In this document: positions 1-64,000 of the stretch, piece after piece
How the letters are laid out: the number at the start of each line of letters is the position of its first letter
Position numbering within the stretch: position 1 is the first letter of the stretch
Assembly: GCF_056746865.1 (NCBI RefSeq)
Contig: NZ_CM163382.1
Length of the DNA stretch: 64,000 bases
Direction: 5' to 3' (one strand)
The notes under the pieces: model-generated
What the model was told of the DNA's origin: nothing
What the model saw: only the letters and a program-made list of their open reading frames with translations
Databases searched by the model: none
Program-made: the position numbers and the translations under genes

Positions 1-718
1 GTGCTTCCGCCTGGAGGTAACGCCGTCCGTCAGTTTTGACCTCACATTTCATGCGATGGTTGCCACTCCAGCCCAGATGTACGGCCCACACCTCGCCCTG
101 CTGTTCTGAGAAACCGGGGGCACCGGCAATCAGTGCCGGAAAATGCTCATGGGACGTGCGGCCCCGGCGGTTCTCCAGCACAAAACCGTCATGTGTGAGA
201 CGGACCCTGTGCGGCTGAAACTCACGAGTCCAGCGTCCGTGGAAGGCCATGACTTCCTCTGCCCTTTCAGCCACAGGGAGCGTGATGGCGAAGCGGTTCA
301 CCTGCCAGTCCCCTTCACGGAGGTTCGTCAGGGCATGACGCATCTTCAGCACACCGGACGATGTCAGCACCAGTTCACTGACCATGCGCAGACCCGCCAC
401 TGCATCCTCACTGGTCAGGGTGAGTGATTCTCCGGCCTGTACCACGCTGATGGTACGGAACACAGGGGACGCATCCAGCCCGTTGCGGTGTCCCTCCAGC
501 CCCGGCGAGCCAAAAAGTCCCGCGCCGTTTTCGGCCATCAGCGTCAGTGGGGTGTCGGTATCCAGACGACCATTCGCAACCGGCCTTTCCAGGCTGATAC
601 AGTCATCCGGTGAAAAGTGTTTCAGGGTGGATCCCCACCAGACAATCTCTGCATACGGGTGGGTTTTAATAATCAGGTCTGAGTGGGGACTGGTCAGCCT
701 GCGGTACATCGGTTCCAT
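1..718 (-). CDS. alpha-galactosidase-like protein (RafA-like), 5' portion only; runs off the left window edge
   Basis: Open frame on the minus strand from ATG at 716-718 (translation MEPMYRRLTSPHSDLIIKTHPYAEIVWWG...) with GGAG about 8 nt upstream, translated by hand and open to position 1. Not in the ORF track because it has no stop in the window. Family assignment is from context (LacI-type repressor plus twin operators directly upstream) and an RRGRTSHEHFP-type motif recalled from GH36 enzymes. Confidence 0.5.
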   Translation of the reverse strand, partial: MEPMYRRLTSPHSDLIIKTHPYAEIVWWGSTLKHFSPDDCISLERPVANGRLDTDTPLTLMAENGAGLFGSPGLEGHRNGLDASPVFRTISVVQAGESLTLTSEDAVAGLRMVSELVLTSSGVLKMRHALTNLREGDWQVNRFAITLPVAERAEEVMAFHGRWTREFQPHRVRLTHDGFVLENRRGRTSHEHFPALIAGAPGFSEQQGEVWAVHLGWSGNHRMKCEVKTDGRRYLQAEA

Positions 719-755
719 AAGACATCTCCGTTTTCGGGTATGCCTTACTGTTGAT

Positions 756-790
756 CCGAATCGTTTCGGATAGCAACCGAAACGATTCGA
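756..790. promoter_or_regulatory. twin palindromic operator-like sites (ccgaatcgtttcgg / ccgaaacgattcga) between the repressor gene and the alpha-galactosidase start
   Basis: Two 14-bp near-palindromes at 756-769 and 777-790 that are reverse complements of each other (13/14), separated by 7 bp, 38-70 bp upstream of the ATG at 718. Confidence 0.55.
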
Positions 791-811
791 ATTTGTGAGC
801 GGGATTAAAAA

Positions 812-1822
812 TCAGGCGGAGGGAGCAAGCGTTGTCTTGCCAGGATGAAATTCCGGCTGCCAGAGTACTTGTAGCATTTCAGGTGAAACATTCGTGACCA
901 GCTGGCGTATCATGTCGTCAATCTGACGACCGACGCGATGTCGTGTTGACTGAAGAACTGCAGCCACATCCTGTTCAATAATACTGTCCTGCGGCAGACC
1001 ATCATAAACCACAAGAGAGACGGCATCCTCTCCGGACAGATGACCGGATAACTGCAGCGACATGGCCGCGCCATCACCGATCAGGTCACTGTCGGTAATA
1101 ATGGCCGTCGGGGGAAGCGGAAGTGACATTAACTCAGTCACTGCCTGGAAACCTGAGCGTCGGGTGGGAGAGACCCGGCGTAGCCAGGTCTCAGGCAGAC
1201 CATGTTCACTCAGGGCATCGCGCCATCCCTGACGTCGTGCAGTGACATAGGCACGGGAGTTGTCCTCACTCAGCAGGGCAATTCGCTGATGGCCCAGGGC
1301 AATCAGGTGCTGTGTGGCCTGCCAGGTTCCTGCATGGTTATCAAAGTCAAACCAGGCACAGGGAAGACCGGACGGCACCTGACCGAGTGCCAGAAACGGA
1401 ATACCGGCCTCCTGCAGGTGTGTAAGACGCGGGTCATTATCCATCGTGTGCGCCACGATAAGGGCATCAACCCGGCGGCTTTCGACCAGACGCATATAGC
1501 TGTGGCTGTCAGCCCGTTCATCATCGGCTATCAGCAGTAAGTCAATATCATGGCGGGCCAGTTCCCGGCTGATACAACTGACCATATCCACAAACACACT
1601 ACTGCTGAACAGTACAGCATGTTCAGGGAAGACCAGGCCGACCGCATCGGTTTTACCGGTTTTGAGACGTCTTGCCAGGGTATTCGGGCGATAACCACGA
1701 CGCCGAGCTTCCGCTTCTACACGTGCACGGGTCGAAGCGGAAACGTCCGAAAATCCGCCAAGCGCCCGGCTGACTGTGGTGACAGAGATCCCGAGTTCGG
1801 CGGCGATAGCCTTGAGTGACAT
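812..1822 (-). CDS. LacI-family transcriptional repressor (RafR-like), 336 aa
   Basis: ORF 812..1822; N-terminal LacI-type HTH (LKAIAAELGISVTTVSRAL); AGGAG 7 nt upstream of the ATG. Confidence 0.75.
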   Translation of the reverse strand: MSLKAIAAELGISVTTVSRALGGFSDVSASTRARVEAEARRRGYRPNTLARRLKTGKTDAVGLVFPEHAVLFSSSVFVDMVSCISRELARHDIDLLLIADDERADSHSYMRLVESRRVDALIVAHTMDNDPRLTHLQEAGIPFLALGQVPSGLPCAWFDFDNHAGTWQATQHLIALGHQRIALLSEDNSRAYVTARRQGWRDALSEHGLPETWLRRVSPTRRSGFQAVTELMSLPLPPTAIITDSDLIGDGAAMSLQLSGHLSGEDAVSLVVYDGLPQDSIIEQDVAAVLQSTRHRVGRQIDDMIRQLVTNVSPEMLQVLWQPEFHPGKTTLAPSA

Positions 1823-2156
1823 ATTTTCTCCTGCGGATAACTGAACAGCCCTGTCCCTGATGCGGGTGATCCGGGCAACAAACCTGACAGAGACGCCTGC
1901 ATAAGTGGTCGCGCTGTACCAGTATGAGCCTCCATCATCCTGATTTGTGTATTAACTTTCAATACCGGAGGACGATTTGATTACCGGTTGTTAGCAGGAG
2001 TGCGAATATTAGACCGACGGTGGAGATCTAAGACTCAGTGAGCATAGCGATACACTATATTACTGTAATTAAGCCAGTAAACTTCCTGTTCACTGGCTTA
2101 AACGCTAATGATGTATGCAGTTGAACAAGCTTTTAAACTAATGATTAATTGATATA

Positions 2157-3245
2157 TAGACTGGCCCCCTGAATCTCCAGACAATCAATATCACTTAAAT
2201 AAGTGATAGTCTTAATACTAGTTTCTAGACTAGTCATTGGAGAATAGATGATTGATGTCTTAGGGCCGGAGAAACGCAGACGGCGTACTACACAGGAAAA
2301 GATCGCTATTGTTCAGCAGAGCTTTGAACCGGGAATGACGGTCTCCCTTGTTGCCCGGGGATGGGGAGTAAGCTTAGTCAGCCGTTGTCTCCGGGTGTCG
2401 CGTGCGCAGTTGCACGTCATTCTCAGACGAACCGATGACTGGAAAGATGGTCGCCGCAGCCGTCACTCAGATGATACGGATGTGCTTCTCCGTATACACC
2501 ATGTTATCGGAGAGCTGCCCACGTATGGTTATCGTCGGGTATGGGCGCTGCTTCGCAGACAGGCCGAACTTGATGGTATGCCTGCTATCAATGCCAAACG
2601 TGTTTACCGGATCATGCGCCAGAATGCGCTGTTGCTTGAGCGAAAAACCGCTGTACCGCCATCGAAACGGGCACATACTGGCAAAGTGGCCGTGAAAGAA
2701 AGCAATCAACGATGGTGCTCTGACGGGTTCGAGTTCCGCTGTGATAACGGAGAAAAACTGGGGGTCACGTTCGCGCTGGACTGCTGTGACCGTGAGGCAC
2801 TGCACTGGGCGGTCACTACGGGCGGCTTCGACAGTGAAACAGTACAGGACGTCATGCTGGGAGCGGTGGAACGCCGCTTCGGCAGCGAGCTTCCGACATC
2901 TCCAGTGGAGTGGCTGACGGATAATGGTTCATGCTACCGGGCTAATGAAACACGCCAGTTCGCCCGGATGCTGGGACTTGAACCGAAGAACACGGCGGTG
3001 CGGAGTCCGGAGAGTAACGGCATAGCAGAGAGCTTCGTGAAAACGATAAAGCGTGATTACATCAGTATCATGCCCAAACCAGACGGGTTAACGGCAGCAA
3101 AGAACCTTGCAGAGGCGTTCGAGCATTATAACGAATGGCATCCGCATAGTGCACTGGGTTATCGCTCGCCACGGGAATATCTACGGCAGCGGGCCAGTAA
3201 TGGGTTAAGTGATAACAGGTGTCTGGAAATATAGGGGCAAATCCA
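2157..3245 (+). mobile_element. IS2 derivative with an internal deletion of about 242 bp (1089 bp here against about 1331 bp for intact IS2); no 5-bp target-site duplication
   Basis: Left end TAGACTGGCCCCCTGAATCTCCAGACAA at 2157 and right end GGGGCAAATCCA ending at 3245 match the IS2 termini as I recall them. Flanks gatata / atggcg are not a direct repeat. Confidence 0.85.
2248..3234 (+). CDS. IS2 transposase, in-frame fusion of the first ~37 codons of orfA (InsC) to orfB (InsD) created by the internal deletion; 328 aa
   Basis: ORF begins [37 protein letters not shown] (InsC N-terminus) and continues [20 protein letters not shown]... (InsD). The junction lies at a GCCCGG motif; the full identity of the short repeat on the two sides is from the remembered IS2 sequence. 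Confidence 0.8.
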
Positions 3246-3440
3246 ATGGCGCAGATACGCTTGCGGATCGATACCATTCAGACAGCAGGTCCGTTCACTA
3301 CCGTAATCGCTGCCGAAGAACACATTGATTGCCCCTCAATAATCCTGCCGTCAACGTCAAAATTGCTGGTCGGGCTCGACTTATTTAATTGTGTAAACAG
3401 GGCCTCTCAGCGAAAGGCCCTTATGCATCACCTGACGTCG

Positions 3441-4007
3441 TTAAAAGTCACTACACCCAAGATGACGTTCAATGGCACCATGCGATTCAATGTAAGCCTG
3501 GGCCGTCTGTTCCAGTACACCAGGCTCAGCGTTGTATGTGTTAGCTGCATCAAATACCAACGACAGCACTTCAGGATACACAACCAGATGTGTAATGGAG
3601 TTATCTTCACCCAATACTTTTCCCCACGCCTGCTCAATCAGATTTCTGAGAGCCACCACCTCACGACTCTTACACCAGACATCGTTATTAAGTAGCAGTA
3701 CCATAAGATAAGGAGTGGTATCGTTAGCCACAGCTTCCCTACTCCAGAGATAATATAAAGGGGCGGGCTCAACAGATTTATCTTTACGTCGCTTGCACTG
3801 CAAATATTCAGAAATTAGTCTATGCAGTTCACCAGTAAAATCAGCCATCAGAGAGGGAATTGCCTTGTTCATACCTGGGCAAGGTATTAATTTAAATTGT
3901 AATAATTTAATTTTAGGATGTGTAGCTGCAGCCCGATACAGAGTTGCAAGGACATACTTTTGCCAGAGGGCGTTACAGGAAAGCTTAACGTTTGATTCTG
4001 TATACAT
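3441..4007 (-). CDS. hypothetical protein, 188 aa, co-transcribed with the upstream Gp2-like gene (27-bp gap)
   Basis: ORF 3441..4007; AAGGTG 8 nt upstream of the ATG; no recognisable motif. Confidence 0.5.
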   Translation of the reverse strand: MYTESNVKLSCNALWQKYVLATLYRAAATHPKIKLLQFKLIPCPGMNKAIPSLMADFTGELHRLISEYLQCKRRKDKSVEPAPLYYLWSREAVANDTTPYLMVLLLNNDVWCKSREVVALRNLIEQAWGKVLGEDNSITHLVVYPEVLSLVFDAANTYNAEPGVLEQTAQAYIESHGAIERHLGCSDF

Positions 4008-4034
4008 AATAAATCACCTTACAGTTACAATAGG

Positions 4035-4649
4035 TCAAAAACCGCTGTAGCCAAAGTTACGCTGGCCTGATGCTTTAGTGTCGAGCTTCGTCAGATAATC
4101 CAGACGTGCCAATAAGCGCTGATATTGCTCAGGGAAATCAGGATCGTTAATATCCAGGATGTAACGTCCATTAGCAGGGAAATGAACTAGTCCCTGGTGA
4201 TCTTCCAGTTCTAACCCTAAGGCACTGTACCAGGCTCCGGTAATTAACCCTCTCAGGGTGTCAGAGCGCTCATAGTCTCCCAGGTGGTAATAGGCGTCTT
4301 TGTTAAAAAAAAGGCAGACGTGATAATGACATTTAAAGGACTGCGTATATTCTTTCGCCCAGATAATACAAACCGACGTTGCGTAGGTGCGTTTGCCTTG
4401 TTGTTTTTTACGGTGTTGATCTGCATTAATTTTCGCATTCAGCGAGTTACGGAAACGAGATATCTCTCCGGGACTCAGGTTAGGAAAACAGGTAATGGTA
4501 TCCCCGTTGTCAATCACGGGAGGATAATGGAGATCCACCCGTATTGCCGTTATTCTGGGATGTTTCTGGAAGAGGTTATTCACCTGGTTTCTTATTTTTA
4601 ACCCGTGAGCCTCATGACATTCACCGTAAAGAGTTTCAATCGTAATCAT
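4035..4649 (-). CDS. YagK/YfjJ-type (inovirus Gp2-like) protein with an HUH-type motif, 204 aa
   Basis: ORF 4035..4649; motif KCHYHVCLFF (H-hydrophobic-H) followed by tyrosines (YYHLGDY); AAGGA upstream. Family call is from memory of similar proteins in P4-like cryptic elements. Confidence 0.55.
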   Translation of the reverse strand: MITIETLYGECHEAHGLKIRNQVNNLFQKHPRITAIRVDLHYPPVIDNGDTITCFPNLSPGEISRFRNSLNAKINADQHRKKQQGKRTYATSVCIIWAKEYTQSFKCHYHVCLFFNKDAYYHLGDYERSDTLRGLITGAWYSALGLELEDHQGLVHFPANGRYILDINDPDFPEQYQRLLARLDYLTKLDTKASGQRNFGYSGF

Positions 4650-5030
4650 GTTAATATTCCTTTTGCTTTCAGAGATAAGCTAATAGTTAACCTACCCAAT
4701 ACACAACAGAAGCAGATATTAATATTCGTATCAGTAGTTCCCAGAGGGATATATAACCCTCTGGGCGTCAATTAAGAAAAACGCTACTGCCTATTGTTAC
4801 ATTAGAGAACAGGATGATGTTACACAGTTACATTAGAACGTTCTAAAACATTAAACAGAGTTATGATCTACACACAACTAATTATTTGGTATCAGAATAC
4901 CATTAGCTCTATTAGTACATCATATCCATCATTACACATATACTATACATCACAGATATAATATATATTACCTATCCAACGCACATGTATTTATAACTCC
5001 ATTGCCAATAGCTACAAGGACTATAAAATG

Positions 5031-5591
5031 TTACTCTGCAGTTAGATCAACAATACCTTTATCCCAGTGTCTTTTTACAGTGGATAAACTGATGCTTAAT
5101 TTTCTGGCTGTTTGTGACTGACTGAACCCCTGCAATTTCAACTGTCTGATATTTTTACTATGAATACTCCCTTCTTTCCTTCCTGGTTTTCTTTTAATTT
5201 TCCGGATACTGATGTCGGGAATTTTTCCTCTAATATCTGTAGGTAAAATCATCCCGGTGAGTACCACAGGAATATCATCACCATCCGGCAACTCTGATGA
5301 CGTAAAAAAGCAAATATTAATACCTTGTCTGATACTTAAAGATAAAACCTCCTGTATTTTTTCCGGCGTATTACCAAAACAAGTTAACGATTTAGTAATC
5401 AGAATATCACCCCTTTGCATATCCTGCGTCAGGAGTCGAACTAACCGTTTTCTGTCTGCCAGAGTATAATCCGGGCGACCCAATTCGCCTGTTAACTGCA
5501 ATAGTGGTTCTTTAAAATATCTCTGAATCATGGATTTTAAGCGATTAAGTTTTGACCATTTTTCAGAGTCTATGTATGCAAAACTCGCCAT
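5031..5591 (-). CDS. serine-recombinase (resolvase)-like DNA-binding protein, probably catalytically inactive, 186 aa
   Basis: ORF 5031..5591. GDILITKSLTCFGNT aligns by eye to the resolvase GDxLVVxxLDRLGRS motif but lacks the two Arg; N-terminus FAYIDSEK instead of YxRVSTxxQ; C-terminal HTH (TARKLSISLSTVKRHW). Confidence 0.5.
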   Translation of the reverse strand: MASFAYIDSEKWSKLNRLKSMIQRYFKEPLLQLTGELGRPDYTLADRKRLVRLLTQDMQRGDILITKSLTCFGNTPEKIQEVLSLSIRQGINICFFTSSELPDGDDIPVVLTGMILPTDIRGKIPDISIRKIKRKPGRKEGSIHSKNIRQLKLQGFSQSQTARKLSISLSTVKRHWDKGIVDLTAE

Positions 5592-5812
5592 AATGCCTCA
5601 AACTGGTGTCATGAATTAATTATTGAACCTGTTTTTTCCTGAGTCGCATTACTCTTTTCTAAGGGAGGCTCTCCAGATACATCGGAAAAGTACTCGATAA
5701 AAGAGTTGGCCACTCCCGGGTAATGATTGCTCTCTTTAACCTCAGAAAGCGGTTTCTGTTCATCATTTACACCACGATTTCTGGGTTATGAATAAATCTA
5801 CGCGGGCCATAA

Positions 5813-6559
5813 TCATTCATCTTCAAATGGGTTAATAATAATAACATCTCCACCTGTTCTGGAACTTTGTGAAACTTCCTCTGTTCTCAGAACAGGCACT
5901 ATTACAGCCTTATTATTGATATAAAAAATCGGAATATGAAAAGTACAAAATCCTGTACTACGAATCTGATGTCGCCTCACTGTTTCTTTCGTACCATACT
6001 CAATCAACTCATCTATCGGCAGGCAAACTGAATTGCAAAAGTCAAAAAAATAATCCCCAAAAACACTGGTTTTAATCAGAATGGTTTTATAAAACCCTCC
6101 TGCACGATTCAGGGTATGGGAAACTTTTCTGTTCGTGTAAATACAAATTGCCTTCTCAACTTTATAATATTCCAGCATTAAGGTCGCATTCTCTTTAATT
6201 CCCTTTTTCTCTGCAACTCCCATAGCATTTCTGGTGCTTTCATGAGGAAATATCTTTCTATCGAGAACATCATATTCATATTTGATATGCGATTTATAAA
6301 TGCTATGAAAAAACTCTCCTTTTGTTATTTCAGGCTTTGTCCGTTGCACAAATGGTTCCTCATTAAAAAACTGACGTAGCTTATCCTCTATATCAGTTAT
6401 AGCAGCAATATTTTCATTTATCCTGTTTAAAACAGGAGCCCCTAGCTTTAAACACTCTTTAATCGCTGCTGAAAATGAGCATTTTTTTAAATGCTGATAC
6501 TTTTTAATTACATCAGCTTCATATGTTTCTGCAAGAGAGAAAGAGACACGTTTCATCAT
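5813..6559 (-). CDS. hypothetical protein, 248 aa; N-terminal ~45 aa resemble a ribbon-helix-helix DNA-binding fold, C-terminal ~200 aa unassigned
   Basis: ORF 5813..6559; strong RBS AAGGAG 5 nt before ATGATG; AT-rich coding sequence; N-terminus KRVSFSLAETYEADVIKKYQ...FSAAIKECLKLG has a strand-helix-helix pattern. Confidence 0.55.
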   Translation of the reverse strand: MMKRVSFSLAETYEADVIKKYQHLKKCSFSAAIKECLKLGAPVLNRINENIAAITDIEDKLRQFFNEEPFVQRTKPEITKGEFFHSIYKSHIKYEYDVLDRKIFPHESTRNAMGVAEKKGIKENATLMLEYYKVEKAICIYTNRKVSHTLNRAGGFYKTILIKTSVFGDYFFDFCNSVCLPIDELIEYGTKETVRRHQIRSTGFCTFHIPIFYINNKAVIVPVLRTEEVSQSSRTGGDVIIINPFEDE

Positions 6560-6621
6560 GAAACTCCTTTTTAATTATAAAATTAAAATATAGAAATATA
6601 TATTATTCTGATACTATAAGG

Positions 6622-6849
6622 TTAATACTGACTAATCCACCACAATAGATCACTTAATAACCACCCACAGGATTTCTTTCCAATAGTTTTACGTGGCGGG
6701 AATTTTCCTTCACGTTCCAGTTTCCAGGCTTGTGAACGAGAAATAGACGTAATTTTCTGGCGTTCCTTTTCTCGTACCAGTCTGTCACAGGTGTATCCAT
6801 AGATCTTCAAAATTGATAAACGGTTCTCATCTCTTAACGGCTTCCACAT
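6622..6849 (-). CDS. AlpA-family prophage transcriptional regulator / excisionase-like protein, 75 aa
   Basis: ORF 6622..6849; SRSQAWKLEREGKFPPRKTIGKKSCGWLLSDLLWW resembles the AlpA HTH core; AGGAGA RBS. Confidence 0.65.
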   Translation of the reverse strand: MWKPLRDENRLSILKIYGYTCDRLVREKERQKITSISRSQAWKLEREGKFPPRKTIGKKSCGWLLSDLLWWISQY

Positions 6850-7628
6850 ATTGCTCTCCTTATATATTCATGATTTTCAGATTGTATATGCATGTGAGCT
6901 GCTCAAATCACTACATCTATCTGTAGTGGTATGCTGTTGAACAGCACCAGCAACTCACGAGCAAAACAATACATTTGCACAACCAAGAAATCAAATTGCG
7001 AGAAATGATTTAATTAACTGACTTCTAATAACACAATAACAACAAAGAAAGTCACAATATAAAAATAACTTAAACAATGCTTTTTGGTATACAAAATAAA
7101 AATCAAAATCACAATATTCGTAGGTTATTTTATGCAGACAAAAACAAAAAAAATCTTGTTATAATCTATGATATCAAGAGGAGGGGTAGTGACCAAAAAT
7201 TCTCCCCAGAAAAGCCCCCACAACATTAGTTTGAAAACGTGACGAAGTTCACAAAATTATCTTCTGGCGATAATAGAACTTGTAAGAGGGAGTTGATTTT
7301 TGCCAACTTTCTAAAGCTAAAGTGCAGACAAAAGATAATAATTGAATGAAAACGATACATATTTTCAGATGAAAGTGACGTGACTGTAGAGGGCTATAAC
7401 CGTAAAATCATTTGCGTCCTGAGCAATATGCAACAAAAGGGAATGCTCGTAAAAAAATCAGGAATAAACGCTAAGGATATCGTATTAGATTCAGCATCGT
7501 ATAATGCCACTGCATAACTGATTCCCATTTCGTAGAGGCTGTTAACTCTGTATCAATGTCCTGACAAAGGACTGTATCAAGTTTCTCTACTGGAAACAGC
7601 TATGCAATAGACGGAAGAATTTAACATT

Positions 7629-9233
7629 ATGGTAACTAAAAAGGTAAAAACAAACCACCCGTACTATCGTGTTTTATCCGGCACCTCCATGCCGTTTCCC
7701 CACATACATGAAGCTGTTTCCGAACAGTTGCTTCTACTCATTTTCAAAGCACGCAGATTGTATCTGGATCCAGAATATCGTCCTTGGTTTGATGAACAAC
7801 ATCGGATTCTCTCGGCATTACGCGCTAACACAAAACTCCAAAGTATTTTAGAGAAAAACAGAGAGAACTACTCCATAAGTGAGACCGATAATCCACTATC
7901 TAAAGATCTGTATGCTGCTTTTCAGGTTATGTGCCATTTATACAATGGTTTTGATAACAGACTCGTCAGCCTGAAAACCTGGGGAGATATGAACAGGGAA
8001 CCAACAGCAAAATTTGTCGGCCAAAATAGTGGTGGCTGGAAAACACCTGAGATGGAAGAATTCGTCAGAAACGATTTGTTCAATATTCTGACAGATTGTA
8101 AAGCTCATTGCTCACCACTTCCCGCTCTGGTTCGACAAGGATATTGCCATCAGGATCTTTCTGTTGCGCACTCATGTACTAAAGAATTACTGGAACAACT
8201 GAACCGATACCATCAAATTGATGAATCAGCGATACTTGCCAGAACCCTTGGTTTGGCTATTAACAACTGCTATCACTCAGAAACAGAGATTCCTGAATGG
8301 CTTTCTCCTTTTGAAAATGAATACAAAAGTCCCTGGAATTGTGAGAAACCAGATACTAACGATGTGAGTAAACTTAGAAAACAATTGCTAACAATCGGGC
8401 GTACAGAATTCGTGGACAAAATGTTTTCGCTAGCCAACAAAAATGCAACAAAGATAATATATGATGGATACGTTAAACTTTATGCTCTGGAAATATATGA
8501 ATGGTTAAATAAATTAGTGCAATATTTTAAAGGAAATGATTTTATTCGTTACACCTGGAAGTTCACAACAATTATTTCCGATGAAAGTGACACGATTGAA
8601 AACACCACCGCATGGGAAAAAGACTATTGTCAAATCACTATACAGCGTGATGAACTTCTGAAACTGATTTATACCAATACCCTGCAGGATGCAGCAATGA
8701 ATCTTGCTGATTGCCTGCAACAGGCATACACAGAACCGTTAAAAATGGAAATAAATTATCCAGGAATAAACATTGATGCAAAAGAGCGTAAAATTAGAAA
8801 ATCTATTGAATTCAGGAGCGAACTGAATAACTTCACAAACATCATGAAACAACTGGAAATATTTGAAAAATGGTATAACGCCAATAAAATTCTGTTGGTA
8901 AGTAACAAAAAGATACGTACAGAAAAGATTGACGTGAATATTCGTCTTGCAGGACTAAAAGGCTATGATCTGAATGAAGGTATACCTGATGGTCAGGGAC
9001 GCAGAATTAAAGATGGTGTAAATGAACTTGTCAAGGCAGATGGCAGTCTACAACTTCCACAAGATATCAGTGACACTTCGCTTAACCGTTACCGTCAAGC
9101 AGTTCAACACATTATTAAGGATGAGATCGACACGTTGCTGATAGCACAGAGGGAAAAAAATAAAATAAATCCATATAGCGAAGATAGATACTCGATACGA
9201 CCTTTATGGGGAAAATGTCTGGTCGAACAGTAA
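7629..9233 (+). CDS. hypothetical protein, 534 aa, no domain recognisable by eye; integrase-proximal cargo
   Basis: ORF 7629..9233; GGAAG upstream of the ATG; AT-rich; preceded by a 780-bp AT-rich non-coding region. Confidence 0.6.
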   Translation: MVTKKVKTNHPYYRVLSGTSMPFPHIHEAVSEQLLLLIFKARRLYLDPEYRPWFDEQHRILSALRANTKLQSILEKNRENYSISETDNPLSKDLYAAFQVMCHLYNGFDNRLVSLKTWGDMNREPTAKFVGQNSGGWKTPEMEEFVRNDLFNILTDCKAHCSPLPALVRQGYCHQDLSVAHSCTKELLEQLNRYHQIDESAILARTLGLAINNCYHSETEIPEWLSPFENEYKSPWNCEKPDTNDVSKLRKQLLTIGRTEFVDKMFSLANKNATKIIYDGYVKLYALEIYEWLNKLVQYFKGNDFIRYTWKFTTIISDESDTIENTTAWEKDYCQITIQRDELLKLIYTNTLQDAAMNLADCLQQAYTEPLKMEINYPGINIDAKERKIRKSIEFRSELNNFTNIMKQLEIFEKWYNANKILLVSNKKIRTEKIDVNIRLAGLKGYDLNEGIPDGQGRRIKDGVNELVKADGSLQLPQDISDTSLNRYRQAVQHIIKDEIDTLLIAQREKNKINPYSEDRYSIRPLWGKCLVEQ

Positions 9234-9315
9234 CTCACTGAGAAAGGGGATAGCAGTTCGCTATCCCCAAAGGAGACTTTCCAGCAAGATCTCAAAAAAT
9301 GAGACACTCAGCAAA

Positions 9316-33974: not shown

Positions 33975-34160
33975 ACCTGCAAAGGGGAGTAACTTCATTG
34001 CCGGTCGATCGTCATTACGATGTGTGAAAAACCACATCCGGTCACCGGGCAACCCGAAAGGAATACGCAGACGTATTCCTTTTTTGTTGTAAGTGAGACC
34101 TTGCCGGAAGGCGAGGTCTATGCATAAAAAGCAGCGGCTGACGTCTTCCGACGTTGGCCG
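33975..34160 (+). ncRNA. alx 5' leader: yybP-ykoY-type (Mn/pH-responsive) riboswitch element
   Basis: Conserved aaaGGGGAGUAac core plus several hairpins (for example ccggaaggcgaggtc...cggctgacgtcttccg) immediately upstream of alx. Boundaries are approximate. Confidence 0.6.
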
Positions 34161-34184
34161 TTTTTTTATGTGTAAGGAACTTCT

Positions 34185-35150
34185 ATGAATACTGTCGGCA
34201 CGCCGTTGCTATGGGGCGGATTCGCTGTTGTTGTCGCCATTATGCTGGCTATCGACCTGTTGTTGCAGGGGCGTCGTGGGGCACATGGCATGACCATGAA
34301 ACAGGCTGCGGCCTGGTCGCTGGTCTGGGTGACGCTGTCGTTACTGTTTAACGCCGCTTTCTGGTGGTATCTGGTGCAAACCGAAGGTCGCGCCGTTGCC
34401 GATCCACAGGCACTGGCCTTTCTCACGGGTTATCTGATTGAGAAATCGCTGGCGGTCGATAACGTCTTTGTCTGGCTGATGTTGTTCAGCTATTTCTCTG
34501 TTCCGGCGGCGTTACAACGGCGCGTGCTGGTGTATGGCGTGCTCGGGGCGATTGTTCTGCGTACCATCATGATCTTCACTGGCAGCTGGCTGATTTCGCA
34601 GTTCGACTGGATCCTGTATATCTTCGGTGCCTTCCTGCTGTTTACCGGCGTGAAGATGGCGCTGGCCCATGAAGATGAATCAGGCATTGGCGACAAGCCG
34701 CTGGTGCGCTGGCTACGCGGTCATTTGCGCATGACCGACACCATCGACAACGAGCATTTCTTTGTGCGTAAGAATGGCTTGCTGTATGCCACGCCGCTGA
34801 TGCTGGTGCTGATTCTGGTGGAATTGAGCGACGTGATTTTCGCCGTGGATAGCATTCCGGCTATCTTCGCCGTGACCACTGACCCGTTCATTGTGCTGAC
34901 CTCAAACCTGTTTGCGATCCTCGGCCTGCGTGCGATGTATTTCCTGCTGGCGGGCGTAGCAGAACGTTTCTCGATGCTCAAATATGGCCTGGCGGTGATT
35001 CTGGTGTTTATCGGTATCAAGATGCTGATTGTCGACTTCTACCATATTCCAATCGCCGTCTCGCTGGGCGTGGTGTTTGGCATTCTGGTGATGACGTTTA
35101 TTATCAACGCCTGGGTGAATTATCGGCATGATAAGCAGCGGGGAGAATGA
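34185..35150 (+). CDS. alx: TerC-family inner-membrane protein Alx, 321 aa
   Basis: ORF 34185..35150; synteny and length. Confidence 0.9.
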
Positions 35151-35765
35151 TTCGCTGTATATTAAGCCATTACTAGAGATAACTCATTCCAGACAAAGGT
35201 GAGCTATTAATTATGTAATCGGCTTATAGCTCTTTACAAAAAGACCGCACGGGTGTTGGTGGCGTCAAAATCGCCGAAGCGTTCCCTGGAGGCCGGGGCG
35301 ACGCGCATGGATGCGCGGCGAGGGCGCATCTTACAGGGACGTTCCCTTGCGCCCGACCCGGTAGCCGCAAGGGATAAGCTGAGGGAACCGCGCAGCGGCG
35401 ATTTTGTTCGCCAGAGCCTGGGGGTGCAGGGGGCGGCGGCGATTGGCCGCCCCCTGCGCGCTCCCTGCGGCATTGACTTTATATGGCATAGCACATTAAA
35501 GGAGCGCAACCGTTCTCATATTCCAAATAGTTTTGCCCATATGTTATCTAATCAGCCTTAGTAGCCAGTCCTTCCCTCTGTTTATGTCAAATAAATGTAA
35601 CCATGAAGTTGCAAAATATGACCTCTCTTTAAAATCCAGCATTTTTCGCTTCCCGAAGCTGTAACTTTCCTTATACTCGACCTTGCAAACACTTTGTTAC
35701 ATCCTGAAAGATGCGTCGACAGAACGCACCAGGGATGTGCGACAACACAATGAAAGGATCGAAAA

Positions 35766-37010
35766 ATGACTACGCAACGTTCACCGGGGCTATTCCGGCG
35801 TCTGGCTCATGGCAGCCTGGTAAAACAAATCCTGGTCGGCCTTGTTCTGGGGATTCTTCTGGCATGGATCTCAAAACCCGCGGCGGAAGCTGTTGGTCTG
35901 TTAGGTACTTTGTTCGTCGGCGCACTGAAAGCCGTTGCCCCCATCCTGGTGTTGATGCTGGTAATGGCGTCTATTGCTAACCACCAGCACGGGCAGAAAA
36001 CCAATATCCGTCCTATTTTGTTCCTCTATCTACTGGGCACCTTCTCTGCTGCTCTGGCCGCAGTAGTCTTCAGCTTTGCCTTCCCTTCTACCCTGCACTT
36101 GTCCAGTAGCGCGGGTGATATTTCGCCGCCGTCAGGCATTGTCGAAGTGATGCGCGGGCTGGTAATGAGCATGGTTTCCAACCCCATCGACGCGCTGCTG
36201 AAAGGTAACTACATCGGGATTCTGGTGTGGGCAATTGGCCTCGGTTTCGCACTGCGTCACGGTAACGAGACCACCAAAAACCTGGTCAACGATATGTCGA
36301 ATGCCGTCACCTTTATGGTGAAACTGGTCATTCGCTTCGCACCGATCGGTATTTTTGGTCTGGTTTCTTCTACCCTGGCAACCACCGGTTTCTCCACACT
36401 GTGGGGCTACGCGCAACTGCTGGTCGTGCTGGTTGGCTGTATGCTGCTGGTGGCGCTGGTGGTTAACCCCTTGCTGGTGTGGTGGAAAATTCGTCGTAAC
36501 CCGTTCCCGCTGGTGCTGCTGTGCCTGCGCGAAAGCGGCGTGTACGCCTTCTTCACCCGCAGCTCTGCGGCGAACATTCCGGTGAATATGGCGCTGTGTG
36601 AAAAGCTGAATCTGGATCGCGATACCTATTCCGTTTCTATTCCGCTGGGTGCCACCATCAATATGGCGGGCGCAGCAATCACCATTACCGTGTTGACGCT
36701 GGCTGCGGTTAATACGCTGGGTATTCCGGTCGATCTGCCCACAGCGCTGCTGTTGAGCGTAGTGGCTTCTCTGTGTGCCTGTGGCGCATCCGGCGTGGCG
36801 GGGGGTTCTCTGCTGCTGATCCCACTGGCCTGTAATATGTTCGGTATTTCGAACGATATCGCCATGCAGGTGGTTGCCGTCGGCTTTATCATCGGCGTAT
36901 TGCAGGACTCTTGCGAAACCGCGCTGAACTCTTCAACTGACGTGCTGTTCACTGCGGCAGCTTGCCAGGCAGAAGACGATCGTCTGGCAAATAGCGCCCT
37001 GCGTAATTAA
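35766..37010 (+). CDS. sstT: serine/threonine:Na+ symporter, 414 aa
   Basis: ORF 35766..37010; length and synteny. Confidence 0.9.
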
Positions 37011-37014
37011 TTGT

Positions 37015-37566
37015 TTAACCCCTTTCGTCTACGGCGGAAGGGGTTTTCTCTACTTTAAACGGATCAATTCCCCTTTTCTGCATCCGCCAGAAACGAATGA
37101 TATTCAGACCATTCATCAGCAGAAAACTCCCCTCAATCATCGTGCCGCCTATCGACCCCGCCCAGAAGTTGTGAATCACCCAGCAACACGTTGAAAACCA
37201 CATTACGCAGCGCATGGTCAGCCCTTTACAGCGGAACAGCGCCCAGGTACTGACAATCGTGCCGATTACCGGCAGTAGTTCGACAGGATGATGGAACTTC
37301 GCGAGGCCAATTCCGCCAGTCAGCACAATAAAAATCGCCATTACCCATAAGCTGCGCGTGCGTAAAGTAATCAGCGTACGAATGGCATTAAGGATGGCAC
37401 TGGCACCAGCGGGATAGGTGCCCAGAAGAAAAAAATGTACGCCAATAACGGCGCTATAGACCGAAAGCTGCTTTTTGAAGCGACGTTCGTCACGATTGAA
37501 AAATGTTGTGATACCGATCAGAAAGGCGATGACACCCACGCCCTGGGCCAGCCAATACGCGGTCAT
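37015..37566 (-). CDS. ygjV: inner-membrane protein YgjV, 183 aa
   Basis: ORF 37015..37566; hydrophobic; synteny. Confidence 0.8.
   Translation of the reverse strand: MTAYWLAQGVGVIAFLIGITTFFNRDERRFKKQLSVYSAVIGVHFFLLGTYPAGASAILNAIRTLITLRTRSLWVMAIFIVLTGGIGLAKFHHPVELLPVIGTIVSTWALFRCKGLTMRCVMWFSTCCWVIHNFWAGSIGGTMIEGSFLLMNGLNIIRFWRMQKRGIDPFKVEKTPSAVDERG
37016..37055. terminator. hairpin terminator between sstT and ygjV
   Basis: aaccccttcgtctacggcggaaggggtt followed by ttctctacttt. Confidence 0.5.
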
Positions 37567-37648
37567 GATAAATCCTTAGCAGGTATGGAAAAGCAAACGG
37601 CGCTTCACATTATGAAACGCCGTTTTTTATTAACAACTCATTTCGACT

Positions 37649-39136
37649 TTATAGCGTTACGCCGCTTTTGAAGATCGCCAGTTCGCGGAAGTCGTTACGC
37701 TCGTTGCAGGTTTGTTTACCATTGGCAAACTCAACGATGGTATCGATAAATTCTTCCAGCAACTGCGGCATCGCTTTACCGTGGATCAGCTGACCCGCGT
37801 CAAAGTCGATCCAGTGTTTTTTCTTCGCCGCCAGTTCACTGTTGGTGGCGATTTTCACCGTCGGCACAAATCCACCATACGGCGTGCCACGACCAGTACT
37901 GAACAGCACCATATGGCAGCCCGCACCCGCCAGGGCGCTGGTCGCTACGGCATCGTTACCCGGCGCACTTAACAAGTTCAGCCCCGGTGTTTTCAGACGC
38001 TCACCGTAACGCAGCACGTCAACCACGACGCTGGAACCCGCTTTCTGGGTACAGCCAAGTGATTTGTCTTCCAGCGTGGTGATACCGCCCGCTTTGTTCC
38101 CCGGCGATGGGTTTTCATAGATCGGCTGGTCATGGGCAATAAAGTACTGCTTGAAGTCATTGACCATGGTGACCAGTTTTTCAAACGTTGCTTCGTCGCG
38201 GCAATGGTCCATCAGCAACTGCTCTGCGCCAAACATCTCCGGCACTTCGGTCAGTACGGTAGTACCGCCGTTAGCAATCACGTAGTCAGAGAAACGCCCC
38301 AGCATCGGGTTAGCAGTAATACCAGAAAGACCGTCAGAACCACCGCACTCCAGACCAAACTTCAGTTCGCTGAGTTTGCCTGGCTCGCGCTTGTCGTTGC
38401 GCATCACGTTATACAGCTGATGCAGATGCTCGATCCCGGCTTCGATCTCATCATCCTGCTGTTGGCAGATCATGAAATGAACGCGTTCAGGATCGATATC
38501 GCCCAGCGTTTCACGGAATGCGGTAACCTGGTTGTTTTCACAGCCCAGACCAATCACCAGCACTGCGCCTGCGTTCGGGTGGCGCACCATGTTTTGCAGC
38601 ATGGTGCGGGTATTAATGTGATCGTCGCCCAGCTGTGAGCAGCCGTAGGTGTGGCTGAAGAGGAACACGCCGTCGGTACCTTCAGCGTTGTTGGTCTCTT
38701 TCAGAAAACGGTTCTGGATCTGCCGCGCGATGCCGTTAACACAGCCCACGGTTGGCAGGATCCACAGCTCATTGCGCACCCCGACATCGCCGTTAGCGCG
38801 ACGATAGATCTGCACTTCACGATCTGCCGCTTGCGCAGGCAGATCCTGAAAATCAGGTTGATAGCGATACTGATCCAGATCGCTCAGATTCGTGCGCGTA
38901 TTGTGGGCGTGAACGTGTTCCCCCGCCGCAATATCCGCCAATGCATAACCAATCGGCAGGCCATATTTGATGACGTTGGCCCCTTTTGCGATATCCGTTA
39001 ACGCAAATTTATGTCCACGAGCAACATCCTGGCGCAGCGTAACAGTCTGGTTGTCGACACTGACTTCTGTGCCTTCCGCCAAATCTGCTAAAGCGACCGC
39101 GACGTTATCCAGCGCATGGATCTTGATGTATTGCAT
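37649..39136 (-). CDS. uxaA: altronate dehydratase, 495 aa
   Basis: ORF 37649..39136; length and synteny. Confidence 0.9.
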   Translation of the reverse strand: MQYIKIHALDNVAVALADLAEGTEVSVDNQTVTLRQDVARGHKFALTDIAKGANVIKYGLPIGYALADIAAGEHVHAHNTRTNLSDLDQYRYQPDFQDLPAQAADREVQIYRRANGDVGVRNELWILPTVGCVNGIARQIQNRFLKETNNAEGTDGVFLFSHTYGCSQLGDDHINTRTMLQNMVRHPNAGAVLVIGLGCENNQVTAFRETLGDIDPERVHFMICQQQDDEIEAGIEHLHQLYNVMRNDKREPGKLSELKFGLECGGSDGLSGITANPMLGRFSDYVIANGGTTVLTEVPEMFGAEQLLMDHCRDEATFEKLVTMVNDFKQYFIAHDQPIYENPSPGNKAGGITTLEDKSLGCTQKAGSSVVVDVLRYGERLKTPGLNLLSAPGNDAVATSALAGAGCHMVLFSTGRGTPYGGFVPTVKIATNSELAAKKKHWIDFDAGQLIHGKAMPQLLEEFIDTIVEFANGKQTCNERNDFRELAIFKSGVTL

Positions 39137-39150
39137 ATCAACCCCAGACC

Positions 39151-40665
<1,515 letters not shown>

Positions 40666-41045
40666 TCAATAAACGTAGTTAAAAAAATTACTCTCAAAGT
40701 GGTAAATCTCGCTGCAGGCCGCGCCAGTACTGGCCTCGCTGTCGTCAGGTAATGTCCCTACAAATATTCCCACATTTGTGATGGCTCTCACCTTTTAAAG
40801 TTGTATGACAAGTTATCTTTCTGCCGTCGCAAATCATAAGTCGACGGAATGCAAATTGCCGATTCATTCATTTGTTAGATGAATCGGGTTAACCGGTACG
40901 GAAGCCGAATTAGCACGAAACTTTCATGGCAACGTTCGGGGCGTGCCGGTTTTTTTTCGGTTACCCGGTCGTAACTAACATCTTCAGCCTCTGGCGGGAT
41001 GATGGCCGCGCTTCCTGCGGATATAACAAAACGATGAGGTTTTAC

Positions 41046-42344
41046 ATGCGTAAAATTAAAGGGTTACGTTGGTATATGATCGCACTGGTGACGCTCGGCA
41101 CCGTGCTTGGTTACCTGACGCGTAACACTGTGGCGGCAGCTGCGCCAACTCTGATGGAAGAGTTAAACATCTCCACCCAACAGTATTCCTATATCATCGC
41201 AGCCTATTCTGCTGCTTATACGGTCATGCAACCGGTAGCGGGTTATGTACTGGATGTGCTGGGTACGAAAATCGGTTACGCAATGTTTGCTGTACTGTGG
41301 GCCGTATTCTGTGGTGCAACCGCGCTGGCAGGTAGCTGGGGTGGCCTGGCGATTGCTCGTGGTGCGGTCGGTGCCGCGGAAGCAGCGATGATCCCGGCGG
41401 GTCTGAAAGCCAGCTCCGAATGGTTCCCGGCGAAAGAGCGTTCCATCGCAGTAGGCTACTTTAACGTAGGTTCTTCTATTGGTGCGATGATTGCGCCGCC
41501 GCTGGTTGTATGGGCAATCGTGATGCACAGCTGGCAGATGGCATTTATCATCTCCGGTGCATTGAGCTTTATCTGGGCAATGGCATGGCTGATTTTCTAT
41601 AAACATCCGCGCGACCAGAAGCATCTGACCGATGAAGAACGCGACTACATTATTAATGGTCAGGAAGCCCAGCACCAGGTGAGCACGGCGAAGAAAATGT
41701 CCGTTGGTCAGATCCTGCGTAACCGTCAGTTCTGGGGTATTGCACTGCCGCGTTTCCTGGCAGAACCGGCCTGGGGTACTTTTAACGCGTGGATCCCGCT
41801 GTTCATGTTTAAAGTTTACGGCTTTAACCTGAAAGAGATCGCGATGTTTGCCTGGATGCCGATGCTGTTTGCTGACCTCGGTTGTATCCTCGGTGGTTAC
41901 CTGCCGCCGCTGTTCCAGCGTTGGTTTGGTGTTAACCTGATCGTTTCTCGTAAGATGGTCGTAACGCTGGGTGCTGTGCTGATGATTGGCCCGGGTATGA
42001 TCGGTCTGTTCACCAACCCGTATGTCGCAATTATGCTGCTGTGTATCGGTGGTTTTGCTCACCAGGCACTGTCTGGCGCGCTGATTACGCTCTCTTCTGA
42101 CGTGTTCGGTCGTAACGAAGTGGCAACGGCAAACGGTTTAACCGGGATGTCCGCATGGCTGGCAAGTACGCTGTTTGCGCTGGTTGTCGGTGCACTGGCT
42201 GACACCATCGGCTTCAGCCCGCTGTTCGCAGTTCTGGCAGTATTTGACCTGCTGGGTGCGCTGGTTATCTGGACGGTGTTGCAGAACAAACCGGCGATTG
42301 AGGTGGCGCAGGAAACACATAACGATCCTGCACCGCAACATTAA
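41046..42344 (+). CDS. exuT: hexuronate MFS transporter, 432 aa
   Basis: ORF 40926..42344; start at MRKIKGLRWYMIALV; divergent from uxaCA. Confidence 0.9.
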   Translation: MRKIKGLRWYMIALVTLGTVLGYLTRNTVAAAAPTLMEELNISTQQYSYIIAAYSAAYTVMQPVAGYVLDVLGTKIGYAMFAVLWAVFCGATALAGSWGGLAIARGAVGAAEAAMIPAGLKASSEWFPAKERSIAVGYFNVGSSIGAMIAPPLVVWAIVMHSWQMAFIISGALSFIWAMAWLIFYKHPRDQKHLTDEERDYIINGQEAQHQVSTAKKMSVGQILRNRQFWGIALPRFLAEPAWGTFNAWIPLFMFKVYGFNLKEIAMFAWMPMLFADLGCILGGYLPPLFQRWFGVNLIVSRKMVVTLGAVLMIGPGMIGLFTNPYVAIMLLCIGGFAHQALSGALITLSSDVFGRNEVATANGLTGMSAWLASTLFALVVGALADTIGFSPLFAVLAVFDLLGALVIWTVLQNKPAIEVAQETHNDPAPQH

Positions 42345-42372
42345 GGCTTCGTGTAAGTTTTAGTTTCCCTTC

Positions 42373-42399
42373 AAAGCCGCCTTCTCAGGCGGCTTTTTC
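42373..42399 (+). terminator. rho-independent terminator after exuT
   Basis: aagccgcc-ttctca-ggcggctt followed by tttca. Confidence 0.65.
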
Positions 42400-42473
42400 A
42401 TCACTGTGAGTAGAGCTAAACTCGCAAAAGTGGTATAACAAATATAGTCTGCCGTATCATGCCTGGAGCGCAT

Positions 42474-43250
42474 ATGGAAATCACTGAACCACGCCGTTTG
42501 TATCAACAACTTGCCGCTGATCTGAAAGAGCGCATCGAACAGGGCGTCTATCTGGTGGGTGATAAACTGCCTGCTGAGCGCTTTATTGCCGATGAAAAGA
42601 ACGTCAGCCGTACGGTAGTTCGTGAAGCCATCATCATGCTGGAAGTTGAAGGCTATGTGGAGGTGCGTAAAGGTTCAGGTATTCACGTGGTTTCCAACCA
42701 GCCGCGTCATCAGCAGGCGGCGGACAATAATATGGAATTCGCCAATTACGGTCCGTTTGAGTTGCTCCAGGCTCGCCAGCTCATCGAAAGTAATATTGCC
42801 GAGTTCGCGGCAACTCAGGTAACGAAACAGGACATCATGAAACTGATGGCCATCCAGGAGCAGGCGCGCGGCGAACAATGCTTCCGTGATTCCGAGTGGG
42901 ATTTGCAGTTCCACATTCAGGTAGCCCTGGCGACGCAGAACTCCGCCCTGGCGGCTATCGTTGAAAAAATGTGGACCCAACGTAGCCATAACCCGTACTG
43001 GAAAAAACTACACGAACACATTGATGCCCGTACTGTCGATAACTGGTGCGATGACCACGATCAGATCCTCAAGGCGTTAATTCGCAAAGATCCTCATGCT
43101 GCCAAGCTGGCAATGTGGCAGCATCTGGAAAACACCAAAATCATGTTATTTAACGAAACCAGCGACGATTTCGAGTTCAATGCCGACCGCTATCTGTTCG
43201 CAGAAAACCCGGTAGTGCATCTCGATACGGCCACCAGCGGCAGCAAATGA
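42474..43250 (+). CDS. exuR: GntR-family hexuronate regulon repressor, 258 aa
   Basis: ORF 42459..43250; start at [13 protein letters not shown]; GntR-type HTH. Confidence 0.9.
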
Positions 43251-43594
43251 AATTTCCATCCGACAGGCGCTGCAATGCGCCTGTTTGCTTCGTCGGTAAG
43301 CGAAAAGTATAAAGTGTCAGCCTGTGTAAATCCTCTCGCCACCCTCCCCTGCAATCAGCAAAATCAGACTCCACGGACATGTAATTTTGATAACGAACAA
43401 CGTTGACCTTTGTTACAATTAGATTCAATTTGAATTTATGCTTTTGAATGCTTTCTTATCTCACGATTTAACAGGGAATAGTTCAGGCTGTGTTGATGTA
43501 TCAAACCCGCAAAACATACCAAAACAGCAATAACATTGCGGTAGTGCATCTTTTAAAACCAGCGTGGCGTTAACCGATTCACCAGGAATAATGA

Positions 43595-44257
43595 ATGGAA
43601 CTTTTGACCCAATTGCTGCAAGCCCTGTGGGCGCAGGATTTTGAAACCCTGGCCAATCCGTCGATGATTGGCATGTTGTATTTTGTCTTGTTTGTAATTT
43701 TGTTCCTTGAAAACGGCTTGCTTCCGGCGGCCTTTTTACCGGGCGACAGTTTACTGGTGTTGGTCGGCGTATTGATTGCGAAAGGCGCGATGGGCTATCC
43801 GCAAACGATTCTGCTGCTGACCGTTGCCGCCAGCCTCGGTTGCTGGGTCAGCTATATTCAGGGGCGATGGTTGGGCAATACCCGCACTGTACAAAACTGG
43901 CTATCTCATTTACCCGCGCATTATCATCAACGCGCACACCATCTTTTTCATAAACACGGTTTATCGGCGCTGTTAATTGGTCGCTTTATTGCATTTGTCA
44001 GAACACTGCTGCCGACGATTGCCGGATTATCAGGGCTGAATAACGCGCGCTTTCAGTTCTTCAACTGGATGAGCGGTCTGCTGTGGGTATTGATCCTGAC
44101 AACTCTGGGTTACATGCTCGGCAAAACGCCGGTATTTTTAAAGTACGAGGACCAGCTGATGTCATGCCTGATGCTGCTCCCGGTGGTGCTGCTGGTGTTT
44201 GGCCTGGCAGGTTCTCTGGTCGTGTTATGGAAAAAGAAATATGGAAATCGGGGGTAA
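43595..44257 (+). CDS. yqjA: DedA-family inner-membrane protein, 220 aa
   Basis: ORF 43595..44257; synteny. Confidence 0.85.
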
Positions 44258-44260
44258 GGG

Positions 44261-44644
44261 ATGCAAATACCTCGCATGTCGCTTCGCCAGCTAGCCTGGT
44301 CCGGCGCTGTTTTACTTCTGGTCGGCACACTGTTGCTGGCCTGGTCCGCGGTTCGCCAGCAAGAGTCTACGCTGGCGATTCGTGCCGTTCATCAAGGGAC
44401 AACGATGCCAGACGGTTTTTCAATCTGGCATCACCTTGACGCTCACGGCATTCCTTTCAAAAGTATCACCCCCAAAAATGACACTCTGTTAATTACCTTT
44501 GACTCCAGCGACCAGAGTGCCGCCGCAAAAGCGGTCCTCGACAGAACATTGCCCCATGGCTACATCATCGCGCAGCAGGACAATAATAGTCAGGCTATGC
44601 AGTGGCTGACCCGGTTGCGGGATAACTCTCATCGCTTCGGATAA
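44261..44644 (+). CDS. mzrA: modulator of EnvZ/OmpR (MzrA), 127 aa
   Basis: ORF 44261..44644; N-terminal transmembrane segment; 3 bp after yqjA. Confidence 0.85.
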
Positions 44645-44790
44645 CTTCCTGTTATCCGAAACATATCACTGACTTTGGTGATTTCACCGTAACTGTCTAT
44701 GATTAATGAGGCGGTGGTTAACACTACCGCTTCGTTGTCTGGACAATCGTTCCTTTGTAATAGGTCCGAATCACAATGGAAGGTTCAAGA

Positions 44791-45159
44791 ATGAAATACC
44801 GCATCGCTTTAGCTGTTTCTCTCTTTGCTCTTAGTGCCGGTAGTTATGCCACTACCCTGTGTCAGGAAAAGGAGCAAAATATCCTTAAGGAGATCAGCTA
44901 TGCCGAAAAACACCAAAACCAGAATCGTATTGACGGTCTGAATAAAGCCCTGAGTGAAGTCCGGGCCAACTGTTCAGATAGCCAGCTGCGTGCCGATCAT
45001 CAGAAGAAAATCGCAAAGCAGAAAGATGAGGTGGCGGAACGCCAGCAAGATTTAACCGAGGCGAAGCAAAAAGGCGATGCCGATAAGATTGCCAAACGCG
45101 AACGGAAACTGGCAGAAGCGCAGGAAGAGCTGAAAAAGCTGGAAGCGCGCGACTACTAA
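44791..45159 (+). CDS. yqjC: periplasmic protein YqjC (DUF1090), 122 aa
   Basis: ORF 44776..45159; start at MKYRIALAVSLFALSAGSYA (signal peptide). Confidence 0.8.
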   Translation: MKYRIALAVSLFALSAGSYATTLCQEKEQNILKEISYAEKHQNQNRIDGLNKALSEVRANCSDSQLRADHQKKIAKQKDEVAERQQDLTEAKQKGDADKIAKRERKLAEAQEELKKLEARDY

Positions 45160-45196
45160 CTCACAATAGTCACTACTTACTCACCTGGAGAAAACT

Positions 45197-45502
45197 ATGT
45201 CGAAAGAACACACTACGGAACATCTGCGTGCTGAGTTGAAATCCCTTTCCGATACGCTGGAAGAGGTGCTTAGCTCATCTGGCGAGAAGTCGAAAGAAGA
45301 GTTGAGTAAGATTCGTAGCAAAGCGGAGCAGGCACTGAAACAGAGCCGTTATCGCCTGGGTGAAACCGGTGATGCCATCGCCAAACAAACCCGTGTCGCG
45401 GCGGCGCGTGCCGATGAGTATGTGCGTGAAAATCCATGGACGGGCGTGGGCATTGGCGCTGCAATCGGTGTAGTGCTCGGCGTTCTGCTATCGCGTCGTT
45501 AA
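45197..45502 (+). CDS. yqjD: ribosome-associated membrane protein YqjD, 101 aa
   Basis: ORF 45197..45502; C-terminal transmembrane anchor. Confidence 0.85.
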   Translation: MSKEHTTEHLRAELKSLSDTLEEVLSSSGEKSKEELSKIRSKAEQALKQSRYRLGETGDAIAKQTRVAAARADEYVRENPWTGVGIGAAIGVVLGVLLSRR

Positions 45503-45504
45503 TT

Positions 45505-45909
45505 ATGGCGGACACTCATCACGCGCAAGGGCCCGGTAAAAGCGTTCTGGGCATCGGGCAGCGAATTGTTTCCATCATGGTTGAAATGGTGGAAACACGT
45601 CTGCGGCTGGCGGTGGTGGAGCTGGAAGAGGAAAAAGCGAATCTCTTTCAACTTTTACTGATGCTGGGCCTGACGATGCTTTTCGCTGCATTTGGTCTTA
45701 TGAGCCTGATGGTGCTGATTATTTGGGCGGTTGATCCGCAATATCGCCTGAATGCGATGATTGCCACCACCGTGGTGTTGCTGCTACTGGCACTGATTGG
45801 CGGTATCTGGACGTTACGTAAATCGCGTAAATCCACCTTGCTGCGCCATACACGCCATGAGCTGGCAAACGATCGGCAGCTGCTCGAGGAGGAGTCCCGT
45901 GAGCAGTAA
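45505..45909 (+). CDS. yqjE: inner-membrane protein YqjE, 134 aa
   Basis: ORF 45436..45909; start at MADTHHAQGPGKS. Confidence 0.8.
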   Translation: MADTHHAQGPGKSVLGIGQRIVSIMVEMVETRLRLAVVELEEEKANLFQLLLMLGLTMLFAAFGLMSLMVLIIWAVDPQYRLNAMIATTVVLLLLALIGGIWTLRKSRKSTLLRHTRHELANDRQLLEEESREQ

Positions 45910-46198
45910 AGTCGAACGTGAACGACGTAAGGCGCAACTGCTTAGCCAGATCCAGCAACAACGGCTGGATCTTTCTGCCAGTCGTCGTGAATGGCTGGAG
46001 GCAACAGGCGCTTACGATCGTCGCTGGAATATGCTGCTAAGTCTGCGCTCCTGGGCGCTGGTTGGCAGTAGCGTGATGGCGATCTGGACGATTCGCCATC
46101 CTAATATGCTGGTCCGCTGGGCCAGACGCGGTTTTGGCTTATGGAGCGCCTGGCGTCTGGTTAAAACGACCCTCAAGCAGCAACAGCTTCGCGGTTAA
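45899..46198 (+). CDS. yqjK: YqjK, 99 aa, GTG start overlapping the yqjE 3' end
   Basis: ORF 45797..46198; GTG at 45899 after GGAG (VSSKVERERRKAQLLSQ). Confidence 0.7.
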   Translation: MSSKVERERRKAQLLSQIQQQRLDLSASRREWLEATGAYDRRWNMLLSLRSWALVGSSVMAIWTIRHPNMLVRWARRGFGLWSAWRLVKTTLKQQQLRG

Positions 46199-46384
46199 TA
46201 ACCTCTCTGGCCGGAGCCATTCCGGCCTTATCCCTCAAATTTTTTGAAGATTTTTGACAGTTTTCCTTGCTAACAATCATCATTCACCACGTTTATGATT
46301 CTCTCCATCGACAGCAACGACGCTAATACCGCGCCCTTGCACAAAAAAACAATCAGCAGCCTGAGTGGCGCAGTGGAGAGTATG

Positions 46385-46777
46385 ATGAAAAAATTAGAAG
46401 ATGTTGGTGTACTGGTAGCGCGCATTTTAATGCCGATTCTGTTTATTACCGCAGGCTGGGGAAAAATTACTGGCTACGCGGGTACCCAACAATATATGGA
46501 AGCGATGGGTGTCCCAGGCTTTATGCTGCCGCTGGTGATTCTGCTTGAGTTTGGTGGTGGTCTGGCAATCCTGTTCGGTTTCCTGACTCGCACCACAGCC
46601 CTGTTTACTGCGGGCTTTACGCTGCTGACGGCATTTTTATTTCACAGCAACTTTGCTGAAGGCGTCAACTCGCTGATGTTCATGAAAAACCTGACAATTT
46701 CTGGCGGATTCCTGCTGCTGGCAATTACCGGTCCGGGCGCGTATAGCATCGACCGCCTGCTGAATAAAAAGTGGTAA
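46385..46777 (+). CDS. yqjF: DoxX-family inner-membrane protein, 130 aa
   Basis: ORF 46295..46777; start at MKKLEDVGVLVARIL. Confidence 0.8.
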   Translation: MKKLEDVGVLVARILMPILFITAGWGKITGYAGTQQYMEAMGVPGFMLPLVILLEFGGGLAILFGFLTRTTALFTAGFTLLTAFLFHSNFAEGVNSLMFMKNLTISGGFLLLAITGPGAYSIDRLLNKKW

Positions 46778-46846
46778 GCACGCGCTATACTTAACGATAA
46801 AAAACGAGGAGGAAGCTCCTCGTTTTTGCTATTGGAGGAGAGAAAT

Positions 46847-47833
46847 ATGGGTCAACTGATTGACGGCGTCTGGCATGACACCTGGTACGATACCAAATCT
46901 ACCGGCGGTAAATTTCAACGTTCAGCTTCCGCATTTCGTAACTGGCTCACTGCCGATGGCGCGCCAGGCCCCACTGGCACAGGCGGTTTTATCGCAGAGA
47001 AAGATCGTTATCATCTCTATGTTTCACTCGCCTGCCCGTGGGCGCACCGCACGCTGATCATGCGTAAACTCAAAGGACTGGAACCGTTTATTTCCGTTTC
47101 CGTAGTGAACCCGCTGATGCTGGAAAACGGCTGGACCTTTGATGACAGTTTTCCGGGTGCAACCGGCGATACACTCTATCAACATGAATTTTTGTATCAG
47201 CTTTATCTCCACGCCGATCCACACTACAGCGGACGAGTTACTGTTCCCGTGCTGTGGGACAAAAAGAACCACACCATCGTCAGCAACGAATCAGCAGAAA
47301 TCATCCGCATGTTCAATACCGCGTTTGATGCGCTGGGCGCGAAAGCTGGTGATTACTACCCATCAGCCCTGCAAACGAAAATTGACGAACTTAACGGCTG
47401 GATTTATGACACCGTTAACAATGGCGTGTATAAAGCCGGTTTTGCCACCAGCCAGCAAGCCTACGACGAGGCGGTAGTGAAAGTGTTTGAATCGCTGGCG
47501 CGACTGGAGCAGATTTTAGGCCAGCATCGTTACCTGACCGGCAACCAGCTAACCGAAGCCGATATTCGCCTGTGGACCACGCTGGTGCGTTTTGATCCGG
47601 TGTATGTCACCCACTTCAAGTGTGATAAGCACCGCATCAGCGATTACCTGAATCTGTATGGTTTCCTGCGCGATATCTACCAGATGCCGGGGATTGCCGA
47701 AACTGTCAATTTCGATCACATCCGTAATCACTACTTCCGCAGCCATAAGACCATCAACCCTACGGGGATTATTTCAATTGGTCCGTGGCAGGATCTCGAT
47801 GAACCGCATGGACGAGATGTTCGCTTCGGTTAA
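46847..47833 (+). CDS. yqjG: glutathionyl-hydroquinone reductase (Xi-class GST), 328 aa
   Basis: ORF 46826..47833; start at MGQLIDGVWHDTWYD preceded by GGAGGAG. Confidence 0.85.
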   Translation: MGQLIDGVWHDTWYDTKSTGGKFQRSASAFRNWLTADGAPGPTGTGGFIAEKDRYHLYVSLACPWAHRTLIMRKLKGLEPFISVSVVNPLMLENGWTFDDSFPGATGDTLYQHEFLYQLYLHADPHYSGRVTVPVLWDKKNHTIVSNESAEIIRMFNTAFDALGAKAGDYYPSALQTKIDELNGWIYDTVNNGVYKAGFATSQQAYDEAVVKVFESLARLEQILGQHRYLTGNQLTEADIRLWTTLVRFDPVYVTHFKCDKHRISDYLNLYGFLRDIYQMPGIAETVNFDHIRNHYFRSHKTINPTGIISIGPWQDLDEPHGRDVRFG

Positions 47834-47835
47834 AA

Positions 47836-47868
47836 AAAGGCACCTTACGAGGTGCCTCTGATTATTAG
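47836..47868 (+). terminator. hairpin terminator after yqjG
   Basis: aaggcacc-ttacga-ggtgcct followed by ctgattatt. Confidence 0.5.
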
Positions 47869-47874
47869 CTAAGT

Positions 47875-47995
47875 GCGTGTTATTTATGTCGGATGCGGCG
47901 TGAACGTTTTCTCCAACTTACAAAACGTTTATATTCAATATGTTACAATGCCGCGTAGGCCAGATAAGCGTAGCGCATCTGGCGATTTTGCGCTT
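47875..47995. repeat. REP/BIME elements
   Basis: gtcggatgcggcgtgaacg and tgccgcgtaggccagataagcgtagcgcatctggcg. Confidence 0.55.
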
Positions 47996-48124
47996 GTCAT
48001 CAGTCTTAGCGCGCCTTCACGGCACTTTATTAATTCCTTGAACGAATATTTACTGCCATTTCATTCACGTCTATTCTTAATTTGCTGCTTTAAAAACAAG
48101 TGATTGAGCAAAATTGAGGCAAAA

Positions 48125-48490
48125 ATGGACTGGTATCTGAAAGTACTAAAAAATTATGTCGGTTTCCGGGGTCGTGCGCGGCGCAAAGAGTACTGGATGT
48201 TTATTCTGGTCAACATCATCTTTACGTTCGTGCTGGGGCTGCTGGATAAAATGTTAGGCTGGCAACGCGCTGGTGGCGAAGGCATCCTGACAACAATCTA
48301 CGGTATTCTGGTGTTTTTACCGTGGTGGGCGGTTCAGTTCCGCCGCCTGCACGACACCGACCGCTCGGCGTGGTGGGCACTGCTGTTCTTAATCCCGTTT
48401 ATCGGCTGGCTTATTATCATCGTCTTTAACTGCCAGGCGGGTACGCCAGGCGAAAACCGCTTTGGACCTGATCCAAAACTGGAACCTTAA
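48125..48490 (+). CDS. yhaH: DUF805 inner-membrane protein YhaH, 121 aa
   Basis: ORF 48104..48490; start at MDWYLKVLKNYVGFRGRARRKEYW. Confidence 0.8.
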   Translation: MDWYLKVLKNYVGFRGRARRKEYWMFILVNIIFTFVLGLLDKMLGWQRAGGEGILTTIYGILVFLPWWAVQFRRLHDTDRSAWWALLFLIPFIGWLIIIVFNCQAGTPGENRFGPDPKLEP

Positions 48491-49044
48491 AACAAATCTG
48501 CTCGCCGGATGTCTGACTCATCCGGCTTTTATCATCATGTTGATGAATGAATAATTTACTAATGTTTAGTTAAAATATTTCAATGTCGTTATATAAATTA
48601 CATATAAAAAACAACCATATATTTATCTTAAATATTAAAACCTTTATAACATCCGAAAAAGAAAGATACGAATAGCATTTACACAATACCCGGAATAGAC
48701 TTTCGTCACTTTTAATTAAAGGGATGTTTTTATGCAGTGGTATTTATCCGTATTAAAAAATTATGTTGGTTTCTCTGGTCGCGCACGTCGTAAAGAGTAC
48801 TGGATGTTTACTCTGATTAACGCCATCGTCGGCGCTATTATCAATGTCATTCAATTGATTTTAGGTTTAGAGTTTCCGTTCCTTTCTCTCATTTACCTGG
48901 CAGCAACAATCATTCCGGTCATTGCTCTGTGCGTTCGTCGTCTGCATGATACTGACCGTTCAGGTGCGTGGGCGCTTCTCTATCTGGTACCGATCATTGG
49001 CTGGTTAGTTCTGTTTGTATTTGCCTGTTGGTAATGACTCCAAC

Positions 49045-49548
49045 TTATTGATAGTGTTTTATGTTCAGATAATGCCCGATGACTTTGTCATGCAGCTCCA
49101 CCGATTTTGAGAACGACAGCGACTTCCGTCCCAGCCGTGCCAGGTGCTGCCTCAGATTCAGGTTATGCCGCTCAATTCGCTGCGTATATCGCTTGCTGAT
49201 TACGTGCAGCTTTCCCTTCAGGCGGGATTCATACAGCGGCCAGCCATCCGTCATCCATATCACCACGTCAAAGGGTGACAGCAGGCTCATAAGACGCCCC
49301 AGCGTCGCCATAGTGCGTTCACCGAATACGTGCGCAACAACCGTCTTCCGGAGCCTGTCATACGCGTAAAACAGCCAGCGCTGGCGCGATTTAGCCCCGA
49401 CGTATCCCCACTGTTCGTCCATTTCCGCGCAGACGATGACGTCACTGCCCGGCTGTATGCGCGAGGTTACCGACTGCGGCCTGAGTTTTTTAAATGGCGG
49501 AAAATCGTGTTGAGGCCAACGCCCATAATGCGGGCGGTTGCCCGGCAT
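49045..49548 (-). CDS. insB: IS1 InsB (frame expressed as InsAB' by -1 frameshift), 167 aa
   Basis: ORF 49045..49548, recognised as the IS1 InsB frame. Confidence 0.9.
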
Positions 49549-49742
49549 CCAACGCCATTCATGGCCATATCAATGATTTTCTGGTGCGTACCGGGTTGAG
49601 AAGCGGTGTAAGTGAACTGCAGTTGCCATGTTTTACGGCAGTGAGAGCAGAGATAGCGCTGATGTCCGGCAGTGCTTTTGCCGTTACGCACCACCCCGTC
49701 AGTAGCTGAACAGGAGGGACAGCTGATAGAAACAGAAGCCAC
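49467..49742 (-). CDS. insA: IS1 InsA, 91 aa
   Basis: [43 protein letters not shown]... Confidence 0.95.
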
Positions 49743-49915
49743 TGGAGCACCTCAAAAACACCATCATACACTAAATCAGTAAGTTGGCAGCATCACCTTG
49801 CCTGTTTAGAGGGCAATTCTGGCAGCAATCGTTACGGAAACGATCCGAAATTTGGTTCAAATTAATATTAAAATTGGGGCGATATTTCGCCCCTTGTTAT
49901 TAACAATAACAAATA

Positions 49916-50812
49916 TTATTTTCCGCTAAAAAGTTTGGGAATTTCCCGCAGACACCAGGATTTCGCTTCCCCCATACTGTCACGACGCCAGGCCATAATA
50001 ATATCGATCTCGCTGGTCGATTCCGGGCTGACGACACGCAACCGCCCTTCCGCAATATCTTTTTCGACCATCGGATACGGCATCGTCGCCACGCCAAGCC
50101 CCGCCAGTAATGCCTGACGTTTATCTTCAATCGTGCTCACCGTTAAGCGCGGCTGTTTGTCCAGCAGCTGTACGGTCAACACCGGGCGCTCACGAGCGGT
50201 ATCCGCCACCGCAATTCCACGATATTTCACGCGCGTCACTTCAGATAACGGTTCCGGCTCCTGATGAATCGGGTGATCAGGCGCGGCAACGTAGACGTTC
50301 ATTAACGTATAGAGCTTGCGCGAGTTGATCTCCGACGAGGAACGAAAATGCATATCCGGCGCGATAACAATATCCGCCCGCCCCTGCTCCAGCCGTTCCC
50401 ACGCCCCCGCCAGCACTTCGGTGATAATTGCCAGTTGGGTATTGGCTTTTGCCGCCAGTTTGTCGATTAACGGGAAAAAGGCAGGTGTCGGTACCAGCGC
50501 CTCGGTCACAATGGTGAGATGCGTTTCCCAACCGCGCGCGAGAGCTTCCGCATCGGTAGTCAGTTTATCTGCGGCTTCCAGCAAAACGCGCCCTCGCTCC
50601 AGCAACATCCTCCCGACATTGGTGAATTTGGTGCGATGGCCCGAGCGGTCAAACAGCACCACATCCAGCTCTTCTTCCAGTTTTTGCATGGTGTAGCTAA
50701 GTGCGGAAGGCACGCGTCCCAGCTCATCCGCCGCCGCCGCAAAACTGCCCCGGCGATCGATCGCATCCATAACCCGTAGTGCTTCCAGCGTTAATGCCCT
50801 TTCTTTGGCCAT
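49916..50812 (-). CDS. yhaJ: LysR-family transcriptional regulator, 298 aa
   Basis: ORF 49916..50812; LysR-type HTH (TLEALRVMDAIDRRGSFAAAADELGRVPSALSYTMQKLE). Confidence 0.85.
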   Translation of the reverse strand: MAKERALTLEALRVMDAIDRRGSFAAAADELGRVPSALSYTMQKLEEELDVVLFDRSGHRTKFTNVGRMLLERGRVLLEAADKLTTDAEALARGWETHLTIVTEALVPTPAFFPLIDKLAAKANTQLAIITEVLAGAWERLEQGRADIVIAPDMHFRSSSEINSRKLYTLMNVYVAAPDHPIHQEPEPLSEVTRVKYRGIAVADTARERPVLTVQLLDKQPRLTVSTIEDKRQALLAGLGVATMPYPMVEKDIAEGRLRVVSPESTSEIDIIMAWRRDSMGEAKSWCLREIPKLFSGK

Positions 50813-50916
50813 TTCGTTCTCATTCAGGAAATTTGAACATACCGGGCAGAATATCTGGCTAACAATGTAGCGTCCAGCCCCTTACCATAAAAGGAAGTAA
50901 AGAGAGGTCAAGAATT

Positions 50917-51618
50917 ATGATTACTACCCGAACTGCCAGGCAGTGTGGACAAGCAGACTACGGATGGTTGCAGGCCCGGTATACTTTTTCCTTTGGACAC
51001 TACTTCGACCCGAAATTGTTAGGCTATGCCTCCCTGCGCGTGCTTAACCAGGAAGTGCTGGCCCCAGGTGCCGCCTTTCAGCCGCGAACCTATCCCAAAG
51101 TCGATATTTTAAATGTGATTCTGGATGGAGAAGCAGAGTATCGCGACAGCGAAGGCAATCATGTTCAGGCCAGCTCCGGTGAGGCGTTGCTGCTCTCTAC
51201 CCAGCCGGGTGTCAGCTATAGCGAACACAATCTCAGCAAAGACAAACCGTTAACGCGAATGCAGCTTTGGCTGGATGCCTGCCCGCAGCGAGAGAATCCG
51301 CTGATTCAAAAGCTGGCGCTTAATATGGACAAGCAGCAATTAATCGCCTCGCCAGAGGGTGCGATGGGAAGCCTGCAATTACGCCAACAAGTGTGGCTGC
51401 ACCATATCGTGCTCGACAAAGGCGAAAGTGCGAATTTCCAGTTGCATGGGCCACGCGCGTATTTGCAATCGATTCACGGGAAATTTCATGCGCTTACGCA
51501 TCATGAAGAGAAAGCGGCGCTAACCTGCGGTGATGGGGCGTTTATTCGTGACGAGGCTAACATTACGCTGGTTGCCGATTCCCCACTGCGCGCTTTGCTG
51601 ATAGATTTGCCTGTCTAG
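50917..51618 (+). CDS. yhaK: pirin-like bicupin protein, 233 aa
   Basis: ORF 50917..51618; divergent from yhaJ. Confidence 0.85.
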   Translation: MITTRTARQCGQADYGWLQARYTFSFGHYFDPKLLGYASLRVLNQEVLAPGAAFQPRTYPKVDILNVILDGEAEYRDSEGNHVQASSGEALLLSTQPGVSYSEHNLSKDKPLTRMQLWLDACPQRENPLIQKLALNMDKQQLIASPEGAMGSLQLRQQVWLHHIVLDKGESANFQLHGPRAYLQSIHGKFHALTHHEEKAALTCGDGAFIRDEANITLVADSPLRALLIDLPV

Positions 51619-51640
51619 TTGTTTTTACAGGGAGATGATG

Positions 51641-51805
51641 ATGAGTAAAAAATCGGCCAAAAAGCGTCAGCCAGTGAAGCCCGTGGTGGCGAAAGAACCT
51701 GCTCGCACCGCCAATAATTTTGGCTATGAAGAGATGTTGAGCGAGCTGGAAGCCATCGTCGCGGATGCTGAAACGCGTTTAGCCGAGGATGAAGCTACCG
51801 CGTAA
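51641..51805 (+). CDS. yhaL: small protein YhaL, 54 aa
   Basis: Hand-translated MSKKSAKKRQPVKPVVAKEPARTANNFGYEEMLSELEAIVADAETRLAEDEATA; GGAG upstream; below the 60-aa cutoff of the ORF track. Confidence 0.7.
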   Translation: MSKKSAKKRQPVKPVVAKEPARTANNFGYEEMLSELEAIVADAETRLAEDEATA

Positions 51806-51935
<130 letters not shown>

Positions 51936-51937
51936 GT

Positions 51938-53248
51938 TTATCTGGCCTTGCTCGCCATAATCTCGATAATCTGCCGATCCGTTTGCTGCATCGAATGGCT
52001 TGCTAACGCACACAGGTTGGCAATCGACTGCTCAACATCATGCGCCACAATCCCTTCATTGCCGGTCACGGCGGTATCATCCAGCGCCATTAACACCGCT
52101 TTCCACGCAGCCGAAGCACTGGTCGAAACCTTCATCGCGCAGCTGTTCGACGCACCATCGCAAATCATGCCGCTGACATCGCCGATCATACTGCTGATCG
52201 CCATCGAAATGGTTTCATAACGCCCATCCACCAGCCATGCCATCCCGGCGGCGGCCCCCATTGCTGCGGTCGTTGCGGCACAAAGCGCAGACAAACGCGG
52301 TAACTGGTTATGGATGTAAATCGCGCTCAAATGCGAAAGCATCAGCGCACGCGCCAGCCGTTCATCATCCGCTCCGAAGTGTTCTGCTACCACCACCACA
52401 GGCATTGTTGCGGTGATCCCTTGGTTACCCGAGCCGGAGTTACTCATTGCCGGAAGCGTAGCGCCGCCCATACGCGCATCGGATGCCGCGCTGGTACGAA
52501 TCACAATGGATGAAGAGAGATCTTTCGCCAGCAAACCGCGCGCGCACTGTTTTTCCAGCGTCGCACCAATATGCAGCCCCCAGTTACCGCTCAAACCTTC
52601 CTGCGATAACGCACAATTTAACTTCGCAGAATCGAGAATAAAGCGGATCGCCGCAAACGGGACTTCATTGACGAACTTCAGGATCTCAGCCAGCGTCGTC
52701 CTGGAAAGCACCGTCAGCGGCGACTCTTGCTCGCCCTCTGTCACACACGCCTGCTGGGTAAACACCACACCATTGTGCGTCTCAATATGCACAATGTTGG
52801 TATGCCCGCCGACAATGGTGACACACGCCCACTTCTCACCGTTCCAGACTTTGGCGCGTGAGAAGAGGATTTCATCGCAAGGTTCCTGGATCTTAACTGA
52901 GACTTTCCCCGCCGCCAGCAGTGCTTTGGCATCGGCAATTGCCTGCGCAGTTGCATCTTTCAGCACTTCCAGCCCGGCGTTAGCATTTCCACCTAACGCT
53001 CCCAGCGCCGCCGCAATCGGCAGCCCCACCATTCCCGTGCCGGGAACGGTGACGCCCAGACCGTTCTTCATCAGATTTGGCGAAACCCAGGCTTCTACAC
53101 GTTCAACCGGACCTTCCAGTTCAGCCGCAGCAACCGCCGCTGCCAGCGCCAGTGAAATCGGTTCAGTACACCCCAGCGCCGGTTTTACCTCCTCCTGAAC
53201 GGCGAGGATGTAACGCTGCCATAACGGATTTAAAGTCGAATCAAACAT
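51938..53248 (-). CDS. cyuA: L-cysteine desulfidase, 436 aa
   Basis: ORF 51938..53248; synteny (formerly yhaM). Confidence 0.85.
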
Positions 53249-53275
53249 ATTAAAAACCTTAAAATTTCAGGTAAA

Positions 53276-54607
53276 TCAAGAAAATGCCAGGAACGGAGAA
53301 ACACAAAGCAACAAACCAGTGACGATAATCAGGTACAGAGACATCCCTTTGTATTTGTGCAATGCCGGTACTTTGTAAACCAGCCACGCCGGGATCAGGC
53401 ACCCTACCATGCCGAAAATCGGGCTACAGATAGAGGTGAAGCTCAACACCGGGGCGTTCAGTACGATGGCGCTCCAGGCCAGCAAAATGGCGAAAATCAT
53501 GATGCCGCGCTGAACGAGATTTTCGTTAATCTTCTCGGCAGGTATCTTGCGACGCAGGATGTTCATTACGATCCCTTGCGTTGCTTCGCGAAAGCCTAAA
53601 TAGACGCCAAAGAATGCAGTCATTACAGCAAAGATATTGAGAATGACGCTGACCACTTTCACCCACGCTGCGCCGTCACCGCTAATAAACTGTGCGGCAA
53701 TCGCCAACGCGGAAATATTCTGCTCGTAGGCTTTTACCGCTTCGTCATGTCCCATCGCCAGCGTGAACGACACGGCGTAGAAAAAGACGGTGACAAACAA
53801 AATGCCAAACGCGATATTCATTGCCCGCAATGCTTTATGCCGCGCCACTTCAATTGATTTTTCCCGCGAGCGATAAGAGATCACCATCGGGCTTAACGTC
53901 TGGATAAACAGAATCGACGTCAGGGTAAACGGCAGCGTAATAATGGCGTTTTTCACCAGCAGCCCCAGCGGCGGTAGCGAACCGACGTTATACAGATGCC
54001 ACATTCCCACCATCGACACGCCCAGCGCCGCGACCACCAGCAGCTTGGTCAGCACCATGCCCGTCGAAATTTTGAATAACAATTTCTCGCCGCGTGAGGA
54101 GATCGCCACCAGAATGCAAATCAGTACCAGACCATAAAAGGGACTGTCTGACAGCAACCCTTCCGTCACGCCGAAGGTATGCAGGTAGGAAGCACTATCG
54201 TTGGTGATGGCGGTGGAATAGACGAACATCCAAATCACCAGCATTACGAAATAGAGTGCACCTAACAGGATGCCCCAGTTTTTACCTAAATAGCCGCTAA
54301 TGACGCTCGGGTAATCTTTACATTCTGGTGATTCTGCCAGCGTATTAATAAACAACCGCTGAAACAGATACATTGCCGGGTAACCAATCACCGATGAGAG
54401 CAAAAATACCCACAATCCCATCAAACCGACCTGCACCGGGAGAAAAACAATCCCCGCGCCAATCGCCATCCCGATACTCATAATCACCCAGCCGGTGTCA
54501 GTACTGTCGAATTTGATCGCTTCTCGCCACTCGCTCTCACTCATTCCAGCACGACCCGCCGGGGTCGAAGCGTCTGCAATGACGCCTTTATTCGATGCAA
54601 TTTCCAT
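53276..54607 (-). CDS. cyuP: cysteine/serine transporter (HAAAP family), 443 aa
   Basis: ORF 53276..54607; polytopic membrane protein; formerly yhaO. Confidence 0.85.
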   Translation of the reverse strand: MEIASNKGVIADASTPAGRAGMSESEWREAIKFDSTDTGWVIMSIGMAIGAGIVFLPVQVGLMGLWVFLLSSVIGYPAMYLFQRLFINTLAESPECKDYPSVISGYLGKNWGILLGALYFVMLVIWMFVYSTAITNDSASYLHTFGVTEGLLSDSPFYGLVLICILVAISSRGEKLLFKISTGMVLTKLLVVAALGVSMVGMWHLYNVGSLPPLGLLVKNAIITLPFTLTSILFIQTLSPMVISYRSREKSIEVARHKALRAMNIAFGILFVTVFFYAVSFTLAMGHDEAVKAYEQNISALAIAAQFISGDGAAWVKVVSVILNIFAVMTAFFGVYLGFREATQGIVMNILRRKIPAEKINENLVQRGIMIFAILLAWSAIVLNAPVLSFTSICSPIFGMVGCLIPAWLVYKVPALHKYKGMSLYLIIVTGLLLCVSPFLAFS

Positions 54608-54882
54608 AATTTCTCGCTCAATATTTTGTAGGGCTTATTATTTTTTTCCGAGCCGCATCAAGGCGATATGCGGTCTACGTTTTTGCAGGCGAGTTATTAG
54701 AATAAAGAAATGATACGCGCGAGGTCAGAGAAAATCTTCACAATCAAGACTTTGAAATAACGGAGATGGATAAGAATTTTCTACTAAATTAATCGCAAGA
54801 GAATATTCATTCTCTATTTGCGGCAGATCACAAAAAAAAAGGTGCACATTTGTGCACCCAATGATGAAAGCTGACAGTAATG

Positions 54883-56247
54883 TCAGCCGCAGACCACTTT
54901 AATGGCCAGTCCTCCGCGTGATGTTTCGCGGTATTTATCGTTCATATCTTTGCCGGTTTCATACATCGTCTCGATCACTTTATCGAGTGAAACACGCGGT
55001 GCCGAGGTGCGGCGCATCGCCATCCGTGCGGCATTTACTGCTTTCACGGCATTAATGGCATTACGTTCAATGCACGGGATTTGTACCTGTCCGGCAACCG
55101 GATCGCAGGTCAGCCCAAGGTTATGCTCCATCGCGATTTCCGCCGCATTGCACACCTGCGCCGGACTGCCGCCCAGGAGTTCAGTTAACCCTGCCGCCGC
55201 CATTGAACAGGCCACGCCAATCTCCCCCTGACAGCCGACTTCCGCGCCAGAGATGGAGGCGTTCATTTTATACAGCGCGCCAATAGCCCCCGCTGCCAGA
55301 AAATAGCGGGCAATTGACCGCTCGTTTACCGGACGACGGAACTTATCGTAATAAGCCAGCACTGCCGGAATAATGCCGCACGCACCGTTAGTCGGTGCCG
55401 TTACCACACGCCCGCCAGCTGCGTTTTCTTCACTAACCGCCAGCGCGTACATATTGATCCAGTCGATGACATTCATCGGATCGTTAGAGATGTTATCGCT
55501 GGAAACCAGCTGACGACGCAGCGCTACGGCACGACGCGGCACATTGAGCGGACCAGGCAGCACGCCTTCAGTGTTCATCCCGCGTTCAATACCGTCATGC
55601 ATCACTTGCCAGATACGGGCAAACCCTGCGTCAATTTCCGCTTTGCTGCGCAGCGCCAGCTCGTTGTGCATCATCAGACCAGATATAGACAGGCCGTTGT
55701 AATCACACATTTTCAGCAGTTCACCTGCTGAGTGGAAATCGTAAGGTACGGACGTTTCGACATCGTGCGACAGGCCGAAGTGTTCTTCTTCGACAATAAA
55801 CCCGCCGCCGACAGAGTAATAGGTTTTACTTAATAGCGCTTCCTGTCCCTTCCAGGCAGTGATCCGCATTCCGTTCTCATGGCGAGGCAACATTTCGGGA
55901 TGGAAGATAATGTTTTTTGCTACAGGAAAATCAACAATATGCGCACCAGATGCCACTGGCAGCCGCCCGCTGCGCGTTACTAACTCTATAAATGCAGGGA
56001 TCTCATCAATGACAACATCCTGCGGACTATTTCCTGCCAGTCCCATGATGATGGCGACATCCGTGGCATGGCCTTTGCCCGTCAGTGACAACGACCCGTA
56101 CAGATCGACCACAATATGGCTCGTCGCGGTTAATAAGCCGCTACTTTCCAGCCGATCAATAAAACTTTTTCCGGCATTCATTGGCCCCACGGTATGCGAA
56201 CTGGAGGGACCAATCCCAATTTTGAAAATATCGAATGCACTAATCAT
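54883..56247 (-). CDS. tdcG: L-serine dehydratase TdcG, 454 aa
   Basis: ORF 54883..56253; start at [23 protein letters not shown]. Confidence 0.9.
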
Positions 56248-56318
56248 ATCCACACCCTCGGATTGCCGTTCAGTGAAGTGGAGCGGAACGACCTTGCGAC
56301 CGTCCCGCTCACGAGGCT

Positions 56319-56708
56319 TTACGCACTACGTACTGCGATGGCTTCAATTTCCAGCTTCACATCTTTCGGCAAACGCGCGACCTGTACACAGCTCCGGGTC
56401 GGGTAGGTCGCCTGATGCTCATCGAAGAACTGCTTATAGACTTCGTTGATGGTGGCAAAATCATTCAGATCGGTGATGAACACGGTCATCTTGATGATAT
56501 CGCCCACGCTCAGCCCGGCAGCAACCACGATCGCTTTGACGTTTTCGAGGCTTAAACGCGCCTGATCTTGCACATCAGCCGGGATCTCACCGGTCTGTGG
56601 GCAAACCGGAATTTGACCGGAGGTGAAGACCATGCTGCCTAAATCAACGCCCTGAACATAAGGGCCGATTGCGTCTGGGGCACGTTGCGTTTCGATAATC
56701 TTTTTCAT
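56319..56708 (-). CDS. tdcF: RidA-family enamine/imine deaminase TdcF, 129 aa
   Basis: ORF 56319..56771; start at the internal MKKIIETQRAPDAIGPYVQG. Confidence 0.9.
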   Translation of the reverse strand: MKKIIETQRAPDAIGPYVQGVDLGSMVFTSGQIPVCPQTGEIPADVQDQARLSLENVKAIVVAAGLSVGDIIKMTVFITDLNDFATINEVYKQFFDEHQATYPTRSCVQVARLPKDVKLEIEAIAVRSA

Positions 56709-56721
56709 ACATCCTCCGGCG

Positions 56722-59016
56722 TCAGAGCGCCTGGGTAAAGGTACGTGAAATAACATCCTGCTGCTGTTCACGGGTCAGTGCGTTGAAGCGCACGGCGTAG
56801 CCAGAGACACGGATTGTCAGGTTAGGATATTTTTCCGGGTGCTCGATGGCATCCAGCAGCATTTCCCGATTCATTACGTTGACGTTGAGGTGTTGACCGC
56901 CTTCGACATCCGCTTCGTGGTGGAAATACCCATCCAGCAGGCCGACAAGGTTGGTTTTACGTACTGGATCTTCTTTGCCCAGCGCCGCAGGCACGATCGA
57001 GAAGGTGTACGAGATCCCGTCTTTGGCGTAGGTGAACGGCAGTTTCGCCACCGACGTCAATGAGGCCACGGCACCTTTGCGGTCACGACCGTGCATCGGG
57101 TTAGCGCCCGGTGCGAACGGTGTACCCGCACGACGACCGTCTGGCGTGTTACCGGTTTTCTGGCCGTACACCACGTTAGAAGTGATAGTCAGAATCGACT
57201 GGGTAGGGACGGCGTTGCGATAGGTTGGCAGCGCTTTAATTTTCTTCATAAAGCGTTCAACCAGGTCGCAGGCAATACTGTCTACGCGCTCGTCGTTGTT
57301 GCCGTACTGCGGATATTCACCGTCGATTTCGAAATCCACCGCCAGGCCGTTTTCGTCACGGATTGGTTTCACGCGGGCATATTTGATAGCAGACAGGGAG
57401 TCCGTCGCCACCGACAGGCCCGCGATGCCGCACGCCATGGTGCGATAGACATCACGATCGTGTAGCGCCATCAGCGAAGCTTCGTAGCTGTACTTGTCGT
57501 GCATGTAGTGAATGATATTCAGCGCGCTGATGTACTGCACCGCCAGCCAGTCCATGAAGTGATCGAGACTGTCCATCACTTTGTCGTAATCCAGCACGTC
57601 GTCCATCAGCGGTGCCGTTTTCGGACCGACCTGAATCTTCAGCTTCTCATCCACCCCGCCGTTAATTGCGTACAGCAGCGTTTTCGCCAGGTTAGCGCGT
57701 GCACCAAAGAACTGCATTTGCTTACCAATCACCATTGGGCTGACGCAGCAGGCAATCGCGTAATCGTCGCTGTTGAAGTCAGTACGCATCAGATCGTCGT
57801 TTTCATACTGCAAGGAAGAGGTGACGATCGACACCTGCGCGGCATATTTTTTGAAGGCAATCGGTAATTCTTCCGACCAAAGAATGGTCAGGTTAGGTTC
57901 CGGTGCCGGCCCCATAGTGTGCAGGGTGTGCAAATAGCGGAAGGAGTTTTTGGTCACCAGCGTACGACCGTCCAGCCCCATCCCGCCGATCACTTCCGTC
58001 GCCCAGATTGGGTCGCCGGAGAACAGCGAATCAAATTCCGGTGTACGCAGGAAGCGTACCATACGGATCTTCATGATGAAGTGATCGATCAGTTCCTGTG
58101 CCTGCTGCTCATTGAGTACGCCAGCTTTAAAGTCGCGCTCAATGTAGATATCGAGGAACGATGCCGTGCGCCCCAGCGACATCGCGCCGCCATTTTGCGA
58201 TTTCACTGCCGCCAGATAAGCGAAGTAGAGCCACTGCACCGCTTCCTGTGCATTCTGCGCCGGGCGAGAGATATCAAAGCCATATTTCGCCGCCATTTCC
58301 TGAATCTGCAAAAGCGCATGACGATGCTCTGCCAGCTCCTCACGCAGACGGATAGTGGCTTCCAGATCCTCGCCTTTTTCCAGACGGGACTGGAGATCGG
58401 CAAATTGCAGTTCGCGTTCCCGCACCAGATAACTGATGCCATACAGCGCCACGCGGCGGTAGTCACCGATAATGCGCCCACGGCCATAACCATCTGGCAA
58501 ACCAGTCAGTACACCCGATTTACGGCAGCGCAGCATATCTGGTGAGTAAACATCAAATACGCCCTGATTATGGGTTTTACGCAGATCGGTAAACAGATAT
58601 TCAAATTCACTGTCCATTTCACGGCCATAGGCGTGGAATGAACTTTTAATCATATTAATGCCACCGAACGGATGCAGCGCACGCTTTAATGGCGCATCCG
58701 TTTGCAGGCCCACTATTTTTTCCAGCGGCTGGTTAATATATCCCGCATCATGAGCGGTAATGGTGGTAGCAATATTAGTATCGAAATCAACCGGCGCGTG
58801 GGTTGCGTTTTCGATACCAATGCCTTCCATCACTTTTTCCCACAATTCCGTGGTGGCTGGCGTCGCTTCAGCGAGGAAAGATTCATCGCCTTCATACGGT
58901 GTATAGTTATGTTGAATAAAATCGCGGACATTAATTTCGTTTTTCCAGTCCGTACCTTTAAAGCCAAGCCATGCGTCGGCGTACAGCTTATCGCTGGTAT
59001 CAATATCTACCTTCAT
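56722..59016 (-). CDS. tdcE: 2-ketobutyrate/pyruvate formate-lyase TdcE, 764 aa
   Basis: ORF 56722..59016; glycyl-radical C-terminus (RVSGYAVRF). Confidence 0.9.
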
Positions 59017-59049
59017 GAAAAATAATCTCTCTACAATACTTCAACTAAA

Positions 59050-60258
59050 TTATGCAAATTCTGCGGGCGCGTTAACTTTGCCTAAATGAATGGCATCCAA
59101 AGCAATCATTTTTTCTTCGTTGGTTGGGATAACGGCGCAAATGACACGCGCATTTTCACTGGAAACAATTCGCTCTCCACAGGAGTTAGAGCGATTATTC
59201 ATTTCTGTATCAATCTCTACGCCTAATACAGCCAAATGTTCCATGACCAGACGACGAATTAAACTTGAATTTTCTCCTATTCCGCCGGTGAATATAATTC
59301 CATCCAGGCGACGTAATGAGGCTGCGTGTCCGGCAATATGACGGGCAATTCGGTGAACAAAGGTTTTAATTGCCAGTTGCGCGCGTTCGTGACCTTCATG
59401 CCAGGCTTTTTCCAGAACACGTAAATCCGAAGAAAGACCGGAAATACCTAATAATCCCGACTCTTTATTCACTACGCGTTCCAGGTCACCCAGGCTCTGG
59501 TTGGTTTGGCTGGCGACCCAGGACATCGCCCCGAAGTCGACATCACCACTGCGGGTACCCATCATCAAGCCTTCCAGCGGCGTCATTCCCATTGAGGTAT
59601 CAACACTCTGACCGTTGCGAACTGCGCAGATTGACGCGCCATTGCCAAGATGCGCCACAACCAGGCCGGAGTCATCTTCCGCCAGATTCAGCAAAGAATG
59701 CGCGCGCTGGGAAACATAGCGGTGCGACGTGCCGTGGAAACCATAACGGCGTACACCTAACTCTTCATAATATTTCCACGGCAGGCCGTATAAATAAGCT
59801 TCCGGAGCCATCGTCTGGTGGAAACTGGTATCAAATACCGCTACCTGAGTTACGCCCGGAAATAATTGCTGCGCCGATTCAATACCACTTAAATTGGCGT
59901 AATTATGCAGGGGTGCCAGTGGAGAAACGCGACGGATATTATCAATGACTTCATCGGTAATAATGGCGGACTCGGTAAAAATACTGCCGCCGTGAGCGAT
60001 GCGGTGGCCAATTAAGGCCACACTGTCATTTAAATTCCGTTTTTCCAGTTCAAATGCAATTGCCTTCAATGCACCTTCGTAGCTGTGGTGAGCCAGCGGT
60101 GCTGGCTCTCCCCCATTTACGGATAAGAATGCATTTTCCGAGTTAATACCGTCGGCAATACCTGACATTAATACTTCACAGTCGCTGGCATCGAGTACGG
60201 AAAACTTAATCGAAGACGAACCACAGTTAATAACCAAAACAACCGGAAATTCATTCAT
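59050..60258 (-). CDS. tdcD: propionate/acetate kinase TdcD, 402 aa
   Basis: ORF 59050..60270; start at [21 protein letters not shown]. Confidence 0.9.
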
Positions 60259-60283
60259 CTCTTTTCTCATCCTGAGTTACGGA

Positions 60284-61618
<1,335 letters not shown>

Positions 61619-61636
61619 CTATCCTCAACGAATTAA

Positions 61637-62626
61637 TTAAGCGTCAACGAAACCGGTGATTTGAGAGACGCGAGAAAGATCGATATTGCCGCCGGAAATA
61701 ATACTGACGGTTTTTCTGTTTTGAATATATTGGTCTAATTTACCGCTTAATAATGCAGCACATGCCAGAGCGCCTGCGCCTTCGGTGACGACTTTATTGC
61801 GCTGAATTAAGGCAATCATACTGTTTCTGATTTCATCTTCGCTGACCAGCACGATGTCATCGACTAATTCACGAACGATTTCGTAAGTTAAATTACCCGG
61901 GCGGGAGACATCACAACCATCCGCCAGGGTGCCGGTAGTTCGGTGCGTGGTTATTTCTCCGGAGTGGAAAGAAGCCGCCATGCCGTGAACGTTTTCTGAC
62001 TGTACGCCAATAACACGAATGGTCGGGTTAATAGATTTTATTGCCACCGCAATACCAGCAATTAAACCGCCACCACCAATTGGCACAATCACGTTATCGA
62101 CATCATAGAGATCTTCCATAATTTCCAGACCAATCGTTCCCTGGCCAGCAATCACTTTCGGATCATCGTAAGGTGGGATAAAAATACGGCCTTCCATTTC
62201 GACAATTTCGCTCACTTTAGCGATAGTGTCGTTGAAGTTATCACCATGCAGAACGACTTCTGCGGAGTAGTCGCACGTTGCCGCTACTTTGGATTTCGGC
62301 GCGCCTTTTGGCATCACCACTTTACCGTCGATACCCAGCATCGCGCAGGAGAGCGAAACCCCTTGCGCATGGTTGCCCGCAGAGCAGGCCACTACACCTT
62401 TACGTTTTTCCGCATCGGTCAGTGAACTTAATTTATTAAATGCGCCACGAATTTTAAATGAACCGGTACGCTGCATGTTTTCGAATTTGAGGAATATTTC
62501 ACCTTTGCAACGTTCACTAAAATAGTTGGAGCGAGGCATGCCTGTTTTATAAATTCGCCCAGCCAGTCGTTGTTTAGCTTCAATGATGTCATCAATAGCA
62601 ACCGGGAGATCGTATGTAATATGCAT
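61637..62626 (-). CDS. tdcB: catabolic threonine dehydratase TdcB, 329 aa
   Basis: ORF 61637..62626; PLP-lysine motif (SFKIRGA). Confidence 0.9.
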
Positions 62627-62724
62627 TATAAAACCTCTTAGCCTGAATTAAATATGTAGGTAACCGTAACCGACACCTGCAAAACAGACAGGTGGATTAT
62701 TTATGTTTAAATAAAAACAAATAA

Positions 62725-63663
62725 CTAACCAACTTCAATTAATTGCCTTCGTCTACACCCATTATAAGATGAATACTCTTTGGCTAATTCCACCAAAACC
62801 GATGCTGCTTTTTTAATACGATAATTTTTCGACCATACCGCGGCATATTGTGCCACAGGTAATGTTTCTTCAACCGGAATAGTAATAAATTGATTTGAAC
62901 CAAAAGGTGATGTCATATCACAAGGAATTACAGTTAAGAAATCAGCATTGAGAACAAGATTATAAATTGTCACGACTGAGTCGGTTTTAACGATGTTTTC
63001 AATACTGATGCCATTTCTTTGTAACGTGGTGAGCAGCTCGCTGTAGTACCCCATATTGGTTTGTGGCAACACCCACTGTTCGTTCTTCAACGACTCCAGC
63101 GTGGTGGTGCCGGTGCATGTTCGGGACTTACTGGCTACCAGCACAAACTCGGACTCGAACAGCGGCTCAACATGTAAATCCTGAAGCTTCATTTCTGCGC
63201 TTAACGTACCAATCGCAAAATCCAGTCGACCGTCGCGGATTGCCGGTAAGAACGAAGACAGTTGCGCTTCATACATAGAAACCTGCGCTTTCGGGAACAC
63301 CTCTTTGAACTTGTTGATCATCCCGGACATAAAAGTAAAACCAATCAATGAAGGAAAACCAAATGAGACTTCCACCACCGCCTCAGAAGACATACCGCTT
63401 ATCTCATTAACCATATTTTTCATTTCACGGGTAATGGATTCGGAACGGGAGAGTAACAATTGACCGGCAGGTGTTAATGTTACACCGGTATTTTTCCGCA
63501 CCACTAATTCCACGCCAAAATAATCTTCAATATCGTTAATGATTTTACTGACAGCCGGTTGAGTTAACCCTAATTCTTTTGCAGCCGAGCCGATAGAACC
63601 ACTTCTAATGACTTCCTGAAAGACTACCAGGTGCTGCGTTTTCGGAAGAAGAATAGTGCTCAT
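62725..63663 (-). CDS. tdcA: LysR-family activator of the tdc operon, 312 aa
   Basis: ORF 62725..63663; LysR-type HTH. Confidence 0.9.
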   Translation of the reverse strand: MSTILLPKTQHLVVFQEVIRSGSIGSAAKELGLTQPAVSKIINDIEDYFGVELVVRKNTGVTLTPAGQLLLSRSESITREMKNMVNEISGMSSEAVVEVSFGFPSLIGFTFMSGMINKFKEVFPKAQVSMYEAQLSSFLPAIRDGRLDFAIGTLSAEMKLQDLHVEPLFESEFVLVASKSRTCTGTTTLESLKNEQWVLPQTNMGYYSELLTTLQRNGISIENIVKTDSVVTIYNLVLNADFLTVIPCDMTSPFGSNQFITIPVEETLPVAQYAAVWSKNYRIKKAASVLVELAKEYSSYNGCRRRQLIEVG

Positions 63664-63726
63664 AACGACCTACGTTAATTACCTCATTGACGGCATGAAG
63701 TGTATCAAAATGAAATGAACAGGATA

Positions 63727-63742
63727 TGTGCGACCACTCACA
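63727..63742. promoter_or_regulatory. CRP-binding-site-like palindrome TGTGc-gaccac-TCACA upstream of tdcA
   Basis: 16-bp match to the TGTGA-N6-TCACA consensus 64-79 bp upstream of the tdcA start; the tdc operon is known to be cAMP-CRP dependent. Confidence 0.5.
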
Positions 63743-64000
63743 AATTAACTTTCAATACTTTCCATGGTATCGTTATTCCAATTAAATATCTTTATATATC
63801 AATAAGTTAAAGTATAAAAATCAGCATAAACCCTGATTTTTGTCAAAAAAAATGACGGGGATAACCATATTTTATGGCGATAACATCATTCGTTATGTGG
63901 TTAATACAAAAAAGGGGCTGAGACCATATTTCAAGCAATTACCGGATAATTACCAGGCAAATTTTGAGTTAAATTTAATGAGCAAGTTCTCAAATTTTAT

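Follow-up and report, generated by a model that had tools for sequence, protein, structure and literature searches.

Regulatory head of a diverged raf-type raffinose operon on a chromosomal accessory island of Escherichia coli

The raf system has been known on plasmids of E. coli since 1989. In their abstracts, Aslanidis and Schmitt reportedly placed its operators O1 and O2 on both sides of the -35 box. The lac operon uses the same repressor family and a permease of the same LacY-like kind (TIGR00882/PRK09528), and a repressor released by a galactoside together with a CRP-like site near -60 (-61.5 in lac) may be regarded as a further, analogous likeness. In lac, however, the main operator overlaps the transcription start and distant auxiliary operators form loops, whereas raf has two adjacent operators flanking the -35 element. 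Unlike lac, the raf repressor gene reads straight into the operon across 93 nt, and raf has a GH36 alpha-galactosidase where lac has a GH2 beta-galactosidase. The csc sucrose regulon (cscR, cscA, cscB and cscK) is an accessory chromosomal module that combines a LacI-family repressor with a GH32 invertase, a LacY-type permease and a fructokinase, but it differs from raf in lacking an alpha-galactosidase, in its divergent gene arrangement and in its operators. The genes rafRABD and rafY have been summarized (PMC4809568), and melibiose is the reported ligand of RafR in a study that also cites the papers on the two operators (PMC13056197). Chromosomal raf operons in E. coli have already been noted, and adaptation to the soy-rich diets of poultry and pigs has been connected with the use of raffinose (PMC12987596). 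Because of this report, a chromosomal location is not in itself new.

Here we describe a raf-type locus at one end of a 64-kb stretch of DNA, called the window. Positions 1-1822 very probably form the leading, regulatory portion of a raffinose catabolic operon of the raf type. The operon is on the minus strand and belongs to an accessory island of the E. coli chromosome. We take this allele to be an old relative of the classical plasmid operon, acquired separately, rather than a recent copy. It is a diverged chromosomal version of a known system and essentially ordinary. As classical reference we used the present-day IncF-plasmid loci L003-L005, found via protein P0052, as a stand-in for pRSD2; the classical RafR was GenBank AM886293.1, with the sequence taken from S1 Fig of PMC13056197.

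Gene content and divergence of the allele

The locus consists of rafR (812..1822), a 93-nt intergenic spacer and the 5' part of rafA (1..718, ATG at 718->716), which, with the elements in the spacer, are all on the minus strand and in the same orientation. A LacI-family repressor gene followed by a gene whose first 239 codons are open to the window edge had been described in an earlier note, and both features were recovered. The regulator is an intact 336-aa ORF (1822->812) that matched only LacI-family models, none of them at the equivalog cut-off, and the translation of 718->1 is uninterrupted. On a cluster representative 99% identical to the window RafR, precomputed Pfam assignments are PF00356, PF00532 and PF13377. 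This fits the LacI/GalR architecture of an N-terminal HTH with a hinge helix and a C-terminal sugar domain resembling periplasmic binding proteins. Homologues in the PDB include LacI, PurR, CcpA and 3qk7, the last matching the ligand domain with an E value of 2.5e-76, and the residues TTVSRAL and ARRLK are invariant across the family alignment. The regulator groups with RafR, being 78% identical to the classical protein over 335 aa, and its next relatives are all encoded upstream of rafA-rafB in other Enterobacterales. RefSeq names this protein only "substrate-binding domain-containing protein" and leaves the operon unnamed, so the importance of the assignment is mainly one of annotation.

The region between rafR and the adjoining IS2 (1823..2156) presumably contains the rafR promoter. 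A consensus scan gave the candidate TTGAAA-17-GATGAT at 1962->1934, with a match count close to chance expectation. Homology to other raf alleles stops 10-52 nt upstream of the rafR ATG, and in the case of the classical operon it ends about 22 nt upstream; the rafR promoter therefore differs. A motif search found no operator-like site in 1823..2156.

The rafA fragment carries the GH36 N-terminal domain (PF16875, Glyco_hydro_36N, residues 23-235, E 6e-43), in agreement with the earlier reading of this gene as alpha-galactosidase-like. An NCBIfam search with the 239-aa fragment gave no match. The remainder of rafA and the downstream genes lie outside the window and were read from E. coli genomes that are 99.9-100% identical over the stretch, namely ET670 (100% over window positions 1-2250) and F374, the closest to the window (99.9% over 25 kb). 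In both, the alpha-galactosidase (708 aa), a LacY-type MFS permease (425 aa) and a GH32 hydrolase (476 aa) are intact, with lengths that we take to be those of RafA, RafB and RafD. The closest solved relatives of full-length RafA are all GH36 alpha-galactosidases, and the protein has the stretches KWDMNR and SGGGRID, presumably the GH36 catalytic motifs. Leftward from rafA in the near-identical genomes follow the LacY-like permease, the GH32 invertase, whose gene overlaps rafB in this allele, a Crr paralogue, a fructokinase and a porin. NCBIfam assigned an oligosaccharide MFS/galactoside permease, a scrB-family hydrolase, a fructokinase and a LamB-like porin. The permease and sucrose hydrolase expected for a raf operon are thus present in these genomes. 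The cluster is complete through the porin in F374. In ET670 an IS truncates the distal kinase and no porin is annotated beyond it, and in both genomes the DUF2913 gene is split into two ORFs. Judging from these near-identical genomes, the source genome probably carries a complete raf-type operon.

In the classical operon rafR, O1/O2, rafA, rafB and rafD are followed by a kinase gene and rafY; gene order, orientation and protein lengths (336/708/425/476 aa) are the same in both. The 93-nt rafR-rafA spacer, the pair of 14-bp operators that flank the -35 element at a 21-bp spacing, the TCACA half-site, the Shine-Dalgarno sequence and the leader hairpin are also shared. The sequences are nevertheless strongly diverged. 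At the DNA level the alleles are 79% identical, and protein identities range from 78 to 88% (RafR 78%, RafA 87%, RafB 88%, RafD 83%). Synonymous sites are saturated (dS 1.0-1.6), with dN/dS of 0.05-0.13 against the classical allele (0.13 for rafR), and the 93-nt spacer is 86% identical (80/93) although 56-66% of synonymous sites differ. The layout of rafR, O1/O2 and rafA proposed in the earlier note is recognisable in a strongly diverged allele that is not the pRSD2 sequence itself. The Crr paralogue and the split DUF2913 gene, inserted between rafD and the kinase, set the window allele apart from the classical operon, its porin has 498 aa compared with 464 aa in the classical operon, and it is mostly chromosomal whereas the classical type is plasmid-borne.

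Loci of Klebsiella, Raoultella, Enterobacter, Cronobacter, Dickeya, Rahnella and others (L007-L086) have the same order of genes, with an orthologous regulator that is 52-70% identical, a GH36 enzyme that is 59-80% identical, and then a permease. In most of them the operator pair follows the shared consensus at an unchanged spacing; the Rahnella-type loci have one strong operator only. A leader hairpin is present as well. Unlike the window allele, these clusters have no adjacent GH32 invertase, and they appear to be resident chromosomal genes, whereas the window operon is island cargo.

As had been noted before, the locus is chromosomal and adjoins an IS2, here a copy at 2157..3245 on the plus strand within the accessory island. 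Its ends are TAGACTGGCCCCC (2157) and GGGGCAAATCCA (3245), which we take to be IS2 terminal sequences, and the NCBIfam model for IS2 TnpB scored 688 bits (cut-off 597). Compared with the intact IS2 in L003, some 242 bp of its interior are deleted, which has left a fusion ORF of 328 aa at 2248-3234 that joins TnpA residues 1-43 to TnpB residues 6-301. Because orfA is largely deleted, this IS2 copy is defective. No target-site duplication is present at its flanks, ATATA and ATGGC, and the element sits 334 nt upstream of rafR at a junction where genomes differ. The 64-kb window contains no tRNA gene. The window allele occurs in about 4.5% of complete E. coli genomes, in most cases within the same island next to nfeF/aer. 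Two classical-like raf alleles account for roughly another 8%, and the window allele is a third, deeply diverged one.

Operators and the rafA promoter

Two near-palindromic 14-bp sites that are reverse complements of each other had been placed over the likely promoter of the downstream gene, and this description was borne out. The sites lie at 756-769 (O2, promoter-proximal; plus strand CCGAATCGTTTCGG, coding strand CCGAAACGATTCGG) and 777-790 (O1, promoter-distal; plus strand CCGAAACGATTCGA, coding strand TCGAATCGTTTCGG). They are mutual reverse complements at 13/14 positions, and the -35-like hexamer TTGCTA (771..776, minus strand) is bracketed by them. The earlier note did not name the strand; the genes are minus-strand, and the sites, measured from start to start, are 21 bp apart. 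Counted by hand on the coding strand, self-complementarity is 12/14 for O2 and 10/14 for O1, and the program found one 14-mer with at least 12/14 in the spacer. A repeat search extended the inverted repeat to 16-nt arms (754-769 and 777-792), which are 94% complementary and 7 nt apart. A 16-nt inverted repeat with at most one mismatch occurred in none of 3000 dinucleotide-preserving shuffles of the 93-nt spacer. When CCGAAWCGWTTCGG was searched with up to two mismatches, O1 and O2 were the two matches in 64 kb, compared with about 0.9 expected.

The window sites align with those of the classical loci, and twin sites with the 21-bp spacing were found in about 50 homologous loci from other Enterobacterales. 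Across 56 distinct loci nearly all twin-site positions are at least 90% conserved, and in the O2 family consensus, CCGAAACGTTTCGG, every position is. The O1 family consensus is CCGAAACGTTTtGG, at the same 21-bp spacing to O2. This phylogenetic footprint provides an operator consensus for RafR, CCGAAACGTTTCGG in two copies at a 21-bp spacing, and shows at which positions change is tolerated. Both window sites deviate from the near-invariant core AAACGTTT, with AATCGTTT in O1 and AAACGATT in O2, and they differ from the classical cores by A/T transversions. O1 also begins with TCG where the family form has CCG. Because of these deviations, affinity could differ. Covariation of hinge-helix residue 49, a Leu in this allele and a Gln in the classical repressor, with the A/T changes in the core was considered and rejected; the standard AAACGTTT core is found in relatives with Leu-49 (Rahnella, L020, L031 and L053).

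In place of the window's TTGCTA the classical allele reads TTGATA, and the surrounding GGTT..TAT is conserved in the 56 loci. A weak -10-like element, CAACAG or AACAGT (747..753, minus strand), lies 17 or 18 nt downstream of the -35-like hexamer. It is a poor match that the consensus promoter scan missed, but ATCAAcAnT at this position is conserved in the 56 distinct control regions. A putative CRP site, TTTAA-N6-TCACA (794..809, minus strand), agrees with the consensus at 8/10 positions; its centre is about 60 bp upstream of where transcription probably starts. Its right half, G.TCAC, is near-invariant and its left half weakly conserved in the same 56 loci.

These elements suggest the following regulation. 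RafR would be expressed from its own promoter upstream of rafR, and its dimers would bind O1 (790->777) and O2 (769->756), both 14-bp near-palindromes with a central CG. Since the operator centres are 21 bp apart, or two helical turns, the two dimers would lie on the same face of the DNA. O1 and O2 bracket the -35 element, with O2 occupying the stretch between it and the weak -10, so RNA polymerase would be excluded. Through the CRP-like site about 60 bp upstream, this weak promoter may require cAMP-CRP. Induction by an alpha-galactoside would free the operators of RafR. Raffinose would then be imported by RafB, split by RafA (GH36) into galactose and sucrose, and the sucrose hydrolysed by RafD (GH32) to glucose and fructose.

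Alternative explanations for the locus

The inverted repeat 754-769/777-792 might instead form an RNA stem-loop in rafR read-through transcripts, acting as a terminator, pause or processing site. The spacer RNA does fold into a 16-bp O1:O2 stem (MFE -33.9 kcal/mol, z -5.2), and the central changes relative to the classical allele, A->T in O1 and T->A in O2, compensate each other in this stem. However, each site taken singly is a LacI-type palindrome centred on CG, and pairing between two palindromes of this kind is trivial. The stem is not followed by a U-tract, and no terminator was called there. Among the 56 distinct loci the O1 and O2 positions are conserved as sequence with zero compensatory pairs, and L037 and L089 have single uncompensated changes at the same central operator position. 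Conservation as sequence without compensatory change is as expected for protein binding, and we consider it highly improbable that the repeat serves as an RNA structure in place of operators.

With O1 and O2 read as operators, the module could still be a decaying remnant that was inactivated by IS2 or another IS, with raffinose use lost in the source genome. The IS2 without target duplication 334 nt upstream of rafR, at a genome-variable junction, would fit such a history, as would the IS-truncated kinase and unannotated porin of ET670 and the split DUF2913 gene. Complete rafABD was also found in only 23/45 rafY-positive isolates (PMC12987596). Against decay, neither rafR nor the N-terminal part of rafA is disrupted, the intact control region is under constraint, and dN/dS values of 0.05-0.13 indicate purifying selection. 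Exact RafA, RafB and RafD proteins occur on at least 1000 contigs each, and the closest genome, F374, has its cluster complete through the porin. Loss of function is thus quite improbable. The cluster could alternatively serve mainly for another alpha-galactoside, such as melibiose or stachyose, like the rafR-rafA-rafB clusters without invertase in Klebsiella and Enterobacter. Melibiose is the reported effector of RafR (PMC13056197), and in none of the loci L007-L086 from other genera is rafRAB accompanied by an adjacent rafD homologue. The window allele, in contrast, has the GH32 hydrolase, fructokinase and porin, the full raffinose set of the classical operon, which makes this alternative unlikely.

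A leader hairpin upstream of rafA

A stem-loop is predicted at 719..746 on the minus strand. Its 5' arm, AAGGCAT (746->740), starts right after the -10-like element, its 14-nt loop holds the Shine-Dalgarno sequence GGAG (729->726), and its 3' arm, ATGTCTT (725->719), abuts the ATG and forms the spacer between Shine-Dalgarno sequence and AUG. The RNA from 749->716 folds with -13.2 kcal/mol (z -4.8), and the two arms covary across homologues in a covariance-model alignment evaluated with a register-fixed permutation test. RNAalifold on a MAFFT alignment did not recover the hairpin because the arms were out of register. No Rfam family was found in 1-3400.

Because there is no terminator between the two genes, transcription of the constitutive rafR gene may read through into rafA. 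Since the likely rafP start coincides with the 5' arm or lies downstream of it, the hairpin may form only on the read-through transcripts. It is possible, although we put this forward tentatively, that this undescribed, conserved stem-loop acts as a translational insulator that would keep rafA silent on read-through RNA and leave rafP transcripts translatable. Alternatively, it may be an ordinary 5'-terminal structure that stabilises the transcript or tunes translation. As an insulator, the hairpin would be the sole element of this locus with a possible new lesson, namely how leakage may be avoided when a repressor gene directly precedes its target operon. In distant relatives the 3' arm of the hairpin is the Shine-Dalgarno sequence itself.

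The raf locus and its classical counterpart

The locus is an allele of the known raf operon that has diverged, is found mostly on chromosomes and keeps both of its operators intact. A 336-aa rafR-type regulator ORF lies on the minus strand (1822→812); its sole matches are LacI/GalR-family models, none at equivalog level. It is followed on the same strand by a 93-nt spacer (811→719) and the start of rafA (ATG 718→716), of which 239 codons are open up to the window edge (718→1). Residues 23–235 of the rafA fragment match the GH36 N-terminal domain of Pfam (E 6e-43). The repressor gene, twin sites and alpha-galactosidase-like gene described in the earlier note are real.

Window 1–2250 is 100% identical to the E. 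coli genome ET670, and at least 80% of it is present in 246 of 5426 complete E. coli genomes. The E. coli genome F374 is 99.9% identical to window 1–25000, a context common to 199 genomes. The earlier note proposed a leftward extension for a permease and a sucrose hydrolase, and both were found in F374, where the gene order is regulator, alpha-galactosidase (708 aa), MFS permease (425 aa), GH32 hydrolase (476 aa), Crr paralogue (171 aa), two DUF2913 fragments, PfkB kinase (308 aa) and carbohydrate porin (498 aa). NCBIfam classifies these products as a galactoside/oligosaccharide permease, an scrB-family hydrolase, a PTS IIA-Glc (score above the equivalog cut-off), a fructokinase (also above its cut-off) and a LamB-like porin. 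The raf operon interpretation is correct, and the system is a known one. Only nine PLSDB plasmids carry the window-type allele.

The RafR printed in S1 Fig of PMC13056197 (GenBank AM886293.1) falls in protein cluster P0052, whose loci are mostly IncFII plasmid contexts. These classical loci contain rafR, rafA (708 aa), rafB (425 aa), rafD (476 aa), a kinase and a Porin_8 protein (464 aa). Protein identity between the window and classical alleles is 78% for rafR (dS 1.04, dN/dS 0.134), 87% for rafA (dS 1.30, dN/dS 0.059), 88% for rafB (dS 1.49, dN/dS 0.051) and 83% for rafD (dS 1.56, dN/dS 0.059). DNA homology, at 79% identity, begins about 22 nt before rafR and extends over 6.0 kb as far as the stop codon of rafD; past rafD it is weak in the kinase, the Crr and DUF2913 genes lie outside it, and the DNA comparison gave no porin match. 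Judged by their sequences, the two are old, functional and separately acquired alleles. A classical-type query against complete E. coli genomes returned 19 records at 95% identity or more, 457 at 90–95%, which are probably of the P0051 type, and 227 at about 79%, which are of the window type.

Unlike the classical loci examined (L002–L005), the window type carries a PTS IIA-Glc paralogue of its own, placed between rafD and the kinase gene and followed by a split DUF2913 gene. The 171-aa paralogue lies left of the window in the F374 locus (L006 23436–23951) and also in locus L001 (7254–7769), and it is 59% identical to an approximate reference sequence of E. coli Crr. IIA-Glc is reported to regulate the Raf permease, and a dedicated copy in the raf cluster is curious in that light. 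The novelty of the locus is small: it adds a third raf allele class, the additional Crr paralogue, variant operators and a leader hairpin whose arms covary.

Twin operators and control of rafA

On the coding strand the spacer reads TTTTTAATCCCGC-TCACA-AAT-O1-TTGCTAT-O2-ATCAACAGT-AAGGCAT-ACCCGAAAACGGAG-ATGTCTT-ATG. The candidate operators O1 (TCGAATCGTTTCGG, 790→777) and O2 (CCGAAACGATTCGG, 769→756) are 14-mers spaced 21 bp start to start, and they flank a -35-like TTGCTA (776→771), all on the minus strand. The -10-like element of the rafA promoter, CAACAG or AACAGT, is weak. A CRP-like site, TTTAA-N6-TCACA (809→794, minus), has its centre about 60 bp ahead of where transcription is expected to start. 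A repeat search found 16-nt inverted arms (754–769 and 777–792), 94% complementary with 7 nt between them, and a comparable inverted repeat occurred in 0 of 3000 shuffled spacers. The motif CCGAAWCGWTTCGG, allowing up to two mismatches, has two matches in the whole 64-kb window, O1 and O2; no operator-like site was found upstream of rafR. Unregulated synthesis of the repressor fits this absence. The repressor would repress the rafA promoter, and inducer would relieve the repression. We infer repressor binding, the inducer, the role of CRP and the transcription start for the window-type allele.

O1 carries TCGAATCG where the consensus has CCGAAACG, and O2 carries CGATTCGG where it has CGTTTCGG. 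These central A/T transversions are mirror images about the -35 element, which is why the two sites had looked like each other's reverse complements. Single changes at the same position also occur in loci L037 and L089, so the central position tolerates A or T. A plausible reason is that the repressor contacts this base pair through the minor groove, where A-T and T-A are alike. The TTVSRAL stretch, which we take to be the recognition helix, does not differ between window and classical RafR. Hinge residue 49 is Leu in the window and Gln in the classical protein, and in other genera this residue shows no correlation with the operator core.

The spacer is identical at 80 of 93 positions between window and classical alleles, against 56–66% of synonymous sites differing, and its sequence indicates that the control region is under constraint. 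Scanning one genome per species gave rafR homologues in 80 loci of other Enterobacterales (L007–L086; Klebsiella, Enterobacter, Dickeya, Rahnella and others). Nearly all have rafR-rafA-rafB in synteny, and none of the 80 has a GH32 rafD beside it; an invertase gene turned up solely in variants that are associated with E. coli/Salmonella or come from metagenomes (L001–L006, L087, L089, L091–L092). In about 50 loci of other genera the spacer contains both CCGAAACGTTTtGG and CCGAAACGTTTCGG, at a distance of exactly 21 bp, and a single perfect site remains in more distant genera (Rahnella, Ewingella, Hafnia). The consensus of 56 distinct sequences, anchored on O2, is G.TCAC.-O1-GGTT..TAT-O2-ATCAAcAnT, with at least 90% conservation at most operator positions.

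The inverted arms might instead act as an RNA stem. The operators are kept as sequence, with compensatory changes absent, which argues for recognition by a protein and against RNA pairing, and we consider an RNA role very improbable. That the cluster is a decaying remnant is improbable, and that it serves another alpha-galactoside is unlikely; none of the three is a good fit to the evidence. The steps of the raf pathway are taken from the enzyme families and from PMC4809568.

A hairpin in the rafA leader

A fold of the spacer predicts a second, unreported element, a hairpin at 719–746 (minus), with the 5' arm AAGGCAT (746→740) and the 3' arm ATGTCTT (725→719). Its loop holds the Shine-Dalgarno sequence GGAG, and the prediction further includes an inner CCG:CGG pairing. 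The 3' arm is the spacer between the Shine-Dalgarno sequence and AUG, and the AU of the start codon is predicted to pair with the UA immediately 5' of the 5' arm (747→746). The fold of 749→716 has an MFE of -13.2 kcal/mol (z -4.8). In homologues among L003–L092 the two arms vary in concert, with the pairs AAAGCAT/ATGCTTT, GGACAT/ATGTCC, CATCAT/ATGATG, GGGCAT/ATGCCC, CCTCATC/GATGAGG and CAGATATC/GATATCTG; in Rahnella (ACTCCAC/GTGGAGT) the Shine-Dalgarno sequence itself is paired. Folding z was below -1.64 in 31 of 41 homologues, and own arms paired better than permuted arms in 10000 of 10000 permutations. A covariance-model alignment had double changes in 5 of 9 pairs, 91% of cells paired (31–55% in slid controls) and a covariation score reached by 0 of 500 shuffles; these alignment figures are favourable estimates, because the structure itself guided the alignment and its sequences share ancestry. 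Rfam has no family at this position. The 5' arm begins directly after the -10-like element, so the arm is probably at the rafP start or upstream of it. As a hypothesis only, the hairpin may form on rafR read-through RNA, perhaps only there, and block rafA translation.

IS2 and the surrounding island

All three E. coli raf alleles have IS2 copies or IS2-end remnants 32–334 nt upstream of rafR (L003 6566–7898, classical; L091 1622–2953 and 3804–3844; window 2157–3245). In the window copy, right of rafR, orfA is mostly deleted: a deletion of about 242 bp at the short repeat TTGCCCGG joins orfA codons 1–43 in frame to orfB, giving a 328-aa ORF of TnpA residues 1–43 and TnpB residues 6–301. The window IS2 lacks a 5-bp target duplication, its flanks being ATATA and ATGGC. 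Right of it the genomes part ways: in ET670 an ISL3 fragment and a lacI/maltoporin/galactan cluster come next, in the window inovirus Gp2-like genes; IS2 is therefore a recombination junction. The copies and remnants are 96–97% identical to each other, the host raf alleles show saturation at synonymous sites, and the three alleles differ in where and in which orientation IS2 is inserted. This pattern points to repeated and independent joining of IS2 to rafR upstream regions.

Right of IS2 (about 3441–11358) lie two inovirus Gp2-family genes, several hypothetical genes, an HTH regulator and a tyrosine integrase. The integrase (about 10042–11358) abuts nfeF and ends the island, beside the core genes nfeF, nfeR and aer. 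ARAGORN found no tRNA gene in the whole window, so the integration site at the nfeF end is not a tRNA. Left of the window, the F374 island upstream of the raf cluster (L006 6130–15538) carries annotated defence genes, namely a type I R-M system, two DUF262 proteins and the Hhe anti-phage protein, as well as an IS3-family element that contains a group II intron.

What the first reader, a model, noticed from the sequence alone, without database searches (positions are those of the whole stretch)
2157..3245. IS2 with an in-frame internal deletion and no target-site duplication, at the junction between the raf-type module and the P4-like module
The element is about 242 bp shorter than intact IS2. 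The deletion fuses the first ~37 codons of orfA in frame to orfB, removing most of the OrfA DNA-binding region and the frameshift window. The flanks (gatata / atggcg) are not a 5-bp duplication, which suggests IS-mediated recombination or an adjacent deletion joined two previously separate island segments.
Basis: partly seen in the sequence, partly recalled or inferred. Interest (0 to 1): 0.5.

Follow-up and report, generated by a model that had tools for sequence, protein, structure and literature searches.

The report
Crippled IS2 copy sealing an island seam
This is an ordinary, dead copy of the insertion sequence IS2, missing 242 internal bases, that marks the join where a raffinose-utilisation gene block was spliced into an E. 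coli genomic island; it is present unchanged in about 1 in 20 complete E. coli genomes.

Summary
Window 2157-3245 is an IS2 copy of 1089 bp with both terminal repeats intact. It is 96.2% identical to K-12 IS2A and lacks 242 bp (IS2 positions about 189-430). The deletion lies between two imperfect 14-bp direct repeats and fuses OrfA codons 1-37 in frame to OrfB. The result is a 328-aa protein equal to OrfAB minus residues 38-118. It has lost the recognition helix, the leucine-zipper-like motif and the A6G frameshift window, but keeps the DDE triad. There is no 5-bp target duplication (ATATA versus ATGGC).

Relatives without the IS show that the right flank continues uninterrupted in raf-less islands. 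The left flank is the discrete end of the raf block, which also occurs on plasmids. A 12,155-bp segment (IS1414 fragment, raf genes, IS2) replaces 967 bp of island backbone. Nineteen genomes keep a full-length IS2 at the same raf junction, with right junctions 474 and about 489 bp deeper in the island. This nested pattern fits IS-mediated adjacent deletion.

The deleted copy occurs in 249 of 5426 complete genomes, nearly always once per genome; sampled copies lie at the raf junction, and no new insertion site was seen. It is a frozen relic and of low interest.

The parts
2157..3245 (+). IS2 deletion derivative, 1089 bp, of a divergent IS2 allele
   Evidence: Pairwise alignment to K-12 IS2A gives 96.2% identity and one 242-bp gap. 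NCBIfam 'IS2 transposase TnpB' scores 688 bits against a cut-off of 597.
2157..2198 (+). Left terminal inverted repeat (IRL), intact. It carries a T at IS2 position 29 where K-12 IS2A has C.
   Evidence: Exact match to the IS2 IRL pattern, and the only one in the window. The extent of about 42 bp is from my own knowledge of the IS2 literature, not measured here.
3205..3245 (-). Right terminal inverted repeat (IRR), intact
   Evidence: Exact match to TGGATTTGCCCCTATATTTCCAGACA on the minus strand, and the only one in the window. The extent of about 41 bp is from my own knowledge of the literature.
2248..3234 (+). Fused orfA'-orfB reading frame of 328 aa, equal to OrfAB lacking residues 38-118. 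The DDE residues D159, D225 and E261 are intact.
   Evidence: Pfam finds half of HTH_Tnp_1 (residues 8-42, model positions 2-36 of 75), HTH_21, rve and rve_3.
2345..2358 (+). Deletion junction: a single 14-bp copy, CCCTTGTTGCCCGG, of what are two direct repeats 242 bp apart in intact IS2
   Evidence: A 40-mer across this junction is found in 249 of 5426 complete E. coli genomes.
1823..2156 (.). Non-coding end of the raf block. Its last base, 2156, is a sharp homology boundary in every context examined.
   Evidence: Found in 258 genomes, plus plasmids. It ends at the same base next to IS2del, full-length IS2, a different IS, or no IS.
812..1822 (-). LacI-family regulator at the proximal end of the raf operon (rafR-type). 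Alpha-galactosidase, MFS permease, GH32 invertase and a porin lie further left, partly outside the window.
   Evidence: RefSeq annotation of identical DNA; LacI-family matches in NCBIfam.
3246..3323 (-). 78-bp remnant of an IS66-family transposase C-terminus (..NGIDPQAYLRH), cut by the IS2 right end
   Evidence: Annotated as a partial CDS. It is longer in the IS-less relatives (177 bp, 'transposase domain-containing protein') and is annotated 'IS66 family transposase' in another genome.
3441..4007 (-). YagK/YfjJ-domain gene of the integrase island. Positions 3720 and about 3735 are where the IS2 right end sits in genomes that keep a full-length IS2.
10042..11358 (-). Tyrosine integrase at the island end. 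Island homology ends at about 11601, next to nfeF.
   Evidence: The match to integrase model PRK09692 is distant: 75.6 bits against a cut-off of 434.

Best explanation
The element is a defective, non-autonomous copy of IS2 (IS3 family) that acts as the physical seam between two DNA blocks of different origin. The steps below are marked as shown or inferred.

1. Shown: a 12,155-bp segment replaces 967 bp of the backbone of a tyrosine-integrase genomic island. The segment consists of a truncated IS1414, the raf raffinose-utilisation genes, and IS2 with its left end against the raf block.

2. Shown for the flanks, inferred for the mechanism: the IS2 left flank is the donor junction (raf terminus | IRL). 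The right flank is a junction to island DNA inside an old IS66-like remnant. No 5-bp duplication is therefore expected. Either IS2 carried the raf block in by replicon fusion or recombination between IS2 copies, or IS2's right end made an intramolecular attack that deleted neighbouring island DNA.

3. Shown: where the IS2 stayed full length (19 genomes), its right junction lies 474 or about 489 bp further into the island. This fits further adjacent deletions.

4. Shown for the endpoints, inferred for the mechanism: in the main lineage, a 242-bp deletion occurred between two 14-bp imperfect direct repeats inside IS2. Replication slippage or short-homology recombination is the likely cause.

5. 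Shown for what is lost, inferred for inactivity: the deletion removes OrfAB residues 38-118. These include the HTH turn and recognition helix, the leucine-zipper-like oligomerisation motif, and the frameshift window. Published point mutations in these regions already abolish transposition, so the 328-aa product should not bind IS2 ends or multimerise.

6. Shown for the counts, sampled for the locations: the copy has been frozen since. It is carried passively with the island, nearly always once per genome, in 249 complete E. coli genomes and at more than one chromosomal site.
For: Anatomy of the deletion. Domain content: half HTH_Tnp_1, HTH_21, rve, rve_3; IS2 TnpB 688 bits; IS2 TnpA only residues 1-43. 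Domain map of IS2 OrfAB and loss-of-function mutants in helix 3 and the LZ-like motif: PMC3219604. Right-flank empty site. Replacement of 967 bp by 12,155 bp. Left flank ending at the same base on plasmids with another IS or none. Same right junction with a non-deleted, 5'-truncated IS2 in raf-less islands. Full-length IS2 at the raf junction in 19 genomes, with nested right junctions at window 3720 and 3735. Frequencies: deletion junction in 249 genomes and 257 places, all chromosomal; left junction in 232 genomes; right junction in 168 genomes. Same island at nfeF/aer (199 genomes contiguous with the window) and near ypjC/ssrA.
Against: The order of events is not established. The IS2 copies at these junctions are different alleles or mosaics, so the full-length copies are not simple parents of the deleted one unless gene conversion by other IS2 copies is invoked. 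A different IS2-group element sits at exactly the same raf base on plasmids, which this model does not explain. One record (PN43, L012) has the deleted copy with a different right flank, and 8 extra places exist in 249 genomes, only one of which I inspected (a resistance-gene rearrangement). The inactivity of the 328-aa protein is inferred, not tested. Its junction recreates an HTH-like consensus, so some DNA binding cannot be excluded.
Confidence: 0.8

Rival explanations
1. Homologous recombination between two separate IS2 copies created a hybrid IS2 and joined the two blocks. One copy sat next to rafR on a plasmid or other replicon. The other had inserted, with its own ATGGC duplication, in the island's IS66 remnant. 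No transposase action is needed at the joining step.
For: The right junction exists without raf and with a different IS2 allele (L014, L015). IS2 copies at these sites are allele mosaics. An ISx/IS2 hybrid on pF1022-2 shows that such recombination happens at this very locus.
Against: No genome was found with a complete IS2 at the 3246 site flanked by an ATGGC duplication. The raf-less copies are 5'-truncated and could derive from a raf-bearing ancestor. Three nested right junctions within 500 bp would need three independent same-orientation IS2 insertions under this model.
Confidence: 0.35
2. The 1089-bp element is a non-autonomous but still mobile derivative, comparable to a MITE. It would be moved in trans by transposase from full-length IS2 copies, and it reached this position by transposition.
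For: Both terminal repeats are intact, and most E. coli genomes contain full-length IS2 that could supply transposase. One record has a different right flank.
Against: There are 257 places in 249 genomes, a median of one per genome, all chromosomal. The numbers closely track those of the raf flank (258 genomes) and the left junction (232 genomes). There is no target duplication. The one multi-copy genome inspected is a rearrangement, not a new insertion.
Confidence: 0.04
3. It was a simple IS2 insertion whose 5-bp duplication has decayed by point mutation, so the two flanks were always contiguous.
For: None beyond the general possibility.
Against: Zero of five flank positions match (ATATA versus ATGGC). 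The flanks are 99-100% identical to relatives in which each continues into unrelated DNA.
Confidence: 0.01
4. The fused 328-aa protein is retained because it does something. It could be a frameshift-independent truncated transposase that inhibits or modulates IS2 transposition, or a recruited DNA-binding protein with a chimeric HTH.
For: The ORF is intact in every copy inspected and is annotated as a CDS, not a pseudogene. The junction joins two HTH-like motifs in phase (SLVAR-QHGV and ALIAR-GWGV) and recreates an HTH-like consensus. The DDE triad is intact.
Against: The copies are 99.9-100% identical, so intactness carries no information about selection. The oligomerisation motif is gone. There is no expression or functional data.
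Confidence: 0.05

Closest known systems
IS2 (IS3 family, IS2 group), e.g. IS2A of E. coli K-12 MG1655 (NC_000913 381260-382590)
   Same: Same terminal repeats, same gene order, 96.2% nucleotide identity over 1089 aligned bases, and the same DDE triad. NCBIfam 'IS2 transposase TnpB' scores above its cut-off.
   Different: It lacks 242 bp (IS2 positions about 189-430). It therefore has no separate orfA or orfB, no A6G frameshift site, no recognition helix and no LZ-like motif. It has no 5-bp target duplication. It is a divergent allele, with about 4% differences spread along its length.
IS-mediated adjacent deletions and IS-bounded cargo blocks in genomic islands. This is classical IS behaviour, reviewed for large rearrangements in PMC11708052, which I listed but did not read in detail.
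   Same: One IS junction is constant while the other is variable, nested and colinear. The IS is retained and has no target duplication.
   Different: The cargo block is not a composite transposon. Its other boundary is a truncated IS1414, not a second IS2. The mechanism is inferred from comparative structure only.
Engineered frame-fused IS2 OrfAB (A7G mutant) used by Lewis et al. (PMC3219604)
   Same: Both give a single orfA-orfB reading frame that needs no ribosomal frameshift.
   Different: The engineered protein is full length (about 409 aa) and active. The natural fusion here lacks residues 38-118 and is predicted inactive.
Plasmid-borne raf operon of E. coli (pRSD2-type; rafY porin, Ulmke et al. 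1997, cited in PMC12987596)
   Same: The gene set to the left of the IS2 is the same: LacI-type regulator, alpha-galactosidase, permease, invertase and porin.
   Different: Here it is chromosomal, inside an integrase island, and is bounded by IS2del on one side and an IS1414 fragment on the other.

Membership tests
IS2 (IS3 family) | IS2-type terminal inverted repeats at both ends (TAGACTGGCCCC... and ...GGGGCAAATCCA) | tested here: met
   Exact matches at 2157 and 3245, unique in the window, with 0 expected by chance. The ends align with those of IS2A.
IS2 (IS3 family) | High nucleotide identity to reference IS2 (same IS name rather than a new IS) | tested here: met
   1048 of 1089 aligned bases match, 96.2%. 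The neighbouring plasmid element 'ISx' is only 69% identical to IS2A and would not qualify.
IS2 (IS3 family) | DDE transposase catalytic core (rve) with D, D, E residues | tested here: met
   rve at 1.1e-18 and rve_3 at 3.9e-18. D159, D225 and E261 align with D240, D306 and E342 of OrfAB (residue numbers from PMC3219604).
IS2 (IS3 family) | Two overlapping frames, orfA and orfB, with a programmed -1 frameshift at A6G | tested here: not met
   The A6G site (IS2 409-415) and the 3' two-thirds of orfA lie inside the 242-bp deletion, leaving a single fused frame. This marks it as a deletion derivative, not a functional member.
IS2 (IS3 family) | Complete N-terminal H+HTH DNA-binding domain and LZ-like oligomerisation motif | tested here: not met
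   Only OrfA residues 1-37 remain. The Pfam HTH_Tnp_1 match covers model positions 2-36 of 75, and NCBIfam IS2 TnpA covers 1-43 of 121 at 75 bits against a cut-off of 229.
IS2 (IS3 family) | 5-bp direct target duplication flanking a simple insertion | tested here: not met
   ATATA versus ATGGC, with no repeat of 5 bp or more at boundaries shifted by up to 8 bp. K-12 IS2A shows ATTAC on both sides in the same alignment.
IS-mediated adjacent deletion series | One constant IS junction, with variable, colinear, nested junctions on the other side and no duplication | tested here: met
   The left junction is identical throughout, while right junctions fall at window 3246, 3720 and 3735. Direction and order of events are not established.
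Composite (IS-flanked) transposon | Two copies of the same IS bracketing the cargo, with a target duplication outside | tested here: not met
   The other boundary of the raf block is a 5'-truncated IS1414. There is no second IS2 end in the window.
Mobile non-autonomous (MITE-like) IS derivative | Multiple dispersed copies at unrelated sites, each with a target duplication | tested here: not met
   257 places in 249 genomes, median 1 per genome, in numbers that closely track the raf flank and left junction. The extra places were not examined exhaustively.

The most novel reading that the evidence does not exclude
The base after ...TTGATATA at the end of the raf block may be a preferred docking point for IS2-group elements. 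IS2, a 69%-identical relative ('ISx') and an ISx/IS2 hybrid all abut exactly the same nucleotide in the same orientation, while a Salmonella plasmid has no IS there. One possibility is that IS2-group transposases target the end of a resident related IS, as reported for IS911 (from memory, not checked here). Successive elements would then replace one another at a fixed junction and repeatedly move the raf block between plasmids and islands. Separately, the 328-aa fusion with its chimeric HTH might retain DNA binding and modulate IS2 activity.
Probability: 0.08. Interest if true: 0.4.

Novelty: already known. Interest (0 to 1): 0.14.

Why it matters
It matters little on its own. Defective IS copies at block boundaries are the normal scars of island assembly. 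This one is already annotated as 'IS3 family transposase' in hundreds of RefSeq genomes.

It does have practical value. The 40-bp deletion junction and the two flank junctions are clean, single-copy markers for tracking the raf-bearing island, which is carried by about 4.6% of complete E. coli genomes. Many of the matching isolates listed come from poultry and pigs. rafY and hsdR have been reported as chicken-associated genes in E. coli (PMC12987596).

The locus also gives a small natural series (deleted copy, full-length copies, nested junctions, allele mosaics). That series illustrates how an active IS keeps eroding its neighbourhood while an inactivated copy freezes it.

Tried and rejected
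Shifted target duplication: I looked for one at boundaries moved by up to 8 bp. Only a non-adjacent 4-mer turned up.

Second IS2 end in the window: none found.

tRNA or tmRNA attachment site: ARAGORN found none in the 64-kb window. The island's attachment gene, if any, lies outside it.

raf terminus in other species: I scanned 100,044 species-representative genomes for the 22-mer at the raf terminus. The only hit was a chance match in an AT-rich Clostridia MAG with no other similarity to the window.

Salmonella IS-less junction as the ancestral empty site: the DNA beyond the junction occurs in no other PLSDB plasmid, so this cannot be decided.

Literature: searches for this IS2 derivative or for a raf island bounded by IS2 found nothing specific.

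Mobile non-autonomous element: rejected on copy number and location.

Assembly artefact: rejected, because the identical structure is present in 249 independent complete genomes.

First NCBIfam call: it failed on a one-base coordinate error and was repeated successfully.

Full report
**What is there**

Window 2157-3245 begins with the IS2 left end (TAGACTGGCCCCCTGAATCTCC...) and ends with the IS2 right end (...ATATAGGGGCAAATCCA). Each end occurs only once in the 64-kb window, with none expected by chance.

I aligned the element to IS2A of E. coli K-12 (1331 bp). The alignment has one gap of 242 bp, and 1048 of the 1089 aligned bases are identical, 96.2%.

**The deletion**

In intact IS2 the deleted segment is bracketed by two imperfect 14-bp direct repeats. 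These are CCCTCGTTGCCCGG at IS2 189-202 and CCCTTATTGCCCGG at IS2 431-444. The window keeps one copy, CCCTTGTTGCCCGG, at 2345-2358.

That copy differs by one base from each canonical repeat. It cannot be produced by a simple crossover between the K-12 versions. The parental allele was therefore probably slightly different, and the exact crossover point cannot be fixed.

Both repeats are read in the same codon phase. The first encodes S-L-V-A-R in OrfA and the second A-L-I-A-R in OrfB. They are 242 bp apart, which is 3n-1. A deletion between them therefore automatically supplies the -1 shift that normally needs ribosomal slippage.

The result is the 328-aa ORF at 2248-3234. It consists of OrfA residues 1-37 joined to OrfB from residue 11, which is OrfAB lacking residues 38-118.

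I used the domain map of Lewis et al. 2011 (PMC3219604): helix 1 at 13-26, helix 2 at 32-38, turn at 39-42, recognition helix at 43-58, then the leucine-zipper-like motif, with catalytic D240, D306 and E342.

- The fusion keeps helices 1 and 2.
- It loses the turn, the recognition helix, the whole LZ-like motif and the A6G slippery site (IS2 409-415).
- It keeps the DDE triad at D159, D225 and E261.

Pfam sees half of HTH_Tnp_1 (model positions 2-36 of 75), then HTH_21, rve and rve_3. NCBIfam's 'IS2 transposase TnpB' scores 688 bits against a cut-off of 597, while 'IS2 repressor TnpA' matches only positions 1-43 of 121.

In the same paper, single substitutions in helix 3 (R50H, W49R) and in the LZ-like motif (Q79L, L83V, K89M) abolish transposition. 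Removing both regions should therefore inactivate the protein. This is an inference, not a test.

**No target duplication**

The flanks are ...TTGATATA on the left and ATGGCGCAG... on the right. No direct repeat of 5 bp or more exists at boundaries shifted by up to 8 bp. In the same alignment, K-12 IS2A shows its ATTAC duplication on both sides.

**Where the two flanks come from: the right flank**

In raf-less relatives of the island (strains MMC-J-0085 and DP051; L007, L008), the sequence runs straight through the insertion point as ...CACAGAAT|ATGGCGCAGATACG.... It continues leftwards as the C-terminal remnant of an IS66-family transposase and then a hypothetical gene.

I compared L007 with a genome matching the first 25 kb of the window at 99.9% (F374, L004). 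A 12,155-bp segment replaces 967 bp of island backbone. The segment is a 5'-truncated IS1414, the raf genes and this IS2.

**Where the two flanks come from: the left flank**

The 334 bp beyond the LacI-type regulator end at exactly the same base, ...TTGATATA, in four other settings.

- In a Salmonella Saintpaul IncFII plasmid it is followed by unrelated DNA, with no IS called and no similarity to IS2 or the window beyond the junction.
- In six E. coli plasmids in PLSDB, two of which I read, it is followed by a different IS2-group element that I call 'ISx' (69% identical to IS2, starting TGAGCTGGCCCCC).
- In plasmid pF1022-2 that element's last ~140 bp are IS2-like, making it a hybrid.
- In 19 chromosomes it is followed by a full-length IS2.

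So the two flanks of the window's IS2 belong to different blocks, and the IS is the joint between them.

**Variants of the joint**

The right junction (IS2 end | ATGGCGCAG) is present in 168 genomes. These include raf-less islands near yghD, where the IS2 is not deleted internally but is cut off at position 170 and fused to an EAL-gene fragment. An IS2 without the 242-bp deletion has therefore occupied this junction.

The 19 genomes with a full-length IS2 at the raf junction have right flanks that map to window 3720 (L017, L018) and about 3735 (L019). Both points lie inside the YagK/YfjJ gene, 474 and about 489 bp deeper in the same backbone.

A constant junction on one side, with nested colinear junctions on the other and no duplication, is the classical footprint of IS-mediated adjacent deletion. 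Repeated recombination between IS2 copies is the alternative.

A table of variable sites shows that the IS2 copies at these junctions are mosaics of the K-12 allele and divergent alleles.

- T at position 29 is retained in all raf-junction copies.
- The truncated raf-less copy keeps divergent bases only in its last ~50 bp.

IS2 copies in these genomes have therefore exchanged sequence, which blurs simple parent-offspring relations.

**Is the deleted copy mobile?**

A 40-mer across the deletion junction, designed so that intact IS2 cannot seed a match, occurs in 249 of 5426 complete E. coli genomes. That is 257 places, all chromosomal, with a median of one per genome.

These numbers closely track those of the raf flank (258 genomes) and the left junction (232 genomes). 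The one multi-copy genome I inspected is a resistance-gene rearrangement.

One record (PN43, a 353-kb 'plasmid' typed as non-mobilizable) has the deleted copy with a different right flank. I found no evidence of transposition. I did not inspect every copy.

The island with its IS2 relic sits next to nfeF/aer in the window and in 199 genomes. It lies near ypjC/ssrA in strain RCAD0514. The relic is evidently carried along when the island moves.

**Verdict**

The nested junctions lean towards adjacent deletion for at least part of the history, but the data do not separate the two for the founding event.

This is a known kind of object, a deletion derivative of a well-studied IS at a mosaic boundary. 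RefSeq already annotates it as an IS3-family transposase. Interest is low.

The one unexplained point is that two different IS2-group elements, and a hybrid of them, abut exactly the same base of the raf block.

**Context**

Many of the matching isolates listed come from poultry and pigs. A recent study reports rafY and hsdR as chicken-associated E. coli genes (PMC12987596). The junction sequences could therefore serve as markers for this island.

Noticed in passing
window 2156/2157; L005 4335-5671 (pF1022-2); L006 4087-~5430 (p135-1): On E. coli plasmids a different IS2-group element ('ISx', 69% identical to IS2, left end TGAGCTGGCCCCCTGAAACACC) abuts exactly the same last base of the raf block, in the same orientation as IS2 does in the chromosome. 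It also lacks a target duplication. Independent insertion at one base seems unlikely, and targeting of a resident related IS end is one possibility.
   Followed up: partly
L005 ~5530-5671 (pF1022-2): The ISx copy on pF1022-2 is a hybrid. Its last ~140 bp are 96-100% identical to IS2, including the IS2 right end, whereas the p135-1 copy has its own right end (...GGGGTCAAGAACA). This shows recombination between ISx and IS2 at this locus.
   Followed up: partly
L011 5657/5658 (Salmonella Saintpaul plasmid NZ_CP022492): The raf block ends at the same base with no IS and continues CCTCCTGTTGTAATG.... The following 300 bp occur in no other PLSDB plasmid, so it is unclear whether this is the ancestral empty site.
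   Followed up: partly
window 2338-2385 (protein residues 31-46); IS2A OrfA 33-46 and OrfB 6-19: The two 14-bp repeats that bracket the deletion encode similar peptides in the same codon phase (SLVAR-QHGVAASQL in Orf[15 protein letters not shown] in OrfB). This suggests a second, paralogous HTH-like motif at the start of OrfB. The fusion joins helix 2 of the first motif to the turn and helix of the second, recreating an HTH-like consensus.
   Followed up: no
window 3246-3323 (minus strand): The IS2 right end sits inside a remnant of an IS66-family transposase C-terminus (..NGIDPQAYLRH|). The remnant is itself truncated on its other side, so the seam is a stack of IS scars.
   Followed up: yes
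window 3720 and ~3735 (inside the YagK/YfjJ gene 3441-4007); L017-L019: In 19 genomes a full-length IS2 at the raf junction has its right end at these deeper positions, 15 bp apart from each other. The copy at 3735 is almost entirely of the K-12 IS2 allele apart from T29.
   Followed up: yes
L014, L015 4859-6020 (strains RM10740, ETEC1718): Raf-less islands near yghD carry an IS2 at the identical right junction. It is truncated at IS2 position 170 and fused to an EAL-domain gene fragment. It is 99.5% identical to K-12 IS2 apart from divergent bases in the last ~50 bp.
   Followed up: partly
window 1-11601 versus 11602-64000: The island ends about 240 bp beyond the integrase gene, next to nfeF, and no tRNA or tmRNA gene is present anywhere in the window. 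The same island segment (window 1-11601) lies near ypjC/ypjA/ssrA in strain RCAD0514. The attachment site was not identified.
   Followed up: partly
L012 15746 onward (NZ_MG591698, strain PN43): This is a 353-kb record labelled as a plasmid and typed non-mobilizable. It carries the whole raf block and the deleted IS2, but with a different right flank (TTCATCAATACC...) followed by a LacI-type regulator, a maltoporin and galactan-utilisation genes. It may be a rearranged or mis-assigned chromosomal segment.
   Followed up: no
L001 / L004, upstream of the window start: To the left of the raf block the island holds a truncated IS1414, an IS3-family fragment interrupted by a group II intron (ltrA), further transposase fragments and a type I restriction-modification system. 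In strain RCAD0514 the hsdR gene of that system is split by ISKpn26.
   Followed up: no

Follow-up and report, generated by a model that had tools for sequence, protein, structure and literature searches.

A YagK/YfjJ-family gene pair in a CP4-6-type island: a predicted Rep-class HUH endonuclease and a diverged paralogue that has lost its catalytic residues

The locus described here raises the question of what two small adjacent genes, the first of which has relatives in K-12, contribute to an Escherichia coli chromosomal island. The genes lie on the minus strand of the 64,000-nt stretch of DNA analysed (the window); the first encodes a protein of 204 aa (4035..4649) and the second a protein of 188 aa (3441..4007). 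The open reading frame list bears out the first-pass annotation in its account of two genes 27 bp apart, as does RefSeq, which gives both genes the same boundaries where the identical DNA occurs in other E. coli genomes. The spacer (4008..4034, minus strand) contains the ribosome-binding site that had been claimed for the second gene, AAGGTGA at 4014-4020, 6 nt before its ATG. A terminator scan reported no terminator-like site on either strand of this 27-bp gap, and the two genes are presumed to be co-transcribed. Beyond them, 20 nt past the stop codon of the 188-aa gene, is a 7-bp G+C-rich hairpin (AGGGCCT ... AGGCCCT; 3399..3421, minus strand), a low-confidence feature that the scan missed on account of its poor T-run and that is possibly a weak terminator of the two-gene unit. 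The pair in the window is ordinary and already annotated, and its value lies at the level of the family: YagK and YfjJ have as yet no assigned function in E. coli K-12, where both genes continue to be catalogued as uncharacterised (PMC11551758).

The suggestion that the 204-aa protein is Gp2/YagK-like was confirmed by profile search, which places it in Pfam family PF11726, YagK_YfjJ_C (E = 4e-55; 186.8 bits against a gathering threshold of 25.8), formerly named DUF3296 or Inovirus_Gp2. It is 59% identical to K-12 YagK and 39% identical to K-12 YfjJ. The sequence CHYHVC, which had been proposed to be an HUH motif, occupies residues 107-112. Six residues (E100, H108, H110, W140, Y185 and K188) do not vary among 128 representatives of 30-56% identity, as judged from an alignment of the best-scoring 150 matches of an unbiased HMMER search, which may under-sample degenerate members. 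Because H108 and H110 are invariant in all 128 relatives, the His-hydrophobic-His motif (H108-Y-H110) is no chance match. The first-pass annotation had also pointed to tyrosines following the motif; an invariant, catalytic-type Tyr does exist C-terminal to the HUH (Y185, of the YxxK type with K188, on a predicted helix spanning 172-187), but the tyrosines near the motif, Y120 and Y121, are not the conserved ones. The loci compared below were retrieved with a degenerate DNA pattern for W-x2-E-x7-H[YF]H-x2-hhh-N; this set was selected for intact motifs and is therefore uninformative on motif conservation.

The AlphaFold model of the 204-aa protein (pLDDT 94) has the central antiparallel sheet flanked by helices of the HUH nuclease fold; in it E100 (strand 94-101) and the HUH (strand 107-116) fall on neighbouring strands, and Y185 within helix 172-187. 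The closest folds to this model are HUH nuclease domains of parvoviral, archaeal-viral and plasmid origin. In a profile comparison, the family aligned with a microvirus replication initiator at 93% probability (hhalign, E = 3.4e-7), with the E and the HYH in register; that initiator itself matches PF23343 (Rep ORF2/G2P) and, more weakly and below threshold, PF11726 and Phage_GPA. The 204-aa protein is likewise below threshold against PF23343, matches to which are recorded in many of its relatives, and it matches phrog_2969 ("replication initiation protein") at E = 7e-5. Sequence searches of solved structures, with the single protein and with a profile, returned nothing meaningful. The invariant residues, the predicted fold and the profile link to the microvirus initiator uphold the HUH interpretation of CHYHVC and support the view that the family is of the Rep-class HUH nuclease type in sequence and predicted fold.

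The Rep-class proteins of the YxxK set include the microvirus and inovirus ORF2/G2P-type initiators (PF23343), P2 gpA, parvovirus Rep/NS1, the Rep of circular ssDNA viruses and pMV158 RepB. The features common to these and the 204-aa protein are an acidic residue, the HUH on a beta-strand, a Tyr on a helix in a YxxK(xxxK) arrangement, and the predicted fold. The 204-aa protein differs in being only ~200 aa long with no helicase or oligomerisation domain (in contrast to viral Reps, no helicase is fused to it or encoded beside its gene), in having one tyrosine where the microvirus and P2 proteins have two, and in being encoded in a chromosomal island rather than a virus or small plasmid, its activity being a predicted one. 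It would be a Rep-class HUH endonuclease that stands alone and uses a single tyrosine: a divalent metal would be bound by E100, H108 and H110, and Y185 on the neighbouring helix would cut one DNA strand and stay bound to its 5' end. We infer both this catalysis and the DNA target; the likeliest job of the protein would be a site-specific nick in the excised circular island, leading to rolling-circle copying or supplying the single strand that a helper phage or plasmid would transfer.

The family is large, comprising ~600 clusters at 50% identity in our search, and is not typical of sequenced inoviruses or small rolling-circle plasmids. A tblastn search of 50,697 phage records gave two weak or doubtful matches and no inovirus, so that the family was not found encoded in inovirus genomes as the initiator, as gene II is. 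One of the two matches is a microvirus Rep at E = 1e-3, and the other is an unverified contig of low coverage (3.7x), "Escherichia phage ECO111 5-P", which was rejected as a small phage carrying the gene. The family is present in 67 of 72,556 plasmid records, mostly large plasmids and not small rolling-circle ones, and therefore no autonomous replicon has been seen with the family as its only initiator. Conjugative plasmids account for 41 of these 67 records, as might be expected if the protein were instead a mobilisation relaxase that nicks an oriT beside its own gene and leads the strand out by way of the secretion system that a co-resident conjugative plasmid supplies, the island then being an integrative mobilisable element. 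The catalytic evidence for such a relaxase is identical to that for a Rep, Rep-like proteins are known as relaxases in other integrative elements, and the conserved cis element described below lies directly upstream of the gene, the usual place of transfer origins relative to relaxase genes. We nevertheless consider a relaxase unlikely: the order of HUH (108-110) followed by Tyr (185) is that of Reps, whereas in classical MOB relaxases the Tyr is N-terminal to a three-His HUH motif, and neither a coupling protein nor mating genes appear next to the gene in the window or among its recurrent neighbours. Also against it, the sole experimentally studied island class with such a core, that of Pseudomonas islands with int, alpA and a "Gp2-like" gene, moves by transduction, its carrier being a jumbo phage (bioRxiv 10.1101/2024.08.29.610337).

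The 188-aa protein, which the first-pass annotation had left without an assignment, is in fact a degenerate PF11726 paralogue of the first gene's product. It scores 39.6 bits against the family profile, over the gathering threshold of 25.8, carries the RefSeq name "YagK/YfjJ domain-containing protein", and is 23% identical to the neighbouring 204-aa protein. It has no HUH motif, the HYH being replaced by PYL (P99-Y-L101), and in place of the Tyr and Lys of YxxK it has Gln/Gln or Gln/Ile, varying with the alignment. With both His, the Tyr and the Lys lost, the protein cannot cut; the HUH fold is predicted to be retained. The gene is under purifying selection (dN/dS = 0.16-0.24), and its product is likely a non-catalytic partner or regulator. 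Extra paralogues in three of the other loci (L010, L015 and L081) likewise lack the E, H and Y, and dead copies resembling the 188-aa protein occur in Vibrio and Vogesella, with separate origins. The possibility that the dead paralogues form one ancient subfamily was rejected, as each groups nearest to active members and not with the other dead copies.

Phages Ff (gpII/gpX) and phiX174 (gpA/gpA*) each produce an initiator together with a non-nicking derivative that regulates replication and is made from an internal start within the same gene. The pair in the window resembles these systems in that a predicted active initiator is accompanied by a related non-nicking protein, and differs from them in that the latter is encoded by a separate, highly diverged paralogous gene and has a presumptive regulatory role. 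The 188-aa protein would probably bind the same DNA or the active protein and modulate nicking or expression, as Ff gpX does for gpII. On balance we lean towards reading the pair as one transcription unit in the conserved backbone of a CP4-6-type island, a predicted HUH nickase of single-stranded DNA with a non-cutting modulator, that starts copying or transfer; it is this role in island replication or mobilisation that we infer from the evidence presented here.

Several observations would also fit a decaying remnant, in which the island is cryptic and the pair without function in this strain. An IS3-family element abuts the 3' side of the pair (2248-3234), the K-12 relatives are located in cryptic prophages, and in ~1,000 E. 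coli genomes the active gene beside the 188-aa gene has been cut down to a 66-aa remnant with IS elements nearby, from which it follows that the pair is not obligatory. Decay of the pair in the window is nonetheless improbable, as both reading frames are intact, 164 of the complete E. coli genomes searched carry the DNA of the pair at 99% identity or more, the dN/dS of the 188-aa gene is well under 1, and the integrase, the AlpA gene and the upstream element are all intact.

The pair belongs to a series of minus-strand genes in the order AlpA, YagM-like, YagL-like, YagK-like and dead YagK-like, with the integrase further upstream. The tyrosine integrase (10042..11358; Arm-DNA-bind_3 and Phage_integrase domains, as annotated by RefSeq on identical DNA) marks the island end beside nfeF (yqjH), and two unrelated genes separate it from the AlpA gene. 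At the head of the series is a small HTH protein of the AlpA family, of the excisionase/regulator type (6622..6849; 75 aa), which matches PF05930 (E = 2.5e-14) and phrog_2790, "excisionase and transcriptional regulator" (E = 3e-22). The YagM-like protein (5813..6559; 248 aa) aligns with K-12 YagM over 248 aa at 31% identity and has no match in Pfam, NCBIfam, PHROG or PADLOC. The YagL-like protein (5031..5591; 186 aa), whose gene adjoins the conserved element on its upstream side, is 36% identical to K-12 YagL and has a resolvase-type C-terminal HTH (HTH_7, E = 3.7e-5) and a degenerate resolvase-like N terminus; against Resolvase PF00239 it reaches E = 0.073 and 13.6 bits, below the cutoff of 23.3, and it does not classify as a serine recombinase.

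By BLASTP against K-12 proteins, the YagM-, YagL- and YagK-like proteins (31%, 36% and 59% identity) keep the order and strand of the CP4-6 backbone (integrase, AlpA-like, YagM, YagL, YagK), the one departure being the two unrelated genes between integrase and AlpA in the window. K-12 YagK (CP4-6) and YfjJ (CP4-57) are also PF11726 proteins; YagM, YagL, an AlpA-like protein and an integrase are the CP4-6 neighbours, and the 20-nt element described below is also found upstream. The yagJ-yagK-yagL-yagM synteny put forward in the first-pass annotation thus holds for YagM, YagL and YagK but not for YagJ, which is unrelated and on the opposite strand. Similarly, the idea that the pair is part of a CP4-6/CP4-57 core is sound as regards the CP4-6 core genes, which match, but not as regards the 188-aa gene, which has no counterpart in K-12 CP4-6 or CP4-57: no second degenerate copy follows yagK or yfjJ, and downstream of yagK is the unrelated, convergent yagJ and then IS1. 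YagJ was considered as a counterpart of the 188-aa protein and rejected, there being no similarity between them.

Across the loci sampled, an AlpA-like gene lies within 2.6 kb of the family gene in 35 of 51 cases and often adjoins it, and DUF3987 (YfjI-type) and HTH_36 proteins recur upstream of family genes. Family genes are often found in defence-rich islands, such as CP4-57, where yfjJ is beside abpAB, and Pseudomonas islands. This setting, along with the homology to microvirus and inovirus-type initiators, could point to interference or defence, in which a Rep-like nuclease would nick or titrate the origins of incoming ssDNA phages or rolling-circle plasmids and the dead copy would serve as a decoy binder. 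Such a function is very improbable given that the PADLOC search gave no match, and that the gene of the 204-aa protein is situated in the conserved backbone beside AlpA, not in variable cargo, and has its own conserved cis element.

This element, newly described in this analysis, is a family-wide conserved 24-nt sequence, TGCGTTGGATAGGTAATATATATT (4960..4983, minus strand; consensus nTkTCGGTATnGGTAnTAT), of which a 20-nt form, TCGGTATnGGTAnTAT, is found upstream of family genes across Gamma- and Betaproteobacteria. A -10-like hexamer, TAnTAT, follows a GG, and the conserved TCGGTAT block is ~16 to 22 nt upstream of the start site. Scored with a weight matrix trained on the same upstream regions, and with reverse-strand, shuffle and whole-locus scans as controls, the element reaches at least 10 bits on the coding strand of 56 of 99 upstream regions, compared with 2 when the reverse strand is scored and 4 among shuffles. 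Across 1.2 Mb of loci, 52 of 62 matches sit at most 420 nt upstream of a family gene, and the 64-kb window contains one match only. With regard to a possible dependence on AlpA, a comparison with the presence of a nearby AlpA gene gave a Fisher p of 0.13, the element being present in 7 of 16 loci without one. The element overlaps an RpoD promoter reported in the K-12 yagL-yagK spacer, to which RNA polymerase holoenzyme and H-NS have also been reported to bind (PMC3946193).

No conserved -35 hexamer was found upstream of the element. To judge from its sequence, the element has the look of a sigma-70 promoter into which a protein-binding site is built, and it is a candidate for the promoter and operator of the operon, from which the unit would probably be expressed; it may possibly also be a Rep binding or nick site. 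The sigma-70 promoter anatomy, the polymerase and H-NS binding in K-12, and a second copy that lacks the catalytic residues and yet is under selection would also suit a pair of proteins that act mainly as DNA-binding regulators, binding the element to repress or tune the island promoter, with a vestigial nuclease chemistry. HUH Reps of geminiviruses and AAV do repress their own promoters. There is little likelihood of a mainly regulatory role, however, as the invariance of the E, both His, the Tyr and the Lys in 128 relatives of 30-56% identity would be difficult to account for if the active copies were not catalytic. Separately, the element is explicable as a promoter alone.

Overlap of origin and promoter occurs in HUH systems, where geminivirus Rep iterons are located in the Rep gene's own promoter and the AAV p5 promoter contains a Rep-binding element. 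The YagK-family element is similar in being short, conserved, and furnished with GGTA repeats over the -10 region of the predicted initiator's own promoter; it differs in that it is a putative binding site, and may be no more than a promoter with a site for another factor. The first-pass annotation had proposed a check of 4650-5030 for a nick site or iterons, and the search of this region yielded the conserved promoter-like element and a non-conserved hairpin, but no nicking site was identified there. The hairpin is a perfect 9-bp G+C-rich inverted repeat, CCCAGAGGG-(8 nt, A+T only)-CCCTCTGGG (4740..4765), 91-116 nt upstream of the start codon of the 204-aa gene, and might be a hairpin of the leader RNA, an operator, or a hairpin at a nick site. 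K-12 yagK carries a different hairpin at -43 to -23, and a conserved nick-site hairpin at 4740-4765 is unsupported, as no hairpin was seen to keep its sequence or position across the 16 upstream regions examined. Directly upstream of the element, hairpins are only weakly enriched (mean -7.8 versus -6.6 kcal/mol in shuffles, p = 0.009), a difference confounded by G+C content. In the window no Rfam match attained the gathering score of its family, and a relaxed search of 3200-7700 gave one chance-level match.

A wider and more tentative proposal is that YagK/YfjJ proteins could be the missing replication or mobilisation initiators of a very large class of AlpA-type integrative islands and phage satellites in Gamma- and Betaproteobacteria, with an origin within their own promoter, marked by the 20-nt element. 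Promoter melting by RNA polymerase, or protein binding to the GGTA repeats, might expose the strand for nicking, and dead paralogues such as the 188-aa protein might have evolved repeatedly as origin-binding regulators or nickase partners. The family is a conserved part of the backbone of many integrase-plus-AlpA islands with virulence, metabolic and anti-phage cargo, one class of which, in Pseudomonas, behaves as a phage satellite. If these proteins are indeed nickases that start the copying or transfer of excised islands, it would become clear how "cryptic" islands with no recognisable genes for replication or conjugation can persist once excised and go on to spread. The handles offered by the present analysis are four predicted catalytic residues, the 20-nt element and a paralogue that is inactive by nature.

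A further likeness concerns the PalpB promoter of P. aeruginosa, which has an AlpA binding element, GGGACG-N5-GGTA, between -35 and -10, the AlpA in question being a Q-like antiterminator of eight helices that contacts DNA through residues 128-142 (PMC7969949, PMC9371919). A CG-N5-GGTA pattern is likewise found just upstream of the -10 hexamer in the conserved element, but the GGGA part is not conserved and the likeness may be due to chance. Judged from its length and description, P. aeruginosa AlpA, which is far longer than the 75-aa PF05930 AlpA of the window, is taken to be a different type of protein.

The two genes are carried on an E. coli chromosome, in an island inserted beside nfeF/yqjH, and region 3300-7000 of the window is 100% identical to many complete genomes. 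Both are encoded on the minus strand: w204 (4035-4649, 204 aa) is followed after 27 bp by w188 (3441-4007, 188 aa), and AAGGTGA lies 6 nt before the w188 ATG, in agreement with the first-pass annotation of two ORFs of which the second has its own RBS. RefSeq gives both the same boundaries, under the names "inovirus Gp2 family protein" and "YagK/YfjJ domain-containing protein", respectively. In the window this is a common, already annotated gene pair, most of which is present in 322 of 5,426 complete E. coli genomes. The w204 protein matches Pfam YagK_YfjJ_C (PF11726) with an E value of 4e-55, falls slightly below threshold against Rep ORF2/G2P (PF23343), and is 59% and 39% identical to YagK and YfjJ of K-12. 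Upstream on the same strand are genes for a 186-aa protein with a resolvase-type HTH, a 248-aa protein without a family match and a 75-aa AlpA-family protein, with a tyrosine integrase farther upstream than the AlpA gene. The likeness to the CP4-6 core of K-12, proposed in the first-pass annotation, is confirmed by the match of the 248-aa and 186-aa proteins to YagM (31% identity) and YagL (36%), alongside that of w204 to YagK. YagJ was considered as a counterpart of w188 and rejected, being unrelated and on the opposite strand in K-12. The YagL-like protein (5031-5591, minus strand) keeps its resolvase-type C-terminal HTH while its N-terminal resolvase domain scores far under threshold; it may be a further case, within one operon, of an enzyme that has degenerated and now serves to bind DNA.

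A HMMER scan of 1.84 billion representative proteins identified 599 relatives of w204 at E ≤0.001, and 128 of these, 30–56% identical to w204, were aligned. E100, H108, H110, W140, Y185 and K188 are invariant in this alignment, and R37, D39 and N116 nearly so. The resulting motif order, an acidic residue followed by HUH and then YxxK, is common to this family and the Rep-class HUH enzymes. In the AlphaFold model of w204 (pLDDT 94, pTM 0.89), E100 and the HUH motif lie on neighbouring strands and Y185 on a helix; structural matches to the model were MVM NS1 (score 7.7), SIRV1 ORF119 (7.5), B19 NS1 (6.9), AAV5 Rep (6.8), Helraiser (6.7), pMV158 RepB (6.2), nanovirus Rep (5.9) and a REP-associated transposase (5.8). 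Sequence profiles support the HUH reading independently of the structural model. In a profile comparison, the family and a microvirus replication initiator match at 93% probability (E 3.4e-7), and their E and HYH residues line up; the microvirus protein matches PF23343 and, more weakly and below threshold, PF11726 and P2 gpA. The w204 protein also matches a PHROG annotated as a replication initiation protein. The HUH motif first read from w204 alone is borne out by the invariant E100, H108, H110, Y185 and K188, the Rep-like predicted fold and the microvirus initiator match. No relative with a solved structure was detectable by sequence, and no functional study of the family was found in the searchable literature; K-12 yagK and yfjJ continue to be classed as uncharacterised (PMC11551758). 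Five loci from other genomes (L013, L043, L074, L086 and L095) encode proteins of 363–423 aa with the HUH-bearing YagK/YfjJ domain in the C-terminal half and an unassigned N-terminal region of ~200 aa, which may represent a fused variant of the family.

The w188 product had been described as an unknown partner, a description that does not hold, as it passes the Pfam threshold for the family of w204 itself (E 6.6e-10; 49.8 bits against the family profile). Judged by its sequence, it is a catalytically degenerate paralogue: PYL replaces HYH, Q and K occupy the R37 and D39 positions, and the Y185 and K188 positions are both Gln in one alignment and Gln and Ile in another, with a tyrosine 2–5 residues away. 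It is 23% identical to its neighbour w204, which is not its closest active relative; that is a 189-aa family member from E. coli islands elsewhere, with 30% identity to w188 across the full length. Three w188 alleles ~5% apart give dN/dS values of 0.16–0.24, from small counts of ~13 synonymous and 7–12 non-synonymous changes per pair, which argues that the gene is maintained as a protein.

Extra paralogues were present among 118 family loci from other species, in Vibrio bivalvicida, Vogesella aquatica and Vibrio albus, and in each case E, His and Tyr are lost. Each of these dead copies has its nearest relatives among active members, not among the other dead copies, indicating that the combination of active and dead copy arose several times. 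The V. bivalvicida locus (L010:2089-4163) has three family genes in tandem, the first with all catalytic residues and the second and third with progressive loss (E to A/R, H to Q/N, Y to R/S). Among the 5,426 complete E. coli genomes, ~1,000 more carry w188 with a short remnant of the active gene at its side, adjoining IS elements. The remnant is 66 aa in both examples examined, which lie in E. coli pathogenicity-type islands (L004:9595-9792 and L005:9589-9786). In both, the DNA match to the window ends at query position 747, and the flanking IS elements differ (IS66-family and IS600); the shared end point suggests an old deletion or recombination junction.

The 4650-5030 spacer was examined for a nick site or iterons, as the first-pass annotation had proposed. 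It contains a 9-bp perfect hairpin (4740-4765), for which relatives show no conservation, and a conserved promoter-like element. The sequence TTG(G)ATAGGTAATATATA is common to this spacer and those upstream of K-12 yagK and yfjJ. From 99 upstream regions a weight matrix was refined, with the consensus nTkTCGGTATnGGTAnTAT (16.5 bits), and 56 of the 99 score ≥10 bits on the coding strand, compared to 2 on the reverse strand and 4 for shuffled sequences. Across 1.2 Mb of loci, both strands, 62 matches reach ≥14 bits; 52 have a family gene ≤420 nt downstream on their own strand, and five of the remaining ten have one farther away in that direction. Training and scoring of the matrix used one set of sequences, so this claim rests on the strand, shuffle and whole-locus controls. 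The 64-kb window contains a single copy (4960-4983, minus strand, 311 nt before the w204 ATG). Hairpins directly upstream of the element are only weakly enriched. In three Pseudomonas-type loci (L113, L072 and L107) a long, perfect, G+C-rich hairpin within 45 nt before the element ends a few bases short of it, e.g., CCCCACTCCC-ttgc-GGGAGTGGGG; this hairpin could terminate transcription of the upstream gene or belong to an origin.

The best-conserved positions of the element read as a -10 hexamer, TAnTAT, with GG just before it; no conserved -35 hexamer was found. For the K-12 yagL-yagK spacer, genomic SELEX work reports H-NS binding and a sigma-70 promoter, TTTAGA-16-TATAAT (PMC3946193), and this promoter overlaps the element, which is therefore at least a promoter. 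Sigma-70 does not account for the conserved TCGGTAT block ~16–22 nt upstream of the start site, which looks like the binding site of a protein that all these islands share. AlpA is one candidate binder: an AlpA-like gene lies ≤2.6 kb away, often adjacent, in 35 of 51 loci, but 7 of the 16 loci that lack an AlpA gene nearby also have the element (p 0.13 for the association). Another candidate is the YagK/YfjJ protein itself, by analogy with the Reps of geminiviruses and AAV, which bind the promoters of their own genes. The CG-N5-GGTA of the conserved element resembles the site bound by a P. aeruginosa antiterminator also named AlpA (PMC7969949, PMC9371919); that protein, which is Q-like and has eight helices, is far longer than the 75-aa AlpA of the window and is taken to be of a different type, and the likeness is a lead only.

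The invariance of the catalytic set argues that active YagK/YfjJ members cut DNA. Predicted action of w204 on the excised island fits its backbone position adjoining AlpA, the regulator of excision, and the YfjI-type (DUF3987) and HTH_36 proteins that recur among the neighbours. It also fits the reported movement by a jumbo phage of Pseudomonas islands whose core consists of int, alpA and a "Gp2-like" gene (bioRxiv 10.1101/2024.08.29.610337). On the excised island, w204 could start rolling-circle copying or supply a strand for transfer. A role in an autonomous replicon is disfavoured, since the family is near-absent from sequenced phages and occurs in 67 of 72,556 plasmid records, mostly of large plasmids. 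The w188 protein most plausibly would bind either w204 or the DNA that w204 acts on, with a modulating effect; the gpII/gpX pair of phage Ff is the nearest precedent for w204 with a dead paralogue. As far as the searchable literature shows, the defined catalytic set, the dead paralogues of repeated origin and the promoter-embedded conserved element are new at the family level, and all three lend themselves to direct testing.

The integrase end of the island (11359-11654) abuts the 3' end of nfeF (yqjH), and as no tRNA or tmRNA gene occurs anywhere in the window, the attachment site is not a tRNA gene. Adjoining the integrase is a 208-aa protein (9316-9942, minus strand) matching phrog_7522, of unknown function (E 2e-129), with only a faint acetyltransferase-like signal. 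A 534-aa ORF on the opposite strand (7629-9233, plus), with the AlpA gene and integrase on either side, is hypothetical in RefSeq, has no match in Pfam, NCBIfam, PHROG or PADLOC, and is probably island cargo. The 3' side of the pair adjoins an IS3-family transposase ORF (2248-3234, plus strand), past which lies a LacI-type regulator (812-1822, minus strand); in identical genomes this regulator is part of a sugar-utilisation cluster (alpha-galactosidase, MFS transporter, GH32 hydrolase and porin), indicating that the window starts within island cargo.

Follow-up and report, generated by a model that had tools for sequence, protein, structure and literature searches.

The question raised by this locus, a 64,000-nucleotide window of genomic DNA, is where a strikingly AT-rich stretch at about 4650-9300 came from. 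It lies within an integrative island of the CP4-6/CP4-57 type, about 44 kb long and inserted at the tRNA gene ileX, and an earlier note had proposed a minimum of three sources for the island. We consider it likely, at a probability of roughly 0.8, that this stretch forms the variable interior of an integrase-proximal module, concerned with excision, regulation and possibly replication, in an island of this type seated in the 3' end of ileX.

Organization of the island

The AT-rich stretch is contained in the module 3291-11601, which runs in the order yfjJ-like gene, yagK, yagL-like gene, yagM-like gene, alpA, 534-aa orphan, GNAT-like 198-aa gene, int and attR (Table 1). No full-length tRNA gene is present in the window; in a near-identical genome the complete ileX tRNA marks the island's other end, about 44 kb distant, and is followed by genes for DUF4942, CbtA/YeeU, RadC, antirestriction, DUF932, Ag43 and GTPase proteins. 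In thousands of genomes, which stand for the unoccupied site, positions 11555-11650 run without interruption into an intact tRNA-Ile.

Table 1. Features of the island's right-hand part, with base composition (%) of the genes compared
Feature	Position	Strand	GC	GC3	Basis or remark
raf-type sugar segment	1-2155	-	about 57		Annotation of near-identical genome; plasmid identity
Alpha-galactosidase gene, 5' part	1-718	-			Annotation of near-identical genome
rafR, LacI-type regulator	812-1822	-			Annotation of near-identical genome
333-bp tail after rafR	within 1-2155
IS2 (IS3 family) copy, ~240-bp internal deletion	2156-3248 (right end 3246/8)	+			Plasmid matches
Fused 328-aa transposase ORF of IS2 copy	2248-3234	+
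Left conserved flank of module (YagK/YfjJ-like gene and 3' part of yagK homologue)	3291-4187	-			PI24 similarity from 3291
YagK/YfjJ-like 188-aa gene	3441-4007	-			Pfam YagK_YfjJ_C
YagK homologue, 204 aa, inovirus Gp2/YagK-YfjJ family, putative Rep-like	4035-4649	-			Pfam PF11726, 4e-55
YagL-like 186-aa protein	5031-5591	-	37.8	33.7	36% identical to K-12 YagL; HTH_7
YagM-like 248-aa protein	5813-6559	-	34.5	27.7	31% identical to K-12 YagM, full length; lowest GC of genes here
AlpA-family excisionase/regulator, 75 aa	6622-6849	-	40.4	39.5	Pfam Phage_AlpA, 2.5e-14; PHROG 2790 excisionase
779-bp spacer between divergent alpA and 534-aa genes	6850-7628		34
534-aa protein, mostly helical orphan	7629-9233	+	38.3	34.6
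82-bp spacer between convergent stop codons	9234-9315				Recombination junction
198-aa predicted GNAT-fold acetyltransferase	9316-9912	-	46.6	36.2	ORF reaches 9942 via upstream GTG
P4-type tyrosine integrase, 438 aa	10042-11358	-	43.3	40.5	Pfam Arm-DNA-bind_3, Phage_int_M, Phage_integrase
attR, native 3' 47 nt of tRNA-Ile (ileX), partial copy; island right end	11555-11601	+			Sequence

At the left edge, positions 1-2156 match plasmids of E. coli and Salmonella at 99-99.9% identity, and the match stops exactly at the IS2 copy. The segment thus resembles the plasmid-borne raf (raffinose) clusters of Enterobacteriaceae, with which it shares the alpha-galactosidase gene and the regulator, but it is chromosomal here, within the ileX island and bordered by the deleted IS2. 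The IS2 copy has thousands of plasmid matches, which begin at 2156/2157, stop at 3245-3248 and consist of two parts spanning about 1331 bp; one match carries the annotation 'IS3-like element IS2 family transposase'. The deleted IS2 is the junction between raf cargo and the low-GC module. The raf junction is present in only 163 of the 255 genomes that carry the module, and carriers without raf have different left neighbours; strain PI24, for instance, has an identical module from 3291 rightward with an IS5 and a GGDEF gene to its left instead.

The conserved left flank recurs in unrelated islands at about 95% identity, 3423-4187 matching at 94.8-95.9% in microcin and CDI islands. Further inward, the YagL-like protein has a degenerate resolvase/PRTase-like N-terminal domain, with weak matches to HPRT and to Tn3/gamma-delta resolvase, and a C-terminal HTH_7. 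Relatives of the YagM-like protein, which newer PGAP annotation calls 'YagM family protein', were found in E. coli only. The spacer between alpA and the 534-aa gene keeps its length in sister islands (690-900 bp) but not its sequence; it has no Rfam match, and promoter-like sites in it show no surplus over shuffled sequence.

Base composition

The impression that 4650-9300 is far more AT-rich than the backbone and the raf-type segment was correct: GC is 36.5% there, against 51.4% in the backbone (11600-64000) and 57.1% at 1-1900. With values of 50.6% at 1900-3300, 44.3% at 3300-4650 and 43.5% at 9300-11600, composition across 1-11600 is not uniform. Backbone windows of 4650 bp have a mean GC of 51.7% (s.d. 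1.6, minimum 46.1%), which places the stretch about 9.5 s.d. under the backbone mean and below every backbone window of its size; 100-bp windows with no more than 30% GC make up 14% of it and 0.9% of the backbone.

Unsupervised likelihood segmentation placed breaks at 3530 (LLR 107), 4625 (9.7), 9190 (11.6) and 11660 (69.7), coinciding almost exactly with the boundaries that the earlier note had drawn. The best splits of backbone stretches of the same length, however, have a median LLR of 7.0 and a maximum of 23.2, with 5 of 21 at 10.2 or more, and by this comparison the two inner breaks fall within the normal gene-to-gene variation of the backbone. The note had also described the 198-aa gene and the integrase as closer to the backbone, which holds for total GC but not for synonymous sites or dinucleotides. 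Their GC3 is 0.36-0.41 against 0.60 in the backbone (z of -3.3 and -2.7, respectively; 20 backbone genes have GC 52.1 ± 4.1% and GC3 59.6 ± 7.0%), and their dinucleotide signature is foreign, with a delta* of 110 against a backbone null of 47 ± 13 (maximum 74). The higher total GC of the 198-aa gene is due to its GC1 of 0.638, a matter of amino-acid content.

These observations bear on a rival account, in which all of 3291-11601 came from one low-GC donor and the steps in GC near 4650 and 9300 reflect gene-to-gene variation in amino-acid content and intergenic DNA. It would fit the evenly low GC3 of the module (0.28-0.46, int and the 198-aa gene included), the source of the 198-aa gene's higher GC, the inner LLRs within backbone noise, and the indistinguishable dinucleotide signatures of the AT-rich part and the int/GNAT block (delta* 70, inside the null of 58 ± 14 for adjacent backbone pieces). 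CP4-6 and CP4-57 show the same pattern too, with int higher and its neighbours lower. Composition by itself firmly splits three parts only, namely raf/IS2, the whole low-GC module and the backbone; the proposed compositional mosaic stands to that extent, and its finer division of the AT-rich part from int and the 198-aa gene is not significant. Low GC is a family trait, seen also in K-12, where four such genes have 36-38% GC (yagL and yagM of CP4-6, 36-37%; yfjH and yfjI of CP4-57, 37-38%), and the family of the 534-aa protein is AT-shifted in all host contexts examined. We infer that this gene pool has long been poor in GC, and that its composition is not a sign of recent arrival.

An ancestry break between convergent genes

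Comparison with other ileX islands, which had been suggested as a check, revealed what composition could not. The sister ileX/thrW islands of other E. coli (for example NZ_CP074856, NZ_AP021892 and NZ_CP150075) share the insertion site and the order int, 198-aa, ~540-aa, alpA, yet identity to them in sliding alignment is 55-75% to the left of about 9311 and 91-99% to its right, where the int/GNAT block and attR lie. At the junction itself it climbs from about 70% to above 95%. The integrase is 98% identical in amino acids (dS 0.12) and the 198-aa gene has a dS of 0.05-0.20; in AlpA amino-acid identity falls to 79% (dS 1.0-1.7). Because dS leaps from 0.05-0.20 to about 1.15 across the 82-bp spacer, which contains a predicted hairpin with a 9-bp stem (9246-9268), the step near 9300 is, on this sequence evidence, a true break in ancestry. 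A second, independent breakpoint falls in the same spacer between two related islands, L007 and L004, whose 534-aa genes are identical (dS 0.006) beside diverged 198-aa genes (dS 0.20).

Population counts point the same way. The int/198-aa block was found in 431 genomes and the AT-rich interior in only 256; some 175 genomes pair the same block with a non-homologous interior that has YfjI instead of YagL/YagM. Five related islands (L005, L007, L008, L004 and L018) all have the order int, 198-aa, ~540-aa, alpA, YfjI, Gp2. In addition, copies of the 198-aa gene with 87% identity occur in P1-like phage-plasmids without the other module genes, and members of the 534-aa family occur in P2-like prophages without int or GNAT. 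A single donor for the whole module is improbable in view of these distributions, and is largely refuted by the ten-fold dS discontinuity exactly at the spacer.

Judged from these divergences, the interior at about 4187-9311 is of an ancestry unlike that of the int/GNAT end. The island comprises at least five distinguishable pieces, and the earlier proposal of three or more sources, with IS2 at one junction, is upheld, mostly by comparative evidence (plasmid raf, the dS step, population counts) and less by composition. Within E. coli the AT-rich interior is paired with one int allele only, and the chimera may therefore have formed just once.

The 534-aa orphan gene

Among the genes that are homologous between island variants, the 534-aa gene has diverged most, with 57-61% amino-acid identity beside neighbours at 93-98%, and its homologues occupy accessory-gene slots of mobile elements. 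Both facts could suggest an arms race, in which this gene and alpA evolve fast under diversifying selection while the island is otherwise clonal and exchanges no segments. We regard this as highly improbable. Pairwise dS to the sister islands is 1.15-1.17, near saturation, at a dN/dS of 0.23-0.27, which indicates purifying selection and therefore not fast evolution; moreover, the sequence left of alpA is non-homologous rather than diverged, and L007 and L004 combine an identical 534-aa gene with diverged 198-aa genes.

Alternatively, the interval from int to alpA might be a cargo slot, and the 534-aa gene, with or without the GNAT-like gene, an anti-phage or exclusion system that has gone unrecognised and exchanges its alleles; the AT-richness and the recombination junction would then both be explained. 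One homologue lies between gpS and gpV of a P2-like prophage, a late-gene accessory slot, and such P2 hot spots hold defence genes (bioRxiv 10.64898/2026.02.27.708500). Another adjoins mnmE in a different chromosome, the fold is an orphan, and the known anti-phage genes abpAB and rnlAB lie nearby in CP4-57. There is, however, no PADLOC match, no enzymatic or sensor domain could be recognised, the 534-aa gene and the GNAT-like gene are not inherited together, and even in L018, where the relative is only 29% identical, the gene is still found divergent from alpA in the same place, as a core gene would be rather than exchangeable cargo. Such a defence function is unlikely.

Proposed exchange of module interiors

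Under the favoured reading, that of a variable interior, the interior would have been swapped by homologous recombination between related islands, and crossovers would have taken place in the conserved flanks, the right-hand one being int/GNAT together with the chromosome and the left-hand one the yfjJ-like end. The hairpin spacer between the convergent 534-aa and 198-aa genes would be a recurrent crossover site. In CP4-57, AlpA is known to activate intA-dependent excision; AlpA and the YagK/L/M-type proteins may control excision, and possibly replication, of the present island. In E. coli, Rho and H-NS probably keep transcription of DNA as AT-rich as this low. In K-12, yagM, yagL and yfjI each have upstream Rho terminators whose measured strength is among the highest (PMC9160355). 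High-affinity H-NS motifs are not enriched in the AT-rich stretch (7 sites; 10.1 ± 3.2 expected).

Comparison with known islands

This is an ordinary E. coli genomic island, a mosaic of the textbook kind with no new system, and its one feature of mild novelty is the 534-aa gene with its orphan fold. The sister ileX/thrW islands differ from it in their YfjI-type interior and in their left cargo, which includes a TOTE primase, a group II intron and an ABC transporter. CP4-6 of E. coli K-12 (thrW ... yagK-yagL-yagM-yagN-intF-thrW') has the same topology, the integrase lying by a partial tRNA copy at one end while the opposite end has the complete tRNA, and carries YagK (59% identical), YagL and YagM in the same order by the integrase, with sugar-utilisation cargo and IS elements further inward. 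The target here, however, is ileX and not thrW, the integrase is unrelated to IntF (about 25% in a partial alignment), the place of yagN/ykgV is taken by alpA, the 534-aa orphan and the GNAT-like gene, and there is an additional yfjJ-like gene.

With CP4-57 (ssrA-intA-yfjH-alpA-yfjI-yfjJ ...) the island shares the order of int, an opposite-strand gene of unknown function, alpA and a YagK/YfjJ-family gene, although the 534-aa protein has no detectable relation to YfjH, and it shares the same kind of distal module, with GTPase, DUF932, antirestriction, RadC and toxin-antitoxin genes. It differs from CP4-57 in having YagL-like and YagM-like genes instead of YfjI (DUF3987), and in an integrase that is 24% identical to IntA and sits at the attR side rather than beside the complete tRNA.

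Island anatomy and attachment sites

The window is E. coli chromosome, and the region is a tRNA-associated mosaic island, a member of a well-known class; insertions of integrative elements, and of the LAA island, have been recorded at its target, ileX (PMC7545054, PMC7067040). At the island end, the 438-aa integrase ORF carries the Pfam domains Arm-DNA-bind_3 (2.1e-14), Phage_int_M and Phage_integrase (2e-10), which mark it as a tyrosine recombinase. It is followed by the 3' 47 nt of ileX (11555-11601), and then by native downstream sequence and nfeF/yqjH. Searches with ARAGORN and Rfam detected no complete tRNA anywhere in the window; the ileX of the earlier note is a 47-nt 3' fragment, and the full gene was located in a near-identical genome. 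In that genome, NZ_CP147083.1 (99.9% identical), a complete tRNA-Ile lies ~44 kb to the left (392734-392809; 7735-7810 of the extracted locus L002), and the two ends of the island thus have a direct-repeat layout, with a complete tRNA at one and a partial 3' copy at the other. The empty site is represented as well: in thousands of module-free genomes, the sequence of 11555-11650 runs into an intact annotated tRNA-Ile.

Compared with the native fragment, the complete tRNA has four T-arm substitutions in its 3' half, of which two are paired stem changes (GTTGGTTCAAACCCAAC in the complete ileX at the island's far end versus the native GCTGGTTCAAGTCCAGC in the partial copy in the window), as expected if the island attP supplied that half; carrier strains would then express a tRNA-Ile2 with an island-supplied 3' half. 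After the tRNA-Ile, NZ_CP147083.1 carries genes for DUF4942, CbtA/YeeU, RadC, antirestriction, DUF932, Ag43 and GTPase proteins, followed by IS debris, a type I R-M system, IS and group II intron debris, the raf/scr sugar cluster and the content of the window. A distal module of GTPase, DUF932, antirestriction, RadC-JAB and CbtA-YeeU genes is present in this genome between ileX and the cargo, outside the window.

Annotated features of the island within the window
Feature	Position	Strand	Remark
rafA, 5' part	1-718	-	
rafR	812-1822	-	
IS2, internally deleted	2156-3248	+	
YagK/YfjJ-like, 188 aa	3441-4007	-	YagK_YfjJ_C domain
YagK homologue, 204 aa	4035-4649	-	YagK_YfjJ_C domain
186-aa HTH_7 protein (YagL-like)	5031-5591	-	
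248-aa protein (YagM homologue)	5813-6559	-	
AlpA	6622-6849	-	
534-aa orphan	7629-9233	+	
198-aa protein	9316-9912	-	
P4-type integrase	10042-11358	-	

Base composition

GC content is 57.1% in 1-1900, the raf segment, 50.6% in 1900-3300, 44.3% in 3300-4650, 36.5% in 4650-9300, 43.5% in 9300-11600 and 51.4% in the backbone (11600-64000), bearing out an impression gained by eye in the earlier note that 4650-9300 is far more AT-rich than both the backbone and the raf segment. Because no backbone window of 4650 bp falls below 46.1% GC (mean 51.7%, sd 1.6), the AT-rich stretch is real and far beyond chance; 100-bp windows of at most 30% GC make up 14% of it, compared with 0.9% of the backbone. Unsupervised GC segmentation placed breaks at 3530, 4625, 9190 and 11660, almost exactly where the eye had drawn them, and strong support is confined to the outer pair (LLR 107 at 3530 and 70 at 11660). 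The inner breaks reach LLRs of 9.7 (4625) and 11.6 (9190), against a median of 7.0 and a maximum of 23.2 for the best splits of equal-length backbone pieces; these inner boundaries are not provable from composition alone.

The integrase and the 198-aa gene had also been described as closer to the backbone in composition. This does not extend to synonymous sites, where both are as foreign as the AT-rich genes: GC3 is 40.5% for the integrase (z = -2.7) and 36.2% for the 198-aa gene (z = -3.3), compared with 27.7-39.5% for the AT-rich genes and 59.6 ± 7.0% for 20 backbone genes (total GC 52.1 ± 4.1%), and a GC1 of 63.8% explains why the 198-aa gene has more GC overall. Dinucleotide signatures set every island piece apart from the backbone (delta* 95-149 versus a null of 35-47, maximum 74). 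Between the AT-rich and integrase blocks they were indistinguishable (delta* 70 versus 58 ± 14 for adjacent backbone pieces), a value inside the null, and the signature was set aside as an uninformative discriminator of these two blocks. Low GC is a trait of the family: the K-12 counterparts yagL, yagM, yfjH and yfjI have 37, 36, 37 and 38% GC, intF and intA have 44 and 48%, and in Klebsiella and one other host, members of the 534-aa family are richer in AT than the genes beside them. Repeats in 3200-11700 comprise short, chance-level families only.

The backbone has low-GC pockets of its own. The higBA toxin-antitoxin pair (29341-30068) forms a small one, with higB the lowest of the 20 backbone genes measured (GC 38.7%, GC3 39.0%), and others lie at 48001-49000 (42.1%) and 62001-64000 (41-42%), roughly yhaH/yhaI and tdcR/yhaB. 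Between nfeR and aer, 13359-13459 gave a sub-threshold Rfam match on both strands to naRNA4, a REP-type element (36.6 bits, gathering threshold 59.5). The window and the corresponding locus of NZ_CP147083.1 (L006) run out of register after sstT, from ~36900 onward, an indel near ygjV shifting the downstream annotated coordinates.

Ancestry breaks within the island

The junction that composition could only hint at is resolved by comparison with two sister ileX islands (L005 and L007) and two thrW-type islands (L004, from NZ_CP150075.1, and L008). In 200-bp steps, nucleotide identity to these islands is 55-75% over the 534-aa gene and rises to 90-99% from ~9400 as far as attR, across the 198-aa and integrase genes. 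The switch falls between the two convergent stop codons, in a spacer of 82 bp, and identity is high again near 9311; a hairpin in this spacer (9246-9268) has its stem preserved via compensatory changes. Synonymous divergence (dS) follows the same step at ~9311, from 1.15-1.17 in the 534-aa gene (1.0-1.7 in alpA) to 0.05-0.20 in the 198-aa gene and 0.12 in the integrase, both close to the 0.09 of the flanking core gene nfeF. Rapid evolution of the 534-aa gene could also yield such a contrast, and its dN/dS of 0.23-0.27 argues instead for an old divergence, the parts having been united by recombination. Between L007 and L004, the 534-aa genes are identical (dS 0.006) and the 198-aa genes diverged (dS 0.20), a pattern that indicates a second, independent crossover at the same hairpin-spacer junction. 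In the thrW version of the island in L004 (10688-11670), the 198-aa gene directly adjoins a complete tRNA-Thr and no integrase separates the two; its counterpart in L008 is interrupted by IS1, with a retron Ec67-type RT after it.

On the left side of alpA, the place of the YagL-like and YagM-like genes is taken in the sister islands by YfjI (DUF3987), and nucleotide similarity resumes only at 3381-3472; the segment 3423-4187 recurs at ~95% identity in unrelated microcin and CDI islands. Among 5426 genomes, 431 have the integrase/198-aa block at 95% identity or more and only 256 have this interior, and the 198-aa gene occurs alone in about 250 further genomes. Positions 1-2156 match plasmid segments at 99-99.9% identity, and the adjoining IS2 (ending at 3246/8) has an internal deletion of ~240 bp. 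Only 163 of 255 module carriers share the raf junction, and in strain PI24 the module, identical from 3291 to the right, is flanked on the left by IS5 and a GGDEF gene. Identity, dS and genome counts together distinguish at least five pieces with separate histories, namely raf, IS2, 3291-4187, ~4187-9311 and 9311-11554, upholding and extending the view that the island was assembled from at least three sources with IS2 at a junction.

Proposed assembly and operation, and probable silencing

Most likely, interiors are swapped between related islands by homologous recombination via their conserved ends, and IS2 introduced the plasmid-type raf cargo or fixed its position; the raf sugar cluster evidently moves between plasmids and the chromosomal ileX island through IS2. 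In CP4-57, intA-dependent excision is activated by AlpA, and YagK/YfjJ is similar to the replication initiator Gp2 of inoviruses; excision and regulation of the island, and possibly its replication, are probably the task of a module made up of AlpA and the YagK/L/M-type proteins.

AT-rich DNA of this kind is probably silenced in E. coli, its GC being far below that of the host chromosome (36.5% versus 51.4%). H-NS and Rho are recognised silencers of AT-rich DNA (PMC5811629), and in K-12, yagM, yagL and yfjI are preceded by Rho-dependent terminators that rank with the strongest measured (PMC9160355). Because the high-affinity H-NS motif TCGATAAATT is not enriched (7 sites with at most 2 mismatches versus 10.1 ± 3.2 expected under a Markov-1 null), its density in the AT-rich stretch being that of the backbone, the argument for silencing is one of composition and analogy.

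Two uncharacterised proteins

The 534-aa protein matched no family or solved structure searched, and its predicted model, mostly helical and of fair confidence (pLDDT 78.9, pTM 0.80), has no fold relatives among solved or viral structures. The family is small and enterobacterial, with 39 representatives among 1.84 billion proteins. A 43%-identity homologue is found in Klebsiella P2-like prophages (loci L009, L010 and L011; 8001-9623), between the genes for tail-completion protein gpS and baseplate spike gpV and accompanied by a divergent 145-aa gene, the two having 43-48% GC versus 53-61% for the phage genes. Other homologues adjoin mnmE with two small divergent genes; at two chromosomal loci (L012, 7062-9647, and L017, 1974-4492; 33-39% identity), the neighbours are a conserved pair of small divergent genes, one of 88 aa (63% identity from locus to locus) and one of 104-107 aa (~82%), neither in a known family, and the three genes may form a unit. 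None of these small partners (145, 88 and 104-107 aa) belongs to a Pfam family or has a counterpart in the window.

A 29%-identity relative (L018) keeps an arrangement of YagK/YfjJ, DUF3987 and AlpA followed by a divergent ~515-aa gene, which suggests that the family has long been associated with AlpA-type islands. Between alpA and the ~540-aa gene lies a spacer that is consistently long (690-900 bp) and AT-rich (6850-7628 in the window, 8243-8971 in L005, 9842-10533 in L007 and 2988-3891 in L018), and that may hold promoters, an origin or an RNA; neither sequence nor ORFs are conserved across the variants, there is no Rfam match, and its promoter-like sites do not exceed those of shuffled sequences.

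The 198-aa protein has no Pfam or NCBIfam match, its sole match being PHROG 7522, of unknown function. Its predicted structure has a GNAT fold, in which the acetyl-CoA motif A (Q/R-x-x-G-x-G/A), at the beta4-alpha3 junction, corresponds to RDVGLA at residues 98-103, after the strand 84-93; R98, G101, L102 and A103 are invariant in 20 homologues. In bacteria, its closest relatives by fold are GNAT toxins such as AtaT and TacT. Full-length copies of its gene, 83-87% identical, occur in the P1-like phages SJ46, RCS47 and vB_EcoM-673R5 (87% in the phage-plasmids SJ46 and RCS47), and its first 66 residues are 45% identical to phage P1 PmgF.

Anti-phage defence was considered for these genes. The family of the 534-aa protein resides in accessory hot spots of several mobile elements (P2-like prophage, ileX and thrW islands) and also beside mnmE, a distribution that is suggestive only; a search of eight island proteins against PADLOC-DB gave no match except chance-level ones to the integrase. 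An obligate two-gene system of the 534-aa and GNAT-like proteins was rejected, as the genes recombine apart and each is found without the other. We think it rather unlikely that the 534-aa protein has an unrecognised mobile-element function (candidates being phage exclusion or master regulation of AlpA-type islands), with deeply diverged alleles swapped at the conserved hairpin junction and the family captured independently by P2-like prophages and chromosomal sites.

Significance and comparison with CP4-6 and CP4-57

A mosaic is ordinary for tRNA-associated islands, and nothing here is unusual for the class; the probability that the 534-aa orphan has a novel function is small. The modest interest lies in the recurrent hairpin-spacer crossover, the backbone-like divergence of the integrase/att end and the two uncharacterised genes. 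The island offers a clean worked example in which a GC step noticed by eye coincided with a genuine recombination junction, established through synonymous divergence and population comparison where composition statistics alone were insufficient. In islands of this kind, conservation can be much higher at the integrase/att end, with its backbone-like dS, than in the interior, and integrase typing is therefore no predictor of island content. The fold-orphan 534-aa protein and the GNAT-like protein shared with P1-like phage-plasmids can be flagged for screens of phage defence and island biology.

Among known elements, the integrase-proximal module, with its alpA and YagK/YfjJ-family genes, recalls two from K-12. 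Homologues of the CP4-6 proteins YagK, YagL and YagM are present in the same order and strand at 59, 36 and 31% identity (E = 2e-89, 2e-25 and 2e-32), and the CP4-6 integrase likewise adjoins a partial tRNA copy. The YagL homologue, the 186-aa protein, has a degenerate resolvase/PRTase-like domain and HTH_7 and is equally resolvase-like; the label "Type I phosphoribosyltransferase" was set aside, its HPRT-like stretch being weak (E ~3e-4) and the acidic residues of the PRPP motif replaced. The overall plan of CP4-57 (intA, yfjH, alpA, yfjI and yfjJ, then GTPase, DUF932, antirestriction, RadC and a toxin-antitoxin pair) is matched as well. The 534-aa protein, in the position of YfjH, was ruled out as its homologue (E = 0.56). 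YfjI (DUF3987) after alpA, the mark of the CP4-57 subtype, is present in the sister islands and missing here, with no DUF3987 in any ORF of 3300-11700, and because of this absence the ileX island does not strictly qualify as a CP4-57-type element. Its closest relatives are CP4-6 for the yagKLM module and topology, and CP4-57 for the alpA plan and the distal module.

Follow-up and report, generated by a model that had tools for sequence, protein, structure and literature searches.

A YagL-family pseudo-resolvase that appears to have lost catalysis and kept DNA binding, with a candidate res-derived operator ahead of its own gene

The open reading frame located at 5031..5591 on the minus strand of the window, a term which designates here the whole stretch of 64,000 nucleotides analysed (contig NZ_CM163382.1 of the RefSeq assembly GCF_056746865.1), encodes a YagL-family pseudo-resolvase of 186 aa (RefSeq WP_000135718.1). 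This protein is a divergent member of the family, derived from a recombinase and not to be filed as one, since the defining catalytic features of the serine recombinases fail. With a probability of about 70%, it represents a non-catalytic and sequence-specific DNA binder which acts on a res-derived dyad and regulates the expression of the conserved genes forming the backbone of its island. The family-wide catalytic loss corrects the expectation that these islands contain a second, serine-type recombinase. The YagL family is already designated as resolvase-like in public annotation and the advance beyond this designation is modest. A full-text search of the literature retrieved no account of a small serine recombinase that is catalytically dead and serves as a regulator, which is not a proof of absence, and no account of a family-wide catalytic loss, a res-derived site or HTH-only forms for YagL.

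The ORF consists of 186 codons, starts with an ATG preceded at 5 nt by GAGG, and occurs in a low-GC block (35-44%, versus 51-57% outside). A P4-type tyrosine integrase (10042..11358, minus strand) occupies the island end adjoining nfeF, and the first gene of the backbone encodes an AlpA-family regulator (6622..6849, minus strand; PF05930, E 2.5e-14). The upstream neighbour of the ORF is a YagM homolog (5813..6559, minus strand), 31% identical to K-12 YagM, whose orthologs match PF27701. On the other side, the Gp2-like gene that an earlier note on this DNA had placed next to the ORF is indeed found at 4035..4649 on the minus strand. It encodes a YagK/YfjJ (inovirus Gp2-like) protein (Pfam PF11726, E 4e-55) which is 59% identical to K-12 YagK and displays the HUH motif C-H108-Y109-H110-V together with YLTK, as in the Rep proteins of rolling-circle replication. 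A second, divergent YagK-like copy follows in tandem (3441..4007, minus strand) and, from the alignment of its HUH position to P-Y-L-M, looks like another catalytically degenerate copy. The succession of integrase, divergent ORF, alpA, yagM (PF27701), yagL and yagK is also found in Providencia, Yersinia, Salmonella and three further loci, and K-12 yagL occupies the same yagM-yagL-yagK position, downstream of alpA in a P4-type-integrase island. The related islands differ by their variable cargo (Lamassu, CBASS, CDI, PAAR), mostly placed beyond yagK, with the CBASS of locus L009 located on the alpA side. The comparison thus points to a conserved backbone made of AlpA, YagM, YagL and an HUH-type YagK in P4-integrase islands that carry these cargoes. 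Two additional ORFs occur between alpA and the integrase, at 7629-9233 (plus strand, 534 aa) and 9316-9942 (minus strand, 208 aa). Neither gave a match in Pfam, NCBIfam or PADLOC, and the 208-aa protein matches PHROG 7522, a group of unannotated function. PADLOC also returned nothing for the ORF at 5031-5591 or its neighbours, and Rfam gave nothing credible over 3300-11600. At the distal side, the island appears truncated by an IS3 element, because an IS3-family transposase ORF (2248-3234) abuts it and a 78-nt fragment of a hypothetical gene (RefSeq) is left between the transposase and the second yagK-like gene.

The earlier note had aligned the protein by eye to the serine recombinases, and this homology holds at the profile and fold level, not at the level of the single sequence. 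Taken alone, the sequence reaches 13.6 bits with Pfam Resolvase PF00239, versus a cut-off of 23.3 (E 0.073). A family profile was built from ten full-length members, none of them a bona fide resolvase, taken from a library of 1.8 billion proteins. It matches the gamma-delta/Tn3 resolvase colinearly, with residues 1-182 facing residues 1-175 (E 1.6e-11), and the alignment of the family to gamma-delta resolvase by hhalign extends over 177 columns with a probability of 97% and an E value of 8e-11. Several YagL-family members, moreover, carry a precomputed match to PF00239. Residues 1-100 of the protein (5292..5591, minus strand) correspond to the catalytic-core fold of the small serine recombinases, with the secondary structure elements in the order beta1, alphaA, beta2, alphaB, beta3, alphaD, beta4. 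The protein shares with the Tn3 and gamma-delta resolvases the same catalytic-core fold, the GR arm associated with an HTH domain, and a full-length colinearity, but differs from them by the absence of the nucleophile, of R8, R68 and R71 (R45 being kept) and, apparently, of a regular helix E.

The yagL-type proteins which the earlier note proposed for comparison proved to be the proper reference group. In searches of the protein library the protein clusters with YagL-like proteins, and K-12 YagL is a homolog with the same gene order, 36% identical over aa 43-181 (BLASTP E 2e-25) and 63% identical in the C-terminal domain, whereas the N-domains are only ~22% identical. Both proteins show the same domain order, the same position flanked by yagM and yagK in a P4-type-integrase island, and the same loss of R8 and R68. 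However, K-12 YagL keeps R71 and has a serine in the S10 column, where the protein of the window has N and E, respectively, and the ORF of the window extends 4-5 residues past the C-terminus of K-12 YagL, into a conserved CAGAGTAAC box.

In a MAFFT alignment of the protein with gamma-delta and Tn3 resolvases and 12 intact relatives, five residues of the Tn3/gamma-delta enzymes are replaced (R8 by D8, S10 by E10, D67 by T70, R68 by C71 and R71 by N74) and four are kept (Y6 as Y6, R45 as R47, D59 as D62 and G70 as G73). D36 is replaced by E36, a residue that also occurs in the intact relatives. Olorunniji and Stark identified Y6, R8, S10, D36, R68 and R71 as crucial for cleavage and recombination by Tn3 resolvase (PMC2794168), and 4 of these 6 residues are replaced here (R8D, S10E, R68C, R71N). 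The strings YIDSEK (aa 6-11) and SLTCFGNT (aa 68-75), on which the earlier note had based its claim that the catalytic residues are lost, are both present in the translation, and the claim extends to the family, in which R68 is kept by 0 of 30 members. In the alignment, no conserved serine occurs in or near the S10 column. In the Providencia subgroup, R8 is kept but the S10 column is occupied by V, A or R. A serine does stand in this column in K-12 YagL and in two proteins from Yersinia/Serratia, all of which lack R8 and R68. The S9 residue of the window protein is not conserved in the family. The counterpart of helix E (aa 101-134; 5190..5291, minus strand) is degenerate, with four prolines (five in aa 101-140), a length ~4-5 residues shorter than in the intact relatives and, according to the alignment, none of E118, R119, E124 and R125. 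Neither of the two AF2 models contains a helix in this region, where pLDDT falls below 50, corresponding to low confidence, and a regular helix E has thus apparently been lost. The nucleophile, R8, R68, R71 and apparently a regular helix E are absent, and a single dyad takes the place of a three-site res. The protein is therefore not expected to perform strand exchange and, judged from its residues, should be unable to cut DNA.

In contrast to the catalytic features, those required for the binding of DNA are retained. The GR minor-groove arm (G137, R138) and a resolvase-type HTH with the recognition helix SLSTVKRHW occupy aa 135-180 (5052..5189, minus strand) and form the best conserved part of the YagL family. 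Across 39 sequences, G137, R138 and T171-R174 are invariant and W176 is near-invariant. The C-terminal HTH previously noticed by eye also passes Pfam's own cut-off, the HTH_7 model (PF02796) matching aa 146-178 with 24.2 bits (cut-off 23.8, just passed), and the DNA invertase group PHROG 125 matches aa 135-177. The description of the protein as a DNA-binding-only derivative thus fits the presence of an intact arm and HTH, which show the highest conservation in the sequence, and it is consistent with Tn3 resolvase, in which none of the active-site mutations strongly inhibited the binding to site I (PMC2794168). The nearest intact resolvases (P0056-P0067), which belong to gammaproteobacterial islands, plasmids and phage-like contigs, e.g., from Pseudomonas and Marinobacterium, match the family profile with E values of 1e-32 to 1e-22 and possess a recognition helix LSTVKRHW identical to that of the window protein. 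Unlike the latter, they keep Y6, R8, S10, R45, D67, R68, R71, E118/E124/R125 and a full helix E, and their neighbour genes differ from the YagL backbone.

These intact relatives also indicate where a binding site may be sought. In 4 of 5 of their loci, the ~120 bp located upstream of the resolvase gene contain a res-like array of 4-6 half-sites, each of the form ATGA(C/T)ACCA (ATGAYACCA) or its reverse complement TGGT(G/A)TCAT. The arrays combine dyads of 32 and 37-38 bp with direct repeats, and their last half-site lies just before the start codon. A PWM made from 18 half-sites of the intact-resolvase loci was used to scan the island modules, including 8.2 kb of the window on both strands. 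The best match in the window, ATTCATGACACCAG (5603-5616), lies on the strand of the gene with its center 19 nt upstream of the ATG; its score of 14.8 is reached anywhere in the module by 3.5% of the shuffles and is thus borderline. It belongs to a res-like dyad, AGGTTCAAT-N9-ATGACACCA (5604..5630, minus strand), which ends 12 nt upstream of the ATG and represents a candidate operator, with a strong right half and a degenerate left half.

The position of this match recurs in other loci. The best PWM match is found 18 nt upstream of Met44 in K-12 and 18 nt upstream of the gene in L009, and the third-best match is found 17 nt upstream in Providencia, whereas the match is weak in Salmonella and in L024. 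In 7 of 8 loci, the yagM-yagL spacer exceeds the segments of the same length from its own locus (p 0.0002-0.07), the combined p of ~1e-9 coming from loci that are related and thus not independent. K-12 yagL, like the gene of the window, is preceded by a comparable ATGACACC dyad, in the form CGGTGTCAT-N10-TTGATACCT. In both cases, the half-site forms the right arm of a dyad of 27-28 bp, which has the geometry of a resolvase dimer site. The annotated K-12 YagL (b0278, 232 aa; L002 5791-5919) contains, at Met44, the start MRSFFY... at which all family members begin to align. A GGAG precedes the ATG of Met44, the conserved ATGACACC dyad falls inside the annotated N-terminal extension, and Met44 is probably the true start of K-12 YagL. 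At the dyad of the window, a scan with the sigma-70 consensus revealed no convincing promoter, promoter-like sites being fewer than in shuffles.

Tn3 and gamma-delta resolvases repress tnpA and tnpR from res. The candidate site stands ahead of its own gene in the window, just as res stands ahead of tnpR in Tn3 and gamma-delta, but it consists of one dyad, versus the three-site res of these transposons and the 4-6 half-sites of P0056-P0067. The following scenario can be proposed. An ancestral small serine recombinase would have been deprived of its nucleophile, of the arginines of its active site and, apparently, of a regular helix E, while its GR arm and HTH were kept. The YagL protein would then occupy the leftover of the ancestral res, namely the dyad built on the half-site ATGACACCA directly before its own ribosome-binding site, and may also bind a further half-site before the Gp2-like rep gene. 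By analogy with the resolvase subunits at accessory res sites, this binding would regulate the expression of the backbone without catalysis, probably in an autoregulatory manner. In this respect, the resolvase subunits at res sites II and III are known to act without catalysis (PMC2794168). The regulatory role suggested as possible by the earlier note is still a proposal, now backed by the res-like dyad ahead of the gene. We infer that the protein most likely binds the dyad and that this binding is most likely regulatory. The segment 5604-5630 offers a concrete and testable candidate for the DNA target of the protein.

Among the alternatives, the one that survives best, while remaining rather unlikely, considers the protein as an architectural or origin-recognition partner, bound at the HUH yagK spacer or at att and assisting rolling-circle replication or the excision by Int/AlpA. 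It is in line with the constant location of the gene immediately upstream of yagK, across an AT-rich spacer of 190-380 bp, with the architectural role of the resolvase subunits at accessory sites (PMC2794168), and with the island CP4-57, in which the slot following alpA holds YfjI, a DUF3987 protein. In addition, the second-best half-site match of the window, TATTCTGATACCAA (4886..4899, minus strand), falls in the yagL-yagK spacer. Its PWM score of 13.1 is reached by 19% of the shuffles, so that it is weak alone, and a similar CTGATACCAG occurs in K-12 and Salmonella. Against this alternative, the best site sits upstream of yagL itself, the replication of the island is only hypothetical, and the strongly conserved boxes of the spacer are not specific to YagL. 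The boxes concerned, TGCAGAGTAAC (5026-5040) and GTTGGATAGGTAATATA (4964-4980), are separated by exactly 59 bp on the minus strand, and TGCAGAGTAAC overlaps the stop codon of the ORF; in 6 of 7 YagL loci, belonging to different genera, the boxes TGCAGAGTAAC and GTTGGATAGGTAWTATA are exactly 59 bp apart and the sequence between them is not conserved. Considered as possible YagL sites, the boxes CAGAGTAAC and TTGGATAGGTA were rejected. Because they also occur upstream of yfjJ in CP4-57, where no YagL is present, they are regarded as a part of the yagK/yfjJ upstream region and could correspond to a promoter, an AlpA site or an origin. In CP4-57, they stand ~12 bp closer together than in the YagL loci.

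The same spacer contains other elements. A near-perfect palindrome, CCCAGAGGGATAT/ATAACCCTCTGGG (4740-4765), with arms of 13 nt and no loop, lies ~90 nt upstream of the Gp2-like gene, and different GC-rich hairpins occur in the yagL-yagK spacer of other loci. The AT-rich sequence preceding the Gp2-like gene also contains two copies of the direct repeat GTTACATTAGA (4796-4806 and 4827-4837), which follow each other at an interval of 31 bp and are possibly iteron-like.

A role on RNA, according to which the YagL family would consist of general RNA-binding proteins or RNA chaperones, with an HTH binding RNA rather than specific DNA, is slightly less probable still. It originates from the only experimental work on the family, in which purified K-12 YagL, taken as a predicted resolvase and used in its 232-aa form, bound ssRNA and dsRNA with micromolar affinity and accelerated the refolding of the Tetrahymena ribozyme in vitro; the RNA binding was carried by the HTH, and the chaperoning required the full-length protein including the N-terminal part (PMC11587861). 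The relatedness of the window protein to K-12 YagL (36% identity, 63% in the C-terminal domain) makes these results relevant here. However, the assays relied on micromolar protein and on a heterologous ribozyme, non-specific binding of RNA is frequent among basic HTH domains, and the 232-aa form differs from that expected from the M44 start suggested by the family alignment. The res-type half-site conserved ahead of the gene and the invariant recognition helix common to the intact resolvases argue rather for the recognition of specific DNA. The RNA and DNA roles of YagL are not mutually exclusive.

It is very unlikely that the protein is a non-functional remnant drifting toward loss, despite the strong divergence of the N-domain between subgroups (~20% identity; pN 0.5-0.6) and its deletion in some islands. 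YagL-family members were found in Providencia, Yersinia, Salmonella and Serratia with their frame and length kept, the gene order is fixed, and the C-terminal domain is 41-83% identical between the subgroups. Raw pN is lower than pS throughout, even at saturated pS, e.g., 0.30 versus 0.75 for the N-domain of Yersinia versus Salmonella; since the synonymous sites are saturated in every pair, no usable dN/dS ratio can be obtained across genera and these values give a trend only. The ORF occurs in 257 of 5426 complete E. coli genomes, always on the chromosome, and is full-length in 256 of the 257. Taken together, its sequence features are those of a gene that is not decaying. The retention of the N-terminal domain in most lineages is a property which the DNA-binder model leaves unexplained.

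Some lineages have dispensed with this domain. In L025 (2941-3141) and L026 (2977-3153), two IMG/VR loci, yagM and yagK are separated only by the gene of an arm+HTH protein, of 66 and 58 aa, respectively, with TGAYACCAA-type sites upstream, and many other short arm+HTH proteins form separate clusters at 50% identity (P0016, P0019, P0025-P0031). The proteins of L025 and L026 represent a natural deletion of the pseudo-catalytic domain. Such stand-alone proteins resemble that of the window by the same GR arm, recognition helix and yagM-yagK slot and by similar half-sites upstream, but differ from it by the absence of the whole pseudo-catalytic domain. A tentative extension of the DNA-binder reading, which we consider possible and still rather doubtful, is a stepwise domestication within one island family, leading from an active resolvase with a full res to a dead resolvase with one res-derived operator and finally to an HTH-only protein, the dead form serving as the dedicated regulator or origin-recognition factor of a widespread class of defence-carrying islands built on alpA, yagM, yagL and an HUH (Gp2-like) replication initiator.

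The genes of this family bear inconsistent labels, such as 'recombinase family protein', 'DNA-binding protein', 'hypothetical protein' and 'type I phosphoribosyltransferase'. For WP_000135718.1, the older product names 'hypothetical protein' and 'DNA-binding protein' have been replaced in recent PGAP annotation by 'type I phosphoribosyltransferase', a wrong RefSeq label which is spreading through E. coli records and is corrected here. The corresponding idea of a type I phosphoribosyltransferase fused to an HTH is extremely improbable. It is fed, besides the product name, by a single-sequence phmmer search of the PDB, in which HPRTs rank first (E 2.6e-4) and Tn3 and gamma-delta resolvases follow with E 0.04-0.1, and by the alignment of ILITKSLTCFGNT on the PRPP loop VLIVEDIIDSGNT. 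With the family profile, however, the HPRT matches weaken to E 0.003-0.14, hhalign against E. coli Hpt finds only 31% over 55 columns, and ILITKSLTCFGNT has K-S where HPRT has E-D, the acidic pair of the PRPP motif. This reading was rejected on the basis of the profile search, of hhalign and of two fold searches, as neither the fold nor the profile homology of a phosphoribosyltransferase was found. The resemblance to HPRT does not extend beyond one strand-loop-helix of a Rossmann-like fold; the RefSeq name probably arose because the single sequence resembles HPRT slightly better than resolvase. Just as hard to credit is a still-active recombinase using a shifted nucleophile, S9, or residues supplied by a partner. 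In its favour, S9 does stand next to the S10 column and Y6, E36, R47 (=R45), D62 (=D59) and G73 (=G70) are kept. Against it, R8, R68 and R71 are all replaced, single substitutions at each of these positions greatly reduce cleavage and recombination by Tn3 resolvase (PMC2794168), and no serine at or beside the S10 column is conserved in the family. In addition, the counterpart of helix E is degenerate, the same slot can be occupied by HTH-only versions, and one dyad only, not a full res, precedes the gene.

A search of the phage collection with the protein of the window gave no match. The island segment also occurs, with 100% protein identity, in a Salmonella enterica record (CP101363.1, locus L019) deposited as an 11.7 kb plasmid. 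The same record comprises genes for a methyl-accepting chemotaxis protein, a PadR-family regulator and a siderophore-interacting protein, which correspond to E. coli aer, nfeR and nfeF. The record was considered as an excised circle of the island and rejected as such, since it is linear and includes these chromosomal genes; it rather has the appearance of a chromosomal contig, possibly of E. coli origin, mislabelled as a plasmid.

Follow-up and report, generated by a model that had tools for sequence, protein, structure and literature searches.

A probable divergent regulatory region between alpA and an orphan cargo gene in a putative CP4-57/PICI-like island of Escherichia coli

Several described islands can be compared with the locus analysed here, namely CP4-57 of E. 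coli K-12, the PICIs and CP4So of Shewanella. CP4-57 has the gene order intA - yfjH - alpA - yfjI - yfjJ, and this backbone order is matched by the island of the present study. Among the PICIs of Gram-negative bacteria, AlpA serves as a helper-induced, autoregulated master regulator, and the activity of the alpA promoter was assayed on a fragment from -449 to +50 (PMC11773190). PICIs have accessory or immunity genes at their ends (PMC11364771). In the case of CP4So, H-NS was found to bind to the alpA promoter and to repress it (PMC5148205).

The window, i.e., the whole stretch of 64,000 nucleotides that was analysed, belongs to an E. coli chromosome and contains a putative CP4-57/PICI-like integrative island, which is located at ileX and adjoins nfeF. 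The region under study, in the following called the gap, lies within this island at 6850-7628, between the start codon of alpA at 6849 on the minus strand and the start of a 534-aa ORF at 7629 on the plus strand (7629-9233). The preliminary description had pointed to a long, AT-rich stretch of non-coding foreign DNA of 780 bp at this position, and the analysis agreed with this: the gap comprises 779 bp with a GC content of 34%, is devoid of annotated genes, and its foreign, non-coding nature was supported. It is present in 259 of 5426 complete genomes with 95-100% identity, and no annotated feature lies beneath it among the matches listed for these 259 E. coli genomes.

In the island a gene for a tyrosine integrase is followed by a gene for a 198-208-aa protein, the 534-aa gene, the gap, and alpA (75 aa, minus strand, 6622-6849; Pfam Phage_AlpA, E = 2.5e-14). 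After alpA two hypothetical genes, YfjJ/YagK-type genes and IS elements follow. Two YagK/YfjJ-type genes are arranged in tandem within 3441-4649, and the gene at 3441-4007 matches the family profile only weakly and partially. The left end of the island (about 1-3300) is broken by sequences of the IS3 family, ISEc31 and an IS5 remnant. At the integrase end a 3′ fragment of the tRNA-Ile(CAU) gene ileX is found (11556-11602, plus strand), which extends from the anticodon loop to CCA. An ARAGORN search of the 64-kb window retrieved no intact tRNA, and it appears that the reconstituted ileX copy expected at the far end was lost where IS elements truncate the island. As for the genes that are typical of PICIs and CP4-57, int, alpA and the 3′ fragment of ileX are present in the window, while the DUF3987 (YfjI) gene is absent from the window copy and was found only in the two related lineages A and B introduced below.

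A module composed of alpA, a long gap, a gene for a protein of 534-545 aa and the 198-aa gene turned out to be common to three deep E. coli lineages. In most copies it is followed by the integrase gene, which is missing from some copies at thrW. The window-type lineage W comprises the 259 genomes mentioned above. Lineage A is represented by the sequences L002, L005, L026 and L027, with full-length gap matches in 71 genomes, and lineage B by L011, L017, L021 and L022 together with a sublineage at 90% identity (L029), with matches in 348 genomes, located at ileX or thrW; all three counts refer to the same 5426 genomes. Three gap copies of lineage B reside on plasmids, e.g., at 72187-72876 of NZ_CP061330.1 (E. 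coli EC93, 127 kb), and thus the module has moved onto plasmids. The cargo proteins of lineage W are only 57-59% identical to those of lineages A and B, and therefore neutral DNA should be saturated with changes between the lineages. Conservation was analysed with an alignment of 12 sequences from the three lineages, and the sublineage L029 was compared additionally. The gap is 691-779 bp long across the lineages, and most of its interior is unalignable between them: pairwise sensitive blastn searches retrieved only short collinear blocks. The following features of the gap, listed in the order of their positions, were analysed.

6850-6872, minus strand: translation-initiation region of alpA, with the Shine-Dalgarno sequence AGGAG (CTCCT on the plus strand at 6856-6860)
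6960-7172, no strand: A-tract-rich core with 24% GC, between two predicted divergent promoters
6966-6994, minus strand: predicted sigma-70 promoter P_alpA, with -35 TTGATT (6994-6989), a 17-nt spacer and -10 TATTGT (6971-6966)
7135-7165, plus strand: predicted sigma-70 promoter P1, with -35 cAGACA (7135-7140), a 19-nt spacer and an extended -10
7178-7242, plus strand: GAGGAGGGG and a GTG-initiated mini-ORF of 17 codons (VTKNSPQKSPHNISLKT) with a C-rich stretch, window lineage only
7238-7253, no strand: CRP-consensus palindrome, in the window cGTGA-CGAAGT-TCACA with one mismatch
7437-7480, plus strand: conserved block C, defined by collinear local matches and the alignment; lineages A and B have GGAAAATTATCGTAA(A)TAAT...CTCAGG
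7500-7505, plus strand: second TATAAT, not conserved
7546-7628, plus strand: conserved block with the proximal leader and the translation-initiation region of the 534-aa gene

Taken together, the comparison of the lineages led us to the main reading, to which a probability of about 0.6 is assigned, that the gap acts as non-coding regulatory DNA of a CP4-57/PICI-like island, and that alpA and the 534-aa gene would be transcribed from it divergently, back to back. On each of the two strands predicted promoter hexamers with a spacer within the range of 16-19 nt were found, and their homologous positions are kept in the lineages.

The base composition of the gap is unusual. Its GC content of 34% compares with 39.5% for the island and 50% for the 64-kb window, and only 0.9% of windows of 779 nt are equally AT-rich. 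The gap contains 21 A/T tracts of at least four bases, compared to 13.7 +/- 3.3 in shuffled sequences. Such A-tracts, together with an AT content well above that of the host genome, are a composition expected of H-NS-silenced xenogeneic DNA. The most extreme part is the core at 6960-7172; at 24% GC, no other part of the 64-kb window is lower, although the value is tied. The sequence of the core is not conserved across the lineages, and its length is roughly kept. It is a candidate for an H-NS nucleation site or a segment of curved DNA. Silencing of the gap by H-NS, which had been proposed before, fits the composition as well as the precedent of an H-NS-repressed alpA promoter, and is considered plausible. 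A second stretch that is as AT-rich as the core (23.5% GC over 200 nt) is found at about 48520-48770 of the window, between the ORFs 48104-48490 and 48732-49034.

In DNA of such a composition promoter motifs have to be viewed with caution. All promoters proposed here are based on similarity to the consensus, which weighs against the main reading, since such matches are not enriched over shuffled sequences: three promoter-like hexamer pairs were found in the gap, compared to 5.2 +/- 2.7 in shuffles. A TATAAT alone thus carries little weight, and the one highlighted in the preliminary description (near 7155-7170) gains its weight only from positional conservation in diverged relatives.

On the alpA side of the gap, the translation-initiation region of alpA (6850-6872) is among the best-conserved blocks in the 12 sequences of the three lineages, and the alpA regions of other E. 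coli islands match the window no further than about 20 nt upstream of the start codon of alpA. An alpA-proximal block of about 80 nt (gap positions 6-82) is common to lineages A and B, with 78% identity. Further upstream of alpA the promoter P_alpA is predicted, the counterparts of which are TTGACT-17-TACCTT in lineage A and TTGACC-17-TACATT in lineage B. The spacer has a length of 17 nt in all three lineages, the TCAA of the -35 element is invariant in the alignment, and the distances between the alpA ATG and the predicted transcription start sites are 110, 117 and 114 nt. In the window the start would be at about 6959, corresponding to a 5′-UTR of about 110 nt. This predicted conserved minus-strand promoter of alpA is an addition to the earlier account of the region. 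Two palindromes were observed in the predicted 5′-UTR, CACTACA-N6-TGTAGTG (6908-6933) and TGCTGTT-G-AACAGCA (6934-6948). Both are specific to the window lineage, with no counterpart in lineage A or B, and could function as hairpins or as operators.

On the plus strand, the highlighted TATAAT was located at 7160-7165, where it is preceded by TGT and thereby forms the extended -10 element TGtTATAAT (7157-7165) of P1, with a predicted start site at about 7172. It was verified that all three diverged lineages keep a good predicted plus-strand sigma-70 promoter at this place, namely TTGACA-17-TAGTAT in lineage A and TTGACT-17-TATAAA in lineage B, with a common GAC core of the -35 element. The predicted start sites of the three lineages lie 312-323 nt from the alpA ATG. 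Close variants of the window type have TATGAT in place of TATAAT. A further point against the main reading concerns the -10 elements of P1: owing to a 15-nt deletion in the window lineage, these hexamers are not orthologous from lineage to lineage.

Closer to the 534-aa gene, block C is conserved and has no consistent promoter geometry across the lineages. The second TATAAT at 7500-7505 was rejected as a conserved element, because a deletion in L023, a variant of the window type, removes four of its bases, and neither lineage A nor lineage B has it. About 90 nt directly before the start of the cargo gene match between lineages A and B with E = 5e-14, and the window matches partly. The conserved block in the window (7546-7628, about 85 nt) contains a direct repeat, CTGTATCAA, at 7548-7556 and 7572-7580, and a Shine-Dalgarno-like GGAAG at 7613-7617, and it was found to lack a convincing promoter. 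A dyad TGT-N12-ACA of the P2 Ogr type at 7549-7566 is restricted to the window lineage and was dismissed. A search for repeats gave only weak two-copy matches, and close variants have not retained the TCACAATAT repeat, so that a signature of iterons or an origin is missing, as are tandem ToxI-like repeats.

The best-conserved block in the interior of the gap is a palindrome downstream of P1. TGTGA-N6-TCACA is the consensus of CRP sites. The window version deviates from it at one position, and 10 of 13 examined sequences have perfect versions, namely L025 of the window type and all those fetched for lineages A and B; in lineage B the palindrome extends to TGTGAT-N4-ATCACA. Matches to TGTGA-N6-TCACA with one mismatch are expected by chance about twice per 64 kb. 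Over the eight distinct versions only one of the 10 half-site positions varies, compared to all six spacer positions (hypergeometric p = 0.0009). The centre of the palindrome is 104-111 nt away from the -35 element of P1, which corresponds to +68 to +74 relative to the predicted start site. No further CRP-like site in the gap was conserved. We infer from this pattern that the palindrome is a CRP-type site that would be bound by CRP. As a predicted conserved element it also adds to the earlier account, and it is a modestly notable detail.

The palindrome also bears on the question whether the interior of the gap matters. The gap might mostly be a decaying spacer coated by H-NS, of which only about 110 nt next to alpA and about 85 nt next to the cargo gene are functional, while the interior motifs are incidental or serve only as ballast for the binding of H-NS or CRP. 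The largely unalignable interior with total lengths of 691-779 bp, the chance occurrence of promoter-like hexamers in AT-rich DNA and the extreme composition would all be in accord with this. Half-sites that are fixed around a free spacer are, however, hard to explain without selection, and in all lineages the spacing between alpA and the -35 element of P1, like that between alpA and the palindrome, stays within about 16 bp. A largely non-functional spacer is regarded as unlikely.

The palindrome might alternatively be the operator of another dimeric regulator, e.g., a protein of the island or of a helper phage, or AlpA itself. The match to the CRP consensus, including the extended form of lineage B, argues against this, and every E. 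coli host possesses CRP. Apart from AlpA, no candidate regulator is common to all three islands, and excisionase-type regulators such as AlpA are generally described as binding to direct repeats and not to dyads. In favour of another regulator, the site is not situated at a canonical distance for activation by CRP: none of the class I/II distances (-41.5, -61.5, -71.5 ...) from any predicted promoter on either strand is common to the three lineages, which at the same time counts against the main reading. In addition, alpA of PICIs is induced by unidentified factors of helper phages (PMC11773190). On balance, it is quite improbable that a regulator other than CRP is the cognate one.

Directly upstream of and overlapping with the palindrome, the preliminary description had noted a GTG-initiated mini-ORF of 16 codons behind a ribosome binding site. 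Such an ORF is indeed present; it has 17 codons from the GTG at 7189 to the TGA at 7240-7242 and is preceded by GAGGAGGGG at 7178-7186. The proposal that it could encode a leader peptide was not supported by the comparison of the lineages: the mini-ORF is absent from lineage A, the ORF of lineage B is unrelated, and no peptide is conserved in any frame (tblastx between the lineages). In contrast to the mini-ORF, a purine-rich GA.GAG downstream of P1 is conserved across the lineages. A small RNA, which had also been considered, likewise found no backing: an Rfam scan of 4500-12500 at E <= 1 yielded no match in the gap, no intrinsic terminator was predicted in 6500-7900, and the predicted fold of the leader (7172-7640, 469 nt) was no better than those of shuffled sequences (z = -0.73). 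The homologous islands were compared for a conserved RNA fold, and none was found; for the conserved proximal block a consensus structure of only -1.85 kcal/mol was obtained. As the ORF is bound to one lineage and a conserved peptide, a fold signal, an Rfam match and a terminator are all missing, it is unlikely that the gap gives rise to a small RNA or to a leader peptide that is conserved. The regulatory logic that had been proposed for the gap was thus upheld with regard to the apparent promoters, as these and the position of the TATAAT are kept in the three lineages, but not with regard to the suggested small RNA and a conserved leader peptide.

The same results bear on a switch at the level of the leader, in which either the mini-ORF at 7189-7242 or an ORF starting at a GTG within the palindrome would gate read-through into the 534-aa gene, by attenuation or through a small RNA. 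One conceivable route is that translation masks a C-rich Rho-loading site at 7204-7225. The strong Shine-Dalgarno sequence at ideal spacing, the C-rich and G-poor stretch within the window ORF and the invariance of the GA.GAG speak for such a switch. In addition, an ORF begins at the palindrome GTG in every lineage, with similar first codons (VTK(I/F)TK). These ORFs have, however, 8, 27, 36 and 99 codons and are dissimilar past the palindrome, and only in lineage A is a Shine-Dalgarno sequence found near the GTG. Neither the ORF at 7189 nor the C-rich tract occurs outside the window lineage, the searches for a terminator, a fold signal and tblastx similarity were negative as described, and a perfect dyad is not expected from coding constraint. 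A leader-based switch is therefore judged to be very unlikely.

The gene downstream of the gap is an orphan. The 534-aa protein matched no family in Pfam, NCBIfam, PADLOC or PHROG, no solved structure, and no entry of a phage collection searched with tblastn, and it belongs to only 20 clusters among 5.8 billion proteins. A retron or a defence-associated reverse transcriptase with an upstream ncRNA was considered and rejected, because the protein is devoid of a YxDD motif and of family hits. Homologues with about 42% identity are encoded in a P2-like prophage of Klebsiella, where they are flanked by gene S (tail completion) and gene V (baseplate), at the orf30 moron site. Further homologues were found in Serratia and in another enterobacterial genome (L016). 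In each of the three E. coli lineages the cargo gene is found together with the 198-208-aa gene. The latter is located at 9316-9942 on the minus strand, convergent with the cargo gene, and matches phrog_7522, a family of unknown function, with E = 2e-129; it could be a backbone gene or a partner gene.

The homologues outside of E. coli open up the possibility that a gene was lost here and the gap is what remains of it. In Klebsiella, in Serratia (L012) and in L016 a divergent gene for an acidic protein of 145-150 aa is present about 340 nt upstream of the cargo homologue, and its length of 450 nt together with these 340 nt would approximate the size of the gap. At the Serratia proteamaculans locus (L014) no gene has been called upstream of the homologue. 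The upstream regions of the non-E. coli homologues could not be aligned with the E. coli gap, and tblastn searches with the acidic partner proteins of Klebsiella and Serratia against all E. coli gaps were negative, as was tblastx between the lineages. Another candidate for a lost gene is an ORF of 70-99 aa in lineage A, which is annotated as hypothetical in a few RefSeq genomes (L002, 4646-4945; L027, 762-974). In L005 a frameshift disrupts this ORF, and outside E. coli it lacks homologues; therefore its annotation is probably spurious. That the gap derives from either gene is barely credible.

Observed in the gap were thus sequence features with positional conservation in three lineages and no conserved signal of coding or of RNA structure. 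Under the main reading of a divergent regulatory region, P_alpA (about 6966-6994, minus strand) would drive alpA, predicted to be the excision and master-regulator gene of the island, via a leader of about 110 nt. About 200 bp of A-tract DNA with 24% GC, which is probably curved, would separate it from P1, and this core would be common to both promoters. P1 most likely transcribes the 534-aa gene through a leader of about 457 nt without a conserved ORF. The high-affinity CRP-type site, 68-74 nt downstream of the P1 start, may provide a cAMP-CRP input, and with its extreme AT content the region as a whole is a likely target of H-NS. For the activity of the promoters, read-through from P1, the binding of CRP and its direction of action, and silencing by H-NS, this scheme is what we infer from the arrangement of the motifs. 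One difficulty of the scheme is the leader itself, because an untranslated leader of 380-457 nt would be exposed to Rho; a promoter closer to the cargo gene may have been missed.

It is tempting to go one step further and to assume that P1, the CRP-type site and the long leader form a dedicated switch, which would tie the carbon/cAMP state and H-NS anti-silencing to the cargo gene and to alpA, the latter being coupled through the common AT-rich core. Alternatively, the leader RNA could be the partner of the cargo protein, as a sensor or an antitoxin, with a structure too lineage-specific to be detected with three lineages. Both ideas are speculative, and the chances that they apply are low.

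About one eighth of the E. coli genomes carry some version of the module. The predicted promoters and the likely CRP input could serve as a starting point to unravel when the orphan cargo gene is expressed and what for, and the anatomy of the gap bears on the relation between cargo expression and the control of alpA, the excision regulator. Otherwise, the gap looks like ordinary xenogeneic regulatory DNA, in which the CRP-consensus site and the orphan cargo gene are only mildly notable.

One of the closest known systems is CP4-57, with which the island shares the integrase, an oppositely oriented cargo gene and alpA, as well as YfjI (DUF3987) in lineages A and B and YfjJ/YagK-type genes in lineages A, B and the window. 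In contrast to CP4-57, which is integrated at ssrA, the islands described here are found at ileX or thrW and carry an unrelated cargo gene, and the window copy is devoid of yfjI and truncated by IS elements. Furthermore, only 43 bp separate yfjH and alpA in CP4-57, whereas the gap has 691-779 bp, and thus the control of alpA alone does not explain its length. In PICIs such as EcCIMP1, alpA is located downstream of int and encodes the master regulator, similar to the alpA region of the window island, but the promoter sequences are not alignable and the window island lacks a primase gene. With CP4So the locus has in common that AT-rich DNA with a promoter, predicted in the present case, lies upstream of a gene for the excisionase AlpA, and it differs in organism, sequence and temperature logic. 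Lastly, crp is autoregulated via a CRP site downstream of its transcription start, by means of a CRP-activated divergent transcript. The gap resembles crp in that a consensus CRP dyad lies tens of bases past a predicted sigma-70 start and near candidate -10 elements on the opposite strand; it differs in the position of the site, which is at +68 to +74 instead of about +40 in crp, and in having no conserved divergent promoter at a fixed distance from it.

Follow-up and report, generated by a model that had tools for sequence, protein, structure and literature searches.

The alx leader of E. coli has been studied since 2001, and a crystal structure of the element now exists. Replacement of its metal core reportedly leads to the loss of the alx pH response. 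The element is a member of the yybP-ykoY class that is distinguished by an intrinsic termination site within P4, by a distinct L3 (UCAUUAC) and by its occurrence in Enterobacteriales only (PMC12153347), and its aptamer, a three-way junction without P2, is a recognised variant architecture in the family (PMC12153347, PMC12934788). Leader-dependent translational reporters of alx are induced 21-fold by Mn2+ and 68-fold at alkaline pH, with both responses lost when the leader is absent, whereas the transcriptional effects are about 2.7-fold (PMC10197570). In smFRET measurements, Mn2+ stabilises the docking of the alx aptamer, and alkaline pH sensitises this Mn2+-dependent docking, partly via the L2 capping loop (PMC12934788). 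The Mn2+ binding and the Mn2+-raised expression of this leader are known here from the literature only, and the same holds for the effect of pH, the mapped sites of termination and the reporter data.

The window analysed here is a stretch of 64,000 nucleotides of an E. coli chromosome, in which ygjR stops at 33902 and the ATG of alx lies at 34185, leaving a spacer of 282 bp (the earlier note had put it at 280 bp). The regulated gene, alx (34185..35150), encodes a TerC-family Mn2+ exporter; it is present in the list of open reading frames and in the RefSeq annotation, where it is labelled 'TerC family membrane protein Alx', and the K-12 record names it 'Mn(2+) exporter Alx'. All features of the element described below are on the + strand. 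The yybP-ykoY core that the earlier note recognised in the spacer is indeed there: AAAGGGGAGTA occurs as a single copy in the 64 kb, at 33981-33991 on the + strand, where shuffled sequences give an expectation of 0.01. Of 5,426 complete E. coli genomes, 5,419 have this spacer at 95-100% identity, in each case flanked by ygjR and alx, and a comparison with K-12 MG1655 reveals four differences, only one of which is in the transcribed leader. This residue, 34032, is C in the window and A in K-12, is situated in the apical loop of P3.2, and is also C in Citrobacter orthologues; a location of this variant in the pH-sensing L2 loop was considered and rejected, as L2 occupies 33996-34000. The remaining three differences are upstream of +1, and one of them sits in the loop of a hairpin that overlaps the promoter. 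Because a single transcribed base, in an apical loop, separates the two sequences, the leader in the window is the published alx riboswitch (PRE / SraF), and the earlier description of it as the known metal- and pH-responsive alx leader, and not a novel RNA, is borne out; as an already known element, it is of little biological importance as a find. Taken as a whole, the evidence makes it very probable that the 5' leader of the alx mRNA is a cis-acting Mn2+ riboswitch of the yybP-ykoY class, of the alx type of Enterobacterales, which is tuned by pH in E. coli.

We infer a transcription start (+1) at 33978 from the published numbering and termination sites. With this origin, each of the 14 published numbered nucleotides (A11, U17, U18, C19, A20, G23, U35, C36, A37, C58, C73/A74, A114, A115 and A137, from PMC12153347, PMC9472077 and PMC12934788) shows the correct base in the window, and termination on the alx leader in vitro, mapped to about nt 108 and nt 190 (PMC9472077), falls at 34085 and 34167, the final U of each U-tract. 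The upstream sequence suggests an alx promoter at 33943..33971, with a -35 hexamer TTGACT (33943-33948), a 17-bp spacer and a -10 hexamer TACTTT (33966-33971), which would be consistent with this start. ATTGAC and CATAyTTT are conserved in about 65 orthologous upstream regions; a simple promoter scan of the + strand does not call the alx promoter. The functional element occupies 33978-34187. The extent of 33975-34160 given in the earlier note is thus sound at its start and too short at its end, which cuts the last two pairs of P6 and leaves out further parts of the expression platform, namely the U-tract (34161-34167), the downstream strand of the P6 extension (34162-34173), the Shine-Dalgarno (SD) sequence and the start codon. 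The several stable hairpins that the earlier note mentioned are present as P3, P4, P5 and P6, with U-tracts behind P4 and P6.

A 10-bp inverted repeat, ACAGACCATT / AATGGTCTGT (33935-33963), straddles the -35 hexamer of alx; it begins 33 nt past the stop of ygjR, and a T-rich stretch comes after it. Judged by eye, its inner triplet is compensatory among genera (GAC/GTC, GGC/GCC, GGA/TCC, GGG/CCC, GGT/ACC and GAA/TTC), and these changes point to an RNA hairpin and not to a protein operator; the hairpin is probably the terminator of ygjR and overlaps the promoter of alx.

On the other side of the gene, just 3' of alx, about 420 bp of GC-rich sequence (35151-35575) are unrelated to the K-12 sequence at that position. 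The core of this repeat, in the region 35254-35419 and about 265 bp long, is present in 1-5 places (median 3) in 5,425 of 5,426 E. coli genomes and is never annotated; further copies occupy the aqpZ-lysO interval, where some strains have them in one orientation and others in the opposite one, and the yohP-dusC interval. The core matches the Rfam orphan motif TwoAYGGAY RNA (RF01731) with 33.1 bits (E 0.0014), below the cut-off of 43, and in a larger search other copies did not reach E<=0.01. When copies are compared, one hairpin of the repeat, whose loop is AUGGAU, is seen to have changed several times in a compensatory way, and the folding z is -4.4 on the + strand and -4.1 on the - strand.

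The aptamer (33979..34105, nt 2-128) is a three-way junction of the alx type, as delimited by pairing among orthologues and by R1, an alx-type covariance model of our own, which scores 123.4 bits here and has no other match in the 64 kb. The 5' strand of the switch helix P1.1, GCAAAGG (33979..33985), is recognised by its conservation and has its partner at 34099-34104. It runs into the core of the L1 5' strand, GGGGAGUA (33984..33991, with A11 at 33988), which is supported by conservation, by identity with mntP and by the RF00080 consensus. The 5' strand of P1.2, ACUU (33992..33995), is invariant in the orthologues and pairs with AAGU (34091-34094), and the 3' strands of P1.2 (AAGU), L1 (GAGA) and P1.1 (CCUUGC) follow one another in a conserved block at 34091..34104. 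PMC12934788 cites the crystal structure of the alx aptamer (PDB 9JGM) and gives U17-A115 and U18-A114 as P1.2 pairs in it, in agreement with the assignment made here independently.

Between P1.2 and P3.1, the capping loop L2 (CAUUG, 33996..34000) takes the place of helix P2; because just 5 nt separate the two helices in every orthologue, no P2 hairpin is possible. The P3 arm (34001..34048) consists of P3.1, in which 34001-34005 and 34007-34011 pair with 34039-34043 and 34044-34048, of L3 (34012-34018), whose sequence UCAUUAC, with A37 at 34014, matches the published alx-like consensus, and of the P3.2 hairpin (34019-34038), which is supported by covariation. The P4 hairpin (34049..34090) has a base of GCAAC/GUUGU and an upper stem of 34056-34067 and 34072-34083, supported by the terminator scan and by covariation, and the same scan places a U6 tract at 34080-34085, the internal termination site B. 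Small open reading frames are present in the leader, for example at 34020-34127 (35 aa); they overlap conserved RNA helices, and the pattern of conservation is that of paired strands.

For a comparative test of this fold, species-representative genomes were scanned with the Alx protein, which yielded 80 orthologous loci in about 30 genera. In 72 of them, the exact sequence GGGGAGTA precedes alx by 172-307 nt, and an alignment of 69 distinct orthologous aptamers (A2), in which 31 pairs were modelled, reveals three invariant or near-invariant blocks, GCAAAGGGGAGTAACTT, CGTCATTACG and GTAAGTGAGACCTTGCC, with sequence-variable helices between them. GGGAGUA (33985-33991) and GTAAGTGAGACCTTGCC (34091-34104) are each identical in 69/69 orthologues, and the G that precedes the former (33984) is nearly so. 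The 31 pairs are standard in 98.0% of the cells of the alignment, compared with 25-40% when the partners are slid. Changes on both sides of a pair are seen in 13 pairs (9.0 in shuffles) and in 103 cells (17.2 in shuffles). This covariation is confined to P3.1 (5/10 pairs with double changes), P3.2 (5/6) and the base of P4, which occurs as CAAC/GUUG, CGUC/GACG or CAUCC/GGAUG; the upper P4 stem is missing in many genera. In P1.1, four of six pairs never vary among the 69 aptamers, and the remaining two deviate in one sequence each; since P1.1 and P1.2 hardly vary, they are uninformative with respect to covariation, though extremely conserved.

Two other pairings were tried and rejected. A first guess from the single sequence had paired P1.1 (CAAAGG) with the U-run past P4, and the orthologues give instead the invariant CCUUGC at 34099-34104; an alternative register, UUGCC (33998-34002) with GGCAA (34048-34052), does not agree with the covariation of CAAC with GUUG and the constancy of UUG.

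Seven orthologues (L004, L015, L016, L025, L031, L038 and L059 in our numbering) carry neither the GGGGAGTA core nor a close variant in the 330 nt upstream of alx, and several of these loci hold repeat-like insertions there. The platform sequence AGACCTTGCC is retained nearer the gene in at least L015, L016, L025, L038 and L059, and for this reason the aptamer may lie further upstream in the core-less loci.

The distribution of conservation bears on the original PRE model, according to which the element would respond purely to pH, alkaline conditions altering RNA polymerase pausing and co-transcriptional folding with no metal ligand. The gene was discovered as alkali-induced, alkaline pH raises its translational reporter 68-fold (PMC10197570), and pauses prolonged by pH were proposed in that model, as summarised in PMC9472077. 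However, the metal-core strands L1 and L3 are the most conserved in the leader, which a pure pausing device would not predict, and the pauses, when measured again, were shortened or unaffected by alkaline pH and not prolonged (PMC9472077). Metal chelation by citrate lowers the pH induction of alx from 69-fold to 9-fold (PMC10197570), and the pH response requires Mn binding (PMC12153347). A device without a metal ligand is thus highly improbable, and the reading as a Mn2+ riboswitch is retained.

The Rfam search that the earlier note proposed as confirmation did not provide it. At gathering thresholds, none of the 4,227 families of Rfam 15 matches anywhere in the window, and RF00080 is absent at E<=10 both on 401 nt round the spacer and on the bare 141-nt aptamer. 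In a positive control with the K-12 mntP leader, RF00080 finds the crystallised aptamer at 41.6 bits, which is under its gathering score of 45. Because a crystallised member of the family also falls under the cut-off, the null result on alx is a false negative, and the rule that a missing covariance-model match overturns the assignment, as the earlier note had it, is wrong and would have discarded a correct call. The alx type also departs from the architecture modelled in RF00080 in that it is without P2 and has a different L3. In the K-12 mntP leader (L003, 5462-5558), the 3' strand of P1/L1 falls outside the part that aligns with the RF00080 model.

PGAP places no feature in the alx spacer of 40 sampled RefSeq E. 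coli genomes, and the curated K-12 record likewise has none; the riboswitch is unannotated in these records because RF00080 misses the alx type. Pipelines that work with gathering thresholds probably miss both E. coli manganese riboswitches. A candidate riboswitch cannot be dismissed on a covariance-model null, and the gap would be filled by reseeding RF00080 or by giving the alx type a model of its own.

The empty search and the empty annotation of the 40 genomes and of K-12 are what would be expected if there were no riboswitch and GGGGAGTA stood by chance beside ordinary terminators and attenuator hairpins. This reading is hardly credible, given that RF00080 lacks sensitivity even for the crystallised mntP aptamer, that chance alone would place 0.01 copies of the 11-mer in the window, that about 30 genera keep the core, the L3 strand and the L1 3' strand unchanged or almost unchanged, that the helices covary, and that an extensive experimental literature, with published structures and reporters, exists on this exact sequence. 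A riboswitch is therefore the reading followed below.

The best match of the alx aptamer (33975-34088) in Rfam is a weak one, to the Streptococcus sRNA 10 family (RF02617, SSRC10; 18 bits, E 0.17). The consensus of this family includes GGGAGuag, CGUCAaUA and gaGaCc, and on account of these strands RF02617 may be a manganese-riboswitch-type leader that has been filed as a small RNA.

Downstream of the aptamer, the expression platform can be folded in two ways. In the first, the anti-P1.1 hairpin P5 (34096..34119), AGACCUUGCC-GGAA-GGCGAGGUCU, pairs 34096-34105 with 34110-34119 and has A137 (34114) in its 3' strand; it is found in the minimum free energy (MFE) fold, where it sequesters the L1 and P1.1 3' strands, and in the orthologues. 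The intrinsic terminator P6 (34133..34167) follows, with a stem of 34133-34145 and 34150-34162 and a U7 tract at 34161-34167, and corresponds to termination site D and the 3' end of SraF; it is identified by the terminator scan and by the orthologues. In the MFE fold only, P6 has a basal extension (34120..34173) in which AUGCAUAAAAAG (34120-34131) pairs with UUUUUUAUGUGU (34162-34173) and which ends one base before the SD sequence AAGGAA (34174-34179). The latter forms, with the alx start codon (34185-34187), the ribosome-binding site (RBS, 34174..34187), and in the OFF MFE fold 34174-34176 and 34179-34184 pair with the freed 5' strand of L1/P1.2 (33993-33995 and 33985-33990, respectively). 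The second conformer, ON, contains an antiterminator, the P5/P6 helix (34105..34150), in which 34105-34113 pair with 34142-34150 and 34115-34118 with 34136-34139. CCUUGC (34099-34104) can pair either with 33979-33985 or, in P5, with 34110-34116. The unconstrained MFE of nt 1-213 is -95.1 kcal/mol and reproduces the published OFF fold, compared with -79.3 kcal/mol when P1 is forced; because forcing P1 costs about 16 kcal/mol, OFF is the thermodynamic default.

Both conformers are reflected in the orthologous leaders. P5 forms in 71/71 of them, with 6-10 bp and with 91% of the aligned cells pairing, and P6 shows 94.8% pairing. In the platform alignment (A4), the OFF helices pair in 93.1% of cells, compared with 20-45% when slid, and the ON P5/P6 helix in 96.4%, compared with 34-58% when slid; the median duplex z of the ON helix is -3.3 (66 orthologues). 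Positions that form the 'loop' of P5 covary with the apex of P6, from GC to AU in 12 sequences and from AU to UA in 4, and only the ON helix explains this covariation. Since both conformers covary, the switch is a chain of mutually exclusive helices, P1.1, P5, P5/P6 and P6. These comparative data are an independent, non-experimental support for both published conformers of the platform. A terminator scan yields two sites where 0.5 are expected, namely 34056-34083, with TTGTTG behind it, and 34133-34162, with T7 behind it; at both, a GC-rich hairpin is immediately followed by a U-tract, as in intrinsic terminators, and termination itself is documented in PMC9472077. Every orthologous leader has a run of at least five T, with the U-tract 65-75 nt into the platform, and the length from platform to ATG is 79-89 nt in 68/71 leaders.

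A conserved P6 and U-tract in every orthologue and a discrete terminated species of about 190 nt might also be explained if the main product were a trans-acting sRNA, SraF (~190 nt, ending at P6), that controlled other genes through base pairing, and the proximity of alx were incidental or secondary; SraF was first detected in a small-RNA screen (PMC9472077). The spacing just described argues against this explanation, as do the location of the element, which is directly upstream of alx in each of the 72 orthologous loci where it occurs, and the nature of the conserved blocks, which are metal-core and switch strands and not a single-stranded seed. Removal of the leader abolishes the control of alx by Mn2+ and pH in cis (PMC10197570), and no trans target of SraF is reported in the alx-leader literature cited here. 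A principal function in trans is very unlikely, and SraF is better seen as the terminated form of a cis-acting riboswitch.

The mechanism best supported by these data and by the published work is as follows. P1.1 and P1.2 clamp the L1 internal loop, formed by GGGGAGUA with GAGA, the P3 arm carries L3, and P4 is a variable hairpin. Mn2+ bound between L1 and L3 would keep P1.1 shut, and the 3' strand of P1.1, CCUUGC, would be the switch. Without Mn2+ (OFF), CCUUGC would combine with GGCGAGG into P5, leaving the downstream strands free for the terminator P6, so that some transcripts would stop at about nt 190 and yield the 'SraF' RNA; in those that are read through, the ribosome-binding region would be paired, in E. 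coli with the released L1 5' strand. With Mn2+ (ON), CCUUGC would be retained by P1.1, and the loop and 3' strand of P5, CGGAAGGCG, would pair with the 5' strand and apex of P6, CGUCUUCCG; P6 would be blocked, and alx would be transcribed and translated.

The step at the ribosome-binding site is supported differently from the others. In the window, the complementarity between L1 and the RBS has 9 nt paired with a duplex z of about -1.8, and the pairing in OFF is consistent with the model of PMC12153347; the OFF state as published for E. coli depends centrally on it. Only 26/71 orthologous leaders have this pairing, and the median of the duplex z is -0.26. In constrained equilibrium ensembles of 67 leaders, the SD is not opened in ON, the mean unpaired probability being 0.52 in OFF and 0.42 in ON; the corresponding values of the window are 0.30 and 0.36. 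Because the opening of the SD in ON is absent and the L1-RBS pairing is poorly conserved, the translational step is not reproduced by equilibrium modelling, and it may depend on kinetics or vary between lineages. The alx RBS has been called 'dynamic', with an emphasis on co-transcriptional control (PMC12153347), and the equilibrium result therefore does not contradict the experiments in E. coli. As judged from the orthologous sequences, sequestration of the RBS is the least conserved part of the mechanism, with P5, P6 and P5/P6 conserved everywhere.

The covariation of the ON helix, the presence of the L1-RBS pairing in 26/71 leaders and the lack of a conserved opening of the SD at equilibrium lead to a tentative suggestion, which we consider rather doubtful: the choice between terminator and antiterminator would be under selection across Enterobacterales, the L1-RBS sequestration would be specific to a lineage, and the ancestral switch would be transcriptional or dual. 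If true, the label 'translational riboswitch' would fit only E. coli and its close relatives.

With respect to the features by which the yybP-ykoY class is recognised, the L1 loop is formed by strands 33984-33991 and 34095-34100, the latter running from GAGA, one of the two forms GAGA/AAGA of the class, into the CC of P1.1, and the conserved L3 adenosine that contacts Mn2+ is A37 (34014) in CGUCA (34010-34014), which is invariant in the alignment. The P1.1 3' strand has an alternative partner in the platform, as a switch helix should, and the element lies directly upstream of alx, a position that it keeps in 72/80 orthologous loci and that suits a class located in leaders of metal-homeostasis genes (TerC family, MntP, P-type ATPase and similar). 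The features of the alx type (PRE) are all present: the three-way junction, UCAUUAC, the P4 terminator, the P5/P6 platform with a second terminator, and alx downstream. Two properties of the canonical class are absent, the gathering score of RF00080 (45 bits), a model of poor sensitivity for enterobacterial members, and the four-way junction with P2, P3 and P4 on P1, in place of which alx has three ways; both departures are recognised properties of the alx-type variant. The case for membership is made by the core strands, by the logic of the switch, by gene context and by the published structures, and not by detection with a covariance model.

Among known systems, the K-12 alx leader (PRE / SraF) is the same locus, onto which all published helices, numbered nucleotides and termination sites map exactly and from which the window differs by the one transcribed base at 34032 (C here, A there). 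The E. coli mntP riboswitch (RF00080, four-way) has GGGGAGUA and the L1 3'/P1.1 strand GAGACC identical to those of alx; GUCA, with the A that contacts Mn, stands at the start of L3 in both, and both have a P1.1 switch helix, an ON output and a Mn2+ exporter gene. Unlike mntP, alx lacks P2 and, with a 5-nt capping loop instead, forms a three-way junction; it has UCAUUAC as L3 where mntP has ACAUACU (the family consensus), and it has a long P4 with a terminator, two extra platform hairpins with an intrinsic terminator, and pH sensitivity. When R1 is run on the mntP leader with filters off, the true aptamer is the best placed, via the P1/L1 clamp alone, at 5.8 bits (E 0.17), which was rejected as too weak to count as cross-detection; because R1 aligns mntP only through this clamp, the homology of alx to the canonical class rests on the short core strands and the published structures. 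Like classical attenuators and transcriptional riboswitches, alx links the state of the ligand to a terminator by mutually exclusive helices. Unlike classical attenuators, however, the effect on transcription in E. coli is 2.7-fold (Mn2+) and that on translation 21- to 68-fold (PMC10197570). Since the transcriptional effect is small beside the translational one, the alx element is classed as a translational or dual switch; the relative weight of termination and translation control is inferred.

What the first reader, a model, noticed from the sequence alone, without database searches (positions are those of the whole stretch)
35230..35560. GC-rich structured intergenic element upstream of sstT
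This ~330-bp non-coding stretch is unusually GC-rich and contains a perfect 11-bp stem hairpin (cagggggcggc-ggcgattg-gccgccccctg, about 35427-35456) plus further Arg/Gly-rich pseudo-ORFs on both strands that look like composition artefacts. It is not an obvious REP element or terminator and could be a remnant insertion or a structured RNA.
Basis: seen in the sequence. Interest (0 to 1): 0.3.

Follow-up and report, generated by a model that had tools for sequence, protein, structure and literature searches.

The report
Extra copy of the RRS repeat
The GC-rich stretch between alx and sstT is a third, strain-variable copy of the E. coli "replication risk sequence" (RRS/TRIP1), a strongly self-folding non-coding repeat already shown to make replication forks leave single-strand gaps; here it also turns out to share its fold with the orphan Rfam motif TwoAYGGAY.

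Summary
Window 35245-35510 is 62-71% G+C, non-coding, and contains a perfect 12-bp hairpin (35426-35457).

It is not a new element. It is a full-length copy of the RRS / TRIP1 repeat (Pham et al. 2023, 2024). It is about 87% identical to the K-12 copies at aqpZ-lysO and dusC-yohP and carries the published G4 motif exactly (35420-35439).

The alx-sstT spacer has two alleles: 1659 of 5426 complete E. coli genomes carry the RRS, and 3737 carry an unrelated filler, as K-12 does. In this copy the G-rich strand lies on the leading-strand template, the weaker orientation for gap formation.

New points:
- A 73-pair fold is supported by compensatory changes, and by 130 G·T against 14 A·C pairs, so the G-rich strand is the one that folds.
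- The compensatory changes include the hairpin that overlaps the "G4".
- The fold matches the Rfam motif TwoAYGGAY. This copy scores 33 bits, below the cutoff of 43. Divergent sister copies score 49.2.
- At the two canonical sites, 18% (lysO) and 37% (dusC) of genomes carry the RRS inverted relative to K-12.

No test here separates a DNA-level role from an RNA-level one.

The parts
35145..35581 (.). Strain-variable cassette of about 440 bp. It replaces the roughly 220-bp K-12-type filler of the alx-sstT spacer and includes the last two codons and the stop codon of alx.
   Evidence: Alignment with the K-12 spacer. Homology stops at ...CAGCGGGG (35144) and resumes at TTTATGTCAAA (about 35582). 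The RRS allele is in 1659 genomes and the K-12 allele in 3737, of 5426.
35245..35510 (+). RRS / TRIP1 element, full conserved unit of 266 nt. The published 222-bp repeat corresponds roughly to 35254-35475.
   Evidence: Covariance model R1 scores 290.3 bits, E = 2e-87, over model positions 1-265. Megablast gives 87.5% identity to the K-12 dusC-yohP copy.
35254..35423 (+). TwoAYGGAY-like multi-helix domain, closed by a long P1/P3 helix (GGTGGCGTCAAAATCGCCG ... CGGCGATTTTGTTCGCCAG).
   Evidence: Rfam RF01731 matches 35254-35419 at 33.1 bits (cutoff 43), E = 0.008, over the full model. Helices 1-11 are listed.
35299..35320 (+). Hairpin 1, with terminal loop CAUGGAUG (AYGGAY = AUGGAU).
   Evidence: Helix 8: 9 pairs, 3 with compensatory changes. 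The window stem CGCGC/GCGCG corresponds to CCCAC/GUGGG in K-12.
35322..35354 (+). Hairpin 2, with loop ACAGGGACG (AGGGAC, a variant of AYGGAY). It is AUGGAU, AUGGAC or ACGGAC in other copies.
   Evidence: Helices 9-10. Loop variants are visible. The same ACAGGGACGU loop occurs in the original TwoAYGGAY alignment from Psychromonas.
35388..35398 (+). Small hairpin CCGCGCAGCGG inside the junction.
   Evidence: Helix 11: 4 pairs, 1 with a compensatory change.
35420..35439 (+). Published RRS 'G4' motif GGGGGTGCAGGGGGCGGCGG. Its G-runs are 5, 5, 2 and 2 long.
   Evidence: One exact match in the window, 0 expected by chance. The motif is quoted in PMC11194060.
35426..35457 (.). Perfect 12-bp G·C-rich hairpin (GCAGGGGGCGGC / GCCGCCCCCTGC, 8-nt loop). 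Its 5' arm is the 3' two-thirds of the G4 motif.
   Evidence: Helix 12: 12 pairs, 4 with compensatory changes, for example GGAGGAGGC/GTCCTCC in L006 and L052 and GAGGG/CCCTC in L011 and L044.
35458..35507 (+). Terminal hairpin GCGCUCCC ... GGAGCGC with a variable loop of about 36 nt. It lies largely outside the published 222 bp.
   Evidence: Helix 13: 8 pairs, 2 with compensatory changes. It is kept as CCGUUCAC...GUGAACGG in the divergent copy in L026.
35253..35561 (+). Spurious 102-aa ORF. A near-identical ORF is annotated 'hypothetical protein' WP_023148592.1 in strain M21170.
   Evidence: Single-base indels shift the frame between copies, and the K-12 copies have stops in all three + frames.
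34185..35150 (+). alx (TerC-family Mn exporter), the upstream neighbour.
35766..37010 (+). sstT (serine/threonine transporter), the downstream neighbour. Its upstream region from about 35582 is shared with K-12.

Best explanation
Window 35245-35510 is an additional, full-length copy of the enterobacterial RRS (Replication Risk Sequence, = TRIP1 of Rudd 1999). It is carried on a ~440-bp cassette that is one of two alleles of the alx-sstT spacer.

Shown here: it encodes no protein. Its G-rich (+) strand is under selection to fold into a defined structure with three parts: a TwoAYGGAY-type multi-helix domain, a perfect G·C hairpin that overlaps the G-run motif, and a terminal hairpin.

Inferred from experiments on the K-12 copies: when the duplex is unwound at a replication fork, the element folds as single-stranded DNA. 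It blocks the lagging-strand polymerase and leaves a transient post-replication gap that binds SSB and RecA and affects chromosome topology.

Inferred for this copy: the G-rich strand is the leading-strand template, the 'G4-lead' orientation. The weaker C-rich strand is therefore the one exposed on the lagging-strand template. This copy should be at most a weaker, less frequent gap trigger than the lysO and dusC copies, which are both in K-12 orientation in a strain (118UI) whose alx-sstT spacer is identical to the window's.
For: Identity:
- 87.5% identity to the K-12 dusC-yohP repeat, with repeats in 5425 of 5426 genomes.
- The family model scores this copy at 290 bits.
- The published G4 motif is present exactly.
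- PMC11194060 and PMC10287960 place RRS at lysO and dusC, equate it with TRIP1, and say that additional RRS exist.

Fold:
- 73 pairs, 99.0% of cells paired, 18 pairs with compensatory changes, and 0 of 500 shuffles reach the observed values. Slid controls give 38-46% paired.
- 130 G·T against 14 A·C pairs, so the + strand is the folding strand.
- z = -5.9 as ssDNA.

Non-coding: frames are not conserved between copies.

Orientation:
- Strain 118UI has a spacer 100% identical to the window's. Its record starts at thrL on the + strand, and alx and the RRS are on + at 3.716 of 5.206 Mb, which is the left replichore.
- GC skew of the window's + strand is -0.021 over 63 kb. It is +0.026 and +0.030 on the RRS sense strand at 118UI lysO and dusC.
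- In 118UI, the lysO copy is on + and the dusC copy on -, as in K-12.

Mechanism, from the literature:
- RRS triggers gaps wherever it is placed in lagging orientation, and inverted RRS give no RecA or SSB peak in vivo.
- In vitro, the G4-lead orientation still gives gaps in about 66% of encounters, and they are smaller.
Against: - No experiment exists for this copy. Its position, about 1.65 Mb from dif in K-12 coordinates, and its orientation both differ from the pair that defines RRS function.
- 69% of E. coli genomes lack this copy, so it is dispensable.
- Natural strains carry the canonical copies inverted in 18% (lysO) and 37% (dusC) of genomes. That weakens the idea that a particular orientation is required.
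- Conserved G·U-type pairs and the match to an Rfam 'RNA' motif fit an RNA reading at least as well.
- The G-runs (5, 5, 2, 2) cannot form a canonical three-tetrad G4. The compensatory changes show selection on the competing hairpin, so the published 'G4' mechanism may be incomplete.
Confidence: 0.6

Rival explanations
1. The element is a gene for a structured non-coding RNA of the TwoAYGGAY class. The conserved fold serves an RNA function, for example binding a dimeric protein through the two AYGGAY loops. The effects on replication are a by-product of a very stable G+C-rich structure.
For: - Rfam RF01731 matches the full model at 33.1 bits, E = 0.008. The K-12 copy scores 30.9 bits.
- The RRS model finds divergent sister copies at E = 1e-28 to 6e-31. 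The cores of two of them pass the TwoAYGGAY cutoff, at 49.2 against 43 bits.
- Loop sequences are identical to members of the original alignment.
- There are 18 covarying pairs, and wobble pairs are strongly one-stranded, 130 against 14. The alignment consensus folds at -111 kcal/mol on + and -90 on -.
- Weinberg 2010 rated the motif a probable RNA that is not cis-regulatory.
Against: - No convincing promoter upstream and no terminator downstream.
- No ncRNA is annotated at the K-12 copies.
- Orientation relative to neighbouring genes varies between strains.
- Strand-specific folding selection is equally expected for ssDNA on one template strand.
- Direct experiments show a DNA-level activity in vitro with purified replisomes.
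Confidence: 0.2
2. At this site the element is a functionless passenger. It would be a copy of a selfish or recombination-spread intergenic repeat, comparable to ERIC or BIME, that landed in the alx-sstT spacer and persists neutrally.
For: - Presence/absence dimorphism, 1659 against 3737 genomes.
- Copy number is 2-6 places in E. coli and up to 13 in a Klebsiella chromosome.
- Tandem copies occur in L012, and head-to-head pairs in L025 and L026.
- Both orientations occur at the same locus.
- Klebsiella copies sit directly beside REP sequences.
- The K-12 efeU-putP copy is internally deleted.
Against: - No terminal inverted repeats with a target-site duplication, and no associated transposase in any flank examined.
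- No phage matches, and the 'plasmid' matches are chromosomes or chromosomal fragments.
- The alx-sstT copy is only 87-90% identical to the other copies yet at least 95% conserved among the genomes that hold it. It is therefore old and maintained, with every helix intact.
Confidence: 0.17
3. It encodes the ~100-aa Arg/Gly-rich 'hypothetical protein' that NCBI's PGAP pipeline annotates over it in some genomes.
For: An open frame of 102 aa (35253-35561) exists in the window. CDS are annotated over copies in M21170, on the EC16 plasmid and in K. aerogenes.
Against: - Single-base indels switch the frame 1-5 times between copies.
- The K-12 copies have 2-4 stops in every + frame.
- Substitutions are compensatory in stems rather than synonymous.
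- A high G+C content yields long open frames by chance.
Confidence: 0.01
4. It is the intrinsic terminator or a REP-type 3' stabiliser of alx.
For: It lies 95 bp downstream of the alx stop codon, on the same strand, and contains very stable hairpins.
Against: - No T-run follows the strong hairpin. The only terminator-like call is a 5-pair stem at 35454-35470.
- K-12 and 69% of strains have a different sequence here.
- The same element sits antisense to its neighbours at other loci.
Confidence: 0.02

Closest known systems
RRS (Replication Risk Sequence) of E. coli K-12 at aqpZ-lysO and dusC-yohP; TRIP1 of Rudd 1999 (PMC10287960, PMC11194060, PMC13308219)
   Same: The sequence is homologous over the whole published 222 bp, at about 87% identity. 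The G4 motif is identical, the G+C content matches, and all helices are present. It is intergenic and non-coding.
   Different: - The locus differs: alx-sstT, in the middle of the left replichore rather than flanking Ter.
- It is present in only 31% of complete genomes.
- The G-rich strand is on the leading-strand template.
- Hairpin 1 has a different, compensated stem (GACGCGC/GCGCGGC).
- The conserved unit defined here is 266 nt and includes a terminal hairpin that lies largely outside the published 222 bp.
TwoAYGGAY RNA motif (Rfam RF01731; Weinberg et al. 2010, PMC2864571)
   Same: - A long closing helix encloses two adjacent hairpins.
- The hairpin loops are CAUGGAUG and ACAGGGACG, and both loop sequences occur in the original alignment.
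- Several copies occur per genome, with no fixed position relative to genes.
- Sister copies of the RRS pass the family cutoff.
   Different: - This copy scores 33.1 bits, below the cutoff of 43.
- It is much richer in G+C than the Psychromonas, gut and Clostridiales members.
- It carries two extra 3' modules that are not in the Rfam model: the G·C hairpin with G-runs, and the terminal hairpin.
- An RNA has never been shown for either family.
Neisseria gonorrhoeae pilE G4 (cited in PMC11194060)
   Same: A structure-forming G-rich sequence on one strand that provokes a gap or nick during replication.
   Different: - The Neisseria element is a canonical three-tetrad G4 that depends on a cis sRNA transcript. 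Here the G-runs are 5, 5, 2 and 2 and lie in a covarying hairpin.
- There is no sequence relationship.
- This comparison rests on the paper's statement and on my own knowledge, and was not tested here.
ERIC/IRU, BIME/REP and Box C intergenic repeats of enterobacteria
   Same: Interspersed, intergenic, structure-forming, polymorphic between strains in presence and orientation, and sometimes adjacent to one another.
   Different: There is no sequence similarity. RRS has far fewer copies, is far longer, has a multi-helix fold with covariation, and has an experimentally shown replication phenotype. These are resemblances from my own knowledge, apart from the REP adjacency seen.

Membership tests
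RRS / TRIP1 | Sequence homology to K-12 RRS-lysO and RRS-dusC over the 222-bp repeat | tested here: met
   87.5% identity over 284 bp, E = 1e-85. The K-12 match lies between dusC and yohP. Blastn finds both K-12 copies. The family model scores 290 bits.
RRS / TRIP1 | The G4-forming motif GGGGGTGCAGGGGGCGGCGG on one strand only | tested here: met
   Exact match at 35420-35439 on +, none on -. The motif is quoted.
RRS / TRIP1 | G+C-rich with extensive secondary-structure potential | tested here: met
   G+C is 0.62-0.71. ssDNA minimum free energy is -84.5 kcal/mol, z = -5.9.
RRS / TRIP1 | One of an inverted pair placed symmetrically about 650 kb either side of dif, flanking the Ter macrodomain | tested here: not met
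   The site is alx-sstT: 3.24 Mb in K-12 coordinates and 3.716 of 5.206 Mb in 118UI. It is a supernumerary copy, and the same genome keeps the lysO and dusC pair. The papers allow 'additional RRS'.
RRS / TRIP1 | [quoted passage not shown] | tested here: not met
   The G-rich strand is the + strand on the left replichore, so it is the leading-strand template. This is inferred from synteny with K-12 and 118UI and from a GC skew of -0.021. oriC and dif were not mapped directly.
RRS / TRIP1 | Triggers post-replication ssDNA gaps with RecA and SSB loading | not testable with these tools
   Needs ssGap-seq or single-molecule replication assays on this copy.
TwoAYGGAY (Rfam RF01731) | Score at or above the Rfam gathering cutoff (43 bits) | tested here: not met
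   33.1 bits, E = 0.008. Nothing in the whole window reaches any family's gathering score.
TwoAYGGAY (Rfam RF01731) | Two adjacent hairpins whose terminal loops both contain AYGGAY | tested here: inconclusive
   Loop 1 is AUGGAU, which meets the consensus. Loop 2 is AGGGAC, with G instead of Y at position 2. The same variant occurs in seed members, and other RRS copies have AUGGAU, AUGGAC or ACGGAC.
TwoAYGGAY (Rfam RF01731) | Long P1 helix closing the two-hairpin core | tested here: met
   Helices 1-7 enclose the hairpins and are 98-100% paired.
TwoAYGGAY (Rfam RF01731) | Homology to accepted members | tested here: met
   The link is transitive. RRS model R1 matches L026 2166-2429 (106.7 bits, E = 6e-31) and L063 5622-5881 (99.2 bits) over the full model. 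The cores of those two matches score 49.2 bits, above the cutoff of 43.
TwoAYGGAY (Rfam RF01731) | Exists as an RNA | not testable with these tools
   No expression data are available here. No promoter or terminator was predicted.
Canonical G-quadruplex | Four runs of at least 3 G separated by short loops | tested here: not met
   Read directly from the sequence: the runs in 35420-35439 are 5, 5, 2 and 2 long, so only a two-tetrad or bulged G4 is possible. The second long run and both GG runs lie in the 5' arm of a covarying hairpin.
Intrinsic terminator | G+C-rich stem-loop followed directly by a T-run | tested here: not met
   The 12-bp hairpin is followed by GCGCTCCCTGCGG. The scan returned only a 5-pair stem at 35454-35470 with the tail CATTGACTTT, and 2 sites were found against 0.7 expected.

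The most novel reading that the evidence does not exclude
RRS elements and the orphan Rfam motif TwoAYGGAY are one family of structured nucleic-acid elements. On this reading, selection acts on the whole multi-helix fold of the G-rich strand, including the hairpin that overlaps the 'G4', and not on a G-quadruplex as such. The element is a semi-mobile cassette that natural E. coli populations carry in either orientation and at a third site. Either TwoAYGGAY 'RNAs' in Psychromonas, Clostridiales and gut metagenomes are really DNA-level replication-gap elements, or RRS acts through an RNA that nobody has looked for.
Probability: 0.35. Interest if true: 0.7.

Novelty: new member of a known kind. 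Interest (0 to 1): 0.5.

Why it matters
RRS is a recently described class of genomic element (2023-2026), proposed to program single-strand gaps that relieve topological stress near the terminus. The published account rests on three claims: two conserved copies, a fixed orientation, and a G-quadruplex. This window and its relatives bear on all three.

- Nearly a third of sequenced E. coli genomes carry a third full copy in the 'wrong' orientation, far from Ter.
- The canonical copies are naturally inverted in 18% (lysO) and 37% (dusC) of genomes.
- The part of the element called a G4 sits in a hairpin that evolves by compensatory changes.

The link to TwoAYGGAY gives a sixteen-year-old orphan 'RNA' motif its first experimental handle. 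It also extends the search space for RRS-like elements beyond enterobacteria.

For genome annotation, the 'hypothetical protein' CDS drawn over these repeats should be removed.

Tried and rejected
- **Leader with a small ORF.** The 3' end reads AAGGAGCGCAAC, and some copies follow it with ATG and a short ORF. I rejected this reading. GGAGCGC pairs with GCGCUCC in a covarying helix (helix 13). The ATG is absent in the window and in Klebsiella, and the peptides are unrelated.
- **Protein-coding reading.** Rejected, because frames are not conserved.
- **Phage or plasmid origin.** There are no phage matches. The plasmid-collection matches are mislabelled chromosomes or chromosomal fragments.
- **Promoter and terminator scan.** Nothing usable came out of it. 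By eye, the upstream AT-rich leaders show no conserved -35 or -10 boxes.
- **Transposable-element reading (MITE).** The long inverted repeat is internal, being P1 of the fold. I saw no target-site duplication at the K-12 and window junctions and no transposase in the flanks.
- **Local GC skew to orient the Klebsiella copies.** Eleven of 13 were negative on the sense strand. The signs do not flip with strand among four copies lying within 0.6 Mb of one scaffold. Short-flank skew is therefore unreliable, and I draw no conclusion from it.
- **Genome-wide pattern scan.** It was capped at 65 stretches. Most were chance matches in G+C-rich genomes, so it gives only a partial taxonomic picture: Escherichia, Klebsiella, Pseudocitrobacter, Kluyvera and an unnamed Enterobacteriaceae genome.
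- **Literature search by locus names.** It found no sRNA reported at the K-12 copies.

Full report
**1. The observation.**
The stretch is as described. G+C rises to 0.62-0.71 between about 35250 and 35500, against 0.35-0.47 on either side. A perfect inverted repeat, GCAGGGGGCGGC / GCCGCCCCCTGC, lies at 35426-35437 and 35446-35457 with an 8-nt loop. Open frames of 102, 91, 52 and 48 codons overlap on both strands. The neighbours are alx (34185-35150) and sstT (35766-37010). The 266-nt core folds much better than dinucleotide shuffles on either strand, as DNA or RNA, with z between -3.7 and -5.9.

**2. It is a repeat, and a known one.**
A megablast of the spacer against 5426 complete E. coli genomes hit 5425 of them, at 2-6 places each. 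Only 1659 genomes cover the whole spacer. In K-12 the best match, at 87.5% identity, lies between dusC and yohP. Further copies lie between aqpZ and lysO, and between efeU and putP. The efeU-putP copy is internally deleted in K-12.

A literature search on those loci led to Pham et al. (NAR 2023, PMC10287960; NAR 2024, PMC11194060) and a 2026 preprint (PMC13308219). The two K-12 copies are the 'Replication Risk Sequences' RRS-lysO and RRS-dusC, first listed as TRIP1 by Rudd in 1999. Their G4 motif, GGGGGTGCAGGGGGCGGCGG, occurs exactly once in the window, at 35420-35439 on the + strand. A covariance model built from 35 distinct copies scores the window copy (35245-35510) at 290 bits. The element is therefore an additional RRS.

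**3. The locus is dimorphic.**
The K-12 spacer shares only its two ends with the window. Between ...CAGCGGGG, inside the last codons of alx, and TTTATGTCAAA, K-12 has an unrelated filler of about 220 bp, where the window has about 440 bp. The RRS allele is in 1659 genomes and the K-12 allele in 3737, together 99.4% of the collection. Among the genomes that carry it, the alx-sstT copy is at least 95% conserved. It is only 87-90% identical to the other RRS copies, so it is not a recent duplication.

**4. Anatomy and evidence for a selected fold.**
RNAalifold on 35 distinct copies gives 73 pairs in 13 helices. The copies come from Escherichia, Klebsiella, Pseudocitrobacter and an unnamed Enterobacteriaceae genome. 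The fold has three parts:
- a long closing helix around a junction that holds two adjacent hairpins, 35299-35320 (loop CAUGGAUG) and 35322-35354 (loop ACAGGGACG);
- the perfect G·C hairpin;
- a terminal hairpin, GCGCUCCC...GGAGCGC (35458-35507), which lies largely outside the published 222 bp.

The counts support this fold. 99.0% of cells form standard pairs. Eighteen pairs have changes on both sides, against 10.1 ± 1.4 in shuffles. None of 500 shuffles reaches the observed values on three of four measures. Sliding the 3' partners by 1-3 columns drops pairing to 38-46%. The structure was derived from the same alignment, which favours it. Even so, the compensatory changes can be read directly from the sequences. 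In hairpin 1, the window has CGCGC/GCGCG where K-12 has CCCAC/GUGGG.

Wobble pairs are one-sided: 130 G·T against 14 A·C. The G-rich strand is therefore the strand that folds. Four pairs of the G·C hairpin covary, for example GGAGGAGGC/GTCCTCC and GAGGG/CCCTC. So the hairpin, whose 5' arm is most of the 'G4' motif, is itself under selection. The G-runs are 5, 5, 2 and 2 long, which cannot make a canonical three-tetrad quadruplex.

**5. It does not code for a protein.**
Single-base indels shift the frame between copies, and the K-12 copies have stops in every + frame.

**6. Link to TwoAYGGAY.**
Rfam's only notable match is to TwoAYGGAY (RF01731). It covers the full model at 33.1 bits, E = 0.008, below the cutoff of 43. 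The K-12 dusC copy scores 30.9 bits. The link does not rest on that score alone.
- The RRS model finds strongly divergent full-length sister copies, which I call 'RRS-B'. They lie head-to-head beside canonical RRS in Pseudocitrobacter (L026 and L063, 107 and 99 bits), in an Enterobacteriaceae genome (L070 and L069) and in Kluyvera (L062).
- The two-hairpin cores of the L026 and L063 sister copies pass the Rfam cutoff, at 49.2 bits.
- The loops ACAUGGAUGU and ACAGGGACGU occur verbatim in Weinberg's original Psychromonas alignment. That alignment also shows several copies per genome.
- Weinberg noted a very long P1 helix, which matches the RRS closing helix.

The main text of the 2024 RRS paper contains neither 'Rfam' nor 'noncoding'. 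None of the listed papers that contain 'TwoAYGGAY' concerns RRS. I did not search the 2023 paper or the 2026 preprint for these terms. Within the library held here, the connection appears to be unreported.

**7. Orientation.**
Strain 118UI has a spacer 100% identical to the window's. Its record starts at thrL on + as in K-12, and alx with the RRS sits on + at 3.716 of 5.206 Mb, on the left replichore. The window's + strand has negative GC skew, -0.021 over 63 kb. The G-rich strand is therefore the leading-strand template.

In the same genome, the lysO copy (+ at 1.036 Mb) and the dusC copy (- at 2.478 Mb) are oriented as in K-12. Their sense strands have positive flanking skew. According to the papers, an engineered RRS in this orientation gives no RecA or SSB peak in vivo. 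In vitro it still gives smaller gaps in about two-thirds of encounters, through the C-rich strand.

**8. Natural orientation polymorphism.**
At the canonical sites the RRS, with its short AT-rich leader and trailer, is found in either orientation between the same genes.
- At aqpZ-lysO, 4028 genomes have the K-12 arrangement and 983 the inverted one.
- At dusC-yohP, 3314 have the K-12 arrangement and 1999 the inverted one.

All four combinations occur:
- K-12 and 118UI have both copies in K-12 orientation.
- Strain 120899 has the lysO copy inverted (H76 and H88).
- Escherichia sp. E1V33 has the dusC copy inverted.
- Strain E69 has both inverted.

This does not sit easily with a strict requirement for the G-rich strand on the lagging-strand template. 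I did not map oriC and dif in these genomes. The inference assumes that the flanking core genes keep their orientation relative to replication. Flanking skew agrees where it could be checked.

**9. Best explanation and rivals.**
- Identity as an RRS copy is essentially certain.
- The most likely mechanism, by homology with tested copies, is folding of the unwound strand at the fork so that it obstructs lagging-strand synthesis. For this copy, in a weak orientation and dispensable, the effect is probably small. I give the whole statement 0.6.
- The main rival is an RNA-level function of a TwoAYGGAY-type ncRNA (0.2). The fold and wobble asymmetry fit it equally well. No promoter, terminator, annotated RNA or fixed gene context supports it.
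- A neutral passenger copy of a semi-mobile repeat comes next (0.17).
- The protein-coding and terminator readings are effectively excluded.

**10. Novelty and scores.**
The kind of element is known, and the papers already say that extra copies exist. The finding is therefore a new member of a known kind. Four results would interest specialists:
- the alx-sstT allele and its frequency;
- the frequency of natural inversions;
- the covariation-supported fold, including the 'G4' hairpin and a terminal hairpin beyond the published boundary;
- the bridge to TwoAYGGAY.

Interest is 0.5.

Noticed in passing
L010 and L004 (aqpZ-lysO); L008 and L006 (dusC-yohP): The canonical RRS copies occur in both orientations between the same flanking genes. 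At lysO, 4028 genomes have the K-12 arrangement and 983 the inverted one. At dusC the counts are 3314 and 1999, all of 5426 genomes. All four combinations exist.
   Followed up: partly
L026 1868-2134(-) with 2166-2429(+); L063 5320-5586(-) with 5622-5881(+); L070; L069; L062; L025: In Pseudocitrobacter, Kluyvera and an unnamed Enterobacteriaceae genome, a canonical RRS sits head-to-head, about 30-130 bp apart, with a strongly divergent second copy ('RRS-B'). The cores of the L026 and L063 sister copies pass the Rfam TwoAYGGAY cutoff. In such a pair each DNA strand carries one G-rich folding strand.
   Followed up: partly
L012 2057-2321 and 2494-2758; L074-L079; L013: Klebsiella pneumoniae has many copies, with 13 places in one chromosome, including a tandem pair with a 437-bp period. 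Most copies lie directly downstream of a REP-like sequence (GCCGGGTGGCGGCTGCGCCTTACCCGGCCTAC) and share an extended 3' trailer.
   Followed up: no
L009 4855-5005 (K-12 putP-efeU); L005 2506-2770; L007: The 'third partial repeat' of K-12 is an RRS with a clean internal deletion of about 128 bp. It keeps the first ~62 bp and the last ~86 bp. A full-length copy is present at the same site in strain 7_56_38A. The deleted version, with efeUOB-putP, also sits on a 243-kb plasmid of strain EC16.
   Followed up: partly
window 33880-34184 (alx leader): No Rfam family matches the alx 5' leader, even at E up to 10 on a 381-bp slice, and the whole 64-kb window has no match at gathering score. From memory, this leader is the pH-responsive element, a yybP-ykoY-type Mn riboswitch. 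Its absence from the hits is unexplained.
   Followed up: partly
L003 3547-3944 (K-12 alx-sstT spacer): The K-12-type filler that replaces the RRS is itself repetitive, with a median of 6 places per genome for that query. It contains CCCTCTCCC/GGGAGAGGG-type palindromes, possibly Box C-like. It was not identified.
   Followed up: no
window 35142-35150 versus L003 3538-3546: The allele boundary lies inside alx. The predicted C-terminus is ...KQRGE in the window and ...KQRGG in K-12.
   Followed up: no
L002 2109-2411; L007 2120-2422; L011 2426-3007: Automatic annotation places 'hypothetical protein' CDS (WP_023148592.1, WP_001323669.1, VDZ62855.1) over RRS copies. Frames are not conserved, so these are very likely spurious.
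   Followed up: yes
L072 (Bacillus sp.), L061 (Ensifer sp.), L018 (Desulfacinum MAG), L025 ('Proteobacteria' MAG): Short or low-coverage contigs filed under unrelated organisms carry enterobacterial RRS at 95-100% identity. This is probably contamination or mis-binning. L072 looks chimeric, with a lysO-type leader, the alx-sstT-type hairpin 1 and an efeU-type trailer.
   Followed up: no
window 1-12000: G+C falls to 0.40-0.45 in the first ~12 kb of the window, against ~0.52 elsewhere. This may be a horizontally acquired segment.
   Followed up: no
L082 6501-6679 versus L013 and L014: In Klebsiella an RRS sits between the ABC-F ATPase gene ybiT and a GH31 glycosidase gene. In E. coli 118UI the same gene pair is separated by only 180 bp, with no RRS.
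   Followed up: no
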